Below are positions 1 through 64,000 of a stretch of 64,000 nucleotides of DNA, piece by piece (positions within the stretch are counted from its first letter, which is position 1; each line of letters opens with the position of its first letter). Where the stretch lies: positions 3,136,001 to 3,200,000 of the forward strand of contig OZ245033.1 in the NCBI GenBank assembly GCA_965224025.1. The letters are read 5' to 3'. The position numbers and the translations under genes are program-made. Origin of the DNA: Candidatus Multivorans sp. GTDB lineage: Bacteria > Acidobacteriota > Thermoanaerobaculia > Multivoradales > Multivoraceae. The notes under the pieces are model-generated. The model had not been told where the DNA came from. It saw only the letters and a list, made by a program, of their open reading frames with translations, and did not search any database.

Positions 1-1
1 C

Positions 2-166
2 AACCGCGGGCTGTGGCGCCACGAGCTCTTCGCCCGCGTCGTCCAGGCGGTCATCGAACTCGCGGCCGAAGGCTCCGAGGAGCGGTCGATCCTGGAGTCG
101 GTTCAGAACCACCTGCAAGGCCGGGGCGCCGCCGCTGTCGCACCGCGGCAGCGGAGCATGTTGTAG
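2..166 (+). CDS. 3' end of a gene entering from the left, probably a DUF1156-family adenine DNA methyltransferase (partial)
   Basis: Manual frame-2 translation NRGLWRHELFARVVQAVIELAAEGSEERSILESVQNHL...ML* (TAG 164-166). It resembles DUF1156 C-termini as I recall them, and the downstream DUF499 gene fits that context. Confidence 0.55.
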   Translation, partial: NRGLWRHELFARVVQAVIELAAEGSEERSILESVQNHLQGRGAAAVAPRQRSML

Positions 167-175
167 GTTCGCGCC

Positions 176-1477
176 GTGATCACGTCGGTTCGACTCAAGA
201 ACTTCAAGAACTTCGCGGACGAGACGCTGCGGATGGGGCCCTTTACGGTCCTGGTCGGCGCCAACGCGAGCGGCAAGAGCAACATCCGCGACGCATTCCG
301 CTTCCTGCACGGCATCGGCCGGGGATATCGACTGGCCGACATCATCGGCGGCCGGTATGGCGCCGGCGGACAGGTGGAGTGGGAGCCGATCCGTGGCGCC
401 GTCGATGAGATCGTTCGCTTCGGCGATGCCGAGTTCCGCTTGGCGGTCAACATGAGGTTCGCCGTGGAGGGGTCGTCAGTCCACAAGTCGTGGCGCCCGG
501 CGGCCTACGCCTTGGCCGTCGGTCGCGGGGCGAACGCAGCTTCCGTGTTCCGAGTGATCGACGAGAGTCTGTCGCTTGGTTGGGGGGAACCGCTCTTTAC
601 GAGCACGCCGGACCCCGGCGATGCGATCTGGCGCGAAAGGGACGGTGCTGACTTGCTTCTACGCATGGCGAAGACCGGGTCGCAAAGGAAGTTGGGGAAC
701 CGCGTCCGAGTTGCGCGGGACCGACCGGCGCTGGTGCAGATGCAGAAGCTGAAGGGCGTAGTTGGGTACCACCAGGGCGAAGCGCGGCGTACGCAGGATC
801 TGCTCGCGAACATGCGCTTTCTTGACCTGTCGCCCGAGCGAATGCGGCGACCCGCATTCCCGGGCCAAACGGTCCTCGGCGACCGTGGCGACAACCTGCC
901 GACGGTGCTGAGGGAGATTTGCGCCGACCCACGCCGGAGGGACACGCTAGTCGAATGGACACGTGAGTTGACGCCGATGGACGTGGAGGACTTCGCGTTC
1001 CCCGTCGATCCGACCACCGGTCGGGTTCAGTTGGCACTACGGGAGACTGGCAGCAGAACCGTCTCGGCCTACGCCGCCTCGGACGGCACGCTCCGCTTCT
1101 TGGCCATGCTGGCGGCCCTACTCGGTGGGGATCCTGCTGGTCTTTATGTCTTCGAAGAGATCGACAACGGGATTCATCCGTCGCGGCTGAGGCTGCTGAT
1201 CGACCTCATCGAAAGCCAGACGAAGAAGGGGCATGTGCAGGTGCTGACGACCACTCATTCGCCGGACCTGCTATCGATGGTCAGCGACGAGACCTTCAAG
1301 CACACGTCGGTGGTCTGCCGCCATCCGGAGACCAACGCCGCCGTCATTCGGCCGGTTGCGGAGCTACCGGACGCCGACCGCCTTCGCCAATCGCGTGGGT
1401 TGGGGAGGCTTCATGCCTCCGGCTGGATGGAGGACGCCGTGTTCTTCACGGAAGAGGACGGTGCGGTCGAACCGTGA
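176..1477 (+). CDS. ABC-type (AAA_21/SMC-like) defence ATPase
   Basis: Walker A GANASGKS, signature SDGTLRFL, Walker B/D-loop FEEIDNGIHP, H-loop TTHSP. Confidence 0.9.
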   Translation: MITSVRLKNFKNFADETLRMGPFTVLVGANASGKSNIRDAFRFLHGIGRGYRLADIIGGRYGAGGQVEWEPIRGAVDEIVRFGDAEFRLAVNMRFAVEGSSVHKSWRPAAYALAVGRGANAASVFRVIDESLSLGWGEPLFTSTPDPGDAIWRERDGADLLLRMAKTGSQRKLGNRVRVARDRPALVQMQKLKGVVGYHQGEARRTQDLLANMRFLDLSPERMRRPAFPGQTVLGDRGDNLPTVLREICADPRRRDTLVEWTRELTPMDVEDFAFPVDPTTGRVQLALRETGSRTVSAYAASDGTLRFLAMLAALLGGDPAGLYVFEEIDNGIHPSRLRLLIDLIESQTKKGHVQVLTTTHSPDLLSMVSDETFKHTSVVCRHPETNAAVIRPVAELPDADRLRQSRGLGRLHASGWMEDAVFFTEEDGAVEP

Positions 1478-2043
1478 GAGTCCTGATCGTGCCGGAGGAC
1501 TTCCGCAAGGACCAGTACATCCTCAAGCCCCTCTTCGAGCGGTTGTTCCGAGAGTTGGGAAGGGGCGCGGCGCGCATCCGGGTCTGTCAGAACCCCTTGC
1601 TCGGCGGTATCGACCAGGCGTTGAAGTCGGAACGCCTGGCGGAGATCATGGATCTGTACCGTATGGTCGACATCTTCGTTCTGTGCGTGGACCGAGACGG
1701 CGAGAAGGGGCGACGGCGTCGCTTGGACGCCATCGAGGAGGAGTTCAGCGCCGGGCGGACGTTTCTGGCGGAGAACGCCTGGGAGGAGTTGGAGACCTGG
1801 ACGCTTGCAGGTCTCGATCTGCCTCCGGCGTGGAACTGGTCCGACGTTCGCGCCGAAGTTTCCGTCAAGGAGCGGTACTTCGACAAGCTCGCTGAGGAAC
1901 GAGGCGTCGCCGATGCACCCGGAGGCGGCCGCAGGCCCTTGGGCGAGGAAGCTGCGCGCAGGATCTCAGCCATCCGGCAGAAGTGTCCCGAGGACTTCGA
2001 TGCTCTCGCTCTCCGGTTGGAGAGCCTTGTGGCCGCTGGCTGA
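1474..2043 (+). CDS. TOPRIM-like (DUF4276-type) partner of the ATPase
   Basis: GTGA overlap with the ATPase; acidic motifs IVPED, VDRDG, EELETW. Confidence 0.7.
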   Translation: MRVLIVPEDFRKDQYILKPLFERLFRELGRGAARIRVCQNPLLGGIDQALKSERLAEIMDLYRMVDIFVLCVDRDGEKGRRRRLDAIEEEFSAGRTFLAENAWEELETWTLAGLDLPPAWNWSDVRAEVSVKERYFDKLAEERGVADAPGGGRRPLGEEAARRISAIRQKCPEDFDALALRLESLVAAG

Positions 2044-2116
2044 CCGGCTTGGGTAGCGCGTCGTTCGAGTCGACACTTCCGGCGGGACCGCTGCGCGGCC
2101 GCCGATCAGCGCGCGC

Positions 2117-3586
2117 CTACCGCCCACCTGACTCGTCGCCTTGGAACATTGGCGTCGTCGCCATCGGCCCGAGCGTCAGGGCCGATTTCCCGACGGCGTA
2201 GCAGTAGGCCGCGGCGGGTCCGATGTTGATCGGACCGCTGCCGGCCCACGGCTGGTCTCCCCGTCGCGCCGTCCTCGTTGTGAGCAGGACTCGGGTGTTC
2301 GGGTGGCGTTGCGAAAACGCCACGAGACCCTCGAGTCGGTTGGGCGCCGCGGCCAGTCGGTCCGACCACTTGACTTCGACGCACCAATCCGGCCGCTGCC
2401 GGGCGTCGAGATGAACGAGGTCCACCTCGCCGGCCGGGATGCTCCGCCGTGCAGGCCACCGGGCGTAGTGGAGGTTCGCGTTCGAGTGAAGCCACTGGGC
2501 GAAGACCGCGGTTTCGACCAGGCTGCCGAAGACGTCGTCCTGTTCGTCCACGGGACCGAACAGGGCCGTGCGGAGGGACGGTGTGGCGAGGTGGATCTTG
2601 AAGTGCGTGGCACGTTTGAACCGCCTTGCATTCTCGTCGATCCGGTGGATCCTCCGGATCAGGAAGGCGGCTTCCAGATAGTCGAGGTAGCGTCTTATCG
2701 TCGGCTTGCTCACGCCCGACCCCTTGGACAAGGCGTCGAGCGAGATCTCTCCCGCCGTGTTGTAGGCGAGCATCGCGAACAGCCGGTTGAGTTCCTGGAC
2801 GTCCCGGATGCCGTAGAGACTTGGGAGGTCGCGGAGAAGCACCTTGTCCACGATGTCGGACCGAATGTAGCGCCCCGGGTCTTCGCGCACGGAGGTGGAC
2901 GTGATCGCCTCGGGGTAGCCGCCGAAGTTGACGTAGTCGACGAAGTGCCGGTTGAGCTCCGTCCAGTCCCCGCCGCGGAGTCGGTCTGAGCGCGGCGGGT
3001 TTGCGAGACGGTCGATCCCCGAGAGGTACAGGTACTCCCAGAACGTGAGTGGCGGCAGCAGAAAGTCGGTGAAGCGGCCGGCGCCCGACTCCACGCTCTT
3101 GCGTTTCAGTGCCGCGGCCGCCGATCCGCAGGCGACGCACTGGACTTCGGGGTGCGCGTCGACAAAAGCCTTCAGGTGGCGTTCCCAGTCCGGCAGGTAC
3201 TGGATTTCGTCGAGGAGCAGGACGCGCAGGCCTTTCCCGTCGTCTACCTGGGCGGCGCGAGAGAGTGCCTGCGCGGCATCTTCGATCGACAGCCCGGTGT
3301 AGAGCGGCTGATCGAGAGAGAGATAGCCGATCTGCCGCGGGCCGCACCGTTCGGAGTCGATCAGACGCCGGATCACGTGGTGGAGCAAGACGGTCTTGCC
3401 GATGCGTCGCGGTCCCATGAGGATGACCGCCCGCCGCACGTCGGTTCTCGTCGCCAAGTCCGCGAACTGGCTGCAGTACGTCCTCTCGGCGAGCACCTCG
3501 TAATCTCGGCGGATGCGGCCGTCCGTCCACCACGGATTGTCGGCCTTCATCCGCTGGAGGCGTTGATCTCCCGAGATCTCGCGCAT
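2117..3586 (-). CDS. AAA_14 + DUF4143 ATP-binding protein with C-terminal PD-(D/E)xK-like domain
   Basis: NPWW, Walker A GPRRIGKT, Walker B LLDEIQ, FGGYPE, EVDLV...VEVKW. Start set at ATG 3586 because TATGTT lies 6 nt upstream. Confidence 0.88.
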   Translation of the reverse strand: MREISGDQRLQRMKADNPWWTDGRIRRDYEVLAERTYCSQFADLATRTDVRRAVILMGPRRIGKTVLLHHVIRRLIDSERCGPRQIGYLSLDQPLYTGLSIEDAAQALSRAAQVDDGKGLRVLLLDEIQYLPDWERHLKAFVDAHPEVQCVACGSAAAALKRKSVESGAGRFTDFLLPPLTFWEYLYLSGIDRLANPPRSDRLRGGDWTELNRHFVDYVNFGGYPEAITSTSVREDPGRYIRSDIVDKVLLRDLPSLYGIRDVQELNRLFAMLAYNTAGEISLDALSKGSGVSKPTIRRYLDYLEAAFLIRRIHRIDENARRFKRATHFKIHLATPSLRTALFGPVDEQDDVFGSLVETAVFAQWLHSNANLHYARWPARRSIPAGEVDLVHLDARQRPDWCVEVKWSDRLAAAPNRLEGLVAFSQRHPNTRVLLTTRTARRGDQPWAGSGPINIGPAAAYCYAVGKSALTLGPMATTPMFQGDESGGR

Positions 3587-3809
3587 GAGGTGAACATAGC
3601 GCCTCCGGTGCGGATTGGTCAAGCTAGAGAAAGAACACTTGTCTTAGCTTGATGGCGACCCGTAAACCGTTCACTATCAGTGAGTTACCGCAGGTGACGA
3701 GCGGACACGGGACGACGGACCGGCTGCCGGCACCTCCGCGAGCGAACTGTGTTGTAGGTTCGCCCGACACCTTGCGTGCTCCGACCGTTCCCGTCTCGAG
3801 GAGACGAAC

Positions 3810-4931
3810 ATGCCCGATTCGGCGCCACCGAAAGCTGCCCCCATCCTGTTCGCCGCGGTGTGGCTGGCCGCGTCGACAGCCGGCGGTCAGCCCGCGCCGG
3901 ACCGGCCCCAGTTCCACGACGCTCACTTCCACCTGACGAACTACGTCCAGCGCGGCGTCACGTTGAGCGAGTTCCTCGTGACGGCGGGCGACGACGTGGG
4001 CCGCACGGCCGTCTTCGGTATCCCCCTGCAGCAGAAGTGGGACTTCTTCGAATCGGGCGAGAGGGCGCCAGACTACTACCTGCACTCGGATGCGGCGCTC
4101 TACTACTACTCCTTCGTCGACGCGATCATCGCCGAGGAGTACCAGTTGCTCTCGCCGGAGGAGCAAGAGCGGTTCGACCCGATGATCACCGGCTTCAACC
4201 CGACCGACATGTATGCCGCCGATCACATCCGGCGCGTCCTGACGCTCTACCCGGGGGTGTTTTCCGGGATCGGGGAGTTCTCGATCCACAAGGAGTTCGT
4301 GACTTCGAAGACTCTGGGGCACACGGCCAGTCTGAGGAATCCCGCTCTGCACCGGGTGCTCGACTTCGCGGGCGAAGTCGGCTTGGCGGTCATTCTCCAC
4401 AACGACATCGACACCGTGCTGCCTACTGGAGCGCCCGAGCCGGTCCACCTGGAGTTGCTCCGAGAGATCTTCCGCGCCCACCCCGAGGTCACGATCATCT
4501 GGGCGCACACGGGGCTCGGCCGCTTCGTGGCCCCGGCCGTCGACCATGTGGAGTTGCTCGATGGACTGCTGTTCGACGACGCGTTCGCCCACGTCCACTG
4601 CGACCTTTCGTGGGACGAGGTGGCGAAGTACGTCGTCCGCGACGAGGGTGCGCTCGAAGCCTGGGCGGCCCTGCTTGAGCGGCATCCGGACCGCTTCCTG
4701 TTCGGCACGGACTCCGTGGCGCCCGCCGACCGCGACGGCTACCTCAAGACCTGGCGCGACTACCGGCGGCTCTGGGAGCGTCTGAGCGAGGAGACGCGTT
4801 ACGCGATCCTGAGGGGCAACTACGAGCGCATTTTCGACGCCGCCAACAGCCGAGTGCGCACGTGGGAGGAGCGGAACGTCGGTCGGCCCCAGGGCACCGA
4901 GGTGGCGTCGGATGGAACGGTGGAGCAGTAG
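3810..4931 (+). CDS. Secreted amidohydrolase-family protein
   Basis: Signal peptide, DAHFH, GIGE, WAH, FLFGTD; GAGGAG RBS. Confidence 0.85.
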   Translation: MPDSAPPKAAPILFAAVWLAASTAGGQPAPDRPQFHDAHFHLTNYVQRGVTLSEFLVTAGDDVGRTAVFGIPLQQKWDFFESGERAPDYYLHSDAALYYYSFVDAIIAEEYQLLSPEEQERFDPMITGFNPTDMYAADHIRRVLTLYPGVFSGIGEFSIHKEFVTSKTLGHTASLRNPALHRVLDFAGEVGLAVILHNDIDTVLPTGAPEPVHLELLREIFRAHPEVTIIWAHTGLGRFVAPAVDHVELLDGLLFDDAFAHVHCDLSWDEVAKYVVRDEGALEAWAALLERHPDRFLFGTDSVAPADRDGYLKTWRDYRRLWERLSEETRYAILRGNYERIFDAANSRVRTWEERNVGRPQGTEVASDGTVEQ

Positions 4932-4996
4932 GGTAGACCCCCGATGGCGGCATCATCCTGTCGTTGGCGCCGAGAGACCTTCTGTAGGCTGTGGCC

Positions 4997-6268
4997 ATGA
5001 TCCGCCGGATCCAAGCGCTCAACTACCGCTGTCTGCGCTCAATCGATGTACGGCTTGACCGGTTTCACGTGCTGGTCGGGCCCAACGGAAGCGGCAAGAG
5101 CACGCTGCTCGATGTGGTCGGCTTCCTGGGCGACATGGTGTCCGAGGGGTTGCACAAGGCTGTCGAGGCACGCACCCGGAACTTCCAGGACTTGGTTTGG
5201 GGTCGACCCAAGGACGGTCTTGGCTTCGAGTTGGCGGTGGAGTTCGATCTACCGGACAACGTGAAGAGCGAGCTGCCCGGGGACAAGGGCTTCGAGCTCT
5301 TTCGCTACGAGATCGGGATCGAGGAGGACGAGCGTGGCGGAGTACGCATCGAATCCGAAAGGGGTCTGCTCCTTCCCCGCTGGGACGACGCACCAGCGCA
5401 GCGTGTTCTTCGTTTCCCGGATCCGCCGACCGCCCCTCCGACGATCCTCCTTCGCGGCGGACGACGCGGCGCCCGAACGATACTGAGCAAGTCCGATACG
5501 GGAAGGGACAACTTCAATATCGAAGTCTCGGACAAACCTGGCAAGGGGTGGGCCATCAGCATTTCGTTCGGCCCGGGACGATCGACGCTGCGGAACTTGC
5601 CGGAGGCCCCTGAGAAGTTCCCTGCTTCGACTTACGTCAGGCGCTTGTTGGAGACGGGTACCCACAGGCTTTTCCTGGACAGCGAGCGGATGCGCCAATC
5701 GAGCCCTCCGGAGCGGCGGCGCGAGGCTCTATCTTCCGACGGCGCCAATCTCCCTCGTGTGATCCGGAGGCTCCAGGAAGACTGCGGCGAGAAGTTCAAA
5801 CAGTGGCTGAGTCATGTTCGCTCGGCGCTGCCTGCGATCCGGGGCGTTCGTGTTGTCGACCGAAAGGACGATCGCCACTGCTATCTGATGATTCGCTACG
5901 AGACAGGGGTAGAAATTCCCTCGTGGATGCTGTCCGACGGGACGTTGCGGCTCCTGGCGCTGACTCTGCCAGCCTATCTTGCGGATTCTGAGGGGATTTA
6001 CCTCATCGAGGAACCGGAGGACGGTCTTCATCCAGGCGTGGTGCAGGACGTGTACGACGCTCTGTCGTCGGTGTACAACTCCCAGGTGTTGCTGGCGACG
6101 CATTCGCCCGTCTTCCTTAGCCATGTAGATCTGGAGCACGTTCTCTGCCTGGGAATGGACGCCCATGGCGCGACGGACATGATCCCGGCGACGGCGCATC
6201 CCAGACTCAGGGACTGGCGGGGAGAGCCGGACTTGAGTGTTTACTTCGCGGCGGGTGTCTTGGGATGA
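4997..6268 (+). CDS. ABC-type defence ATPase, MAD3-like
   Basis: MIRRIQALNYRCLR start, GPNGSGKS, SDGTLRLL, IEEPEDGLHP, ATHSP; C-terminal HPRLRDWRGE..L.VYFAAGVLG. Confidence 0.85.
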   Translation: MIRRIQALNYRCLRSIDVRLDRFHVLVGPNGSGKSTLLDVVGFLGDMVSEGLHKAVEARTRNFQDLVWGRPKDGLGFELAVEFDLPDNVKSELPGDKGFELFRYEIGIEEDERGGVRIESERGLLLPRWDDAPAQRVLRFPDPPTAPPTILLRGGRRGARTILSKSDTGRDNFNIEVSDKPGKGWAISISFGPGRSTLRNLPEAPEKFPASTYVRRLLETGTHRLFLDSERMRQSSPPERRREALSSDGANLPRVIRRLQEDCGEKFKQWLSHVRSALPAIRGVRVVDRKDDRHCYLMIRYETGVEIPSWMLSDGTLRLLALTLPAYLADSEGIYLIEEPEDGLHPGVVQDVYDALSSVYNSQVLLATHSPVFLSHVDLEHVLCLGMDAHGATDMIPATAHPRLRDWRGEPDLSVYFAAGVLG

Positions 6269-6903
6269 ATTCCGGCGCCGCGCCCCTGAATCTCATCGTT
6301 CTGGCCGCAGACAAGCACATCAAGGCGTCGCTTGAGGCGTTGCTGCGACGGCGGCCTGCGGATTTGGGGATTCGGGACGTGGTGTTTGAAACGTATCGGC
6401 ATCCCGAGTCGGATCCGGGCTGCCGGGTCAGGGCAGTTGAGTTTCTGCGCCCGTTTGCCAACGAAGATACTCACGCCCTGGTTGTCTTCGATCACGAGGG
6501 GTGCGGTAGCCGGGATTCGCCCGAGAAGATCCAGAAAGGAGTTGAAGAAGCGCTCGGGCGCAACGGCTGGAGGGGGCGCTCAAGGGTCATCGTGATCTCC
6601 CCAGAGTTGGAGGCATGGGTTTGGAACTCCTCAGATGCAGTCGCGCGTTTCCTCGGATGGGGTGACCGGCTCGATCCGCTGCGGGCGTGGCTTGAGGACC
6701 GGGGCCTCTGGTCGCGGCGGAATCCCAAGCCGGCCGATCCGAAGGAGGCTCTACGTCAGGCGCTGCGCCGCAGAGGCCGGGTGCCGTCCGCTGCCTTGTT
6801 CAGGAAGCTGGCCGCCTCCGTGGACTTTGCCGGCTGTGAGGACCGTGCCTTCAACGAACTGCTCGGCACCCTCCGAACGTGGTTCCCGAGGTCTGAGGCC
6901 TGA
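6265..6903 (+). CDS. MAD4-like / TOPRIM-like partner protein
   Basis: ATGA overlap; LIVLAADK, HPESDPGC, VVFDHEG, PELEAWVW, DPKEA, C.DRAF..L...LRTWFP. Confidence 0.75.
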   Translation: MNSGAAPLNLIVLAADKHIKASLEALLRRRPADLGIRDVVFETYRHPESDPGCRVRAVEFLRPFANEDTHALVVFDHEGCGSRDSPEKIQKGVEEALGRNGWRGRSRVIVISPELEAWVWNSSDAVARFLGWGDRLDPLRAWLEDRGLWSRRNPKPADPKEALRQALRRRGRVPSAALFRKLAASVDFAGCEDRAFNELLGTLRTWFPRSEA

Positions 6904-9900
6904 TGGCCAGGCCACGCCCCAAGCCCTGGCACCAAGTCGTCCGGCTGAAGGACGAGCTGCGCTCGGGCGAACTGTCGCTGGCGGAGTTCGCCGCCGATCT
7001 GCATGAGGTCACGCTCGCACGGGGCAAGCGGCCGGTGTACGAGGAGGCGGACAAGTTCTTCGCCCTGACCTATCCAACGCACGCGTTGCGGGATCTCGCC
7101 CGTGATGTGGCGGCGAGGCTCGCGGGGCGAAGCGACAAGGCCGTGCGGCAGTTGGAGCTGACCTACGGCGGCGGCAAGACGCACACGCTGATCACTCTCT
7201 ATCACCTGTTCCGGGATCCCGAGGGTTTGCCGGACGTGCCGGCGGTGAGTGAGTTCCGGCAACACGCGGGTCACCAGTTGCCCCGAGCGCATGTGGCTGC
7301 GCTGTGCTTCGACAAGATCGATGTCGAGCGCGGCATCGAGGGAGTGCGTTCCCCGGAAGGCGATACCCGCGTGCTTCGCCACCCCTGGAGCGTGCTCGCG
7401 TACCAGCTCGCCGGCGACGACGGGCTGCGGTCGATCCATGGCGAGGGCGGTGCCGAGGAACGCGAGACTCCTCCGGCCGAGCCCTTGCTGGTCAAGTTGC
7501 TGGAGCGCCCGCAAGAGCGCGGCCTCGGAACGCTCATCCTGGTCGACGAGGTCCTCATGTACGCGCGGGAGAAGGCCGGTCAGGACCGCGTGTGGCGGCA
7601 TCGCATCATCGACTTCTTCCAGTACCTCGTACAGGCCACGACGAAGGTGGATCGCGCGGTGCTGGTGGCCTCGTTGCTGGCTACGGATCCCGCCAAGCAA
7701 CAGGGAGCGGAAGGCCAGCGGCTGATCGGCGATCTGTTCGACGTGTTCCGCAGGCAGCGGGAGGAGGGCGTGCAGCCGGTCGGTAGGAAGGACGTGGCGG
7801 AAGTGCTGCGGCGCCGGTTCTTCGAGCCCGAGGCGTTGCGGGACACCGAGTCGTGGCGTTCGCAGGCGATCGGGGCGGTGCGGGAGCTGGCCGGGCTGGA
7901 CGAAACGACAGCCAGGAGCAGGAAGACGGAAGAGGACCGTTTCGAGGGCAGCTTCCCATTCCATCCCGACTTGACCGACGTGTTCTACAGCCGGTGGACG
8001 CAGCTTCCGGGCTTCCAACGCACGCGCGGCATTCTGCGCATTCTGGCGACGGCGTTGCGCGAGGCCGAGTCCTGGGATGGGAGTCCTCTGGTCGATTCCT
8101 CTGCGCTGCTGACGGCCCAAGGGACGGATGGTGTTTCGGAAGCGGTGCGCGAGCTGGCGGGCGTCGCGAGTTCGGAGACCGGCGAGGGCGCGAGAACCGA
8201 TTGGACCACGCTGCTGGAGGCCGAGTTGGACAAGGCGCGGCGGATCCAGGCGGAGCTGCCGGCCCTGGCGGCCCGCCGGGAGGTGGAGCAGGCTGTGCTG
8301 GCGGTCTTCCTCTACTCTCAGCCGATCGGCCGAAAGGCCTCGACGCCGGAGTTGTTGCGGATGGTCGGCGCTGGCGGTCCCGACAAGATCGGGATTCGCA
8401 AGGGACTCGCCCGCTGGCGCGAGCTGTCCTGGTTCCTGGACGACGAGGATGTCGGCGCCGATGTTCACGGCGTGGGTGGCGGCCTACCAAAGTCGTGGCG
8501 CCTTGGCAATCGTCCCAATCTGCGCCAGATGCACGACGAAGCATGCAAGGAGCGCGTGTCGGCTCAGGCTGTCGAGACCCGTCTCGAGGAGGCCGTTCGC
8601 AAAGCCAGAGTGCTTACGGACGGCGCCCGTGCTGCCGGCGCCGCCGTCCACATGTTGCCGGCGTCCCCAGGGGATGTAGGCGATGATGGCGCCTTCCGGT
8701 ACGTCGTGGTGGGCCCCGATGCCACCTCGGAATCCGGCAAGCCCAGCGCGCTGGCGAAGCGGTATCTGGCCGAGACCACTGGCTCGGCCCGCCCGCGTGT
8801 GCATCGCAATGCGGTGGTTCTTGGTGTGCCGTCGCGCGATGGCCTGGAGGCGGCGCGGGGCAGCATCCGCGCGTTGCTCGGCTGGGAGGACGTGCAGGGC
8901 CGACTCACGGGGCAAACGGTCGATGCGATACAGGCCGAACGGCTCCATCGGCAGCTTCGAGATGCGCGCGCGCGGGTTCCCGATGCCGTCCGGCAGGCGT
9001 ACTGCGTGGTTGTCACCGCGAACACCGACGGTGACCCACAGGCTTTCAAGCTGCCAGGGGCGGCGGGTCCCCTGTTCACGGAGATCAAGAGCGACGAGCG
9101 GTCGCGAATCCGGGAGACCCCGGTCGACGCTGAAGCGCTTCTCCCGGACGGGCCGTATGACCTGTGGCGGCAGGGCGAGCAGGCGCGATTCGTGAAGGAT
9201 CTCGCTGGCGCATTCGCGCGGTATCCCCATCTCCCCAAGGTGCTGAGGCCGCGGATTGTCCGTGAGACGGTGCTGCAGGGCGTGGAGCGCGGTCTCCTGG
9301 TTGCCCGGCTTGAGCGGCCCGACGGCAGTTGCCGGACCTGGTGGCGAGAGCCGGTGGATTCGGAGTGCGTAGACGATCTTGCGCTCGAGGTCGTGCTTCC
9401 GGGCGGCGCCGAGCTCAGACGTCTCGCCCCGTCCCTGCTGGAACCGGGGAGGTTGCCAGGACTGTGGCCGGATGCGGGCCGCGGAGTCGATTTCACGGCT
9501 CTGTTGGAGTACTTCGGCGGTGACTTCACGGTGACCGTCCCGCACGAGGGTTACGACGACGTGGTCGAGATTCCGGGTTGTTCCCCAGCGGTTGTGGAAG
9601 AGGTCGTCTGCCAGGCCGTGGAGCAGGGCTTCGTCTGGCTGCGCAACGGGCCCACGTCGGTGTGGAAAGAAGAGGTCCCCTACGGTGCGCTCGATGAACG
9701 TGCGGTTCTGCTGCGGCCGCTCGATGAGTTGAGGCCCCAGGAACTGATTGAAGAAGCGCTACCAGGCGCTTGGAGCGACGAACAGGCGACCGGCTGGGGC
9801 CTCTCGCAGGCGTTGTCGCAGGTTCGGGGGGCGCCGGTGCCGTGGGGGCTTCTTCGCGAGGGGATCGCCAACGCGGTGCGTAGTCGCTGGTTGGAGGTCC

Positions 9901-10193
9901 TCGATGGAAGTACCTCGGCCAGTTCCGAAGACGCCGCCGTTCTGAAGCTTCGACGCCCAGCGGATGCCCAGACGCCCGGGCCGTCGCCGGATCCCCGTGT
10001 CGCCGACGCGCTGCTTGAGGCGAACGAGGTCCAGGATCTCGCCGACCGGCTTCCCGATCTTCTGAGCGCCAGCGCCGGGTGCGGCCTGAAGTTCCGCGTG
10101 AGAGTGGAACTTGGCGAGGATGCGCCGGCCGAAGCGCGTGACGAACTGAACGAGGTGCTCGGCGAGATATCGGACGATCTGAAGGCCGGGTAA
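6903..10193 (+). CDS. DUF499-domain AAA+ ATPase (BrxC/PglY-related)
   Basis: KPWHQVV...EFAADL, FFALTYPT, Walker A YGGGKTH, Walker B ILVDE, FPFHP, FQRTRG; TGATG coupling to the upstream gene. Confidence 0.88.
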   Translation: MARPRPKPWHQVVRLKDELRSGELSLAEFAADLHEVTLARGKRPVYEEADKFFALTYPTHALRDLARDVAARLAGRSDKAVRQLELTYGGGKTHTLITLYHLFRDPEGLPDVPAVSEFRQHAGHQLPRAHVAALCFDKIDVERGIEGVRSPEGDTRVLRHPWSVLAYQLAGDDGLRSIHGEGGAEERETPPAEPLLVKLLERPQERGLGTLILVDEVLMYAREKAGQDRVWRHRIIDFFQYLVQATTKVDRAVLVASLLATDPAKQQGAEGQRLIGDLFDVFRRQREEGVQPVGRKDVAEVLRRRFFEPEALRDTESWRSQAIGAVRELAGLDETTARSRKTEEDRFEGSFPFHPDLTDVFYSRWTQLPGFQRTRGILRILATALREAESWDGSPLVDSSALLTAQGTDGVSEAVRELAGVASSETGEGARTDWTTLLEAELDKARRIQAELPALAARREVEQAVLAVFLYSQPIGRKASTPELLRMVGAGGPDKIGIRKGLARWRELSWFLDDEDVGADVHGVGGGLPKSWRLGNRPNLRQMHDEACKERVSAQAVETRLEEAVRKARVLTDGARAAGAAVHMLPASPGDVGDDGAFRYVVVGPDATSESGKPSALAKRYLAETTGSARPRVHRNAVVLGVPSRDGLEAARGSIRALLGWEDVQGRLTGQTVDAIQAERLHRQLRDARARVPDAVRQAYCVVVTANTDGDPQAFKLPGAAGPLFTEIKSDERSRIRETPVDAEALLPDGPYDLWRQGEQARFVKDLAGAFARYPHLPKVLRPRIVRETVLQGVERGLLVARLERPDGSCRTWWREPVDSECVDDLALEVVLPGGAELRRLAPSLLEPGRLPGLWPDAGRGVDFTALLEYFGGDFTVTVPHEGYDDVVEIPGCSPAVVEEVVCQAVEQGFVWLRNGPTSVWKEEVPYGALDERAVLLRPLDELRPQELIEEALPGAWSDEQATGWGLSQALSQVRGAPVPWGLLREGIANAVRSRWLEVLDGSTSASSEDAAVLKLRRPADAQTPGPSPDPRVADALLEANEVQDLADRLPDLLSASAGCGLKFRVRVELGEDAPAEARDELNEVLGEISDDLKAG

Positions 10194-10325
10194 CTGCGCG
10201 CCGCCTACTTCGCTCGGAGCTCCGAGAGCCGCAGCATGCGTTCCTCCTCGGTTCGTGCCGAATCGAATGGCACGAGCCCGCTGCGCCGTCGTTCCCAGAG
10301 TCTACCGGTCGCGAAGGGCGGAGGC

Positions 10326-11564
10326 TCAGTTTGCGTCCCGCACCAGTCGCAGCATGGCGTCGCTGACGGCGTAGGAGAAACGCGGGTCGTTGATGTTCGC
10401 GTCGACCTCGGTGATCGGCACGGCCCGCCTCAGGTTGTTGCGCAGGGCGGTGAACAGGGCGTCGTCGGCGGCCGGGTCGTGGAACGGTCCGCCGGGAGCG
10501 GCGAGAGTGGAGACGCCGCCGAGCGGCAAGTAGACCTCGACCGGGCCGGTCGAGGCGTTGAGCTTGGAGGCGAGGACCTGACCGAGTTCGGCGCACTCCC
10601 TGGGCGAGGTGCGCATCAGGGTCATGTTGTCGCTCTGGCGGTGGAAGGTGCGGCCCTCGAACTCGGCAGGGACGGTGTCCCGGCCGAAGAAGCTCACCAT
10701 GTCCAGGCAGCCGGGCACGACGACGGCGGGTGTGCCGCTCTTGGCCGCGGCTTCCAGGCGGGACGGGCCCGCGGTACGCACGCCGCCGACCAGTTCATCC
10801 GCGCACTCCGTGGTGGTCAGGTCCAGTACGCCGCGCAAGAAACCGGCCTCGATCAGGCTCTCCATCGTGCGGCCGCCGGCGCCGGTGGCGTGGAAGACGA
10901 GGACCTCGAGCCCCTCGGTCTCGAGCTGGCGCCGGCAGGCGTCCACGCAGGGGGTGGCGCTGTGAAACGTGGAGGCCGCGATCAGAGGACGGTCGTCGCC
11001 GGCCTCGATCTCGACCCGGGCCATGGCGCAGACCGCGGCGGCGGTGCGGCTCAGGATCTGGCGGCTGATGCGGTTGATGCCGTCGAGGTCGACGATCGAG
11101 GGCACCATGACGATGTCCTTGACGCCGACGTAGCCTGAGGCGTCCCCACCGGCCATGGTGGACACCATGACCTTGGGTAGGCCCAGGGGAAGCACGCGCA
11201 TCGCGGTCGTCGCCATCGCGGTGCCGGCGCGGCCGCCCAGGCCCACGATCGCGTTGAAGCTGCCGTGACCGTAGCTGCGGCGAACGACCTCTTCGGCGCC
11301 GGCGGACATCGCAGCGATCGCCCGCCTGCGGTCGGCGGCCTGGGCCAGTTGCTCGATCTTCTCGCCACCGGCATTGGCGACCTCGCGGCGGCTCACGTCG
11401 GGGAGCCAGCTTCCGTCGAGTACAGGCTCGCCGAGCACGCCGAGGTCGATGACGAACGCGCGGCAGTCCCAGTCGCGGACGATGCGATCTACGAGATAGG
11501 AAACCTCGCCGCCCTTCGTGTCGAGGGTGGCCAGGACCGCGATCGTGCATGGTGCGTGGGGCAC
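10326..11564 (-). CDS. Tm-1-like ATP-binding domain protein (UPF0261)
   Basis: TLDTKG.E, LPLGLPKVMVST, VDLDGIN, VFHATGAGGRTME, PGCLDMV. Confidence 0.9.
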   Translation of the reverse strand: MPHAPCTIAVLATLDTKGGEVSYLVDRIVRDWDCRAFVIDLGVLGEPVLDGSWLPDVSRREVANAGGEKIEQLAQAADRRRAIAAMSAGAEEVVRRSYGHGSFNAIVGLGGRAGTAMATTAMRVLPLGLPKVMVSTMAGGDASGYVGVKDIVMVPSIVDLDGINRISRQILSRTAAAVCAMARVEIEAGDDRPLIAASTFHSATPCVDACRRQLETEGLEVLVFHATGAGGRTMESLIEAGFLRGVLDLTTTECADELVGGVRTAGPSRLEAAAKSGTPAVVVPGCLDMVSFFGRDTVPAEFEGRTFHRQSDNMTLMRTSPRECAELGQVLASKLNASTGPVEVYLPLGGVSTLAAPGGPFHDPAADDALFTALRNNLRRAVPITEVDANINDPRFSYAVSDAMLRLVRDAN

Positions 11565-11590
11565 AGCCCTGTCATCCTACGGAGGAGTGG

Positions 11591-11660
11591 CGCCCGAAGA
11601 CAAGATCTTCGGGATCGCCCGAAGCCTGGATCTTCGGGATGAAGCCAGGATCTTCGGGAT
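11591..11660. repeat. Tandem 25/25/20-bp repeat; units 1 and 2 carry an internal palindrome (CCCGAAG...CTTCGGG)
   Basis: cgcccgaagacaagatcttcgggat / cgcccgaagcctggatcttcgggat / gaagccaggatcttcgggat, in a divergent intergenic region. Confidence 0.8.
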
Positions 11661-11755
11661 AGTAGGATCGGGGGGATGCCGCGCACCTACCGGGACGAAG
11701 GCCGCCGCATCAAGGGCTACGACGATCGGCGACCTTTCCGCCCATCCAGCAGTCG

Positions 11756-14683
11756 ATGAACAACGCCGTCTCCCAGACTCTCGGTCTGACCCTTGCTCTG
11801 GGTCTTGTCGCCGGTGCGAACGCGCAGGAGCTGATGCCGGATCACGACGCGTCGCGCCGGGAGCGGCTCGACTACACGGGCGGGCGCTTGCGCACCGCGG
11901 ACGGATTCCAGGTCGAGTCGGCTGCCACGCCGGGGCTGTTCGGCTCGGTCGTCAACATGACCTTCGACGCCGCCGGCCGACCGCTGCTGGCGCTTGAGGG
12001 CGACGGTCTGGCGGTGCTCGAGGACGGTGACGGCAACGGCGTCTACGACCGCCGGATCGACTTCGCGCCCCAGGTCGAAACGGCGCACGGGCTCTACGTG
12101 ATGGGTCCGGGCGACCTGCTGGTCCACGCCAACGGCGACGGGCGGCTGGCCGAAGCGGCCGGCGTCGAGGGCGAAGTGCGCTCGAGCGGCGCCGTCGAGG
12201 ACACCGGGCTCTACCGGCTGCGGGATACCGACGGCGACGACCGGGTCGACAAGATCGAACGGATCGCCCGCGCGACGGGCCGGATCCAGGAGCACGGCCC
12301 GCACACGATCGCGCGCGGTCCCGACGGAGCGCTCTACCTGCTGTACGGGAACTACTCCGGCCCCGATGTGCGTTTGGCGGCGTCGTCGGCGCTGCGAGAA
12401 CTCCAGGAGGACCAGCTCCTGCCGCGCATCCTCGATCCGCGGGGCCACGCCAACAGCCTGCGCGCGCCGGGCGGCACGCTCTACCGGGTCGACCTGGAGA
12501 CGAACGCCTGGGAACGGCTGTCCGGCGGGTTGCGCAACCCGTTCGATCTGGCGATCGGGGCGGCCGGCGAGGTGTTCGCCTACGAGGCCGACATGGAGTG
12601 GGACCGCGGCCTGCCCTGGTTCCGCCCGACCCGCGTCGTTCACCTGATTCCGGCCGGGGACTACGGCTGGCGCACGGGCGCCGGGAAGTTCGCCTTCTAC
12701 GAGATCGACACCCTGCCCGGGGTCGTCGACATCGGCCGCGGATCGCCGGTCGGCGTCGCCTTCTACTACCACCACGCCTATCCCGAGCGGTACCAAGGCG
12801 CCTACTTCATGGGCGACTGGTCGCGGGGCCGGATCCGGGTTCTGTTCCCCGAGCGATCCGGGGCCACCTGGACGGGCAAAGCGCACGACTTCGTGCTCGG
12901 CGAGCCCCTCAACGTAACCGACATGGATGTCGGACCGGATGGCTGGCTCTACTTCGCCACCGGCGGCCGGGGGACGTCGGGCGGGTTGTATCGCGTGACC
13001 TACGAGCAGCCGGGCCCGCCTCCCGAGGCGACCGGCGCACCGCGGGCCGTGCGGCAGCCGATGCCGCGATCCGGCTGGGGCAGGGAGGCGATCGTCGCCG
13101 CACGGGCCGAGGCGGACGATGCCTGGGCGCCGGAGCTGTGGCGGATCGTCCGTGATCCGGACAGCGAAGCGCTCGACCGCCAGCGCGCGCTCGAACTGCT
13201 CCAGGTCCATGGTCCGAAGCCGACCCTGGAGGAGGCATCCGCCTTGCTTTCGAGCGACGAGCCCATGGTGCGCGCGGCGGCGGCTGCGCTCCTCGGCGCC
13301 CACGCGTTCGCGCAGGTGCAGGAGCCGCTTCGCGCAGCACTCGCGGATCCCGACCCCCTGGTGGCGCGCCGTGCGGCCGAGTCGCTGGTCCGGTCGGGGC
13401 TTCATCCGCGTACCCGACGGCTTGAGGTCGCGACCGCCGAGGCGTTGTACGAACTGCTCGATCACGAGGACCGGTTCCTGCGCTACGCCGCGCGCGAGGC
13501 GATCCTGCGCATTGCCCACGGCTACTGGGTCGATGCGGCGATCATGGCCGCACCGGCGCAACGTCCCCGGGGCGTCTTTGAAGCCCTGCTGGCGGTGATC
13601 TACCGCCAGGAACACAAGCTGGAGTACAACTTCCTCGCCGGGAAGCTGTTCCAGTTGGCGCAGGCCGATCTGGACATCGAGGGAGAGCTCGACTTCCTGC
13701 GCATGCTGGAGCTTGCCTTCGTCCGCGACGAGGATCCGGATGCGCCAGGGCGCGCCGACGCACGATCCGGATTGGGCCCCATGCTGCTCGGCCGCTATCC
13801 GCACGCCGATTCGCGGGCAAACCGCCAGCTCGAACGGCTGCTGGCATTCCTGCAGCCGGACGGAGCGCTGGCGAAAATGGCGGGTCAACTCAGATCGGGT
13901 CGCCCGCCGGAGGAGCAAATCCACACCGCCTACTGCCTGCGCGCGATGGACCGGGGCTGGACGCCGGAATTGCGCAACCGGGTCGTGGCCTGGTTCGACG
14001 ACGCCCGCGAGTTCCGCGGCGCCGCCAGCATGGAGGGGTACATCGACGCGATCTGGAACGATGTGCTGGCGCGGTTCCCCGCCGATGAGCGGAGCGCCGC
14101 CGAGGAACGGCTGGAGATGCAGCGTGCCGAGCGCGCCGAGCGCGCCGCCGAACTGATCACGGATGTCGAGGGCGACCGGCCGGGCAGGAGCGACCTCGCC
14201 CAGATGAGCTTCGAGGAACTGGCCGAGTACCTGGAGTACGACGTGATGGCCTACGAACGGTACAGCCCGGAGCAGGGCGAGCGGGTCTTCCACCGCGCCC
14301 GTTGCTCCGCCTGCCACGTGTTTGGGAACATCGGCCGCGGCGGCGGCCCGGATCTCTCTACGGTCGTCAAGCGCTTCCGCCGCCGCGAGGTGCTGGAGTC
14401 GATCATGTTCCCCTCGCGGGTCGTCTCGGACCAGTACCAGGCGGTCGATGTCGAACTCGACGACGGCAGTCTCCACAGCGGCATGGTGGTCGAGGACGCG
14501 GAGGCGCGGTTGACCCTGATCGACGCCGGCGGCAACCGGCTCGACCTGGACCGCTCGCGCATTCGCACCCAGGCGCCGTCGGCGCTCTCGATCATGCCCG
14601 AGGGCCTGCTCGACGCGATGACCCTGAGCGATCTGACCAGCCTGATCCGTTTTCTGGACGAGGGTGCGGAGCAGCAGCAGTAG
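11756..14683 (+). CDS. Secreted PVC-type haem-binding protein (beta-propeller dehydrogenase + HEAT repeats + cytochrome c)
   Basis: Signal peptide; EHGPH, GLRNPFD, DYGWR; HEAT-like repeats; CSACH followed by GPDLS. Confidence 0.85.
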   Translation: MNNAVSQTLGLTLALGLVAGANAQELMPDHDASRRERLDYTGGRLRTADGFQVESAATPGLFGSVVNMTFDAAGRPLLALEGDGLAVLEDGDGNGVYDRRIDFAPQVETAHGLYVMGPGDLLVHANGDGRLAEAAGVEGEVRSSGAVEDTGLYRLRDTDGDDRVDKIERIARATGRIQEHGPHTIARGPDGALYLLYGNYSGPDVRLAASSALRELQEDQLLPRILDPRGHANSLRAPGGTLYRVDLETNAWERLSGGLRNPFDLAIGAAGEVFAYEADMEWDRGLPWFRPTRVVHLIPAGDYGWRTGAGKFAFYEIDTLPGVVDIGRGSPVGVAFYYHHAYPERYQGAYFMGDWSRGRIRVLFPERSGATWTGKAHDFVLGEPLNVTDMDVGPDGWLYFATGGRGTSGGLYRVTYEQPGPPPEATGAPRAVRQPMPRSGWGREAIVAARAEADDAWAPELWRIVRDPDSEALDRQRALELLQVHGPKPTLEEASALLSSDEPMVRAAAAALLGAHAFAQVQEPLRAALADPDPLVARRAAESLVRSGLHPRTRRLEVATAEALYELLDHEDRFLRYAAREAILRIAHGYWVDAAIMAAPAQRPRGVFEALLAVIYRQEHKLEYNFLAGKLFQLAQADLDIEGELDFLRMLELAFVRDEDPDAPGRADARSGLGPMLLGRYPHADSRANRQLERLLAFLQPDGALAKMAGQLRSGRPPEEQIHTAYCLRAMDRGWTPELRNRVVAWFDDAREFRGAASMEGYIDAIWNDVLARFPADERSAAEERLEMQRAERAERAAELITDVEGDRPGRSDLAQMSFEELAEYLEYDVMAYERYSPEQGERVFHRARCSACHVFGNIGRGGGPDLSTVVKRFRRREVLESIMFPSRVVSDQYQAVDVELDDGSLHSGMVVEDAEARLTLIDAGGNRLDLDRSRIRTQAPSALSIMPEGLLDAMTLSDLTSLIRFLDEGAEQQQ

Positions 14684-14689
14684 GGCGGG

Positions 14690-14716
14690 CCTGGGAACGC
14701 GCGCATCTCGCCCGCA
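14690..14716 (+). repeat. REP-like palindromic element, copy 1 (degenerate)
   Basis: cctgggaacgcgcgcatctcgcccgca, matching the copies at 44665, 54753 and 58347. Confidence 0.7.
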
Positions 14717-14809
14717 TTCGGCGCGTAGCGCCGATGACTCGGCGACGGCACAGTGGTTGGTACAGTTTGCCGCTTCCTCCGTCCCGGATCCTACCCGTCG
14801 ACCTCGCCC

Positions 14810-15265
14810 ATGCCTTCCAAGCCACGAACGAGGTCTCGGCGCTCGCGTCATCCGGTGTGCCGGGGCGTCCGGGGTGCGACGACGGTTGAGGGTTCGACCC
14901 GGGAGGAGATCCTGACCGCAACGGCGGAGCTGCTCCAGCGGATGGTGCAGGCCAACGGCATCGCCCCGAATGACGTCGCGAGCGCGATCTTCACCACCTC
15001 GCCCGACCTGACCGCGGAGTACCCGGCCCTCGCGGCGCGGCTGATGGGGTGGCGCGACGCGGCCCTGCTGTGCGGGCACGAGATGGCCGTCCCGGGCGGC
15101 TTGGAACGTTGCGTGCGCATCCTGCTGCACTGGAACACGACCGTGCCCGCCGACGAGATCGAACACGTCTACATCCACGGCGCCGCCAACCTGCGCCCCG
15201 ACCGCAGCGAACTCGAAGAACTGCGCCGGCAGGTCGACATCGGGACCGACCGGCGTTTGAGCTGA
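14810..15265 (+). CDS. aroH: Chorismate mutase, AroH class
   Basis: CRGVRGATTV, FTTSPDL..YPA.AAR, EM.VPGGL.RCVRIL.H, HVY..GA..LRPD. Start uncertain. Confidence 0.92.
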   Translation: MPSKPRTRSRRSRHPVCRGVRGATTVEGSTREEILTATAELLQRMVQANGIAPNDVASAIFTTSPDLTAEYPALAARLMGWRDAALLCGHEMAVPGGLERCVRILLHWNTTVPADEIEHVYIHGAANLRPDRSELEELRRQVDIGTDRRLS

Positions 15266-15470
15266 TCAGTCGAGCCGGCGGAGGGTCAGCAGGCGGAAGT
15301 CCATTGCCTGCTCGACGGAATCTCAAGCGCATGGCTCGTTTCTATCGCGATCGGATCCTTCGCATCCGGCAGGGCCGGCGCAAAGCGCGATAAACGTGAC
15401 TAGAATGGTCACCTTTTCGACGCTTCCCAGTAGCTCCAGATAACACATGACCCGATAGACCGGAGGAACC

Positions 15471-16127
15471 ATGACGCTCAGAATCAACCACGAGGCCCCC
15501 AACTTCACCGCCCAGACCACGGAGGGGGAGATCGACTTCCACGAGTGGATCGGCGACGGATGGTGCGTCCTGTTCTCCCATCCCAAGGACTTCACGCCGG
15601 TGTGCACGACCGAGTTGGGCGCCGTGGCCGGTCTCAAGGGCGAATTCGACCGGCGCAACTGCAAGGTGATCGGCATCAGCGTCGACGGCGTTTCGGACCA
15701 CGAGGCATGGTCGAAGGACATCGAGGCGTCCCAGGGCCACGCCGTGAACTACCCGCTGATCGGCGATCCGTCGCTCGACATCGTCAAGCGCTACGACATG
15801 CTGCCCGCCGACGCCGGCGACACCTCCGAAGGACGCACGCCGATGGACAACGCCACGGCACGTTCGGTCTTCATCATCGGCCCCGACAAGCGGATCAAGG
15901 CGACGCTGACCTACCCGATGAGCACCGGCCGCAACTTCGCCGAGATCCTGCGCTTGGTCGACTCCGTGCAGTTGACCGCGAAGGAGCAGGTGGCGACGCC
16001 GGCGAACTGGGAGCAGGGCGACGACGTGGTCATCCTGCCGGCGGTGTCGGACGAGGCCGCCAAGGCCAAGTACCCGCAGGGCTGGCAGCAGCCCCTGCCG
16101 TACATCCGGGTCGTGCCGCAGCCGTAG
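15471..16127 (+). CDS. 1-Cys peroxiredoxin (Prx6)
   Basis: FSHPKDFTPVCTTE, YPMSTGRNF; GGAGG RBS. Confidence 0.95.
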   Translation: MTLRINHEAPNFTAQTTEGEIDFHEWIGDGWCVLFSHPKDFTPVCTTELGAVAGLKGEFDRRNCKVIGISVDGVSDHEAWSKDIEASQGHAVNYPLIGDPSLDIVKRYDMLPADAGDTSEGRTPMDNATARSVFIIGPDKRIKATLTYPMSTGRNFAEILRLVDSVQLTAKEQVATPANWEQGDDVVILPAVSDEAAKAKYPQGWQQPLPYIRVVPQP

Positions 16128-16148
16128 CGCCGCGGAGTCCCTGCCCGG

Positions 16149-16538
16149 CTATTCCGGGGAGTCGAACCGGGCGCCGCCCCGGCAGTCCGGGGACAGGCTG
16201 CGGCTCTCGCCGCGCGCCTTCCACTCGTTGGGGGTCCAGGCGTCGATGGCCAGGGCGTGGACCGGCCCCGCCAACTCATCGGCCAAGGCGCTGTGAACGA
16301 CGCGGTGTCTGCGGAGCCGGGTTGCGCCCTCGAAATGGCTGCTGACCAAGACGACCCGGAAGTGGGTCTCGGCCTTGGGCGGTACGTTGTGCATCCGGCT
16401 CTCGTTGAGAACCTCCAGCACTTCGGCGCCGGTCGCCGCTTCGAGCTTGGCGCGGATCGTCCGCTCCAGGGGAGTTCCCTGGACAACCGCCTTCCCGGAG
16501 GCGTTGTTGGTGGCGAGGGGACGGCCGATGCCGGTCAT
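16149..16538 (-). CDS. bolA: BolA-family protein
   Basis: NESRMHNV...ETHF..VLVS..FEG...RHR.V...GPVHALAI...SPDCRGG; TATGCT 6 nt before ATG 16538. Confidence 0.88.
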   Translation of the reverse strand: MTGIGRPLATNNASGKAVVQGTPLERTIRAKLEAATGAEVLEVLNESRMHNVPPKAETHFRVVLVSSHFEGATRLRRHRVVHSALADELAGPVHALAIDAWTPNEWKARGESRSLSPDCRGGARFDSPE

Positions 16539-16591
16539 GGGCGAAGCATAGCGCTGACGTCCTTGTTGGTGCGTGCTACGGTCTTCTCCCG

Positions 16592-17314
16592 ATGGCCGCC
16601 GAGCGTCGTTCACCGTGGGTCTATGTGCTCCTGGGCTGTCTGGGCGTGCTGGTTCTGGGAGCCCTGGTCGTCGGCGGCCTGGTGTTCTTCGGCGTTCGCA
16701 CCGCCCGGAACATGACCGCCGACAACGAGGATCCCGAGCGGCGCCGCGAACGGGCTCTCGAGATTCTCGGCGCCGACGAGGCGCCGGGCGGGTACCACGC
16801 GGTGGCTGTGATCTCCGTTCCCTTCGTGCTCGACATGGCCGTCCTCTCGGACCTGGCTCCGGGCGCGGAACCCTGGGCGGGCGAGTTTGGGGAACGGGGC
16901 TTCTACTACATCCAGACCCGGTGGGGAGGCGATGACCTGAGGGCGTTCTTCGACGGGGAGACGTCGGAGGCGCTGGCCCTGCGGAACATGGGGCTGGAGA
17001 TCGATCTCGAGGAGAACCTCAGCCGCGGCGATCTGAACCGGGAGGATGTCTCCGCGCGGTGGGCTACTTTCCGCGGGAGCACGATGTTCGGTCCGGGGGA
17101 ACAGATCGGAGAACTCGTGACGTTGATTGAGTTCGACTGCCCGCAGGACGAGAGGATGCGTATGGGCGTCCGGTTCGGGCCTGCGGAGGAGAGTCGGAGG
17201 GCGGAGGCAATCGAGGACGACGACGCGGCCGATACGACTCCAGGGAGTGAAGCGCTTGCCGCCTTCCTCCAGCCGATCCGCCCCTGCGGCCTTGCGGCAG
17301 CCAATGGTGGCTGA
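16592..17314 (+). CDS. Hypothetical single-pass membrane protein
   Basis: N-terminal hydrophobic helix (WVYVLLGCLGVLVLGALVVGGLVFFG) and coding-like codon usage. Confidence 0.7.
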   Translation: MAAERRSPWVYVLLGCLGVLVLGALVVGGLVFFGVRTARNMTADNEDPERRRERALEILGADEAPGGYHAVAVISVPFVLDMAVLSDLAPGAEPWAGEFGERGFYYIQTRWGGDDLRAFFDGETSEALALRNMGLEIDLEENLSRGDLNREDVSARWATFRGSTMFGPGEQIGELVTLIEFDCPQDERMRMGVRFGPAEESRRAEAIEDDDAADTTPGSEALAAFLQPIRPCGLAAANGG

Positions 17315-19157
17315 CGGGGTCGGCTCCGCGTCCTGGAGATCGGGCCGCTTGGGGCGCCTGGGTGTCTACCTGGCGGCGGCGGGCGTGTGCTGCTGGTTGG
17401 CTGCTCCCGCGGCCGCACAGTCTTCCGGCGGCGGGTCGGCTACGTACCGGCTGACGTTCGAGGGCGCCTGGACCACCGCCGCCACGCCGGGGGGCGTGCA
17501 CCCCAACGCGCACTTCTCGCCTCTGATCGGCGCCGTCCACAACGACGAGGTGATGTTCTGGAGCCGCGGCGGCACAGCCAGCCGGGAGCTCGAACAAGTG
17601 GCGGAACTCGGAGTCAATACGAGGATGCGAGCGCTCCTGGAACGCAGCCGTCCGGATGTGCTGCACATGCTCGAGAAGGACCCGGGGAGAGGCGGCACAG
17701 CTCGGACGACGATCGAGTTCGAGCCCACCAGGGACCATCCCCTGGTCACCCTGGTCACGATGGTCGCGCCCAGCCCGGACTGGTTCGTGGGCCTCTCCGG
17801 GCTCTCGTTGCTCGACGGTCAGGGCGAGTGGTTGACCAGCCGCAGCGTGGATCTGTTTCCCTACGATGCCGGAACCGAAGACGGAACCGAGTTCTCCCTG
17901 GACAATCCGGCAACCGTGCCTTGGGGAACGATCACGAGTATCCGGGGAATGGGCAAGTTCACCGATGCGCGGATGGCGAGGCTGACGTTCGAGCTGCTGG
18001 AGTCCGATGAGCCCGACGACCCCGAACCCCGGTTCTCCGGCGACGTTGCGGTGGAGCCGATGGGCGACTCTGGCATCATCGTGTCCTGGAGCGGAGAGTG
18101 GGCCGAACCGGAAAGGGGGAGACTCGGCGTCGAGGCGCGCAGCCAGAAGACGGGCTGGACGCTGCTCGTGACCGCCGACGCCCCAGATGGGGTGGTGCGC
18201 ATCGACGGCCTCGACAGCGGAGCGCCGTACACGTTCCGGCTGCGAGTGGAGACGGATGGTGGGGGCTTGGAGTACTCGGAGCCGGTCAGCGCCACAACCG
18301 GCGCCTACGGTGGCACTTGCCGCGCCGGCGAGGGGTTCCTGTGTCTGCGGGAAGATCGCTTCGAGGTCCAGGTCCACTGGAAGAACAACAGCCGGGTCGG
18401 CGACTACGGGTTTGGTAGCAGCGTACCGGTAGCCGTCTCCGACGAGTCCGGACTGTTCTGGTTCTTCAATCCGGCCAACATCGAACTCGTGGTCAAGGTC
18501 CTCGACGGCCGGGCTTTGAACGGCAATCACTGGGTGTTCTTCGGCGCCCTGTCCGATGTCGAGTACTGGATCACGGTGCGGGACGTGGTTGGCGGCGTCA
18601 AGCGCACCTACCACAACGCGCAGGGTCGGATCTGCGGACAGAACGACACGAAGGCGTTCTCGGGGAGCGGCGCCGCGAGCGTCGCTGCGTCCGCTCGCCG
18701 CGATGGCGTCTCTGGTCGTGCCGGCCTCGATCTGCTTCGCGCCCAGCCGCTGCCCTTCGATCTGACCCGTGTGGCACAGCCCGTTCACGGCGACGGCCAC
18801 TGCGAACCGGGCCCGGAGCGGCTTTGCGTCCTGGACGACCGCTTCTCGATCGAGGTCCGTTTCGTCGATCCAAACATCTCGGACCCGGACGTGGAACCCG
18901 AGATGGCCGCGAAGGTCGCGTCGTCGCTGACGACCGCGGAGACGGGCTTCTTCTGGTTCTTCAACCCGTCGAACATCGAGCTGGCGGCGAAGGTGCTCGA
19001 CGGCCGGCCGCACAACACTCACTTCTGGCTGCTCTACGGAGGTGTCTCGGATGTCGAGTACACGCTCACGGTCACGGACACCGTCACGGGCGCTTCCCGG
19101 AGCTACCGCAACGTACAGGGGAGCATCTGCGGAGAGGTCGACACGGAGGCCTTCTAG
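17304..19157 (+). CDS. Secreted spondin-N + FN3-like protein with two C-terminal Cys modules
   Basis: HFSPLIGAVH, MVAPSPDWFVG, YDAGTEDG (spondin_N); two SGLFWFF/TGFFWFF..NIEL..KVLDG modules. Confidence 0.85.
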   Translation: MVADGVGSASWRSGRLGRLGVYLAAAGVCCWLAAPAAAQSSGGGSATYRLTFEGAWTTAATPGGVHPNAHFSPLIGAVHNDEVMFWSRGGTASRELEQVAELGVNTRMRALLERSRPDVLHMLEKDPGRGGTARTTIEFEPTRDHPLVTLVTMVAPSPDWFVGLSGLSLLDGQGEWLTSRSVDLFPYDAGTEDGTEFSLDNPATVPWGTITSIRGMGKFTDARMARLTFELLESDEPDDPEPRFSGDVAVEPMGDSGIIVSWSGEWAEPERGRLGVEARSQKTGWTLLVTADAPDGVVRIDGLDSGAPYTFRLRVETDGGGLEYSEPVSATTGAYGGTCRAGEGFLCLREDRFEVQVHWKNNSRVGDYGFGSSVPVAVSDESGLFWFFNPANIELVVKVLDGRALNGNHWVFFGALSDVEYWITVRDVVGGVKRTYHNAQGRICGQNDTKAFSGSGAASVAASARRDGVSGRAGLDLLRAQPLPFDLTRVAQPVHGDGHCEPGPERLCVLDDRFSIEVRFVDPNISDPDVEPEMAAKVASSLTTAETGFFWFFNPSNIELAAKVLDGRPHNTHFWLLYGGVSDVEYTLTVTDTVTGASRSYRNVQGSICGEVDTEAF

Positions 19158-19181
19158 CTGTAGGACAGCGGGAGCGTCTTC

Positions 19182-20345
19182 CTAGCCGCGGTCGACGATC
19201 CGCTGCAGATCCCTGCTGCGGTCGACAAGCGATTCGAGCAGCGCGAACTGCACCCGGCAGCGATCCAGGTTCTGGCCCGGCCGCTCGACGCGGAAGTAGA
19301 CATCGCCCTGCAGATGGTCGGTCAGGAACCGGACCGCCTGTTCGAGCGTCAGCACCAGGGCGCCGTCGACGAGGCTGCGACGTTCTCCGGCGGTCAGGAA
19401 ACGGGCGCCGTCGACGTAGCCGGAGACAAGAGCGCTGAATAGGTCCAGGTCGACCTCGACTCCTCCTGGATCGGGGGCATCCTCGTCGGCCCGGTGGGCC
19501 ATGGACCGCGCCATGTCGCCGAAATCGAAGGCGGCCAGACCGGGCATCGCGGTATCCAGGTCGACTACGCACAGCGCTTCGCCACTCTGTCGATCGAAGA
19601 GAACATTGCTGATCTTGCAGTCGTTGTGAACGGTGCGCTGGGGCAGGCCCCGGGCCGCGGCTTCGATCAACCGGCCGGCCAGACGTCGATGCGCGGCGGC
19701 GGCCTGGATTTCGGCCCGGGCCTTGCTGCGGCGAGTCACGGCGCCGGCGCCGGCCGGCTCGGCGCTTAGCACACGGTCCAGGGCATCGAAGCGGCTCACC
19801 GTGTCGTGGAAGCGGGGAATCGTCTCGAACAGGGGCGGCGGGGGCAGGTCGGCGAGCATGCCCTGAAAGCGTCCGAACGCCTGTGCGGCCCGAAAGACCT
19901 GATCGGTGGACGCCGCGCTCACCTCGGACGCCACGTCTTCGATCAGTTCGTACATCCGCCACCAGCCGCCGGCGCTGTTGCCGTGTTTTTTTGTACCGCT
20001 TCCTTCGGAAGCGCTGTGGATCTCAGCCCACGTCCGACCGCTGTGGGCTGGAATCAGGGTCAGCCGGCGTCGCCGGCTTCCCGGACCGAGCTTCTCGGCG
20101 AGATGCCGGGTGATCCGCTCCACGTTGTCCATCAGCCGGCGCGGCTCGGTGAAGACGTGTTCGTTGATCCGTTGCAGCAGTCCTCGCCGCCCGCTGTGGC
20201 TCGAGATGACGTAGGAGTCATTGATGTGGCCGCTTCGCAGCTCGTGGGCGGCGGTCGGTGCGCCGCCGAGCCGGAAGCGAGCGGCGACCTCAAGGACGGC
20301 CTCCGGTTCGAGGGTCGGTCGGTTCACCATCATGGTGGGGAACAT
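19182..20345 (-). CDS. APH-family phosphotransferase (N-acetylhexosamine-kinase-like)
   Basis: GHINDSY, LQRIN..VF, HNDCKISN, VVDLDT, RFLTDHL.GD.YF. Confidence 0.85.
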   Translation of the reverse strand: MFPTMMVNRPTLEPEAVLEVAARFRLGGAPTAAHELRSGHINDSYVISSHSGRRGLLQRINEHVFTEPRRLMDNVERITRHLAEKLGPGSRRRRLTLIPAHSGRTWAEIHSASEGSGTKKHGNSAGGWWRMYELIEDVASEVSAASTDQVFRAAQAFGRFQGMLADLPPPPLFETIPRFHDTVSRFDALDRVLSAEPAGAGAVTRRSKARAEIQAAAAHRRLAGRLIEAAARGLPQRTVHNDCKISNVLFDRQSGEALCVVDLDTAMPGLAAFDFGDMARSMAHRADEDAPDPGGVEVDLDLFSALVSGYVDGARFLTAGERRSLVDGALVLTLEQAVRFLTDHLQGDVYFRVERPGQNLDRCRVQFALLESLVDRSRDLQRIVDRG

Positions 20346-20358
20346 CCGGCCGCCAGGA

Positions 20359-20386
20359 TTGCATCGTGATATTTAGGTGATATCAT
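20359..20386 (+). promoter_or_regulatory. Sigma70-like promoter overlapped by GTGATAT direct repeats (probable operator for the Arc/RHH protein)
   Basis: TTGCAT-16 nt-TATCAT; GTGATAT at 20366 and 20377, an 11-bp period. Confidence 0.5.
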
Positions 20387-20449
20387 CTTCACATCGACAA
20401 CGGACCCACGGCCGTCCGAGGCCGTGTTGGAGGAAGGGAGTCATCATTC

Positions 20450-21337
20450 ATGGAAAACAAGATGGTAGAGCACCAGGAGAAACGTCTCTCGGTCATGTCG
20501 GGCCTGGGCATGCTGTGCCTGTTCCTCGCCAGTTTCGTGGGCCTGTTCTTCGTCATCTTCCTGTCGGGGCGCGCCGGTTTCGTGCCGGGTATCGTCGCCG
20601 GCGCCTTGGGGGTGCCGGTCGTCATCTTCCTCATGATCGGGTTGTTCATGGTTCAACCGAACGAGGCGAGGGTGCTGCAGTTGTTCGGCGCCTACCGGGG
20701 CAGCGTGTACAGCACCGGCCTGCGCTGGGCGAACCCGTTTCTGAGCAAGCGCCGCGTCTCCGTGCGCACCAGGAACTTCGAGACCGGAAAGCTCAAGGTC
20801 AACGACAACGCCGGCAACCCGATCGAGATCGGAGCGGTCGTGGTATGGCGGGTGGTGGACAGCGCCGAGGCGCTCTTCAATGTCGACGACTATGAAGACT
20901 ACGTTCAGGTGCAGAGCGAGGCGGCTCTGCGGAACATGGCCACCGGTTATCCGTACGACGCGCATGAGGAGGGGGAGATCTCCCTCTCGCACCACACGGC
21001 CGAGATCTCGGAGCGGCTCCGCGGCGAGGTGCAGGAGAGACTGGCCACCGCCGGGGTTCACGTGATCGAAGCGCGGATCAGTCATCTCGCTTACGCGGCG
21101 GAGATTGCGGCGGCCATGCTGCAGCGCCAGCAGGCGGCGGCGGTGGTTGCGGCGCGAGCCCAGATCGTCGACGGCGCCGTCGGCATGGTGGAGCAGGCGT
21201 TGCACATGCTGAGCGAGAAGAACGTCGTTCATCTCGATGACGAGCGCAAGGCGGCGATGGTCAGCAACCTGCTCGCCGTTCTGTGCAGCGATCGGCACAC
21301 CCAGCCGGTCGTGAACACCGGCACGCTCTATCCGTAG
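20450..21337 (+). CDS. SPFH/band-7 domain membrane protein
   Basis: Two TM helices, [33 protein letters not shown]-terminal VNTGTLY. Confidence 0.92.
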
Positions 21338-21349
21338 ACAGGGGGATGA

Positions 21350-21616
21350 TTGACCAGGCTGAGCAAGAAGTCGGTGGCCGCTCCGCGCAAGGCGTTCCTG
21401 CTGCGGCTCGACGTACACGTCTTCGAGGAGATCCGGCGCCTCGCGGCGTCGGAACTACGGAGCGTGAATGGGCAGATCGAGTACATGATCCGTCAGGCCC
21501 TACGGGATCGAGGAAGAACGAGCGACCGGGGAAGAACTGCAGGCGCTTCTGATGTTGGGGAAGATGAACGCACAGCCCCTGAGCGAGAGGGGGGCGAAAC
21601 ACCACGGGGTGGCTGA
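21350..21616 (+). CDS. Arc-like ribbon-helix-helix DNA-binding protein
   Basis: RKAFLLRLD...A..ELRSVNGQIEY; the usual partner of this SPFH subfamily. Confidence 0.8.
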   Translation: MTRLSKKSVAAPRKAFLLRLDVHVFEEIRRLAASELRSVNGQIEYMIRQALRDRGRTSDRGRTAGASDVGEDERTAPEREGGETPRGG

Positions 21617-21770
21617 TCGTCTTCATACTGGTACACTTGCGCGTCGTCGGTCGTCCAACGATCCGCAACACGCTGAGATGCTCCTCCAGCGGGTAGGGTG
21701 ATTTGTAGGCAAAGGCTCGCCGAGACAAGACACGCTACCGCGGCCGAATCGAACCTCCGGAGAACGAAGC

Positions 21771-23495
<1,725 letters not shown>

Positions 23496-23518
23496 CTTCT
23501 CCGGGCAACGATTCGACA

Positions 23519-24217
23519 GTGCGGGTACGCACCGGCACCAGCGGGTTCTCCTACCCGGCATGGACGGGACCCTTCTATCCGCCTGGAACCAAGCGGCCGG
23601 ACATGCTGAGCCTCTATGCCGCCAGGCTCGGTGCGGTGGAGATCAACAACACGTTCTACCGGATGCCGAAGCCGGACCTGCTCGAGCGCTGGCGCGACGC
23701 GGTGCCCGACGGCTTTCGTTTCGCGCTGAAGGCGTCTCGCCGAATCACGCATCACCAGCGCCTTCGGGACGCCGGCGACTCGGTCGACTACCTGTTTCGC
23801 ACCGCCAGCGTGATGGGCGAGCGCCTTGGACCGATCCTGTTCCAGTTGCCGCCCTACCTAAGGCGTGATGTCGACCGGCTGGCGAGGTTTCTCGAGATCC
23901 TGCCCGACGGCCTGCGCGGCGCCTTCGAATTCCGCCATGCCAGTTGGTTCGGCGACGACGTGTTCGCGCTGCTGGAGAACGCCGGCGCGTCGCTGTGCAT
24001 CGCGGACAGCGGGAGCGACCACGGCGCGCCGCTTGTCGCGACCGCGGACTTCGGCTATCTGCGGCTCCGCCGCGAGGCCTACGACGAGTCTGCTCTTCGC
24101 GCCTGGGCCGAGAGGATCCGGCTGCAACCCTGGCGCGAGGCGTACGTCTTCTTCAAGCACGAAGACGAGGGCGCCGGGCCGCGCATGGCCGGCGAGTTCG
24201 AAGCCCTGTTCGACTGA
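23519..24217 (+). CDS. DUF72 family protein
   Basis: GTSGFSY..W...FYP, VEINNTFYR, FQLPP, EFRH.SW, FFKHE. Confidence 0.92.
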   Translation: MRVRTGTSGFSYPAWTGPFYPPGTKRPDMLSLYAARLGAVEINNTFYRMPKPDLLERWRDAVPDGFRFALKASRRITHHQRLRDAGDSVDYLFRTASVMGERLGPILFQLPPYLRRDVDRLARFLEILPDGLRGAFEFRHASWFGDDVFALLENAGASLCIADSGSDHGAPLVATADFGYLRLRREAYDESALRAWAERIRLQPWREAYVFFKHEDEGAGPRMAGEFEALFD

Positions 24218-24226
24218 CCGTCCGTC

Positions 24227-25642
24227 ATGACGATCGATATCTCGTACCGCCGCATCCTCGCGCTCACGGCGCCCGTTGTGGTAACCCAGGTGACGCACAC
24301 CGCGATGGGTGTGATCGACACCATGATGGTGGGCCGGGTGGGAGTCGTGGCGCTTGCGGGCGTCGGTCTCGGGGCGATCATCTCCTGGTGGTGCCTGAGC
24401 TTCTTCGTCGGCCTGCTGCAGGGCGTGAACACCTTCGTCGCGCAGTTCTTCGGCGCCGGACGGCGGGACCGCGTTGGCGTCGCGTTCTGGCAGGGCCTCT
24501 ACTTGGCCGCGGGCTCAGGGCTGGCGCTGCTGCTGCTTTCGCCCCTCTCGACCTGGGTGTTCAGTCTGACCAAGGCCTCGCCGGAAGCGCAGGCGATTGC
24601 CGCCGAGTACACCGAAGTCCGGATGGCCGCCGCAATCGGGCTGATGATCTTCCTGGTGGCGGAGAACTACTACCGCGGGCTCGGGCGCACCGACATCCCG
24701 ATGTGGGCGGGCATGATCCAGTTGGGTCTGAACTGCGGGCTCAACTACCTGTTCATCTTCGGCGTCCACGGATTCCCGGAGCTGGGCCCCGCCGGGGCCG
24801 CGGTGGGGACCGTCATCGCGCAGTTCGTTGTTGCGGTGGCGCTTCTGGGCGGCGTGCTGCTGACACGCATGGGCAAGGACTACGATGCCTCGACCCTCCG
24901 GCCGCCCGAGTCCGCCCTGATGGCGAGGATGCTCCGCGTCAGCGTGCCGATCGGCATTCAGGTGTTCATGGAACTCGGCGGCATCAGCGTCTTCACGGCC
25001 CTCGTCGCCCGCCTTGGCGACGCGGAGATGGCCGCCACCAACGCCGTCATTCAGGCGTGGTCTGTCTCCTACATGATTGCGATTGCGCTCGCGGCAGGCG
25101 CCACGACACTGGTCGGCCAGTGTCTCGGCGCGCAGCAGCTTCGCGACGCTCGTCTGGTGGTGGGGAGAGTGCTTCGAATCGGCTATGTGGCGATGGCGGC
25201 GACGGCGGTCGTCTATGTCGGCTTTCCCGACCGCTTGATGTCCCTGTTCGTGCGCCAGGCCGAACTGGTCGAGGTGCTGCCGTACGCCCGGCCGCTGTTC
25301 TTGATCGCCGTCGTCTGCCTGGTCTTCGACCTGCAGTTCAACGTGCTGGCGGGGGCGCTGCGGGGTGCCGGCGACACGACCTACAGCATGCTGGTGAACA
25401 TCGGCGTCGCCTGGCTGGTCTTCGTTCCCCTGCTCTTCGTCGCGACCCGTTCGTGGGGTCTGATCGGCGCCTGGAGCTGCTTCATCATCCACGTGATGCT
25501 GATGGCGGGTCTGCTGGCCCTGCGGGTTCGCGGACGTACCTGGATCGAGCGCGGCGCCGCGCTGCTCGAAGCGGAGCGCGCGGGTCGTGCTGCCGGCGTT
25601 TCGATCGAGATCGATGACATGCGGTCCTCGCCGGTGCTCTGA
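24227..25642 (+). CDS. MATE-family efflux transporter
   Basis: DTMMVGRVG, about 12 TM helices, GQCLGA, GALRGAGDT. Confidence 0.92.
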   Translation: MTIDISYRRILALTAPVVVTQVTHTAMGVIDTMMVGRVGVVALAGVGLGAIISWWCLSFFVGLLQGVNTFVAQFFGAGRRDRVGVAFWQGLYLAAGSGLALLLLSPLSTWVFSLTKASPEAQAIAAEYTEVRMAAAIGLMIFLVAENYYRGLGRTDIPMWAGMIQLGLNCGLNYLFIFGVHGFPELGPAGAAVGTVIAQFVVAVALLGGVLLTRMGKDYDASTLRPPESALMARMLRVSVPIGIQVFMELGGISVFTALVARLGDAEMAATNAVIQAWSVSYMIAIALAAGATTLVGQCLGAQQLRDARLVVGRVLRIGYVAMAATAVVYVGFPDRLMSLFVRQAELVEVLPYARPLFLIAVVCLVFDLQFNVLAGALRGAGDTTYSMLVNIGVAWLVFVPLLFVATRSWGLIGAWSCFIIHVMLMAGLLALRVRGRTWIERGAALLEAERAGRAAGVSIEIDDMRSSPVL

Positions 25643-25687
25643 GTCGCGTGGTCTCCGGGTTGCGCGGTCACCGGCACCTGAGGCCGG

Positions 25688-28600
25688 CTACGGTGCGGCC
25701 CTTGCGTCCTCGCAACTTTCCGCAAACGCCTTCTCGTCGGTGATCGCGGGTGCCGGAAGTCCCGGCTCGTTCCGGTACTCCTTCACCGTCCCCGTCACCG
25801 TATCGGTCACCCGGATCGAGTATCCGAGGTCCGTCGTCGAGGCGCCGTAGACCCATTCGTGTCCGTTGAGTGCGCAACCGTCCAGCACCTTGACCAGAAT
25901 CTCCCAGTTCTCCCGGTTGAAGAACGTGAACAGGCCCGAATCGTTGGTGCCCTCATGGACCACGCTCCCCGGGCCGCTCTCGCCGTCTGACTTCCGCCAG
26001 TCCACAACCACCGCGTAACGCGAATCCTGCAGGCACCGCCTCTGGGCGCTCGACTCGCACGTCCCCGCGGGAGAACTCGACTCGACCAGGAATACCCGCG
26101 ATGACGTCGATTCACGCGTGCCGTCACTTACCCACAGCGTCACCTCGTAGAAACCCGGCTCAGACCAACTGTGGGCCAAGCTCCGCAGACGCGACTCGGT
26201 ACCCTCGCCGAAATCCCATCGGCGTGACGTCGCGGGGCCGGTGCTCGCGTCGGCGAGCGCCACCGGCTCACCGGTAAGGGCCCGGCAGAGTTCCCGGTCG
26301 CACTCCACGCCACTGACTTCGATGACGGCCATTGGGGACGTGTCGTCGTCCTCGATCGATACGGTCGCCGCGCCGCCGCCGCTCACTCCCGGAGGCAGAC
26401 CGCCGAAACCAAGGACCACCGATTCGCCGAAGTCCTCTTCGCTGTCGTCCGTGGCAGCAAACTCGAACGTTCGCGACGTCACGCCGCGGCTGAACGTCAC
26501 CTGCTCAGGCACGCCCGAATAGTCCGCTTCCGACGCTCCGCCGCGGTGGGTCCGAACCAGCGGAATCGACACCTCCCGCTCCGCGTCCGCGCTCAGAACC
26601 ACTGTCACATGAACCGTCTCGCCCTCCGGCACCTCGTAGGTCGACGATCCGAACGACACCACGACCTCCGGATCGTCGTCGTCCTGAATCGTCCCCACGA
26701 CCTCAAGCGTCGATCCGTCGCCGGTCAGGGTCGCGTTGATCGGATTGCGAAGCGTCAACGTGAAGGTCTCCATCTGCGCCTCGTCCTCTTCGTCGTCCGT
26801 GATCGGGACACGAATCTGCCGGGCTGTCGAACTGACGGGGAAACGGAGCGTGCCGCTGGTCGTTGTGTAGTCCGAACCCGCGCTCGCTCCCGTGGCGCCG
26901 GCGCCGTCCGCAGTGGCGTAGTCGACCGTCACCGTGGAGCCTGTCGCCGCACTCAGGTTGACGTCGAACATCACCGCCCCAGCGCTTTCCAGGGCCTGCG
27001 ACGGTGCGACCGATAGCGCTGGCGGTGGCGGTGGTGGCGGCGGTGGCGGCGGCGGCGGCGGTGGCGGCGGCGGCGGTGGCGGCGGTGGGTCGGTGCGGCC
27101 AGGCGTATCGGACGCCGGGGAAGACCATCCGCTGCCTCCGACGGCATTGATCGCGCGTACCTGAACTTCGTACGGCTCGCCGTTCGTGAGCCCGGTGATC
27201 GTGTGCATCGCGCTGGTGTCGGCACTGACGATCGACCAACTGGAAGCCCGGCCGCCTGGTCGGTAACGGACCCTGTACTCCGTGATCGAGGAGCCATTGT
27301 CGTTCGGTGCCGTCCATCGAACTGTGAGCTTGCCGTCGCCCGATTCGAGCGTGGGCGAAGAGAGCGTGGAGGGGGGAGCGTTTTCCATGAAGAGGAAGAT
27401 GGCGCTGACCGCGCCCCAGTTGTTGTCCGAGTCCTTCGCGCGCACAAAGACGGTATGGCGCCCCGCGCTCAGGCCGGTCGTGTCGATCGTGGCCGTCGCG
27501 CTCTCCGAACTGCCGTCGAATGCGCCGTCGGCGGCGGACATCGAATTGGCAACGGCTCCGGTGGCCCAGGGCGGTACGTCGACGTAGTACTCGCCCGCTG
27601 CGAGGGTCTGCGTCGGTTCGGCGCCGTTGCTGTTTTCGTAGCGCGTGTCGTCGAAGGTCGCGGAGAGGGTGACCGCCGTGCCGGCGGCGACGCCGGTCGT
27701 CGATGCGCCAGCGCTCAAACTCAGGTTGCGAGCGTCCGGTCCGGCCGGAGTCAAGTACGGCGCCCTCACCACCTTGAAGGCGTAGAGGAGCGACGCGATG
27801 TTGCTGTCCAGGATCGAGTCCTTGAAGTAGCTGCAATCCTGGAAGAACCTCGTACCGAGTTCGTACGTGAAGGAGGCGCGTCCGAGAACGCCGTAGCCAT
27901 AGTCCTCGGTCGTGCCGCTCGTCGGATACAGCCCGTAGCCTCGCAGCGGCCTGTGTCCATTGAAGAACGCGAGCTTGCGGCCGAGAGTCTGGAGCGCCGT
28001 GCCATTGGGCGCGCTCTCGTCCACGTGGGCCCAGGGCCACAGGATGAGTCGGCCGGAGCTGTGGACGTCAAGGAACACTCCGCTGGTGTCGGAGGGCGTC
28101 GCGTCGTCGTCATCCGGTCCGCGGGCGTCGGGGAACAGGGTCGCCATGTAGGTCTGAATCGCCTGGGTTTCCGGTTCGGAGGCGGCCGACGGCCCCAGGT
28201 AGGTGAAGTCACACTCGTTGGTGCTGGCGCCCGCCTCTCCCCACTCGAAGTCGAAGTTCCGGTTCAGGTCGATTCCCGGCCAGCTGTAGGGGCAGTGGTT
28301 CGTGTTGTGGTTCTTGCGCCAGAGCAAACCCTCCTCAGCGCGTTTCCTGCCGTCCGGATTCGCCTGCAGCATGATGTGGATCTCCTGGTGGTCCAGGAGC
28401 CACCTCACATCGGCGTCCGTCTCGTAGGAATCGACAAGGTACTCGGCAAAGCGCAGGGCGAGTTCGACAGTCGTGTACTCGCGCGCGTGGACCGCCGTGG
28501 TGATGAACAAGGCGGGCTTGGTTCCCAAGGTCGCCGAGTTGGTCAGGCGCAGCACGTTCAGGTCGTAGCCGTCGGACGGGTTCTGTACCTTCTTCCAGGA

Positions 28601-29026
28601 CTTGCCGACGGTGGTCCAGGTGGCGAGCGCTGGATGCTGGCTAGCGATCGTCCCGGCGCCCGCGTAGGTCTCCTCGACGGTGCGGTAGCAGGGGAAGCCC
28701 GCGATGGTCCCCTGTACGACCTTGGTCGGGAGTTCGGAGGGGAGGGCCACGAGAACGTAGTCGTCGTCCTCGACGACCCGCATTCCGGCCTGCCGCGCCG
28801 CCTCGATGTCTTCGTCTGTCGCGAGCAGAACGATGTAGCCCTTCTCGTATTCAGACTCCAGCGCTTCGAGCGAGATGACCGCCCTGGCGGCGAGCAGCGG
28901 ATCGTCGAAGTAGGCGCGCACGACCCGTGTGCCGGCGGGCCGGTCGGCCTGCTGGGCCCAGGCGGTGCTGGCGGCCGCCAAAGCCGCCGAGAGGGCGAAG
29001 ACCTTGGCGCGGCGCCGCATGGCCAT
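25688..29026 (-). CDS. Secreted M14 zinc carboxypeptidase + FN3 + poly-Pro + Calx-beta + PKD + C-terminal Cys module
   Basis: Signal peptide after MAMRRR; HARE, WRKN, DLNRN, DVHS, FTYELG; FN3 (WTAP...YEVQVRA.N); Calx-beta (TVTVDYAT...DY); PKD (WDFGEG). Confidence 0.88.
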   Translation of the reverse strand: MAMRRRAKVFALSAALAAASTAWAQQADRPAGTRVVRAYFDDPLLAARAVISLEALESEYEKGYIVLLATDEDIEAARQAGMRVVEDDDYVLVALPSELPTKVVQGTIAGFPCYRTVEETYAGAGTIASQHPALATWTTVGKSWKKVQNPSDGYDLNVLRLTNSATLGTKPALFITTAVHAREYTTVELALRFAEYLVDSYETDADVRWLLDHQEIHIMLQANPDGRKRAEEGLLWRKNHNTNHCPYSWPGIDLNRNFDFEWGEAGASTNECDFTYLGPSAASEPETQAIQTYMATLFPDARGPDDDDATPSDTSGVFLDVHSSGRLILWPWAHVDESAPNGTALQTLGRKLAFFNGHRPLRGYGLYPTSGTTEDYGYGVLGRASFTYELGTRFFQDCSYFKDSILDSNIASLLYAFKVVRAPYLTPAGPDARNLSLSAGASTTGVAAGTAVTLSATFDDTRYENSNGAEPTQTLAAGEYYVDVPPWATGAVANSMSAADGAFDGSSESATATIDTTGLSAGRHTVFVRAKDSDNNWGAVSAIFLFMENAPPSTLSSPTLESGDGKLTVRWTAPNDNGSSITEYRVRYRPGGRASSWSIVSADTSAMHTITGLTNGEPYEVQVRAINAVGGSGWSSPASDTPGRTDPPPPPPPPPPPPPPPPPPPPPPPALSVAPSQALESAGAVMFDVNLSAATGSTVTVDYATADGAGATGASAGSDYTTTSGTLRFPVSSTARQIRVPITDDEEDEAQMETFTLTLRNPINATLTGDGSTLEVVGTIQDDDDPEVVVSFGSSTYEVPEGETVHVTVVLSADAEREVSIPLVRTHRGGASEADYSGVPEQVTFSRGVTSRTFEFAATDDSEEDFGESVVLGFGGLPPGVSGGGAATVSIEDDDTSPMAVIEVSGVECDRELCRALTGEPVALADASTGPATSRRWDFGEGTESRLRSLAHSWSEPGFYEVTLWVSDGTRESTSSRVFLVESSSPAGTCESSAQRRCLQDSRYAVVVDWRKSDGESGPGSVVHEGTNDSGLFTFFNRENWEILVKVLDGCALNGHEWVYGASTTDLGYSIRVTDTVTGTVKEYRNEPGLPAPAITDEKAFAESCEDARAAP
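27020..27088 (-). repeat. CCG/CCA trinucleotide tract encoding a Pro23 linker
   Basis: Counted 23 consecutive Pro codons. Confidence 0.9.
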
Positions 29027-29028
29027 CC

Positions 29029-29266
29029 TCAGGGCCGGTAGGGCGGAGCGGTCGGACCGAGCTGACTCCGGATCACGCGCTGGGCATTGGCGGCGAACTC
29101 GCAGATCGCGGCTCGGGTTTCGCGCGGATCGATGCTGTCCTGGCCAGTGGCCTCGGCGGTGCGGAACGGCGAGACGAGGCGTGCGCTCGATGCCCTCGGG
29201 GCCGCCCATCTTGCGGCGCAGGTCGCGGCGCCGTTCGAGTTCGTCGATCTCCGGTTTCCAAGTCAT
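29029..29266 (-). pseudogene. Acyl-CoA carboxylase beta-subunit remnant; both termini kept, middle deleted
   Basis: MTWKPEIDELERRRDLRRKMGGPEGIER joined out of frame to RLVSPFRTAEATGQDSIDPRETRAAICEFAANAQRVIRSQLGPTAPPYRP*. Confidence 0.8.
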
Positions 29267-29419
29267 TCGAAGAACGATTCGATCACAGGCGGCAACCGAC
29301 GGGCTCGGGCGGTTCCCCGGGTCGAATCGTCCTCGGCTTTGTGGCTATGATCACCGCCGGGCCGGACGGTTCGCACGCCCCGACGAACCACGGACTCGAC
29401 AGAGAGGACAGAATCCGAG

Positions 29420-30220
29420 ATGGCTTTCCCCGCCGTGCTGAAGCGGCGTTCGTTCGGTGAAACCCAACGTCAGGACGCCTGGTGGCTGCAGCCGGTCTCC
29501 GTTGTCGCGGGTCTCGGTCTCGCGAGCGCCTACGCAACCTGGGCGGCGCTTCAGGCAGATCACTACGTATACGGCGGCTACCTGTCGCCGCTGTACTCGC
29601 CCGAGGTCTTCGGCCTCTCGCACCATGCCTGGTTCGAGGGCTTCCCGAGCTGGTGGCCGAGCTTCATCCCGCAGTCGCCGGCGCTGTTCATCCTGATCCT
29701 GCCGCTCGGCTTCCGCGCCACCTGCTACTACTACCGCGGGGCGTACTACAAGGCGTTCTGGGCCGATCCGCCGGCCTGCGCGGTCGGCGAGCCGCGCAAC
29801 GCCTACCGGGGCGAGAATTCCTTTCCGCTGATCGTTCAGAACCTCCACCGCTACTTCCTGTACGCGATGATGGCGTGGATCTTCGTTTTCTTCCCGATCG
29901 ACGTGTACCGGGCGTTCGAGTTCGAGACGGCGTCCGGCGGCCACGCCTTCGGCATCGGCGTCGGCAGCTTCGTCCTCCTGATCAACTGGCTGCTGCTCGG
30001 CGGCTACGCGTTGGGATGCCACTCGACGCGCCACGTGATCGGCGGCTTCCGCAACGCGATGGCCGGGCGGCCGTTCCAGAGCGCCTGCTACCGCTGCGTC
30101 TCGTGCCTGAACCGCCGGCACATGGCCTGGGCCTGGTTCAGCTTGATCTGGGTCACGTTCTCCGACATCTACGTCCGGATGTGCTCGATGGGCATCTGGA
30201 CGGACTTGAGACTGGTCTGA
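29420..30220 (+). CDS. Succinate dehydrogenase/fumarate reductase membrane anchor (Sdh1/Rv0249c-like)
   Basis: GFRATCYYYRGAYY, PPACAV, NLHRYF, LGCHS.RH, LN.RHM; coupled to sdhA. Confidence 0.85.
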   Translation: MAFPAVLKRRSFGETQRQDAWWLQPVSVVAGLGLASAYATWAALQADHYVYGGYLSPLYSPEVFGLSHHAWFEGFPSWWPSFIPQSPALFILILPLGFRATCYYYRGAYYKAFWADPPACAVGEPRNAYRGENSFPLIVQNLHRYFLYAMMAWIFVFFPIDVYRAFEFETASGGHAFGIGVGSFVLLINWLLLGGYALGCHSTRHVIGGFRNAMAGRPFQSACYRCVSCLNRRHMAWAWFSLIWVTFSDIYVRMCSMGIWTDLRLV

Positions 30221-32028
30221 TGGAGCAGACACCCTACGAGTACGACGTGCTGGTGGTCGGCGCGGGCGGGGCCGGACTGCGGGCCGCGATCGAAGTCTCG
30301 GCCGCGGGCGCTTCCTGCGGCGTGATCTGCAAGTCCCTGCTCGGCAAGGCGCATACGGTGATGGCCGAGGGCGGCATGGCGGCCGCGATCGGCAACGTGG
30401 ACGAACGGGACGACTGGAAGGTCCACGTCACGGACACCCTGCGGGGCGGCCAGTACCTGAGCAACCCGAAGATGGCCGAGATCCACGCCAGGGAGGCGCC
30501 GGCGAGGGCGCTGGAACTCGAAGCCTGGGGCGCTCTGTTCGACCGCACGAATGACGGCCGCATCCTGCAGCGCAACTTCGGCGGCCACCGCTATCCACGG
30601 CTGGCCCACGTCGGCGATCGGACCGGGCTGGAGATGATCCGGACCCTGCAGGATCACGGCATCCACCACGGCATCGACTTCCACATGGAGTACACGGTCT
30701 TCCGGCTCCTCCTGGACGACGGCCGGATAGCCGGGGCGCTGGCCTACGACCGGGAACGCGGACGGTTCCGCGCCTACAAGGCGAAGGCGGTCGTGATCGC
30801 CACGGGCGGCATCGGACGCGCCTTCAAGATCACCAGCAACAGTTGGGAGTACACCGGCGACGGCCACACCCTGGCCTACGACGCGGGCGCCGACCTGATC
30901 GACATGGAGTTCGTCCAGTTCCACCCGACGGGCATGGTCTGGCCGCCCAGCGTGCGCGGCATCCTGGTGACCGAGGGCGTGCGCGGCGAGGGTGGGATCC
31001 TCCTGAACTCGGACGGCGAGCGCTTCCTGTTCGACGAGATCCCGGCTCTGTACAAGGACCAGACGGCGGACAGTGCCGAGGAGGGCTGGCGCTATGTCGT
31101 CGGCGACCGCGACGCGCGCCGGCCGCCGGAGCTCCTGACCCGGGACCACGTTGCCCGTTGCATCGTGAATCAGATCAAGTCCGGCAAGGGCTCCCCCCAC
31201 GGCGGCGTCTACCTCGACATCGCCTGGATCAAGGAGAAGATCAGTAACTCCGAGGAGCACATCAGGAAGAAGCTGCCGTCGATGTACCACCAGTTCAAGG
31301 AGCTGGCCGGCCTCGACATCACGAAGGAAAGGATGGAGGTCGGCCCGACGACCCACTACGTGATGGGCGGCGTACGGGTCGACGCCGAAAGCCAGATGTC
31401 GTCCGTCCCCGGCCTCTACGCCGCCGGCGAGTGCGCGGCCGGCTTGCACGGCGCGAACCGGCTTGGCGGCAACTCGCTTTCCGACCTGTTGGTGTTCGGC
31501 AAGCGCGCCGGCGAGTACGCGGCGGGGTTTGCCAAGGAGCAGGGCGACGTCCGGCTCGACGAGGCCGCGGTCGACACGGGGATCAGGGAGGCCCTCCAGC
31601 CCCTCGAGCGGGAGGGCGGCGAAGGTCCGTACCAGATCCAGTACGCACTCCAGGACCTGATGCAGGAGAAGGTCGGCATCGTCCGGGTCGAGTCCGAACT
31701 CGAGGAAGCGGTCGAAGAGATCGGGGCGCTGTCCGAACGGGCGCAGGCCGTGTCGGCGCCTGGCAACCGCGAGTACAACCCGGGCTGGCATACCGCTTTG
31801 GACCTGCACAACCTGATGGTCGTTGCCGAGGCCGTGGCGCGGGCCGGCCTGATGCGGCGCGAGAGCCGCGGCGCCCAGTTCCGCGACGACTACCCGCGGA
31901 AGGACGAGCATTTCGGCAAGGTCAACATCCGGGTCGCCAAGGGGCCGGACGGCGAGATGGTGGTTGAAGAGATGCCGGTGGAACCGATGAGCGACGAACT
32001 GACCAGGCTGGTCGAGGAGATGGGCTGA
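30220..32028 (+). CDS. sdhA: Succinate dehydrogenase/fumarate reductase flavoprotein
   Basis: GAGGAG, AHTVMAEGG, QFHPTG, HYVMGG, HGANRLGGNSL; ATG overlaps the upstream TGA. Confidence 0.93.
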   Translation: MEQTPYEYDVLVVGAGGAGLRAAIEVSAAGASCGVICKSLLGKAHTVMAEGGMAAAIGNVDERDDWKVHVTDTLRGGQYLSNPKMAEIHAREAPARALELEAWGALFDRTNDGRILQRNFGGHRYPRLAHVGDRTGLEMIRTLQDHGIHHGIDFHMEYTVFRLLLDDGRIAGALAYDRERGRFRAYKAKAVVIATGGIGRAFKITSNSWEYTGDGHTLAYDAGADLIDMEFVQFHPTGMVWPPSVRGILVTEGVRGEGGILLNSDGERFLFDEIPALYKDQTADSAEEGWRYVVGDRDARRPPELLTRDHVARCIVNQIKSGKGSPHGGVYLDIAWIKEKISNSEEHIRKKLPSMYHQFKELAGLDITKERMEVGPTTHYVMGGVRVDAESQMSSVPGLYAAGECAAGLHGANRLGGNSLSDLLVFGKRAGEYAAGFAKEQGDVRLDEAAVDTGIREALQPLEREGGEGPYQIQYALQDLMQEKVGIVRVESELEEAVEEIGALSERAQAVSAPGNREYNPGWHTALDLHNLMVVAEAVARAGLMRRESRGAQFRDDYPRKDEHFGKVNIRVAKGPDGEMVVEEMPVEPMSDELTRLVEEMG

Positions 32029-32029
32029 G

Positions 32030-32788
32030 ATGGCCGCGACACAGTTCAGGATCTGGCGTCAGGACGGCGCCGAAGGCGAGGGCGGCTACCGGGACTACGC
32101 GACCGAGGTCACCGAAGGCATGGTCGTCCTGGACGCCGTCCACCAGATCCAGGCCGAGTCGACGAACGATCTCGCCGTGCGCTGGAACTGCAAGGCCGGC
32201 AAGTGCGGATCCTGCTCCGCGGAAGTCAACGGCACGCCGCGGCTCATGTGCATGACGCGAATGAGCGACCTGCCGGCGGACCGCCCGGTCACGGTCGAAC
32301 CGATGCGGGCGTTCCCCGTGATCCGCGATCTGGTCTGCGACGTGTCGTGGAACTACGAGGTCAAGAAGAAGGTCCAGCCGTTCGAGCCGCGGCCGCCTGA
32401 CGCCGAGGACGGCACCTGGCGGATCTCGCAGGAGGATGTCGAGCGGGTTCAGGAGTTCCGCAAGTGCATCGAGTGCTTCCTGTGCCAGGACGTCTGCCAC
32501 GTGCTCCGTGACCACCACCTGCACGACGAGTTCGTCGGCCCGCGCTTCTTCGTCTACAACGCGGCGCTCGAGATGCACCCGCTCGACACGGGGGACCGGT
32601 TGTCGGCGCTCAAGCAGGACGAGGGGATCGGCTACTGCAACATCACCAAGTGCTGCACCAAGGTCTGCCCCGAGCACATCACGATCACCGACAACGCGAT
32701 CATTCCGCTCAAGGAGCGGGTGGTGTCGGAGTTCTACGACCCGCTGAAGAAGCTCTTCCGGGTGTTTTCGGGCGGTTCCGCGGCGTAG
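32030..32788 (+). CDS. sdhB: Succinate dehydrogenase iron-sulfur subunit
   Basis: CKAGKCGSC, CIECFLCQDVC, CNITKCCTKVCP. Confidence 0.93.
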   Translation: MAATQFRIWRQDGAEGEGGYRDYATEVTEGMVVLDAVHQIQAESTNDLAVRWNCKAGKCGSCSAEVNGTPRLMCMTRMSDLPADRPVTVEPMRAFPVIRDLVCDVSWNYEVKKKVQPFEPRPPDAEDGTWRISQEDVERVQEFRKCIECFLCQDVCHVLRDHHLHDEFVGPRFFVYNAALEMHPLDTGDRLSALKQDEGIGYCNITKCCTKVCPEHITITDNAIIPLKERVVSEFYDPLKKLFRVFSGGSAA

Positions 32789-32819
32789 GCGGCCGCCACT
32801 CGAGGGCGGCTGGCCTGCC

Positions 32820-34142
32820 TTACAGTTGCTCGAGGGCCGCTCGCGCTACTTCCGCGTTCTCGTCGTTCGGCGCCATCTCGAGGAACCTGTTCAGGTGTTC
32901 ACGGGCGGCGTTTGCGTCGCTCGCGTTCACCGAGAGCATGCCGAGTTCGTAGTGCGCCCTCGCCCGATCGTCTTCGTCTTCCGCCGCCGTCTCAAGGTAC
33001 TTGGTCAGGTGCTTCCTGGCCGGCCCGGAGTCGGCGCTGCGACGGTAGATCACCCCGAGCCGAAAGTGGGCGCGGGGGTGGTTGTCGTCCCAGGCGATGA
33101 GCGACTGATCGTAGAGCTTCGCGTTGCCGTAGACCTCTTGCTTGAAGAGCTGGTCGGCCTGGTGCTGCACCTGGGCGCCGGCGGTCGGATTCACCGCGAT
33201 CCAGGCCTTGCCGGCCTCGACCGAGTCCTCCAGTTGACCCTGCAGGGCAAAGCTGAAGAACCTCATCCGCATCGCTTCGGTGTTCCTCGGATCGAGTTCC
33301 AGGGTCTTCTCCAGTGCCTCCAGTGCCGGTTCCCAGTTCTGGTTGTTGAAGTGGATCGTGCCGATGTTGCGGTAAGCTTGGTAGAGCTTCGGGTTGAGCG
33401 AAGCCGCCTCGGTGAACAGTTCGACGGCGCGCTCGTCGTCGCTGTCACGAACTGCCTGGACTCCCTGCGAGAAGACGCCTGCCGCGATCTCCATGCCCAT
33501 GCCGGCGTCGATCGCCCGTTGCTTCGCGTCTTCGACCCGTGGATCGCCCGCGGCGAGGAAGATGTCGAACGCCATGCCGACGAACTCCGGCGGCAGTTCC
33601 TCGAACTCGAGGTACTTGTCCAGCGGCTCCAGCGCTTCCGCGGGCTTGCCCATCCCGTGCAGGATCGCGGCGATCGTGCGGTGGGCGGCGGCAAGGCTGG
33701 GATCGATCTCCACCGCCTTCTGGAACAGCTCCAAGGCACTCTCGGCGTCGCCCCCCTGAATCGCCCGGATGCCGTCGTTGAAGTTGTCGACGGCCTGCTG
33801 CTTGGTCATCGTTTCTTCGTCGTAGAGCGTGGCGGCAAACGAACGATCGGGGCCTCCTTCGTTGAGGAGGAACTCATGCTCCTGGTCCGGGTAGCCCTCC
33901 ATCCGCAACACCACCTTCCACGGTTCTTCCGACGTCGTCAGCCGGATCCTGAGCTTGCCGTTCTTCTTGGTGGCCGCTTCGATCACCTCGCCCTCGGGCG
34001 ACGTGAAGGTGAGACTCACCGGCCCCACTTCGGCACCGTTCATGTCGACGATCTGCACATTCAGCTCGCTGCGCTGGGCGGCCGCGGCAGAGGCGAGGAG
34101 GAGAAGAGCGAGGGGAAGAAGTCGAAGGGCGAGTTTCTGCAT
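32820..34142 (-). CDS. Secreted TPR-repeat protein
   Basis: Signal peptide MQKLALRLL..AAAAQ; several TPR motifs (KAVEIDP, AYRNIG, AHYELG). Confidence 0.85.
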   Translation of the reverse strand: MQKLALRLLPLALLLLASAAAAQRSELNVQIVDMNGAEVGPVSLTFTSPEGEVIEAATKKNGKLRIRLTTSEEPWKVVLRMEGYPDQEHEFLLNEGGPDRSFAATLYDEETMTKQQAVDNFNDGIRAIQGGDAESALELFQKAVEIDPSLAAAHRTIAAILHGMGKPAEALEPLDKYLEFEELPPEFVGMAFDIFLAAGDPRVEDAKQRAIDAGMGMEIAAGVFSQGVQAVRDSDDERAVELFTEAASLNPKLYQAYRNIGTIHFNNQNWEPALEALEKTLELDPRNTEAMRMRFFSFALQGQLEDSVEAGKAWIAVNPTAGAQVQHQADQLFKQEVYGNAKLYDQSLIAWDDNHPRAHFRLGVIYRRSADSGPARKHLTKYLETAAEDEDDRARAHYELGMLSVNASDANAAREHLNRFLEMAPNDENAEVARAALEQL

Positions 34143-34264
34143 GGTCTGGGTCCTCAAGGTCGGCCGCCGCACCCGCGGGCCGGCGCTTCACCGGGGAAGA
34201 GTGGAGGGATTCCGCCGATTCTAGCGCTTGACGCAGCCTTCGCGAGTGGGGGATCGCACGACCC

Positions 34265-34945
34265 ATGGACGCCGACGACTTTTTCGAACTGCTCTCCACT
34301 GCCCGATCGGTTCGCCGCTACAGCCCGGAACCGATGCCCGACGAGGATCTGGCGAAGATCCTTTACGCCGCGAGCCGGGCGCCGTCCGGTACGAACCGCC
34401 AGCCTTTTCGCTTCATCGTCCTGCGTGACGGGCCGCGCGCCCGGCGCGCCCGCCGCCTGCTCGGGGAGTCCTTCCGCCGCGGCTGGGCTCGCAAGACGGC
34501 GGAGGAAGGCTGGAACACGGGCTCGGCCGCCGATCCGAACTCGCCGAAGTCGCGGGTGAACCGCGCGATCCAGCACTACGTGGACCACTTCGAGCGGATC
34601 CCGGCGGTCATCATCGCCTGTTACGTCCGCTACCGGCCGTTGACCCACTCCGAGGGCGCGTCCGTCTTCCCGGCCTGCCAGAACCTGTTCCTCATGGCGC
34701 GGGCCTTGGGCTACGGCGCCTGCTACAGCGGCTGGCACCACGCCGTCGCGGACGAACTGCGGGAGATCCTGGAGATTCCGGAGAACGTCGAGCTGTCGCT
34801 GACGATCACGATCGGCAGGCCCCTGGGGCGCCACGGACCGCTGCGCCGAAGGCCGATCCGCGACACGGTCTTCGACGATTGCTGGGAACAGGGTGCCGAG
34901 TGGATCAGCGATCCGCCGGATGCCCGGTTGTCGAAACGGCGCTAG
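34265..34945 (+). CDS. Nitroreductase-family protein
   Basis: RSVRRY, APSGTNRQP, QNL.L.ARALGYG. Confidence 0.9.
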   Translation: MDADDFFELLSTARSVRRYSPEPMPDEDLAKILYAASRAPSGTNRQPFRFIVLRDGPRARRARRLLGESFRRGWARKTAEEGWNTGSAADPNSPKSRVNRAIQHYVDHFERIPAVIIACYVRYRPLTHSEGASVFPACQNLFLMARALGYGACYSGWHHAVADELREILEIPENVELSLTITIGRPLGRHGPLRRRPIRDTVFDDCWEQGAEWISDPPDARLSKRR

Positions 34946-36929
34946 GGCCCTGGCCGGCCGGCAGGGCGTAGGCCACCAGGGAGTGTTCCTGGCCGCGGTT
35001 GCCGACCGGTACGACGATGAACTGGCGCCCCCCGACGGTGTAGGTCATCGGGCCGCCGCCCGGAGTGTCGGGCAGTTCGGTCCGCCAGACCTCTTCGCCC
35101 GTCCCTTTGTCGAATGCGTAGAGGAAGCCGGTCGACGGGCCGCGGGACGCGAAGCCGCCGGGCCCTTCCTGGTAGGTGCCTCGCACTTGCTCACTGGTGA
35201 CGACGAAAACAAGCGTGGCGGTCGCCATCGGCCAGCCCGGCGTAAGACCGGCGAGCGGCCAGGCGCCGAGCGGGCCGAGGTCGAGGTCGGCCAGGGCCGG
35301 GTGGTCGCGCGGACCGTCGCCGACCGGGGTCTGCCACAGGATCTCACCGCGATTCAGATCGATCGCGGTCAGCCGGCTCCAGGGCGGCTTGACGAGCGGC
35401 AGACCCTTGGGCCCGGCGGGGAACGTGAACGCGGGCAGGTAGTCGCGGTCGGAGGGCTGACGCGTGGTCGGCGCGGTGAGCCCCATCGTGCCGAGCCGGG
35501 TCTGCGAGGGCACGAACAGGACGCCGCTGTTCGGATCGACGGCGGCGCCGCCCCAGTTCGCGCCGCCGGCCTGACCGGGCAACTGCGCCATCGCCGCCTT
35601 GCCGTTGTTGCCGGCCACGATCGGCGGCGTGAACAGCGGGCCTCCGAGGAGGGTCTCACGGTAGATCTCGACCGCCTTGGCGTTGAGTTCGGGCGTGAAG
35701 TCGATCAGGTCGCTCTCGCGCACCCCCTGGCGGTCGAAGGGCGGCGGCTTGGTGGGGAAGGGCTGCATGCTCGCGGTCCATTCCCCGGGAACCAGGCTCT
35801 CGGGGACCTTGCGCTCCTCGATCGGCCACACCGGCTTGCCGGTCTTGCGGTCGAAAACGTAGGTGAAGGCCTGCTTGCTGACCTGCGCCACCGCCTCGAT
35901 GCGCTTCCCGTCGACCTCGATGTCGAGCAGGATCGGCGCGCATGGGAAGTCGTAGTCCCACAGGCCGTGCCGCACCGCCTGGAAGTGCCATTTCTTCTCG
36001 CCGGTCGCGGTATCGATCGCGACCAGACTCTCGGCGTAGAGGTTGTCGCCGTGGCGGTGGCCGCCGTAGTAGTCGCTGGTCGGCGTGCCGGTGCCGAAGT
36101 AGACCCAGCCCGTCTCGTCGTCGCAGCTCATCCAGGACCACACGTTCGTGTTGCCCGAGTAGCGCCAGGACTCGTCGTGCCAGGTCTCGGCTCCGGGCTC
36201 GTCGCCCTGGGGCACGGTATGGAAGACCCATTTCTTCTCTCCGGTGCGGATGTCGTAGCCGCGAATATGGCCGGCCGGCATCTCCTGGGTCAGGGAGAAG
36301 TCCATGATCGTCATGCCCATGAGAATCGTGTCGCCGCAGACGATGCCGGGCGAGTTCGCGCCGGTGTGGCGCATTTGGTCCGGCCGGCCGATGTCGCCGC
36401 GCATGTCGACCATCCCGGCTTCGCCGAACTCGAGGTCGGGCTTGCCGGTCTTCGCGTCGAGGGAGACGAGCTGGTGGGTGCCGGTGACCAGCACGATCCG
36501 CTGCATGCCGCGGTGCTCCCAGAACTCGATGCCGCGCTGGGTGAAGCCGCCGTGGGTCGGGATGCCGCGCTCGTAGGCCAGCGGGTCGTAGGTCCAGAGC
36601 TCCTCGCCGGTCGCGGGGTTGACCGCGCTCACCAGGTTCATCGCCGAGACGGCGTACAGCGTGTCGTTCACCATGAGCGGCGTGCCCTTGAGGTCCCCGG
36701 CAAGGGTCTGCGCTTCGACCCGGCTGTCCGGTGTGGCCCAGCGCCAGGCGACCTCGAGTTCCGACACGTTCGAGGCGTCGACCTGAGCCGCCGGCGAGTA
36801 CTTCGTGCTGGCGCGATCAGCGGCGTAGTGGCGCCATTCGACCGTCTCCTGCGCGGAGGCGGCGGAGGAGGCGAGCAGACCCACCGTGAGGCTCAGGGCG
36901 AACCGCGTAGTCGAGTTGCGATGGGTCAT
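34905..36929 (-). CDS. PQQ-dependent dehydrogenase (glucose/quinate-type)
   Basis: KYSP..QV...NV..L..AW, HGLWDYD, GGANW.G, PWSRLTAIDL..GE..W. Confidence 0.9.
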   Translation of the reverse strand: MTHRNSTTRFALSLTVGLLASSAASAQETVEWRHYAADRASTKYSPAAQVDASNVSELEVAWRWATPDSRVEAQTLAGDLKGTPLMVNDTLYAVSAMNLVSAVNPATGEELWTYDPLAYERGIPTHGGFTQRGIEFWEHRGMQRIVLVTGTHQLVSLDAKTGKPDLEFGEAGMVDMRGDIGRPDQMRHTGANSPGIVCGDTILMGMTIMDFSLTQEMPAGHIRGYDIRTGEKKWVFHTVPQGDEPGAETWHDESWRYSGNTNVWSWMSCDDETGWVYFGTGTPTSDYYGGHRHGDNLYAESLVAIDTATGEKKWHFQAVRHGLWDYDFPCAPILLDIEVDGKRIEAVAQVSKQAFTYVFDRKTGKPVWPIEERKVPESLVPGEWTASMQPFPTKPPPFDRQGVRESDLIDFTPELNAKAVEIYRETLLGGPLFTPPIVAGNNGKAAMAQLPGQAGGANWGGAAVDPNSGVLFVPSQTRLGTMGLTAPTTRQPSDRDYLPAFTFPAGPKGLPLVKPPWSRLTAIDLNRGEILWQTPVGDGPRDHPALADLDLGPLGAWPLAGLTPGWPMATATLVFVVTSEQVRGTYQEGPGGFASRGPSTGFLYAFDKGTGEEVWRTELPDTPGGGPMTYTVGGRQFIVVPVGNRGQEHSLVAYALPAGQGPSAVSTTGHPADR

Positions 36930-37006
36930 GCTGGTGTCCCTCTCGGGTGTAGGTCGCGTCGCGTTCCGGCGCCGTTGGATCGGCGCCCCTTGTCAGCGTC
37001 CCTTGA

Positions 37007-37804
37007 TCAGCGTCCCTTGAATTGGGCGGGCCGCTTCTCGAGGAAGGCGAGGACTCCCTCGCGGGAGTCTTCCGTAGCGCCGGCTTCCGCCTGCAGCCTC
37101 GCCTCCAGGTCGAGTTGCTGCTCGTACACGTTCTGCCAGGTAGCCCAATAGGCCTTCCGGATCATCGCCAGGGAGCGCGGGCCGTCGGCGAGGCGATGGG
37201 CCAGCTCGGTGGCTCCCTCCATCAGGGACTCCTGGTCGTCGTACAGGCGGTTGATCAGGCCCCATTCGAACGCCTTGTCGGCCGGCAGACGTTCCGCGAG
37301 CATCGAGAGTTCCACAGCGCGGCCCCAGCCGATCAGGCGCGGCAGCATGAAGGTCGCGCCGCCGTCGGGCACCAGGCCGATGCGCGCGAACGCCTGCAGG
37401 AAGAAGGCCTGCTTCGAGGCGCAGACCAGGTCGCCGATCAGGGCGAAGCTCATGCCGACGCCCGCCGCGGCCCCGTGCACTGCCGTCACGATCGGCAGGT
37501 CCAGGTCGCGTAGCGACAGCAGCAGGGGGTGGTAGTTGTTGCGCAGGTTCTCGCGGGCCGTCAGGTTCACGCTCCCCTCTTCCTGGTTGCCGCGGCCGGA
37601 GAGGTTGGCCCCGGAACAGAAGGCACGGCCCGCTCCGGTAAGCAGGAGGGCGCGCACGCCGCTCTTTGGATCGCGGATGCGCAGCACCGCGTCGCCCAGT
37701 TCGCCGACCATCGTGGCGTCCGTCGCGTTCAGCACCTCCGGGTGGTTCAGCTTGATGACGGCGAGATCCCCGTCCCGTTCGAGCAGGATCCGTTCGTAGT
37801 TCAT
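37007..37804 (-). CDS. Enoyl-CoA hydratase/isomerase
   Basis: GRAFCSGANL, GAAAGVG, IGLVPDGG, EGV.AFLEKR...F.G. Confidence 0.92.
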   Translation of the reverse strand: MNYERILLERDGDLAVIKLNHPEVLNATDATMVGELGDAVLRIRDPKSGVRALLLTGAGRAFCSGANLSGRGNQEEGSVNLTARENLRNNYHPLLLSLRDLDLPIVTAVHGAAAGVGMSFALIGDLVCASKQAFFLQAFARIGLVPDGGATFMLPRLIGWGRAVELSMLAERLPADKAFEWGLINRLYDDQESLMEGATELAHRLADGPRSLAMIRKAYWATWQNVYEQQLDLEARLQAEAGATEDSREGVLAFLEKRPAQFKGR

Positions 37805-37811
37805 TGCTCCT

Positions 37812-38234
37812 TCATTCCTCCGGGTACTTCTCCCTCATCGCGTCGAGGGCGCTCCCGATCAGCTCTTCGAGCACGCCGATATCGATGTCGGCCAGCTTGT
37901 TGATGTAGAGGCAGGACTTGCCGGTCCGGTGCTTGCCAAGTCGGGAGAGGAGCTCGTCATAGTTCGAGAACCCGGGCATGACATAGACGGTCAAGCTCTG
38001 TTTGCGAGGCGAGAAACCGATGCGCGGCCACTCGCCGGAGCGGCCGCTCGCGTAGCGGTAGCGGTAGGTGCCGAAACCGACAATCGCGGCGCCCCACATC
38101 CGGGGCTCTTCGCCGGTGATCCGCTTCATCAACTCAAGCACGGTGAAGCTGTCCTCGCGCCGCCGCTCGTTGCCGACCGAGCCCAGGAACACCTCGACAT
38201 CGGCGTCGTTCTGCTTCGTCTTCAGTTCGCTCAC
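37812..38234 (-). CDS. DUF1801 domain protein
   Basis: ITGEEPRMWG..IVGFG.Y.YRYASG, GFSPRK, LGKH.TGKSCLYI. Confidence 0.9.
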   Translation of the reverse strand: MSELKTKQNDADVEVFLGSVGNERRREDSFTVLELMKRITGEEPRMWGAAIVGFGTYRYRYASGRSGEWPRIGFSPRKQSLTVYVMPGFSNYDELLSRLGKHRTGKSCLYINKLADIDIGVLEELIGSALDAMREKYPEE

Positions 38235-38426
38235 AAGCGACCCTCGATCGGGGCAAGAAATCACCGCCCTGCGGAAGGAAGCGGCTACCGTAGCAGACGG
38301 CCGGATGCAGCCGGAGTGCGCCGCAGACTGCGGGGTGTGCCAACCGAGCGCTCGATGACTCGCGCACGGAGTGTTTCGCGGGTGGCGCCCGTCGCGCCAC
38401 CCGGGTTCGCTTATGCTCGACAGGTC

Positions 38427-39797
38427 GTGAGCGCGAACGGCCACTACTGCATCATGGGCATCGGCGATATGGGCTTCCATATTGCCGATGCGTTCGGACG
38501 CGAGGGCCGGAGCCTGACACTGATCGACGTCGATCCGGACAAGGGGCAGCGGATCGAGGAGGAGCTGGACGCGGCCTTCGTGGTCGGCAACGGCGCCCAC
38601 CAGGCGGTGCTCGAGCGGGCGCACGTCGATGCCGCTGACCTCTTTATCGCCGCTTCTTCGTCGGAAGAGGCGAACCTGGTGGCGTCCGTCATCGCCCGCA
38701 ACCTGGGCGCCAAGCGCTGCGTGGTGCGGCTCGACACCTCCGAGGATCTGACCGTCTACCGCCGCTCCTACGAGCGGTTGTTCGGCGCCGACCTCCTGCT
38801 GTCGCCCCAGAGTCTGGCCACCAACGCGATCCTGAACGTCGTGCTCGGCCACCACACCTACGAAGTCGACTACCTGGCCAAGGGGCGTTTCGAGTTGCGC
38901 ACGATCCAGGTGCAGGCGAACAGCGCCGTCGCCAGCCGGCCGCTCCGGGAGCTGCCTCTTCCCGAGGGCGCCCGGATCGTCGGCTACTTCGACGAGGAGC
39001 ACGAGTTGTCGATCCCGGGGCCGGACCTGCGGGCCGCGCCGGGTGGACTGGCGATGGTCCTGTGCCGCACGCAGTCCACACACGACGTGGAGGAGTTGTT
39101 CGCGTCCCGCGTCGAACATCCCCACACCGTGGCCGTTGCTGGCGGCAGTTCGGCCGCGGTCGCGCTGGTCAAGGCGTTACGGAGCGAAGTCAAGCGGCTG
39201 CGCTGGATCGAGCGCGACCGGCGGCGTGCCGAGTTCCTGGCGCAGTCGTTTCCCGATGTCGAGGTGCTGCACGGCGACCCGATCGACGCCGCGACCATGG
39301 AGAGCGAGGGACTCGGCCGAGCCGACGTTCTGATCGCAGCCACCAGCCACGACGACAGCAACGTGGTGGCGGGGCTGATCGCCCAGGAGTTGGGCGTGCG
39401 GCAGGTGGTCGCTCTGATCCACTACACGACGAGCCGGCTCTGGCAGCGGGTCGGCGAAGTCGAGCTCGTGTCGCCGCACTCCCTGGCGATCGACCATGTG
39501 CGCAACTTCGTCGCCAACGGCTACAAGGCGAACCTGGTCAACCTGGCCGACGGCGCCTTGCAGGTGGTTCAGCGCGTGATCCACGAGGCCAGCCCGGCGG
39601 CCGGCGCCACGCTTGCCGACCTTCAGGCGCCCAGCGGCCTGATCGTGGGCGCCGTGGTGCGAGGCGACCGGGTGTTCATGCCCGAGCGCAGCAACATGCT
39701 GCGCGCGAACGATCAGGTCATCCTGTTCGTGCACCGCTCGCAGACCCAGATGGCCCGGCTCCTGTTCCCGGGCAGCGAAAGCGAAGTCGCCAGCTAG
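38427..39797 (+). CDS. trkA: Trk potassium-uptake NAD-binding subunit
   Basis: Two RCK_N/RCK_C pairs (G.GDMG, GNG, GDPID, DDSN); no trkH in the window. Confidence 0.85.
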   Translation: MSANGHYCIMGIGDMGFHIADAFGREGRSLTLIDVDPDKGQRIEEELDAAFVVGNGAHQAVLERAHVDAADLFIAASSSEEANLVASVIARNLGAKRCVVRLDTSEDLTVYRRSYERLFGADLLLSPQSLATNAILNVVLGHHTYEVDYLAKGRFELRTIQVQANSAVASRPLRELPLPEGARIVGYFDEEHELSIPGPDLRAAPGGLAMVLCRTQSTHDVEELFASRVEHPHTVAVAGGSSAAVALVKALRSEVKRLRWIERDRRRAEFLAQSFPDVEVLHGDPIDAATMESEGLGRADVLIAATSHDDSNVVAGLIAQELGVRQVVALIHYTTSRLWQRVGEVELVSPHSLAIDHVRNFVANGYKANLVNLADGALQVVQRVIHEASPAAGATLADLQAPSGLIVGAVVRGDRVFMPERSNMLRANDQVILFVHRSQTQMARLLFPGSESEVAS

Positions 39798-39856
39798 CCG
39801 GCTTCTTCGGAGGCACCAGTCCGCTCCTGCGGCCTCCGGTGCGGACTGTCGCGGGT

Positions 39857-40041
39857 CTGACGGTAGGCTGAAGAAGGCCAAGCTGGTGACCAGGAAGCGG
39901 GGGCGCGGGCAGGTGCTCGTGATTCGGGAGTACAGCGTCAACAGGAAGCACCAGTTGGTCCTCTTGACCCAGTTCCAAACCGTCGCCGGCGTGGGAACCT
40001 ACGCCTACAAGCTGGTCTACGACCGCAAGAAGGGCGCCTGA
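39857..40041 (+). pseudogene. 3' remnant of a paralogue of the 41423-41986 gene
   Basis: KKAKLVTRKRGRGQVLVIREYSVNRKHQLV...KLVYDRKKGA* aligns with KKAKLVTRTRGRGQAPTIQEYRLNRKGQLV...KWVYDR; no start codon. Confidence 0.75.
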
Positions 40042-40062
40042 CGCCGTTCCGGCGCCGGCTCG

Positions 40063-41292
40063 TCAGTTCGAACCGGTCGGGATGTCGCTGAAGGGCCGGT
40101 CGCGGTCGACGCGGATCTCGCCGGGCAGGGTGAGGACGCGCTCGGCGATGATGTTGCGCAGGATCTCGTCCGTTCCGGCGGCGATCCGCATTCCGGGAGC
40201 CGCCAGGTAGGCGTGGTGGAACATGCCGCCTGATGGTGCGTCCTCGCGGCCGCTGACGGAACCGGCCACATCAAGCAGGTCGGCCGCGAACGAGGCGATG
40301 TCCTGCCGGGCGCTGGCGGTGATCACCTTGCAGATCGAGTTCTCGGGTCCCGGCTGCTTGCCCTGGGAGATGGCGGTCAGAGTGCGCAGGAAGGTCAGCT
40401 CGACGCCGCGGCACTGCACGTACCAGTCGGCGATCCGGTCGCGCACGGCGCTCTGCGCCGCAACGGGTTCACCGTCGATCTCGAGTTCAGAGGCGATGCG
40501 CAGGGCGTCGCTCCAGTCGGGCGTCATCTGGTAGCGGCCGTGCCGTTCGTTCATCAGGGTGGTGATCGCCACCTGCCAGCCGTCGCCGACGTTCCCGAGA
40601 CGGTTGTGGTCGGGGACCCTGACGTTCTGCAGGAAGACCTCGTTGAATTCCGCGGTGCCGGGAATCTGCCGGATCGGCCGGGGCTCGATGCCGGCCGACT
40701 TCATGTCGACGACGAAGAAGGTCAGGCCCTTGTGCTTGGCCACGGTCGGGTCGTGGCGGGTGACCAGGATGCCCCAGTCGGCGAAGTGGGCGCCCGAGTT
40801 CCAGACCTTCTGGCCGTTGACGATCCACTCGTCGCCGTCCCGCTCGGCGCGGGTGCGAAGGCCGGCGAGGTCGGAACCCGCTCCCGGCTCGGAGAAGAGC
40901 TGGCACCAGACTTCCTCGCCGCTTGCCAGCTTGGGTAGGTAGCGGCGTTTCTGCTCCTCGGTGCCGTGCGCCATGATCGCCGGCGCGCAGGTGCCGTGGC
41001 CGATGTTGAGGTAGCCGTCGGGAACGTCGAACCTCGCCTGTTCCTGGTCCCAGATCACGCCCTCCATGAAAGTCGCGCCGCGGCCGCCGTGCTCCTTGGG
41101 CCAGGTGATGCAGGCCCAGCCGTCGTCGTACTTCTTCTGCTGCCACCCCTTGACGGCGGTCAGCCCCTCCTCTTCGGAGAGCCCGGCGTAGCGGGACGTG
41201 TCGCCGGGCGCCAGGGGTTCGGCGTTGGCTTCGAGCCACGCGCGCGCCTCGGCGCGGAAACTGGCCTCCTGCGGTGAGTCCTGAAAGTCCAT
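40063..41292 (-). CDS. Acyl-CoA dehydrogenase
   Basis: WCQLFSEPGAGSDLA, GQKVW, FNEVF, IAAGTDEILRN. Confidence 0.93.
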   Translation of the reverse strand: MDFQDSPQEASFRAEARAWLEANAEPLAPGDTSRYAGLSEEEGLTAVKGWQQKKYDDGWACITWPKEHGGRGATFMEGVIWDQEQARFDVPDGYLNIGHGTCAPAIMAHGTEEQKRRYLPKLASGEEVWCQLFSEPGAGSDLAGLRTRAERDGDEWIVNGQKVWNSGAHFADWGILVTRHDPTVAKHKGLTFFVVDMKSAGIEPRPIRQIPGTAEFNEVFLQNVRVPDHNRLGNVGDGWQVAITTLMNERHGRYQMTPDWSDALRIASELEIDGEPVAAQSAVRDRIADWYVQCRGVELTFLRTLTAISQGKQPGPENSICKVITASARQDIASFAADLLDVAGSVSGREDAPSGGMFHHAYLAAPGMRIAAGTDEILRNIIAERVLTLPGEIRVDRDRPFSDIPTGSN

Positions 41293-41422
41293 GGAATGTC
41301 TCCTGGGCAGCGGTGCGGTTGGTTCCGGGGAGTCGTGATTGTAGTCCAGCTTTTTACCGCCTGAGCGCCTGACGGTAGGCTAGGCCGAGGGCGATAGGGG
41401 AGGCTGAAGGAGAGGTGTCGCG

Positions 41423-41986
41423 ATGAGGGAGTTGCATTCGGTTCGTTCTTTGCTGGGGCCGGTGGTGCGATCGAGCGCAGTCCTGTCGCTGGCCGCGGTG
41501 ACGGCTGTCGCAGTGGCGCCGGTCGGGGCCGCCGCGCAGCGGGGAGGCGCTGAATCGGCGGATATGGGCGGAGAGTGGGTGTTGAACGAGGCCTTGAGCG
41601 ACGATCCGCAGGAGAGACTCTGGCGGTGGATACTGGACCACGCCGATAGCGGTGAAGTCGCACGCGACGGAGGCAACGTCGGCCCGGAGCGGCTCATGAT
41701 CGCCCTGGTCGACGAGGGAGTCCGGATCACCGTTTCGTCGGGCCGGTCCCGCTTGGTCCGGACTGACCGCATGTGGCGCCAGGGGAGCGCCGGCGGCGAG
41801 ACCCAGTCTTTCTGGAAGAAGGCGAAGCTGGTCACCAGGACCAGGGGCCGCGGGCAGGCGCCCACGATCCAGGAGTACCGCCTGAACAGGAAGGGGCAGT
41901 TGGTCGTCGTAAGCACGCTTCCGATGGTCGGCGACGCGCCCTCCATCGTCTTCAAGTGGGTCTATGACCGTGGGGGAGGCGTCTGA
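41423..41986 (+). CDS. Hypothetical secreted beta-rich protein
   Basis: Signal peptide, G.WVLN..LSDD; RBS AGGAGAGG. Confidence 0.65.
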   Translation: MRELHSVRSLLGPVVRSSAVLSLAAVTAVAVAPVGAAAQRGGAESADMGGEWVLNEALSDDPQERLWRWILDHADSGEVARDGGNVGPERLMIALVDEGVRITVSSGRSRLVRTDRMWRQGSAGGETQSFWKKAKLVTRTRGRGQAPTIQEYRLNRKGQLVVVSTLPMVGDAPSIVFKWVYDRGGGV

Positions 41987-42022
41987 ACCCGGCGCCGATC
42001 CTCAAGCCGTTCTCCCTGTGGT

Positions 42023-42976
42023 TCAGAGCCGGCCCGAGATGATTCCCTGGTCGGCCAGATCGGCGATCTCCGCGGCGTCGAGTCCGAGTTCTCGCAGCAG
42101 GTCGCCGGTGTGTTCGCCGAGTTCGGGCGCCGGTTGGGGCTTCACCTTGTCCTCGCCCTCGATGAGCACCGGGCTGTCCACCGTGCGCAGACGCCCGTAC
42201 TGCGGGTGGTCCAGGTCGCGGAACATGCCGATGGCCTCCAACTGTTCGTCGGCGACGATGTCGTCCAGGTTCGAGACGAGGCTGTAGGCGATCTCGTAGC
42301 GGGTGAACCGCTCGCTCCACGTGGTGACGTAAGAACCGGTACCGGTCCGTTCCCGCTTCAGCAGACCGGCGAGCACGGCCGAGAACAGAGTGACGCCGGT
42401 GGGGTGGTCGCCCGTGCCGCAGCCGAGCGGTCCCAGATGGCCGTCGACAGGCGTGAACGTCGCGACGAGTCCCGAGCGGGTCCAGTAGCAGACCTGGTCG
42501 TAGCCGGGCTTCTCGGCCTCCGGTCCGGTGTGGCCGTAGCCGGTGCCGTGGGCGAAGATGAGCCGCGGGTTGACCTCGCGCAAGCGGTCCCAGGTCATGC
42601 CCAGATCGTCGAGCACGGAGTTGTGGAAGTTGGTCAGGAACACGTCCGCCGTCCCGATCAGCCGGTGGGCGACCGCCTGGCTGCTCTCCTCCTTGAGGTC
42701 GATGACGACGCTCTTCTTGTTCCGGCCGTCGAGCAGGAAGCAGTACGGAATCTCGGAGTCCGGCATGCCGGGCAGATCCTGGAAGTAGCGGTAGAGGTCG
42801 CCCCTGCCAGGCGCCTCGATCTTGATCACTTCGGCCCCGAAGTCGGAGAGCATGGCGCACGCGGAGGGGGCCATGACGATCGTGGCGAGCTCCACCACGC
42901 GGACGCCTTCGAGCAGGGCCCCTTCGGGACAAGGCTGGCTGGCGCCCGGCTCGCCGACGAGCGGGCTTGAGGTCAC
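42023..42976 (-). pseudogene. CaiB/BaiF CoA-transferase with an in-frame internal deletion
   Basis: LEGVRVVEL, GAEVIKIE, RNKKS, GYD, GD; after RERTGTGSYVTT it jumps to the C-terminal part (PAPELGEHT). About 317 aa against the usual ~400. Confidence 0.7.
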
Positions 42977-43096
42977 GCCGGTTTCCCGCCGTGCGCAGGT
43001 TGACAATATGTGTTCAGAGCGGCGGGATTGTGACATAGGGCCAAGACACCTCGGAGTGCGGGATACGATCCCGCCGATGTTCGGGCGGGAGCCAGC

Positions 43097-43441
43097 ATGA
43101 CCGGAGTCCGGCTCGCCAAGCCCTGGCGCGACCTGGACGATGCCGCGATCGCCGCGCTGCCCGGGCAGTTGGGCGTGTTCGAAATCGGTGACGCGGAGGG
43201 CGCCGTCCTCGAACTGGGGTTCGCGGGTGGGCGCTCCCGCTTCGGTCTGCGCAGCGCGATCGCCGAGACGGCCGCGAAACACGAACGGGCGGCCAGGTTC
43301 CGCTACGAGGTGACGATGCAGTACTGGAGCCGCTTCGAGGAGTTGCTGGCCGTCCACGTCGCCGATCACGGCGACTTGCCGGCCGGGAACGCGGACCGGG
43401 GCGACCGGCGGATCGGCCGAATCGCCGCGCCGGGGAGGTGA
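43097..43441 (+). CDS. Small hypothetical protein, possibly a degenerate GIY-YIG-like fold
   Basis: LPGQLGVFEI...LELGFAGG.SRFGLR; sits 4 nt upstream of the acyl-CoA dehydrogenase start. Confidence 0.65.
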   Translation: MTGVRLAKPWRDLDDAAIAALPGQLGVFEIGDAEGAVLELGFAGGRSRFGLRSAIAETAAKHERAARFRYEVTMQYWSRFEELLAVHVADHGDLPAGNADRGDRRIGRIAAPGR

Positions 43442-43445
43442 GGCG

Positions 43446-44612
43446 TTGGACTTCGAACTCAGCACCGAACAGAAGCTGATCCTCGAGACGGTGCGGCGCT
43501 TCGTGCACGAGGAAATCGTGCCGCTCGAAGCGGACCTCGACCCGGACGCGAGCGAGCTGCCGCCGCATCACCGCGAGCGGCTGGTGGCGATGACGAAGGA
43601 ACTCGGTTTCTACGGCCTGGACATCCCGGAGGAGTACGGCGGGCCCGGCATCGATCTCACAACCAGGACGTTGATGGCGTTCGAGATGGCGCAGCACCGG
43701 GCCGGCCTTTACGCGCCCTGCTACGGCGTCTTCGGCGGCGCCGGGCTGGCCCAGTTGTACGAGGCGGACGACGACCAGAAGGAGCGCTACCTCTATCCGG
43801 TCCTGCGGGGCGAGAAGCGCGGCTTCTTTGCTCTCACCGAGCCCTCGGGCGGCAGCGATCCGGCCCGCGCGATTCGCACCGCGGCGGTGCGCGACGGCGA
43901 CGACTGGATCATCGACGGCGAGAAGACGTTCATCTCGGGCGCGGACAAGGCGGACTTCGGCATCGTGTTCGCGCGCAGCGATCCAGAACTTGGGCGCAAG
44001 GGAATCACGTGCTTCCTCGTCGACACGGACATGCCGGGTTTCCGGGTTCGGCGCATCGTCCATACGTTGCGCTCGACGCACTACGCGGCGGAACTCGAGT
44101 TCAACCGGGTACGGGTGCCGGGCCGCAACGTGCTGGGCGAGGTGAACCAGGGCTTCGCGATCGCCAACGACCGGCTGAGCCGCAACCGGATCCCGTATGC
44201 GGCAGGCTGCGTGGGCGTCGCGCTCAAGGCCCAGGAAATGGCGATCGCCTACGCCAAGACGCGCAAGACCTTCGGCGACTACCTGTCGACCCGGCAGGCG
44301 GTGCAGTGGATGATCGTGGACAACGAGATCGATCTGCGCACCGCCAGGGCGCTGACCCTGGAGGCCGCGGCCCGCGCCGACGCCGGCAAACCGTTCCGGA
44401 CCGAGGCGGCGATCTGCAAGCTGGTGGCGAGCGAGGGTGCGAGCCGGGTCGTCGACCGGGCGATGCAGATCCACGGCGGCTACGGCATGACGAAGGACCT
44501 GCCGCTCGAGCGCTGGTACCGGGAACTCCGGATCCGCCGCGTGGGTGAAGGCCCGAACGAGATCCAGCGCCTGATCGTCGCCCGCGACATCATCGGCGGT
44601 TCTTTCCACTGA
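43446..44612 (+). CDS. Acyl-CoA dehydrogenase
   Basis: FALTEPSGGSD, GEKTFISG, QIHGGYG, EGPNEIQR. Confidence 0.93.
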   Translation: MDFELSTEQKLILETVRRFVHEEIVPLEADLDPDASELPPHHRERLVAMTKELGFYGLDIPEEYGGPGIDLTTRTLMAFEMAQHRAGLYAPCYGVFGGAGLAQLYEADDDQKERYLYPVLRGEKRGFFALTEPSGGSDPARAIRTAAVRDGDDWIIDGEKTFISGADKADFGIVFARSDPELGRKGITCFLVDTDMPGFRVRRIVHTLRSTHYAAELEFNRVRVPGRNVLGEVNQGFAIANDRLSRNRIPYAAGCVGVALKAQEMAIAYAKTRKTFGDYLSTRQAVQWMIVDNEIDLRTARALTLEAAARADAGKPFRTEAAICKLVASEGASRVVDRAMQIHGGYGMTKDLPLERWYRELRIRRVGEGPNEIQRLIVARDIIGGSFH

Positions 44613-44648
44613 GGACCAGAGCGGCGCCGTGACCGCCAAGAGGCAGGG

Positions 44649-44882
44649 ATGAGCGACCACCACACTGGGAACGCGGGCGTCTCGCCCGCATCGGCCGCAG
44701 CGCGGCCGCCAAGGCCGCTGGCGGGAGTCCATGTCCTCGACCTGGGCCAGTTCTACCAGGGGCCCTACGCCGGCTTGCCGTCCGGACCGCTCGATCCGAG
44801 CCCCGAACTCGGCCGCCACGGAGAGGAAGTCGTCACCGTATGGCTCGGTGAGACGTCATCGCAAGAGAGGAGTTCCCCATGA
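44649..44882 (+). pseudogene. CaiB/BaiF CoA-transferase reduced to its N- and C-termini
   Basis: PLAGVHVLDLGQFYQGPYAGL joined directly to PSPELGRHGEEVVTVWLG; 77 aa in total. Confidence 0.8.
44665..44690 (+). repeat. REP-like palindromic element, copy 2 (inside the 5' end of the CaiB remnant)
   Basis: ctgggaacgcgggcgtctcgcccgca. Confidence 0.8.
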
Positions 44883-46048
44883 ACGTTGCCCGCATCGAGA
44901 CCCGCCACTGCGACGCCGGTTGGCGGAACTACCACTTCGTGAAGCTCACCACCGACGATGGAATCGTCGGCTGGAGCGAGTACGACCAGCACCAGGGCGC
45001 GCTCGGCGTCACGACGGTGATCGAGCAGTTGGGTGAGGTGGTCGTCGGCATGCGGGTCGCGGACCTGGAACGGATCTACCAGCGCCTGCTGACGAGGGCC
45101 CGGCAGTCGATGTCCGGCGTCATGGCGATGGCGATCGGCGCGATCGAGAACGCGCTGCTGGATGCCCGGGCCAAGGAGCTTGGCGTCCCCTGCTGCGACC
45201 TCCTGGGTGGCCGGGTGCGCGACCGGGTGCGGGTCTACTGGTCGCACTGCGGGACCTGGCGGATCGGGCTGCCGCAGTACTACGGGAACGCGATCACGGA
45301 CATCGACGGCGTCACAGCACTCGGTGCCGAAGTGCGGGAGCGGGGATTCACGGCGCTCAAGACGAACATCTTCGACTACTCGAGCGGCTCGCCCCGCGGC
45401 TGGGCGCCGGGCTTCGGCCGTCCCTTCGAGCCCGGCCAGAACGTTGACCGCAAGGTGATCTCGAACCTGCGGCGACACCTCGGGGCGCTGCGCGATGGCG
45501 CGGGGCCGGACGTCGACATCCTGCTCGACCTGAACTTCAACGCGAAGATCTCCGGCTACCGCCAGATCGTGCGGGCGCTCGCCGACCTCGACCTGTTCTG
45601 GATCGAGATCGACACGCCGTCGGCCGAGGGCCTGGCGACGGTGCGCCAGGAAAGCCGGCACCCGATCAGCTCCTGCGAGACGCTGATCACGCCGGCCGCC
45701 TTTCTGCCGTTTCTGCGGGCCGAGGCGGTCGACGTGGCGATCATCGACGCGGTCTGGAACGGCGTCTGGCAGTCCCTGAAGATCGCGGCTCTGGCCGGTG
45801 CCTACGAGGTCAACGTGGCGCCGCACAACTACTACGGCCACCTGGCGACGATGATGAACGCCCACATGAGCGCCGCGGTACCGAACCTGCGGATCATGGA
45901 GACGGACATCGACCGGCTCCCGTGGGACGGCGAGGTCTTCACGCACGAGCCCGAGTTCGAGGACGGCGGCTTCCTGGTCGTGCCGGAGCGGGCCGGCTGG
46001 GGCACGGCGCCGGACGAGGCGGGGCTGGCCCGGCATCCGCCGACGTAG
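44879..46048 (+). CDS. Mandelate racemase/muconate-lactonizing enzyme family protein
   Basis: GIVGWSE, IENALLD..AK, LLGG..RD, ALKTN, LLDLN, WIEID, SCE, APHN. Confidence 0.9.
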   Translation: MNVARIETRHCDAGWRNYHFVKLTTDDGIVGWSEYDQHQGALGVTTVIEQLGEVVVGMRVADLERIYQRLLTRARQSMSGVMAMAIGAIENALLDARAKELGVPCCDLLGGRVRDRVRVYWSHCGTWRIGLPQYYGNAITDIDGVTALGAEVRERGFTALKTNIFDYSSGSPRGWAPGFGRPFEPGQNVDRKVISNLRRHLGALRDGAGPDVDILLDLNFNAKISGYRQIVRALADLDLFWIEIDTPSAEGLATVRQESRHPISSCETLITPAAFLPFLRAEAVDVAIIDAVWNGVWQSLKIAALAGAYEVNVAPHNYYGHLATMMNAHMSAAVPNLRIMETDIDRLPWDGEVFTHEPEFEDGGFLVVPERAGWGTAPDEAGLARHPPT

Positions 46049-46109
46049 GAGCAGCCGCAGCGGAGTTGCAGCGTTGCGGTGCAGGGAACCGGGCGCGCCT
46101 ACCGACCTG

Positions 46110-47147
46110 TCAATCGCTCAGTCGCTGCAGAAGGTCCTCCGCGCTCCCGCACTCCTGCGCCGCCCGCATCAGTTCCACTGGCGACTTGTCGCCGAAGACG
46201 GCGAGACGCGCCGCGAGGTCGGCGTCGACGGCTACGCCGCGGCTCTCGAGCAGAGCTGCCACCGCGGCGACCATGCCTTCCGCTCGACCTTCCGCCCGGC
46301 CTTCCGCCCGGCCTTCCGCCCGGCTCTCGTCTCGCTCGTACCGCAGCCACCGATCCTGGTCGGGGCCCGTCCCTTCGCGTGCGCCCAGGGCGCGGCCCAC
46401 CCGGCGCAGCACGGTCATCGTCTGGTCGCTGGGCAGGTGCTCGTTGAGAGCGCGGTGGATCTCCTCCGCCGTCCAGCCGGGGAAGGCGCGGCTGGACGGT
46501 GTGCTCTCGAACCGGCCGTTCTCGAGAACGTGGATCGTGAGCCCCGATCTGCGCGACCTGGGTTGGCTTGCCGCGCGCTCGTCGGGCACGTCGACCCAGA
46601 CCTCCGGGAAGCCCCATGCCTCGTAGCGCGGCAACTTGCCGCGCCGGACATCGGTGGAGTGGTCGACTTCCAGGACGACATCCGGCAGGTCGCCTCCGTC
46701 TACGTCGACTCTCGGGCTCAGTCCGACCGCCGCCGGCGGGTTGACGTACACGATCTGGTCCGCCTGCATGAGAACCCTCATCTTGCCGCTGGCGAAGAGC
46801 CGCACCAGGTCCGTCGTCCCGAACGTCTCGATGAGGGACCCGCTCGAAGCGGCGACCCGTTCGGCCAGCCTCGCCAGGCGTTGGGAGGGCCGTTCGTGAA
46901 ACAGCGTGGTCGGTTCGCAGACCACCATCGCCGTCTCGGTCCGGCTGTCCCAGTACTCGACCCGGCCTTCGTGGTCTTCGATCTTCTCCCGCGGGATCGG
47001 GACCGCCTCGCAGCCGGGGAAGTCGGCGGGGTCGAGCGGCCAGCCGTCGGCGTCGAGCTGGGCGCCCACCGGCCCGGCGGCAGCTTCTCGAGGGTCAGTC
47101 CCCTCGCCCTCCAGGTTGGGAAGAACTGCAGCGGCACCATCAGCCAT
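46110..47147 (-). CDS. Uma2 (DUF820) PD-(D/E)xK nuclease with (RAEG)4 repeats and a small C-terminal domain
   Basis: QADQ, PDVVLEVD, K...Y...G.PEVW; 12-bp repeat x4 at 46276-46323. Confidence 0.85.
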   Translation of the reverse strand: MADGAAAVLPNLEGEGTDPREAAAGPVGAQLDADGWPLDPADFPGCEAVPIPREKIEDHEGRVEYWDSRTETAMVVCEPTTLFHERPSQRLARLAERVAASSGSLIETFGTTDLVRLFASGKMRVLMQADQIVYVNPPAAVGLSPRVDVDGGDLPDVVLEVDHSTDVRRGKLPRYEAWGFPEVWVDVPDERAASQPRSRRSGLTIHVLENGRFESTPSSRAFPGWTAEEIHRALNEHLPSDQTMTVLRRVGRALGAREGTGPDQDRWLRYERDESRAEGRAEGRAEGRAEGMVAAVAALLESRGVAVDADLAARLAVFGDKSPVELMRAAQECGSAEDLLQRLSD

Positions 47148-47199
47148 GGCCCTAGACTACAGCCGATAACTCGGAACGGAGGGATCGAAACGCAGCTCC

Positions 47200-47234
47200 G
47201 GGACGCGGCGAACGAGCTGCGGGCGAACTCGCGG
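47200..47234 (+). repeat. 35-bp exact copy of the hsdM 5' region (48357-48391)
   Basis: gggacgcggcgaacgagctgcgggcgaactcgcgg at both sites (encodes [11 protein letters not shown]). Confidence 0.9.
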
Positions 47235-47264
47235 TTGGTCCGGTGTGGACTCGTTGCCGACCCT

Positions 47265-47329
47265 CCCCGGCTGGCGGTTCGAGACCCGGATGATCCACGC
47301 CGGGGCCGCGCCCGAGCCGATCTCCGGTG
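47265..47329 (+). repeat. 65-bp copy of the metY 5' region (53461-53525)
   Basis: 6 mismatches in 65 nt by manual alignment; encodes PGWRFETRMIHAGAAPEPISG. Confidence 0.85.
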
Positions 47330-47439
47330 TTCCAGCCGGCATCCGGTGCGTCTTGTGCGTCTCAGCTTGGTGCGGGCGAGTAGTATCGCGCTGAGGCCCC
47401 AAGAAAGGGGCCGACTTTGGCGATACGGAGGCACGAGAC

Positions 47440-47934
47440 ATGACATCAGCTTCAAGGGCGTCCTTGCCTGCCTCGTTCGCCCTGCAAGTCGAGGCGCGAC
47501 TGGCCGTGCAGCGCGCCGAGTATGGCGCTCGGATCGAGATGACGGGCCAAGCGGGATCTGTATACGAGGGGGACGATGATGTCTATGCCGTACGCGGCGT
47601 GAAGCCGGGCGGCGTGGTGGGCTTTGGCGCCTCCATCAAGGAGGCATGCCGCGATCACACCCAGAGACTGGGACTCGTACTCGACGATCTGCTTCAGGAA
47701 TCCGCGTCCTATGACGAGTTCGAGCGTCGGGCACAGGCACTCTTCGCCTACGAGAGTCCGTGGTCGCGGCAGCGGTTCGACAGGGCACTGGAGCAGGCGG
47801 TAGCGTCTCTGTTCTCAAGCGACGAGACTTCAGTTGCTGAACCCGACCACTCCATGCCTCCATCGTGGCGCCCGGTCGGTCCTGACCAGCATCTGTCGGC
47901 ACCGGTGACGAGCCTCATTCACCGGAATGCTTGA
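47440..47934 (+). CDS. Hypothetical protein, HicB-like N-terminal fold
   Basis: VYAVRGVKPGGVVGFGASIKEA resembles the HicB 'PG...G.T.EEA' motif; GGAGG upstream. Confidence 0.5.
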   Translation: MTSASRASLPASFALQVEARLAVQRAEYGARIEMTGQAGSVYEGDDDVYAVRGVKPGGVVGFGASIKEACRDHTQRLGLVLDDLLQESASYDEFERRAQALFAYESPWSRQRFDRALEQAVASLFSSDETSVAEPDHSMPPSWRPVGPDQHLSAPVTSLIHRNA

Positions 47935-48319
47935 TGGGGCAGGCCACGGAGGAGCAAGAGTCGAAGTCGGGAACAAGGAACCGGGCGCACCGAGATCACG
48001 CTGATCTCCAGCAGGTTCGACGCCGAGAGCGAGGAACAGCATCGTGCTCTCATCGACGTCTTCAACCGAGAAGGAACCCTGAAACTCAAGCTCAGCGGCA
48101 GGGAGTTCCATGCCGAGCGGATCACGAAGATCCCGACTGAGGACGATCTGACGATGGTTGTCAAGGGCAGGTGGGTCGATTCGTGATTCTGTGCTCAACG
48201 CCTCGTTGGCCGAACTGGGAGTGCTTGTGGTCGTGGAGAATCGGGCGCACGCGACCAGCAGATTCCTTCGGGCCGTTGCGGCTTGAGGCGTGGGGAGACA
48301 CGGCTGCCCCGGAAAGGCC

Positions 48320-49876
48320 ATGAACGACAGCGGAAACCAGTTGGAGGCGCGGCTTTGGGACGCGGCGAACGAGCTGCGGGCGAACTCGCGGCTCAAGGCG
48401 TCGGAGTACTCGACGCCGGTGCTGGGGCTGGTGTGTCTGCGCTATGCGGACCACAGGTTCCAGGCGGCCAGGGAGGAGATCGAAGGTGCGTCAAGTAGGC
48501 GGCGGCAAGTCGGGCCGGCGGACTACCAGGCGCGGGGCGTGCTTTACGTGCCCCCGGAGGCGAGCTATCGACGCCTGACCCGGCTGCCGGAAGGCGAGAA
48601 CGTCGGCGCAGCCGTCAACGAGGCGATGAGTGCGATCGAGGCCGCCAACCCGGACTTGAAGGATGTTCTTCCGAAGACCTACAACCGCTTCGACAATGCT
48701 CTCCTGAGTGAGTTGCTGAAGACCATGAACTCGGTGCCTATGGACGTCGAAGGCGACGTGTTCGGGAAGATCTACGAGTACTTCCTGGGCAAGTTCGCGA
48801 TGGCCGAAGGGCAGAAGAGAGGAGAGTTCTTTACTCCGACCTCGATCGTGCGCCTGATTGTCGGCATCATCGAGCCCTTCCGGGGCCGCATCTTCGATCC
48901 GGCCTGCGGCACGGGCGGCATGTTCGTCCAGTGCGCCCGCTTCGTTGAAGAGCACCGCCGGGACCCCAACGCGGAGCTCTCGGTCTTCGGTCAGGAGCGG
49001 GTCGCGGACACGGTGCGGCTGGCGAAGATGAATCTCGCCGTCCACGGCCTGGAGGGCGACATCCGGCGGGGCAACGCCTACTACGAGGATCTGCATCGCT
49101 CTCCCGGACGGTTCGACTTCGTGATGGCGAATCCACCCTTCAACGTGAAGAAAGTGGACAAGCCGCGGCTCAAGGACGACAAACGCTTTGGACTCGGCCT
49201 GCCACGCGCCGACAATGCGAACTACCTCTGGATCCAGGTCTTCGCGAGCGCTTTGGCCGAGGGCGGCCGGGCCGGCTTCGTGATGGCGAACTCCGCCGCC
49301 GACGCCGGGCATTCGGAACTTGAGCTTCGGAGGAAGCTGATCCAGAGCGGCATCGTGGACGCGGTCGTTGCCGTGGGACCGAGTTTCTTCTACACCGTGA
49401 CCCTGCCCTGCACGCTGTGGTTCCTGGACAGGGGCAAGCAGGACACGGACCGGGCCGACCGGGTGCTGTTCGTGGACGCGCGAGAGGTCTACCGGCAGGT
49501 CGACCGCGCCCACCGCGACTGGACGGAGGCGCAGATCGAGTTCCTGGCGAACATCGCTCGTCTTTGGCGGGACCGGGCGCCGGAGAACTTGCACGACGGC
49601 GCCGAGATGCTCGCTGAGCACTTCGGGTCGACGCCGGGGTACCGGGATGTGCCCGGCCTTTGCAGGTCGGCGACACTGGCCGAGATCGACGCGCAAGGCT
49701 GGAGTCTGAATCCGGACCGCTACGTAGGCGTGGCCGAGAGGCGAGAGGATGAGTTTGACTTCAAGGTACGGCTCCGCGAGCTGCACGCGGAACTGGAGGG
49801 GTTGAACCAGGAGGGTTGGGAGCTCGAGGAGCGGATTGCGGAGAACGTAGCGTTGTTGCTGGGGACTGAGAAGTGA
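48320..49876 (+). CDS. hsdM: Type I R-M methyltransferase subunit
   Basis: [29 protein letters not shown] (m6A), WSLNP.RYVG. Confidence 0.95.
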
Positions 49877-51351
49877 GGCTGGGTAGCGTCATCGCCGTCA
49901 ATCCCGAGTCCGTTGCCAAGGGCTATCCCCATGAAGAGATCGAGTATGTCGATATCTCGTCAGTTGGCACCGGCACGCTGAAGGGCACCCGACGCCTAGC
50001 TCTTGCCGGCGCGCCGAGCCGAGCGAGAAGAATCGTCAGACAGGGAGACGTGCTGCTCGCGACTGTCCGACCAAACTTGAGAGCCTTCTGGTTTGCTCGG
50101 GAACCGCCTCGCAACACTGTGGCTTCCACGGGTTTCGCCGTGCTGAGGGCAACATGCGGGATTGATGAACGGTACCTCTACTACTTGATCTCGGACCAGG
50201 GCTTCACCGACTACTTGGCGGCCAACGTCAAGGGGGCTGCTTATCCTGCCGTCGACGTTGAGACGATCAGGCGCGCCGAGGTGTCGATCGCTCCGATGGA
50301 AACCCAGCGCAAAGTCGCCGCCGTCCTCTCGGCATACGACGACTTGATCGAGAACAACCTACGCCGGATCGAGGTCCTGGAGGAGATGGCGCGGAACTTC
50401 TACCGCGAGTGGTTCGTTGAATTCCGGTTTCCGGGTCACGAGGGTGCTCGCTTCGTGAAGTCGCCGCTGGGACGGCTGCCGGGCGAATGGACTCCGAGGA
50501 CGCTCGGCGAGGTCGCGACGATACAGACTGGTCGCTCGAATCGGCAGGACGCGGTTGCGGGCGGTGCCTTCGCTTTCTTTGACCCTTCGAGTGAGATCAA
50601 GAGGAGCCAGCGTTTCCTATTGGATTGCGAGGCGGTCATTGTCCCGGGAGAGGGCAAGGAGTTCCTTCCCCGGTACTGGAGCGGTCCGTTCGATCTACAC
50701 CAGCGTGTTTATGCCTTGACGGACTTCAGAGGAATCAGCGGTCTGTTCCTGTACTTTACTCTGCTGCACCGGCGCGAGTACTTTTTCCGGGCTGCCACCG
50801 GAGCCACGGTCAAGTCCCTTCGGAAAGGCATGTTCGAACGTTTTGAGTTCGCGCTTCCCACACAGGAACTAATGAGCCGGTTCGACGCTCATGTTCGGGA
50901 CATTCTGGCGTTGGCGAAGGCGCTTGACGACCGCAACAGCGCCCTTCGTGAGGCCCGCGATCTTCTCTTGCCCAAGCTCGTCTCCGGCGAGATTGACGTT
51001 TCCGACCTGCCCGTCCGCATGCCGCCCCTCTACACGGGCGATCCCCACCGCATCACCGGGTACCGGTTCTTCCGGGAGATCACGGCTCTGCCGTTCGTCA
51101 CCAAGGTCGTGCTCTTCGGGTCGCGCGCGCGCGGCGACCACGAGGAACGCTCGGACATTGACCTCTGCGTCTTCTGCCGGGAGGGCACGACGGAGGAGGA
51201 ATGGATGCAGGTGCTGGCCTGTCTGGAGCGAGACCGCGTCGATACCCTGCTTAAGGTGGATTGCGTGCGCTTCGAGACAGGCAACGCCGCGTTGCAGGAG
51301 AACGTGCTGACGGAGGGCATCGTGCTCTACGAGCGGAGGGAGGGTCCGTGA
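49873..51351 (+). CDS. hsdS: Type I R-M specificity subunit fused to a C-terminal MNT (MntA-like) nucleotidyltransferase
   Basis: TRD1, conserved helix ([25 protein letters not shown]...YREWF), TRD2, [15 protein letters not shown]; then with no stop [17 protein letters not shown] (GSx10DxD). Confidence 0.9.
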
Positions 51352-51761
51352 GCGAGACGAAGCTGGCGGTCCGGTTGAGCAATGTCGAGAGGAGCCTTGC
51401 GCGACTGGAAGCAGTGGCGCGTAAGGAGATGGACGAGGAGTACGTGAATCTCGACGCTACGGTTCATCGCTTCAACACGGTCTACGAGACCCTGCTCAAG
51501 GCGCTGGACGCCCATCTGGCGTGCGTATACCGGATGTCTCCGAGCGAGCGAGGGCGCTCGAACTTCGAACGGCTGCAAGTCGCCTGGCGTGTGGGTCTGA
51601 TCGACGACGATCAGGTCTGGACCCGCATCCGCAAGGCGCGCAACGCGACGGTTCACGAGTACGACCTGGAGCAGGCGCTGGCGTTGTACCGGGCGGTGAA
51701 GACCTACGTACCGCAGCTTCGCTCGCTGCTGCGGCGGATGCGCGTCGGTCCGGTTGAGTGA
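51348..51761 (+). CDS. HEPN (HI0074/HepT-like) RNase toxin
   Basis: DATVHRF...YE...K, GLIDD..W, RNATVHEY (Rx4HxY); GTGA overlap with hsdS-MNT. Confidence 0.85.
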   Translation: MSETKLAVRLSNVERSLARLEAVARKEMDEEYVNLDATVHRFNTVYETLLKALDAHLACVYRMSPSERGRSNFERLQVAWRVGLIDDDQVWTRIRKARNATVHEYDLEQALALYRAVKTYVPQLRSLLRRMRVGPVE

Positions 51762-51816
51762 TGGCGGCCCGCAGTGCCAGGCAGGCGCCGAGCAACGTCT
51801 CCGCTTCGCTTCTCGC

Positions 51817-52806
51817 ATGAGCTCGCACGGCTATTCCGAGGACGACCTGGTCAAGCAGCCTGCGCTCGACCTGTTCCGTGAACTGGGCTGGGAGACGGTG
51901 GACGCCTTCGGGGAGTTCGGCCGCGCGGGCGGTGACGGACGGAGCGGGCTGGGTCGGGAAACGGAGGGCGAGGTCGTTCTGGTCGCAAGACTCCGGCCGG
52001 CTCTCGAACGACTCAACCCGAACGCGGGCGAGGCCGCCGTCGACCAGGCGATCGAGGAACTGACGCGCGACCGGTCAAGGATGAGCCCGGCGGCCGCGAA
52101 TCGCGAGACCTACCGCCTGCTGAAGGACGGTGTGCGGGTGAACGTCCCGTCCTTCGAGGAGAACGGCGACACGGTCGAACGGGTCCAGGTCATCGACTGG
52201 AACGTCCCGGCGAACAACGACTTCCTTCTCTGCTCCGAGTTCTGGCTGGCGGGCGAGATGTACCGACGCCGGGCCGATCTGGTGGGCTTCGTCAACGGTT
52301 TGCCGTTGCTGTTCTGCGAAGTGGAGGGCGTCCATCGGCGGCTGGAGGACGCCTACAACGAGAACCTGCGCGACTACAAGGACACCATTCCTCAGCTCTT
52401 TTGGTTCAACTGCCTTGCGTGTGCCAGAACACACCGAGCCGGCCCTGACGGCCGCGAATCGTCCTCAGCGCTCAATGCTGCGGAGTTCTTCAGACAGGTA
52501 GTCGAGTTCACCCAGGATCTCAACGAAGAGGAGCGGCGAGGCGTTGCGGAAAAGCTCGATCCCGACGAACTGGCGGTTTTCGACATCCTGACGAGACCCC
52601 GGGTCGAAATGAGCGACGCGGATTGCAAAAAAGTCAAGGCCACCGCGCGTGAACTCCTGGCGACGCTCAAGGCCGGGAAGTTCGCTTTGGACTGGCGCAC
52701 GAAGCAGCAGGCCCGCGCCGCGGTTCGCGTGACCATCGAGGAGCATCTGGACGCGGGCCTGCCGCGCGCCTACACGCCGGTCCTGTTTCAGAAGAGCGAG
52801 CAGTAA
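51817..52806 (+). pseudogene. hsdR: hsdR remnant: HSDR_N joined to the C-terminal domain, helicase core deleted
   Basis: YSEDDLV.QPA..LF.ELGW, NDFL, RRADLV.FVNGLPL, then EFF..VEF.QDL.EEE.R...ELAVFDIL, LDWR.KQQARA.V. No Walker or DEAH motifs; about 330 aa against ~1000. Confidence 0.88.
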
Positions 52807-52892
52807 CACGCATCCGATCAGTTTGTGTCTGAACCTGATCGCACGGCTCGTACCGAGGCACCGAGAAAGCCGACGGCGCTAACATCCGCGCC

Positions 52893-53423
52893 GTGACTTC
52901 CGCCCTCCACTACAGCGACGCACTGATCCTGGGCATTCTGCGCCGGGTGCGGACGATCGCCGTGGTGGGCGCTTCGCCGAACTGGAAGCGGCCCTCGAAC
53001 TTCGCCATGAAGTACCTGCAGGAGAAGGGATACCGCGTGATTCCGGTGAATCCCCGGGCGGCGGCTCAAGGTGCCTCTATTCTGGGCGAGCGGGTCTGTG
53101 CATCCCTGGCCGAGGTGCCGGCGGCGGTGGACATGGTCGACATCTTCCGTAGCTCGGAGGCGGCTCTCGGAACGACCCGGGAAGCGATCCGGCTGCGGGA
53201 GGAGAAGGGCATCGAGGTGGTCTGGATGCAGCTCGGCGTGCGCAACGACGAAGCCGCCGCCGAGGCGGAGGCGGCCGGGCTCACGGTGATCATGGATCGC
53301 TGCCCGAAGATCGAGTACGGCCGCCTGTCGGGCGAGCTGGGCTGGGGCGGCATCGACAGCGGCGTCATCTCCAGCCGGCGCCCGCGGCTGGTGCGGGTGC
53401 CTGTGCGCGGAGGGTCCGGGTGA
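52893..53423 (+). CDS. CoA-binding protein (YccU-like)
   Basis: TIAVVGAS.N..RPS, IPVNP, DMVDIFR, VWMQLG, MDRCPKIE. Confidence 0.9.
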   Translation: MTSALHYSDALILGILRRVRTIAVVGASPNWKRPSNFAMKYLQEKGYRVIPVNPRAAAQGASILGERVCASLAEVPAAVDMVDIFRSSEAALGTTREAIRLREEKGIEVVWMQLGVRNDEAAAEAEAAGLTVIMDRCPKIEYGRLSGELGWGGIDSGVISSRRPRLVRVPVRGGSG

Positions 53424-54737
53424 GCGGGGGAGCAGGGCCGAAGCCGCGCCGGGAGGCGGACCCCGGTTGGGGGTTCGAAACCCGGATGATCCACGCCGGG
53501 GCCGTGCCCGAGCCGGTCTCCGGCGCCCGGCAGACGCCGATCTATCAGAACACGGCTTACGCGTTCCACGACGTGGACCACGCCGCTTCGCTGTTCAATC
53601 TGCAGACCTTCGGCTTCATCTACTCGCGCCTGGGGAATCCCACGGTCGCCGCGCTGGAACAACGGCTGGCGAGCCTGGAAGGCGGGCGGGGCGCCGCCTG
53701 CTGCGCGTCCGGCCACGCGGCACAGATGCTCGCGTTCTTCCCGTTGATGGAGCCCGGCGCCCGGTTTGCCGCATCGCACCGGCTCTACGGCGGGTCGATC
53801 ACCCAGTTCAGCAGGACGTTCCAGAAGTTCGACTGGCTCTGCGACTTCGTCGACACGGACGATCTGTCCGCGGTCGAGGCCGCCCTGGGATGCCGGCGCC
53901 AAGGCGCTGTTCATCGAGAGCCTAGCCAATCCGGGCGGCGTCGTTTCGGATCTCGAGGCCCTCGCCGGACTGACGAAGGCCGCGGGCGCCGTGCTCATCG
54001 TCGACAACACGCTGGCCACTCCCTGGTTGTGCCGGCCGATGGACTGGGGCGTCGACCTGGTCGTCCACTCCGCAACCAAGTTCCTGTCCGGCAACGGCAC
54101 GGTCATCGGCGGCGCGTTGGTCGACAGCGGCCGCTTCGACTGGGGCGCTTCCGGCCGCTTTCCAGGGCTGTCGGAACCGGAACCGGCTTACCACGGGCTG
54201 AAGTTCAGCGAGACCTTCGGTGACCTCGCGTTCACCACTCACGCCCATGCCGTGGGCCTGCGCGACCTGGGCGCCGCGATGGCGCCGATGAACGCGTTTC
54301 TGATCCTGCTCGGCATCGAGACCCTGGCTCTGCGCATGGAGCGCCACTGCCGAAACGCGCAGCGGGTCGCCGAGTGGCTGGAGGAGCACCCGAAGGTCGA
54401 ATGGGTGTCTTATGCCGGCCTGGCCGACAGCCCCTACCGGGATCTGGCCGCGAAGTACCTGCCGAAGGGCGCGGGCGCCGTGTTCACGTTCGGAGTCCGC
54501 GGCGGCTACGACGCCGGCATCCGGGTCGTGGAAGCTTGCGATCTCTTCTCGCACCTGGCCAACGTCGGCGACGCCCGCTCGCTGATCCTCCATCCCGCCT
54601 CGACCACCCACCGTCAACTGAGCGACGAGCAGCGTGCCGCCGCCGGCGCCGGCCCCGAGGTTGTGCGACTCTCGATCGGCCTCGAGACGGTGGACGACCT
54701 GATCCGCGACCTCGACCGTGCCCTGGCCGCGGCGTAG
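53420..54737 (+). pseudogene. metY: O-acetylhomoserine sulfhydrylase with a +1 frameshift (real or sequencing error)
   Basis: FET..IHAG, PIYQ, YSRLGNPT in one frame; ESLANP, DNT, HSATKF, HPASTTH in another. Removing one G at 53887-53889 restores AALDAGAK. Confidence 0.85.
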
Positions 54738-54752
54738 CGGCGCCGGTTGCGG

Positions 54753-54778
54753 CCTGGGAACGCGGGCGTCTCGCCCGC
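54753..54778 (+). repeat. REP-like palindromic element, copy 3
   Basis: cctgggaacgcgggcgtctcgcccgc, just after the metY stop. Confidence 0.8.
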
Positions 54779-54861
54779 TTCTGGAAGACAATGCCGCCGC
54801 GAAGCGGCGACTTTGCTGCTGCCAGTGGGCTCGACGTACCGCAGCGTAAGATCGCCCGCCC

Positions 54862-56019
54862 ATGCTCGACTGCCAGCGTCACCGGTTCCAGCTTCCGGCC
54901 GATCTGCACTACCTGAACTGCGCCTACATGGCGCCTCTGGCGCGCGAGGTCGAGGCGGCGGGTTTGCGCGGCATGGCGCGCCGGCGCGATCCGTCGACGA
55001 TCGTCGCCGACGACTTCTTTGAGCAGGCGGACGCCCTGCGCGGGCGCTTCGCGAGGTTGATCGGCGGTTCCGATCCGCGGCGGGTCGCGATCATCCCGGC
55101 GGTCTCGTACGGCATCGCGACCGCGGCCCGCAATGCTCCGGTGGGCAGGGGGCAGAACATCGTCATCCTGGGCGAGCAGTTCCCCAGCAACGTGTACGCG
55201 TGGATGCGCAAGGCGGGGGAGAGCGGCGCGAAACTGCGCGCGGTCGAGCGTCCGGCGACCGGCGATTCGAGCCCGGGCGCGGCCTGGAATGAGCGGCTGC
55301 TGGAGGCCGTCGACGGTGATACGGCGGTGGTTGCCCTGCCGGTCGTCCACTGGGCTGACGGCACGCGCTTCGATGTCAAGGCCGTCGGCCGGCGCGCGCG
55401 CGAGGTGGGCGCGCTCTTCGTCATCGACGGCACCCAGTCGATTGGTGCGATGCCCTTCGACATCGAGGAAGTGGCGCCCGACGCGCTGGTCGTCGCCGGG
55501 TACAAGACCTTGTTTGGCCCCTACCAGAGTGGTCTGGCGTGGTTCGGCGAGCGCTTCGACGGCGGCGTACCGCTGGAGGAGCCCTGGGCCGCCCGCAAGA
55601 GCAGCGAGCTGTTCGTCGCTGGCCGACTGGAGTATGTGCAGGAGTACCGGCCGGCCGCCGCCCGCTACGACGTGGGCGAGCGCAGCAACCAGATCCAGTT
55701 GCCGATGTTGAACGCCGCCCTGGACATGGTGCTCGAGTGGCGGCCCGAGCGGGTCCAGGACTACTGCGCGAAGCTGCTCGAACCGTTTGAGGACGCCGTC
55801 CGCGAGGCGGGCTTCGAACTGGAGCACCCGAACTTCCGCGGGGCGCATCTGTTCGGCCTGCGCTCCCGCCGCGGCCTGGACGCTGACGCCACCGCGGCGG
55901 CCCTCCGGCAGGCCCGGGTGTTCGTCTCGGTTCGGGGCACCGCGATCCGGGTGGCGCCTCAGGTCTACAACGACAGCTCGGACTTGGAGGCCCTGGCGGC
56001 GACGCTGCGGGCCTTGTAG
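54862..56019 (+). CDS. Class V PLP-dependent aminotransferase / cysteine-desulfurase-like enzyme
   Basis: YLNCAYMAP, QFPSNVY.W, IDGTQSIG, AGYK.L.GPY. Confidence 0.88.
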   Translation: MLDCQRHRFQLPADLHYLNCAYMAPLAREVEAAGLRGMARRRDPSTIVADDFFEQADALRGRFARLIGGSDPRRVAIIPAVSYGIATAARNAPVGRGQNIVILGEQFPSNVYAWMRKAGESGAKLRAVERPATGDSSPGAAWNERLLEAVDGDTAVVALPVVHWADGTRFDVKAVGRRAREVGALFVIDGTQSIGAMPFDIEEVAPDALVVAGYKTLFGPYQSGLAWFGERFDGGVPLEEPWAARKSSELFVAGRLEYVQEYRPAAARYDVGERSNQIQLPMLNAALDMVLEWRPERVQDYCAKLLEPFEDAVREAGFELEHPNFRGAHLFGLRSRRGLDADATAAALRQARVFVSVRGTAIRVAPQVYNDSSDLEALAATLRAL

Positions 56020-56077
56020 CGGACGGTTTTTACCCCCTCGGTGCGACCCGCAGGTCGATCCGTTGCAACCAAGAGAT

Positions 56078-56102
56078 ATTTGTGATCGTATTTGTCACAA
56101 AT
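56078..56102. promoter_or_regulatory. AT-rich inverted repeat ATTTGTGA-N9-TCACAAAT at the cysH start
   Basis: Perfect 8-bp arms in a strongly GC-rich background. Confidence 0.5.
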
Positions 56103-56892
56103 GCAGCAAGAACTGAATCCGAGCGGCCTCGGCGGCGCCGTTCTGGAGTTTCCCGGCCAGGCCGCCGACGGCGATCTCTGCGTACTCGGCTGGGCGATGG
56201 AGCTGGAACCGGCGACGCCCGAACAGGTGCTCCGCTGGGCTCACGAGCGCTGGGGCAACGAGCTGACCTTGGCGACCTCGTTCCAGGCGGAGGGCATGAT
56301 CCTCCTTCACATGTGTCATCAACTCGGTCTGCCGGTTCGCGTCGTGACACTCGACACCGGCCGGCTGCCGGAGGAGACCTTCCGGCACATCGAGCACGTG
56401 CGGCTGCACTACGGCGTTGAGGTCGAGATGGTGGCGCCTCGTGCCTCCGAGGTTGCGCGGCTGGTCCGGCGGGAAGGACCGAATCTCTTCTACGCCTCGG
56501 TCGCCGGGCGGCAGCGCTGCTGCAACGCGCGCAAGGTGGAGCCGATGCGCCGGGCCCTGGCGCCCGCGCCCGCGTGGCTCAGCGGCCTGCGCCGCGATCA
56601 GACGCCGACCCGGGATGTCCTCAACAAGGTGGAGGTCGACCGGGTGACGCGGACCAAGGGCCGCCTGGTCAAGGTCTGCCCGCTGCTGGACTGGACCGAG
56701 GATCAGGTCTGGGCCTACATCCATGAGCAGGGAGTCCCGTACCACCCGCTCTACGACCGGGGCTACCGGACGATCGGGTGCGCCCCGTGCACGCGGCCCT
56801 CTCGACCCGGTGAGGGCGCCCGCGGCGGCCGCTGGTGGTGGGAGTCCCAGACCGGCAAGGAATGCGGCCTCCACGTGCTGCAACCGCGTTGA
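56101..56892 (+). CDS. cysH: APS/PAPS reductase (Fe-S-containing APS type)
   Basis: TSFQAE, LDTGRL..ET, CC..RKVEP, GLRRDQ, IGCAPCT, GRWWWE, ECGLH. Confidence 0.92.
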   Translation: MQQELNPSGLGGAVLEFPGQAADGDLCVLGWAMELEPATPEQVLRWAHERWGNELTLATSFQAEGMILLHMCHQLGLPVRVVTLDTGRLPEETFRHIEHVRLHYGVEVEMVAPRASEVARLVRREGPNLFYASVAGRQRCCNARKVEPMRRALAPAPAWLSGLRRDQTPTRDVLNKVEVDRVTRTKGRLVKVCPLLDWTEDQVWAYIHEQGVPYHPLYDRGYRTIGCAPCTRPSRPGEGARGGRWWWESQTGKECGLHVLQPR

Positions 56893-57560
56893 GCGGCGAC
56901 CGCCGGCCTCCCGCCTACTATCCGGTCTATCTCTCGCTCGCCGAGCGGCTCGTGGTCGTGGTCGGCGGCGGCGCCATCGCCGTGCGGAAGGTGGCCGGCC
57001 TGCTGCCGTGCGGGGCGCGCGTACGGGTCGTCGCACCCGCACTGACGCCTGAGCTCGAGCGGCTGGCCGAACTCGGCGAGATCGAGCATTGCGCGCGCGA
57101 CTTTCTTCCGGGCGACCTGGAAGGTGCGACGCTGGCCCTGGCGGAGCCGGGCGACGCCTCCCGCAGCGAGGCGTTCTTCGCCGAGGCGGAAGAGCGCCGC
57201 ATCTTCGCCAACGTGGAGGACGATCTGGATCACTGCAGCTTCATCGCGCCCTCCATCGTGCGGCGTGGCGACCTGGTGATCGCGATCTCGACTTCGGGCC
57301 GGGCGCCGGCGCTGGCGGTACGGCTCCGGCAGCGGTTCGAACGGGAGTTCGGACCGGAGTACGGGGCTCTGCTGGAACTGGCCGGCCGTCTTCGGGAACC
57401 CCTGGCGCGAGCGGTGCCCGAGTTCGAAGAGCGGCGGCGTCGTTGGTACGAGCTCGTGGACTCGGAAGTGCTCGACCTGTTCCGCGACGGCAGGACCGGC
57501 GAAGCCCGCGAGCGGGCCGAGCAGATCATGGGCGTCGCGGCCGAGGAAGCGCAGCGATGA
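56889..57560 (+). CDS. Precorrin-2 dehydrogenase/sirohydrochlorin ferrochelatase (CysG N-terminal/Met8-like)
   Basis: YYPVYL, VVGGGAIA.RK, NVED....CSFIAP, AISTSG.APALA. Confidence 0.9.
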   Translation: MSGDRRPPAYYPVYLSLAERLVVVVGGGAIAVRKVAGLLPCGARVRVVAPALTPELERLAELGEIEHCARDFLPGDLEGATLALAEPGDASRSEAFFAEAEERRIFANVEDDLDHCSFIAPSIVRRGDLVIAISTSGRAPALAVRLRQRFEREFGPEYGALLELAGRLREPLARAVPEFEERRRRWYELVDSEVLDLFRDGRTGEARERAEQIMGVAAEEAQR

Positions 57561-58318
57561 GCGGCGCCGCCGACTCGTCCGGGGTTACCGGACCGGGACG
57601 GGTGACCTTGATCGGCGCGGGACCGGGCGACCCCGACCTGATCACGATCTTGGGCCTGAAGCGGCTACGGGCCGCCGACGTCGTGCTGCATGACCGCCTC
57701 GCGGCGCCGGAACTTCTCGCCGAGGCGAAACCGGGCGCCGAGATCGTCGATGTCGGCAAGCGCCCCGGCGACGACGTGCAGGTCCGGCAGCGCCGGATCG
57801 AGAAGCTGATGATCGAACACGCCCAGGCCGGAGCTCACGTGGTACGGCTCAAGGGCGGCGACCCTTCCGTCTTCGGCCGCGGCGGCGAGGAGATCGAGGC
57901 CTGCGCCGCAGCCGGTGTGCCCTGCCAGGTCGTGCCGGGAGTCACTAGCGTCACGGCAGCGGCCGCCGTGGCCGGTGTTCCCCTGACGCACCGCGGCGTT
58001 TCGCTGGGCTTCGCCGTCGTCTCCGCGCGCAACGCCGAAGGCGGCGAACCCGACTGGGCGGGCCTCTCCGGTGCCGACACTGTCTTGGTTCTCATGGCAT
58101 CGCGGCGGCTCGAACGCATCGGCCGCGGCCTGATCGCCGCCGGCCGCGACCCTTCAACGCCCGCAGCAATCGTCGAACGCGCAACCACCACCGGTCAGCG
58201 GGTCGTCTCCTCCAGTCTCCGTTCGCTCGATGCCGGCGAACTCTCCGGCCAGATCAAGGCCCCATGCGTCGTCATCGTCGGCCACGTTGCCGCGCCCGCC
58301 GCGGCAGCTACCGCGTAG
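57557..58318 (+). CDS. cobA: Uroporphyrinogen-III C-methyltransferase
   Basis: GAGPGDPDLIT, VVLHDRL, RLKGGDP.VFGRGGEE, PLTHRG. Confidence 0.93.
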   Translation: MSGAADSSGVTGPGRVTLIGAGPGDPDLITILGLKRLRAADVVLHDRLAAPELLAEAKPGAEIVDVGKRPGDDVQVRQRRIEKLMIEHAQAGAHVVRLKGGDPSVFGRGGEEIEACAAAGVPCQVVPGVTSVTAAAAVAGVPLTHRGVSLGFAVVSARNAEGGEPDWAGLSGADTVLVLMASRRLERIGRGLIAAGRDPSTPAAIVERATTTGQRVVSSSLRSLDAGELSGQIKAPCVVIVGHVAAPAAAATA

Positions 58319-58346
58319 CGGGTTCGGCGCCGCCACGTTGCGCCGG

Positions 58347-58374
58347 ATGCGGGCGAGACGCCCGCGTTCCCAGG
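58347..58374 (-). repeat. REP-like palindromic element, copy 4 (between convergent genes)
   Basis: Reverse complement cctgggaacgcgggcgtctcgcccgcat. Confidence 0.8.
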
Positions 58375-58401
58375 CACGGGGTGCCCTGCGGCGCAGACTC
58401 C

Positions 58402-59040
58402 TTAGGGGGAGTACACGGGCGCCAGCAGCTCGGCGCTGAGATCCGCCTGCCCCCGTCCTTTCGACTGGGCGACCGCGCGCAGCAGCCAGTCGAGACGGTC
58501 GTTGCCCCAGAAGCGCTCGCCGCGGAAGATCAAGAGCGGCACGCCGAAGGCGCCGTCCTCCCGGGTGTGGTTGAAGCCGTTCATGACCTTCTTCTTCCAT
58601 TGCGGGTCGTGGGCAACCTCCAGTGCTTCGGCGCCGTCGAGCCCGGCGGCCGCCGCGGCGGCGCGCATCACTTCGTCGGCGGCGAGGTCGAGGCCGCGCT
58701 CGAACCGCGCGGAGAATGCCTCGCGCGCATAGTCGATCGCCTTGCCCTGGTCCCGCGCCCAGAGATAGACTTGGTGGGGCGGAAACCAGTCCGGCTCGCC
58801 CTCCGACTCCGGCCACTTGACGCAGAGTCCATAGGCCTTCGCGATGCGTTCCGTGTCCAGCCGCATGTAGGACGACTTGGCGCGTCCGGCCGAGAGGTTC
58901 GCACCCTTGCCGAAGGGGAAGATCGGGACCGCGTCGATCTGGTTCCAGTCGAAGACGCCCGTCGTGGTGATCCGGTGAAAGGCCAGCCACGAGAACTGGG
59001 AGCGGAAGGAGAAGTAGACGCGGAGGTCGGAGTCGCTCAT
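58402..59040 (-). CDS. DsbA-like 2-hydroxychromene-2-carboxylate isomerase family protein
   Basis: YFSFRSQFSWL, D.ER.A..YG, GAFGVP.....GERFWGNDRL. Confidence 0.85.
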   Translation of the reverse strand: MSDSDLRVYFSFRSQFSWLAFHRITTTGVFDWNQIDAVPIFPFGKGANLSAGRAKSSYMRLDTERIAKAYGLCVKWPESEGEPDWFPPHQVYLWARDQGKAIDYAREAFSARFERGLDLAADEVMRAAAAAAGLDGAEALEVAHDPQWKKKVMNGFNHTREDGAFGVPLLIFRGERFWGNDRLDWLLRAVAQSKGRGQADLSAELLAPVYSP

Positions 59041-59072
59041 ACGGCACGAACCTCAGAGGGTGGCGGTGGAGT

Positions 59073-61310
59073 TCAACGGAAGATGTCGACCAGGCGGCTG
59101 TACTTGACGATGACGGTCCGATCCGGGCGCTCGTAGAGGAGCCGGGCGCCCAGCTCGTCGACTTCGTTGTAGACAACGAAGAGGCCCGTGTTCGCATCCT
59201 GCAGCCAGGAGAAACGGAGGTTCGTCGAGACGTTGTCCGATTGGTCGTTGTACTGGGCGAGGGCCTGGACCAGCATTCGCGGGGTGATCGAGTACGAGAG
59301 CCGCAGCCGGCCGAGATTGACCTGGAACTTGCCGGATGGCACTTTGGCGTCGTTGTGGTCCCAGATCAGCTCCGAGGTCAGGCGTTCCCCGCGCCGGGCT
59401 AGCAGGGTCAGCGAGGTCGTACTCAGGTCGCCGCCGAAGAAACCGCCGGTGACGTTGCGGATGCTGATCGAGAACGGTTTCGCCTGGTTGGTCTGGACCA
59501 CGGTCTGGAACTCGTGGTGGCTGTACCTGCCCGGCGCGATGGAGAAGCCGTCGACGACCTCGAACGTCTCCTTGACGCCCTCCTCGGTGAAATTCACGCC
59601 GGTGTGGATCTCGAAACCGTTGCGCCACTCCCAGTGCGTGTCGACGTGGATGTACTGGGTCTCCTTGTAGTCGTCGAAGTCCCAGATGCCGCTGTAGGAG
59701 ACATGGGGCCGGATCTCGTGCAGGCCGGCGAGGTTCTTCGGTCGCATCGTGCGCATGCCGAACGCGGAGAAGTTCCGGAACTCGGTTCGTGACATGAAGC
59801 CCACTTCCGGATTGAAGTTCGCGCGCGCCTCGGCGACGCTGACGCTGCCGCGCCACTCCGGCTTGCCGAGGTTGTAGCTCAGGAGCATGGATGTGTCGTC
59901 GCCGGCGAGCCCCGGCGTGTCGGTCTGAGCGACGTACGACTCGATCGTGTGGTGCTCGCCGATGCCCCACTTGCCGTCGATCGCGTAGGTGCGGTTGGTG
60001 TCGTTCTCCAGCGCCAGGCTGCCTGCGCCTTCGCGGCTGACGAACATGCCGCCGATGCTGGAGCGCTCGCCCAGCTCGCGGTTGACGCGGGCGACGGCGT
60101 AGTTGTTGCCGTGGAGGCCTCCCACCGTGGCGGTCTGCATGTGGAGCAACCCGACGTTGAAGCGGCCGGCCTTGCCCGAGAGCCGGCCGCCGTAGTCGAT
60201 CGGGATCAGCTCTCCGCCCGGTCCGATACCGATGCGGCGGCTGAAGAACAGGTCGACGCGGGCCGATGCGCGGCTTCCTCCCGAGCGCGCTCCGACCGTG
60301 AAGAGTCCGGCGTTCTCGAGGAAGAAGGGTCGCTTTTCGGGGAAGAACAGGTTGAAGCGGTCCAGGTTGACTTGCTGCTCGTCGACCTCGACCTGGGCGA
60401 AGTCCGTGTTGTAGGTCAGGTCGAGGGTCAGGCTCGGCGTCACGCTGTACTTGACGTCGAAGCCGAGGTCGGAGTCCGACTCGTTGTCGCGGTCCGCCTG
60501 GGGGGGCGCCCGGCTGCTGCCGATGGCGTAGGGGATCAGCTTGAGGTTGCGTTGCGGCGGCGGCTCGACGCCCTGCAGGGCGCCCGCGTCGGTTAGCCGG
60601 TCCAGTTCGTGATTCCGGTCGAGCTCGGACCAGAACGAGACTTCCTTGTGGCGGGCGATGTTGCGCTGGAAGTTCAGACCCCACGTCTGCAGGTCGCTTG
60701 GGGGATAGCGGAGCGTGCGGAAGGGAATCGCGAACTCGGCGCTCCAGCCGAAGTCTCCGACCTGGGTGGCGACGTTCCAGGCGCCGTCCCAGTTCAGGTT
60801 GAAGCCCGTGCTCATTCCCCGCCGGAAGCGGCTGCTGCCCCCCATGCCGCTGAAGATGCCGGAGCCGCCCTCGACCACCTGACCGTCGTACTCGATGCCG
60901 GCCGGGTTGGTGCCGAACACGAAGCCGTTGCGGCCATCCTTGAAGGTGTCGAAGATGACCTGGAAGCTGTCCGTCTCGTTGAGCGGCGCGTCGCGACGGC
61001 TGTCCGAGATGACGATCCCGTCGGGTTCGCGGTCGTGGCAGACCACGGAGACGAAGAGGATGTCCTCGGTGAACGCGAAACGCACCTCCGTGCGCTCCGT
61101 CCCCGGCTCGCCGGCGTAGGGCCGGGTCTGGGTGAGGCCCGAGGCCGGCTCAATGGCCTGCCAGACCGGGTCGTCGAGAACAGCGCCGTCGAGCACCGGG
61201 GCTTCGCCGATCGTCATCGCCGTCGCGGACGGCCGCGCGGTCTGAGCCTGGGACGCGGCGGCCCACAGCGACAGGATTGCGGCGATCGTCGCCGCGGGAA
61301 AGCGCCTCAC
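59073..61310 (-). CDS. CBM9-like + DUF5916 outer-membrane protein
   Basis: Signal peptide; W.AEFAIPF.TLRY, NTDFAQVEVD..QVNL.RF.LFFPEKR.FFLE, LFFSRRIG. Confidence 0.88.
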   Translation of the reverse strand: MRRFPAATIAAILSLWAAASQAQTARPSATAMTIGEAPVLDGAVLDDPVWQAIEPASGLTQTRPYAGEPGTERTEVRFAFTEDILFVSVVCHDREPDGIVISDSRRDAPLNETDSFQVIFDTFKDGRNGFVFGTNPAGIEYDGQVVEGGSGIFSGMGGSSRFRRGMSTGFNLNWDGAWNVATQVGDFGWSAEFAIPFRTLRYPPSDLQTWGLNFQRNIARHKEVSFWSELDRNHELDRLTDAGALQGVEPPPQRNLKLIPYAIGSSRAPPQADRDNESDSDLGFDVKYSVTPSLTLDLTYNTDFAQVEVDEQQVNLDRFNLFFPEKRPFFLENAGLFTVGARSGGSRASARVDLFFSRRIGIGPGGELIPIDYGGRLSGKAGRFNVGLLHMQTATVGGLHGNNYAVARVNRELGERSSIGGMFVSREGAGSLALENDTNRTYAIDGKWGIGEHHTIESYVAQTDTPGLAGDDTSMLLSYNLGKPEWRGSVSVAEARANFNPEVGFMSRTEFRNFSAFGMRTMRPKNLAGLHEIRPHVSYSGIWDFDDYKETQYIHVDTHWEWRNGFEIHTGVNFTEEGVKETFEVVDGFSIAPGRYSHHEFQTVVQTNQAKPFSISIRNVTGGFFGGDLSTTSLTLLARRGERLTSELIWDHNDAKVPSGKFQVNLGRLRLSYSITPRMLVQALAQYNDQSDNVSTNLRFSWLQDANTGLFVVYNEVDELGARLLYERPDRTVIVKYSRLVDIFR

Positions 61311-61450
61311 GGGTGGCGACTTTACTCCGAATGCGAATCGCGACGCGGGCGGGAACCCCTGCTTCGCGGCAACTCTCTCCGGTAGCATCGGCAGAGCCGA
61401 ACCCTGAGTACCTTCGGAGGAGGCTGGATATGCAAGTTGCGGGATCGGCA

Positions 61451-62455
61451 ATGCAAGATCACACCCGGAAAATGTACCTGTGGGTGTTGGCCCTGGCCGG
61501 GATCCTGGCCGCGGCGTTGACCACGGCGCCGGCGCTGGCTGCGGGCGAGTTGATGGATGTCGAGGGCTATCCGTCCCTCGTCCGCAAGCCGGTCGAACTC
61601 TGGAGCGACGGAACGCGGTTGGCCGGCGACGTCTTCTACCCGAAGGCGACCGCGGAGGGCGAGAAGCTGCCGACGGTCGTCCTCTGCCACGGCTGGGGCG
61701 GTACGAAGTCGCACCTGAACCGCGGCATCGCGCCGCGTTTCGCCGCCGCCGGCTACCTGGTCCTGGCCTTCGACTACCGCGGCTGGGGCGAGAGCGATGC
61801 GCGCCTCGTCGTCCGCGGCGAGATGCCGGAACCGGACGAGGACGGCTACGTCACGGTCAAGGCCCAGGCCATCCGGCAGCTAGTGGACCCGCTCGACCAG
61901 CAGGAGGACATCGACGCCGCGATCACCTTCGTTGAAGGCGAACAACATGCCGACGCCTCGCGGATCGGCATCTGGGGCTCAAGCTTCGGCGGCGGCCATG
62001 TCATCTGGCGCGCCGCCCACGACCGCCGCGTCAAGGCGGTCGCCGCCCAGGTCGGTGCAATGGACCAGCGCTCCGGCCTGGTCACGGCTCCCGGCGGCCT
62101 CAAGGGCTTCCACCGGACCGCCATCCAGCGCGCCCGCGGCGAGGTGGACCCGGTGCCGGTCGGCGGCCCTCAGCCCGAGGGCCTGACCGGCAGCCCGTAC
62201 TACGAGCGCTTCGCCAAGTTTGCCCCCGTCGAGGACGCGCATCTCATCACGGCGCCGACCATCATCATCGACGCCAAGCAGGAGCACTACTTCGACATCC
62301 GCGAACACGGCGAGCGCGTCTTCAAGATCCTCTCCGGCCGCGTCCCCGTCGAGTACCACGCCTGGGACATGAGCCACTACGACGTCTACAGCGGCGACTG
62401 GCTCGACAAGGCCATGTCGGCCGAGATCGACTTCTTCGACCGCCACCTGAAGTAG
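61451..62455 (+). CDS. Secreted alpha/beta hydrolase
   Basis: CHGWGG, FDYRGWGES, nucleophile GSSFGG, C-terminal HY. Start uncertain (61430-61472). Confidence 0.88.
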   Translation: MQDHTRKMYLWVLALAGILAAALTTAPALAAGELMDVEGYPSLVRKPVELWSDGTRLAGDVFYPKATAEGEKLPTVVLCHGWGGTKSHLNRGIAPRFAAAGYLVLAFDYRGWGESDARLVVRGEMPEPDEDGYVTVKAQAIRQLVDPLDQQEDIDAAITFVEGEQHADASRIGIWGSSFGGGHVIWRAAHDRRVKAVAAQVGAMDQRSGLVTAPGGLKGFHRTAIQRARGEVDPVPVGGPQPEGLTGSPYYERFAKFAPVEDAHLITAPTIIIDAKQEHYFDIREHGERVFKILSGRVPVEYHAWDMSHYDVYSGDWLDKAMSAEIDFFDRHLK

Positions 62456-62507
62456 ACCCGCGTCGGTCGGCTGCGCCGGAGTGTCTGCGCCGGAACTGCT
62501 GCGGTGG

Positions 62508-62711
62508 CACCCGCCTGGTCCTAGGGGTCCGGAGGGGGTGAGAGCCCAGGTGCCGCTCGCGCTTGGTCGGATAATGGGGAGTTGGCGCTCGCTGCACTCC
62601 GCTCGCTCCGGTTGGTCGTCAGTAGTTGAAGCGTCGTCGGGAGTCGCTCGCTCCGAGCCACCTGGGATCTCACCCCCTCCGGACCCCAACCAGGCTGGAC
62701 GGCGTCGGGCA
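62508..62711. mobile_element. ~200-bp MITE/REP-like hairpin element, copy A
   Basis: 29-bp inverted arms at 62524-62552 and 62659-62687 (1 mismatch); homologous in inverted orientation to 63222-63424. Confidence 0.65.
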
Positions 62712-63221
62712 CCGAGAGGGTAGCCGTCAGCGTTTTCCCGGACGCCGTCTTGGGCGGCTCAAGGGCGTAGTCGGACTCAAAGGCTGAGACCGATGGTAGG
62801 GTGAAGCGAGAAGTGGTGCCTGCCGGCGACGTGTGAGCTTCGACATCGCCGGTGTCTTGCGGGGGAACCGCTCTTCGTCCCGACCGGAGACACGTTCCCG
62901 ATCCGGTCGAAGATCGACTACGAGACCGGTCTCTGGGCTTGCGTCAGGTGCGGCGGGCCGGTACGCAAGCTGGCTGGAGGGTTCGCCGGATCGGACGTCC
63001 CATCGCTGGACTAACCTTCAAGGAGGCGTGGGCGATTGGCAGGCCTGCGGTCGACGCTACGTCACCGCAACGGCTGCGGAATGCATGGAACAAAGCGCCT
63101 CTACCAGAAGTCGCCTCCGGCGAATGCCGGCTCACCCAGTCTCGGCGGCGCTGTTTCCCAGCGAGGCGGCGCCGGGGTCTCCGCTGCGGAAACCGTGGCG
63201 CGTGCGTAACTGCGTCCCGGA

Positions 63222-63424
63222 TGCCCGACGCCGTCCAGCCTGCCCAGGGGCTAAGGGGGAGGGGTCCCAGGTGGCTCGGAGCGAGCGATTCCCCGTGTCG
63301 CTTCAACCATCGATGACCAACCGGAGCGAGCGGAGTGAAGTGAGCGCACCCCCTTCCAATCTCCGACCAAGCGCGAACGCCACCTGGGACCCCTCCCCCT
63401 TAGCCCCGACCAGGCAGGCGGGTG
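63222..63424. mobile_element. ~200-bp MITE/REP-like hairpin element, copy B (inverted relative to A)
   Basis: Perfect 29-bp arms at 63247-63275 and 63379-63407. Confidence 0.65.
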
Positions 63425-63433
63425 TAACCGAAG

Positions 63434-63715
63434 TCAGGCTGCACGCCGGTTGAACAGCCCGATGGTGAGCGCGAGCGGAATCACGAACAGCAGCGTGCGC
63501 AGCCAGCCCGGCATGTCGGTCATGATCAGGATCAGACCGAGCGGGATCCAGAAGGCAGTCCACATCCAGAGGGGGATCATCCTCGGCGGGACGGGTTCCG
63601 TGCTGGCGCCTTCGGCGATGATGATGACGACCAGGATGCCGACGGCGGCGCCTAGAACACCGGCTATCAGGGCGCCGGCTGGGTAGACGTATGCGGCGAG
63701 GATCAGTTCAGGCAT
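63434..63715 (-). CDS. Small hypothetical membrane protein (about 3 TM)
   Basis: Hydrophobic ORF MPELILAAYVYPAGALIAG... Confidence 0.55.
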   Translation of the reverse strand: MPELILAAYVYPAGALIAGVLGAAVGILVVIIIAEGASTEPVPPRMIPLWMWTAFWIPLGLILIMTDMPGWLRTLLFVIPLALTIGLFNRRAA

Positions 63716-63803
63716 ATCGGGGTCCCAAGGTTGTGGCGGGTTGTTAGTGGCGCGAATCGTAGCAGCCCTCGGATTGCAGTACATTGGCGGCGGAGGGGTA
63801 GCC

Positions 63804-64000
63804 ATGCGGGTCAGCATTTCAGTTCAGAGCGCCTACAACGTGACCGACGTCCGCGAGGGGGCGCGGCGCATGGTGGACCGTGCGCGGGCCGCCCGGGACG
63901 CCGGCCTGGATGCGCTTTTCGTCGGCGACCATCACGCGACGCCGGGGCCGTACTACCAGAACACCGCGATCCTGGGCCGGATGCTGGCGGAGTGGGGCGA
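63804..64000 (+). CDS. LLM-class flavin-dependent oxidoreductase (partial, runs off the window)
   Basis: Manual translation MRVSISV...RARAARDAGLDALFVGDHHATPGPYYQN; GGAGG RBS. Confidence 0.8.
   Translation, partial: MRVSISVQSAYNVTDVREGARRMVDRARAARDAGLDALFVGDHHATPGPYYQNTAILGRMLAEWG

Follow-up and report, generated by a model that had tools for sequence, protein, structure and literature searches.

Organisation of the hsd locus

The locus is a type I restriction-modification (R-M) operon with the order hsdM / hsdS-mnt / hepN / hsdR, situated in a low-GC acquired island of the window, i.e., the whole stretch of 64,000 nucleotides that was analysed and to which all positions refer. The first gene, hsdM, is a 528-aa ORF at 48290..49876 (+), whose start may be ATG 48320. 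It encodes a type I methyltransferase according to both Pfam (PF02384, 3.8e-81; HsdM_N, 1.5e-20) and PADLOC (MTase_I, 7e-206), and is 95% identical to the HsdM of a related locus (L006). Its stop codon overlaps the GTG start of the following gene (GTGA), which runs as a single open frame from 49873 to 51351 (+) and encodes a 492-aa protein consisting of a complete HsdS, a linker and an MNT nucleotidyltransferase (ORF list, sequence). An earlier note on this DNA had claimed that HsdS passes its canonical end and continues into a complete MNT domain, and this was borne out: the frame is stop-free through residues 365-376 and leads into the GSx10DxD motif at residues 416-430. Pfam recognised both parts of the protein: residues 82-170 match Methylase_S (PF01420, 3.1e-11) and residues 409-490 match Polbeta (PF18765, 3.6e-17).

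The HsdS module comprises residues 1-372 (49873..50988, +) and has the build of a specificity subunit co-encoded with hsdM and hsdR: two target-recognition domains, a long conserved helix between them and a second one at the C-terminal side. PADLOC Specificity_I models span residues 10-377, while the AF2 model reaches a pLDDT of ~90 in this part, with the helices at 142-182 and 331-371. Foldseek matched it to the solved HsdS chains 3okg, 5ybb, 7vru and 1yf2 (E 1e-21 to 1e-17), with matches to solved HsdS chains extending to 1e-14. The linker of ~20 residues (373-390; 50989..51042, +) has a pLDDT <50 at residues 383-388 (AF2) and contains a non-conserved ATG at 51019; its sequence and length differ among the aligned relatives through in-frame indels, with no conserved Met. 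The MNT domain (residues 391-492), together with the stop codon, lies at 51043..51351 (+), and its GSx10DxD, at 51118-51162, is the motif of type VII MNT proteins. Foldseek superimposed it on the MNT antitoxin 8xeo_B with a TM of 0.74, and phmmer matched 9z7q 'Cmr1-MntA' and the 8xeh MNT. Its score with the NCBIfam MntA model (NF047752) is 52.8 bits, under the 60-bit cut-off.

Between hsdS and hsdR, as the same note had placed it, lies hepN (51348..51761, +), encoding a 137-aa HEPN protein of the HI0074 family. The start codon GTG 51348 belongs to a GTGA that includes the MNT stop (TGA, 51349-51351), and a strong Shine-Dalgarno sequence (GGAGGGAGGG) is found upstream; this 4-nt overlap couples hepN translationally to the fusion. 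The motif R98-N-A-T-V-H103-E-Y105 (RNATVHEY; Rx4HxY), at 51639-51662, provides the Rx4H and adjacent Tyr of type VII toxins, and its R, N, H and Y show no variation in 20/20 aligned rows. The protein passes the HI0074 family cut-offs of TIGR01987 (70.6 vs 55.8 bits) and PF08780 (64 vs 31.8 bits; 1.7e-17), matches only PF08780 and PF01934 in Pfam, and has 1jog HI0074 as its closest solved relative (2.7e-8). With the NCBIfam HepT model (NF047751) it scores 23.2 bits vs a cut-off of 60. Judged by these sequence scores, the MNT/HEPN pair is a member of the less studied HI0073/HI0074 branch. Complex prediction with fusion residues 360-492 and two HEPN copies gave a score of 0.38, one control giving 0.28, which speaks neither way.

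The operon ends with a deletion remnant of hsdR, 329 aa from ATG 51817 (51817..52806, +), a point overlooked in the earlier note. A stretch of ~700-720 motor residues is gone, so that the N-terminal nuclease region directly adjoins the C-terminal domain, the junction being at about 52411-52464. HSDR_N and T1RH-like_C are the only Pfam domains left. Residues 1-198 correspond to residues 11-208 of the L006 HsdR (81% identical) and residues 217-326 to its residues 931-1040 (82% identical). Because the motor has been lost, the window copy is unable to restrict DNA, so that in this genome only methylation and the toxin-antitoxin (TA) part could still work. The proposal that the pair is wired into a type I R-M complex therefore does not hold for this copy as far as a working restriction complex is concerned.

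The assembly agrees with the read data. Logan contigs of the runs X1 (50368-52192) and X2 (50491-52192), which represent one sample and may be the source of the assembly itself, cross both junctions of the fusion with 0 differences and 0 gaps, leaving no stop near 51000-51020, and contigs of the same runs span the hsdR region 52175-52806 with 0 differences. A contig from another study, ~90% identical, shows tail, MNT and HEPN in this order too and lacks 3 nt without loss of frame. Sequencing error or a singleton is ruled out by the matching contigs of the two runs together with the recurrence in relatives. A suspicious frameshift at a homopolymer does occur at least once in the assembly, in a metY-like gene nearby.

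Recurrence among relatives

Fusion residues 385-492 were used as a query against database proteins of 270-861 aa, which gave 49 matches from 104 candidates. One clade comprises 47 of the 49 (protein clusters; E <= 1.5e-30, 58-100% identity). PF01420 and PF18765 occur together in 43 of the 47, and 21 of those 43 additionally contain the HEPN family PF08780, being HsdS-MNT-HEPN triple fusions (AF2 model of moderate quality, pLDDT 72 and pTM 0.59). The remaining four are either short at the N-terminus or of an HsdM-tail-MNT-HEPN variant type. GSx10DxD is kept in 47/47 clade proteins and Rx4HxY in all 24 that include HEPN, while the N-terminal recognition domains are widely different across the clade and the tail is conserved. 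Present database labels of the fused proteins are 'restriction endonuclease subunit S' or 'hypothetical protein'.

The HsdS-MNT frame is continuous in 10/11 related loci, confirming with the 47 clusters that the architecture is not confined to this genome. Every gene, hsdR included, is intact in four of the eleven (L112 and L114 with the dual fusion, L007 and L086 with the triple fusion), and at least one is broken in the other seven, many of the loci coming from MAGs where indel errors are possible. The 4-nt coupling overlap is GTGA in the window, L085 and L006, and TTGA in L005. HsdM and the tail diverge together, with the identity of HsdM falling from 95 to 62% and that of MNT from 93 to 58%. 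In a tree of 90 MNT rows the fused forms fall in one clade with a support of 100/98. At least four fused loci were found in the genome-contig scan and 3/21 in the metagenome scan. Among plasmids, 12 records matched, all of them standalone MNT pairs of <60% identity, with the HsdS tail covered in 0/12, and the phage search returned no match to the fusion.

The HsdS-antitoxin fusion is a rare but recurring design. It is old, because MNT identity among the fused relatives drops to 58%, and it has been maintained through swaps of the target-recognition domains, with the catalytic motifs of both enzymes retained.

Likeness to known systems

In type VII HepT/MntA systems, the MNT antitoxin silences HEPN by AMPylating the Tyr next to Rx4H (PMC7641770, PMC13000451, both in excerpt). 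The pair described here resembles that of Shewanella oneidensis (SO_3166/SO_3165), where a GSx10DxD MNT likewise precedes a small HEPN with Rx4H and Tyr (same excerpts), but it misses the equivalog cut-offs and its MNT is not encoded separately, forming instead the C-terminal domain of HsdS. Family score and closest structure connect its HEPN with HI0073/HI0074 of Haemophilus influenzae (PDB 1jog); HI0073, however, is a free protein with no HsdS link.

PrrC is a guardian of R-M systems that is kept latent by R-M proteins and freed on phage inhibition (PMC3710099, PMC12707154, in excerpt). The parallel with PrrC drawn in the earlier note stands as far as gene position and HEPN fold are concerned: here too, as at EcoprrI (type IC), a gene for a HEPN-fold RNase lies inside a type I hsd operon (same excerpts). 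It goes no further. PrrC has an N-terminal ABC ATPase, no MNT and non-covalent control, whereas the antitoxin encoded here is an enzyme built covalently into HsdS. Membership of the PrrC/RloC family was rejected for the 137-aa HEPN, which is without an N-terminal ABC-type ATPase and had no match in the PADLOC search.

Defence or TA modules are known to be embedded between hsdS and hsdR, and in one type I system it is exactly there that DarTG2 resides, in an island with anti-phage activity (PMC12255303, in excerpt). DarTG2 nevertheless belongs to a different TA family (DNA ADP-ribosylation), with separate genes and nothing fused to HsdS. The sister branch of 21 clusters recalls FhepTA, the fused MNT-HEPN, in that both domains share a polypeptide and retain their catalytic residues, and self-oligoAMPylation has been described for such fused proteins (PMC13000451, in excerpt). 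In the sister branch, by contrast, the MNT-HEPN unit hangs on HsdS; the words 'HsdS' and 'restriction' each have 0 occurrences in PMC13000451.

Another MntA-type domain placed C-terminally on a subunit of an immune complex (residues 368-433 of 438) is found in the PDB entries 9z7q/9z7v/9z7x, 'Cmr1-MntA', which among solved structures also match the window's MNT best (3.7e-5). The host protein there, to judge by its molecule name, belongs to a type III CRISPR Cmr complex instead, and no paper on it was found in our literature search. The same search found no description of an HsdS-MNT fusion, although the supplementary files of PMC3710099 may list such architectures. The system can be called undescribed, as had been suggested, only within the scope of this literature search, and TA modules in the same slot (DarTG2) and the Cmr1-MntA entries already exist.

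The fusion is a second case, beside 'Cmr1-MntA', of an MntA domain grafted on a subunit of a nucleic-acid-targeting immune complex, which hints at a general way to arm such complexes with AMPylation-gated RNases. To our knowledge, the talk between an R-M layer and an embedded toxin or abortive-infection layer is understood for PrrC only. With the antitoxin (in one branch, the toxin too) inside the HsdS polypeptide, stoichiometry and physical contact are fixed by design, and this built-in contact would let a coupling between restriction enzyme and RNase switch be tested directly by structure and genetics.

Possible roles of the tethered antitoxin

We favour, with a probability of roughly 60%, the reading that the hsdS-hsdR slot took up a type VII-like MNT/HEPN TA module, which is now attached covalently to the methylase core. 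A pair of HI0073/HI0074 type occupies the slot, its antitoxin gene being deprived of its own start and presumably translated as the HsdS C-terminal domain. Following the HepT/MntA paradigm, the HsdS part would enter M2S1 in the usual way, and the flexibly tethered MNT would bind HEPN and AMPylate Tyr105 beside R98x4H103, the modified Tyr105 keeping the HEPN RNase silent. With no antitoxin other than the one inside HsdS, silencing would be tied to the ongoing synthesis and integrity of the specificity subunit, and the RNase would be freed if the locus is lost, host translation is blocked or the methylase core is poisoned. The outcome would be hsd-locus addiction, a PrrC-like abortive defence behind the first line, or both; in the sister branch the HEPN is fused as well, as HsdS-MNT-HEPN. 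The fusion may couple the restriction enzyme to a switch for suicide or addiction. Against the captured-module reading are the missed MntA and HepT equivalog cut-offs, the dead hsdR of the window, the broken genes in 7/11 loci, and both the standalone MNT-HEPN pairs and the tail-less HsdS relatives treated below. One MNT per M2S1 also differs from the MNT dimers found in 2/3 of the stoichiometries quoted by PMC13000451 (in excerpt).

A stronger form of the idea, in which the HsdS-tethered MNT makes the HEPN RNase a regulated, integral subunit of the type I restriction enzyme, hence a covalent 'guardian', is doubtful. If true, the RNase would be held AMPylated on the M2S1 core until DNA-mimic anti-restriction proteins poison that core or synthesis from hsdS ceases, either of which would set it off. 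Each complex of a triple fusion would contain a single HEPN, so that RNase activation would require two complexes to meet, as translocating enzymes would on colliding on unmodified DNA, and RNA cleavage would thereby be coupled to restriction itself.

Unlikely to a similar degree is that the module is a plain selfish TA passenger, fused by accident, with a functionless tether and no cross-talk with the R-M enzyme. Such a passenger would have arrived as a standalone MNT-HEPN pair in the hsdS-hsdR slot, a described recombination hotspot (PMC12255303, in excerpt), after which the hsdS stop was lost, an easy step with genes overlapped by 4 nt. Three species of the same genus do carry close standalone pairs (56-60% MNT identity) with no hsd genes within 6 kb, which means that the pair does not need an R-M system; conversely, close HsdS relatives of ~410 aa exist without the tail, so HsdS does not need it either. 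Nine standalone MNTs are nested within the fused clade of the 90-row tree, and R-M genes are often broken beside an intact TA pair (MNT and HEPN both intact in 8/11 loci, the whole locus in 4/11). An accidental tether would not be expected, however, to last in frame through nearly all related loci and 47 clusters over such a range of identity, nor to be carried by many different recognition domains with its linker indels all in-frame. In addition, the same lineage underwent a second fusion, that of HEPN (21 clusters), and a conserved internal MNT start was found in no relative.

Much less probable is a reading outside toxin-antitoxin biology, in which MNT together with the HI0074 'substrate-binding' protein makes up a nucleotidyltransferase holoenzyme. 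HsdS would carry this enzyme to DNA, where it would modify something else: HsdR, HsdM, nucleic acid or a phage protein, for instance. This agrees with how HI0073/HI0074 were first interpreted and with the name of the family (PF08780, 'NTase substrate binding'), and fused MNT-HEPN proteins have often been domesticated as enzymes (Anantharaman 2013, in excerpt). Domesticated fused HEPNs, however, typically lose their RNase residues (same excerpt), whereas the R, H and adjacent Y are invariant here, in 24/24 fused forms and 20/20 aligned HEPNs.

Least credible of all is that the proteins are effectively unfused in this genome, with an assembly error in the frame or an MNT made alone from ATG 51019: this codon would indeed yield a typical 110-aa MNT, and the frameshift in the metY-like gene is close by, but no Shine-Dalgarno sequence precedes ATG 51019 (sequence check), whereas that of hepN is strong, the Met of this ATG is shared by only four sequences (P0002, P0004, P0069 and the window) and replaced in the other relatives, the contigs of both runs are identical to the assembly at every base, and independent assemblies contain the same fused frame. 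Separate translation of MNT was accordingly rejected as a general rule, in line with the fused product that the earlier note had assumed.

Operon anatomy and continuity of the fused frame

The ORF list and the sequence place four tightly packed genes on the forward strand at 48290-52806. The first, hsdM (48290-49876, +), matches N6_Mtase (3.8e-81) and HsdM_N (1.5e-20) in Pfam, and its stop is overlapped as GTGA by the GTG start of hsdS-mnt (49873-51351, +), which encodes 492 aa. Residues 1-372 form a complete specificity subunit, with a Methylase_S match in Pfam at 82-170 and PADLOC Specificity_I models spanning residues 10-377. The AlphaFold2 model (mean pLDDT 87, pTM 0.70) contains two recognition domains rich in beta structure and two helices of 40 residues (142-182 and 331-371), and its best structural matches are the solved HsdS chains 3okg, 5ybb, 7vru (target TM 0.71) and 1yf2, together with the EcoKI M2S1 model 2y7c. 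There is no stop at the HsdS end; a stretch of about 20 residues (373-390) follows, with an AlphaFold2 pLDDT below 50 at 383-388, and C-terminal to this linker lies an MNT nucleotidyltransferase domain (Polbeta PF18765, 3.6e-17, residues 409-490; catalytic motif at 416-430). The next gene, hepN (51348-51761, +; 137 aa), is preceded by a strong Shine-Dalgarno run (GGAGGGAGGG) and its GTG start overlaps the MNT stop, again as GTGA. Its product scores 70.6 bits with TIGR01987, the HI0074 family model (cut-off 55.8), and 1.7e-17 with PF08780, has HI0074 itself (1jog, 2.7e-8) as closest solved relative and bears the motif R98-NATV-H103-E-Y105. The open frame and domain matches bear out the earlier note, which described an HsdS reading without a stop into a complete MNT with GSx10DxD, followed in the hsdS-hsdR slot by an overlapping HEPN with Rx4HxY. 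HsdS is thus intact, the MNT has its catalytic motif and is flexibly linked, and the HEPN is translationally coupled, with RNase motif and adjacent tyrosine intact.

An assembler artefact is ruled out as the cause of the fused frame by Logan contigs (assembled from sequencing runs) of X1 and X2, two runs of one sample, which cover 50368-52192 and 50491-52192 with 0 differences and 0 gaps; they are not independent, because this sample may be the source of the genome assembly. A contig of a different study, about 90% identical and spanning 50991-51602, keeps the order HsdS-tail, MNT, HEPN with one in-frame 3-nt deletion. Separate production of the MNT from ATG 51019, another alternative named in the earlier note, seems unlikely as a general rule, because in alignments of relatives the linker varies in sequence with its indels in frame and the Met of this ATG is not conserved, and because no Shine-Dalgarno was found before ATG 51019 in the window sequence. 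In the X1/X2 sample, a second allele was also seen for the first recognition domain (49873-50441), with 7-16 differences in each contig; it departs after ~50441 and is consistent with a second HsdS with a common TRD1 and another TRD2.

The downstream hsdR, probably starting at ATG 51817, is a remnant with Pfam matches only to the N-terminal nuclease region and the C-terminal domain. Its residues 1-198 align to residues 11-208 (81% identical), and 217-326 to 931-1040 (82% identical), of the 1064-aa HsdR of L006, a related locus; about 720 residues, the whole helicase motor, are missing. Judged from its sequence, the window operon is therefore unable to restrict and could at most methylate DNA. 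The X1/X2 contigs also span 52175-52806, across the deletion joint, with 0 differences, and the 76-nt joint sequence is unique within the window's own genome. At the joint, a 35-nt piece (52410-52444) is the only part matched by contigs from four runs (three samples and three studies), which diverge on both sides of it. The earlier claim of a toxin-antitoxin wired into type I R-M is supported in part: the architecture is real and recurrent, the mechanism is a proposal, and the hsdR of the window copy is dead.

Recurrence and origin of the fusion

Residues 385-492 of the fusion were searched against proteins of 270-861 aa, and 104 candidates yielded 49 matches, 47 of which form one group (E <= 1.5e-30, 58-100% identical). 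Methylase_S and the MNT family occur together in 43 of the 47, and 21 of those 43 also contain the HEPN family, being HsdS-MNT-HEPN triple fusions of 540-700 aa. Among the other four, P0003, P0031 and P0038 are N-terminally short yet begin in HsdS sequence, and P0021 is an HsdM-joined form. GSx10DxD is present in 47/47 group proteins and Rx4HxY in 24/24 of those containing HEPN; the tail is conserved across the group and the N-terminal recognition domains differ widely. The fusion is thus conserved over the long term. In P0021 (777 aa, outside the window), HsdM is joined to the last ~15 HsdS residues, MNT and HEPN, the hsdS body being deleted with the toxin-antitoxin tail in frame.

Eleven loci with the R-M-linked form were inspected, the window included. 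Ten of them read through from HsdS into MNT in one frame, 8 have an undamaged MNT as well as an undamaged HEPN, and 4 retain every gene intact: L112 and L114, with four genes and a dual fusion (separate HEPN gene), and the triple fusions L007 and L086. Elsewhere, hsdR is deleted (window) or spread over two frames (L085), HEPN is split by a frameshift (L006), hsdM, HEPN and hsdR are broken (L005), hsdS/mnt has frameshifts (L009, identical to L118), hsdM is split (L087, a near-copy of L086), or hsdM is absent with HsdS-MNT truncated and hsdR broken (L113); MAGs make up many of the records, and errors may underlie some of the frameshifts. Recurrence in this many proteins and loci disposes of the suspicion of a singleton or sequencing error. 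The MNT stop overlaps the HEPN start as GTGA in the window, L085 and L006 and as TTGA in L005. Across loci, HsdM and the tail diverge in parallel, and the operon therefore moves as a whole. A contig of X4, a run of another study, joins 50461 to 51609, leading from the HsdS central region straight to the HEPN end with 1147 nt skipped; a relative carrying such a deletion, or a chimeric contig, may account for it.

A maximum-likelihood tree of the MNT domain (90 rows: the 47 clade proteins, P0069 and P0194-P0235; 0 dropped) places all HsdS-fused MNTs in one 64-row clade (support 100/98) against 26 distant standalone MNTs. Inside it, 9 standalone MNTs (100/98) are sister to the dual-fusion group (99/96), and 23 triple forms cluster together (88/88); several of the "short" hits come from truncated gene calls and still bear the HsdS tail. 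Since the basal forks are weakly supported, either one fusion followed by a fission or two fusions would fit.

Relation to known systems and proposed mechanism

The window pair belongs to the HI0074/PF08780 family and may be likened to type VII toxin-antitoxins, yet its scores of 52.8 and 23.2 bits fall short of the NCBIfam equivalog cut-offs (60 bits). PrrC was rejected as the identity of the HEPN, since PrrC has an ABC ATPase and the window protein has none. Second-line modules are documented for this slot: PrrC (PMC3710099, PMC12707154) and DarTG2, which lies between hsdS and hsdR (PMC12255303). Anantharaman et al. (2013), in the portions consulted, tie at least 16 HEPN clades to R-M systems, with the R-M-associated HEPN domains fused to nucleases, helicases and ATPases, not methylases; "HsdS" has 0 occurrences in its main text, supplements aside (PMC3710099). 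"HsdS" and "restriction" each occur 0 times in the available text of a 2026 paper on fused MNT-HEPN proteins (PMC13000451). The nearest architectural precedent, and the top PDB match to the window MNT, is a solved chain known here by its name, "Cmr1-MntA" (PDB 9z7q, 9z7v, 9z7x), for which a literature search found no paper. Toxin-antitoxin or abortive modules embedded in type I operons are known; one covalent with the specificity subunit is rated new, since our literature search gave no description of an HsdS-MNT fusion and the precedents differ.

MntA is described as AMPylating the tyrosine adjoining the RNase motif of HepT (PMC7641770; PMC13000451, as far as consulted). If the tethered MNT acts likewise, the HEPN would stay AMPylated and silent. 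With no antitoxin other than the one built into HsdS, that silencing would need continued production and integrity of HsdS. The outcome could be either addiction to the hsd locus or a PrrC-like abortive response upon inhibition of the R-M core or host translation shut-off. Close standalone MNT-HEPN pairs within the same genus speak against a necessary link of the MNT to R-M, and HsdS relatives without the tail, which are common, against one from the HsdS side. The boldest reading, to which we give about one chance in four, would make the HEPN RNase an integral and regulated part of the restriction enzyme.

Distribution and genomic island

Clade MNTs (E <= 1e-20) occur in 10 of 42 genomes of the window's genus, Candidatus Multivorans (Acidobacteriota, Thermoanaerobaculia), as a fused frame in 6, frameshifted in 1 and as standalone MNT-HEPN pairs without hsd genes within 6 kb in 3; by coordinates, L005 and L006 lie in the genus genomes G029 and G026, respectively. 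Among 400 further genomes drawn evenly from the phylum, only 1 matched, itself of this genus. Outside the phylum, the fused form was met in L007 (a MAG labelled Gammaproteobacteria) and in P0032 (a protein whose name refers to a Gemmatimonadetes MAG); searches of 72,556 plasmid and 50,697 phage records did not turn it up. The window operon sits in an island of lower GC content, 0.61-0.66 over ~47400-52900 vs 0.68-0.70 in the flanks. The element is rare, patchy and evidently horizontally transferred.

Upstream of hsdM, the island contains a 164-aa ORF (47440-47934) without a match in Pfam, NCBIfam or PADLOC. Bordering the island is a 345-aa ORF (46110-47147, -) with an AEGR tandem repeat and a weak match to Uma2, a putative restriction endonuclease (24.7 bits, below the 27-bit cut-off). 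At 53420-54737, an O-acetylhomoserine sulfhydrylase-like (metY-like) gene is split in two frames by an extra G in CTGGGAT near 53885, and is either a pseudogene or an assembly homopolymer error, the extra G being suspicious. At the left edge of the island, a composite relic (47191-47327) comprises 44 nt matching the 5' end of hsdM (48348-48391) at 93% identity and, 30 nt further, 63 nt matching that of the metY-like gene (53461-53523) at 92%; it resembles a scar left when an older copy of the island was deleted, or else two direct repeats in flanking positions.
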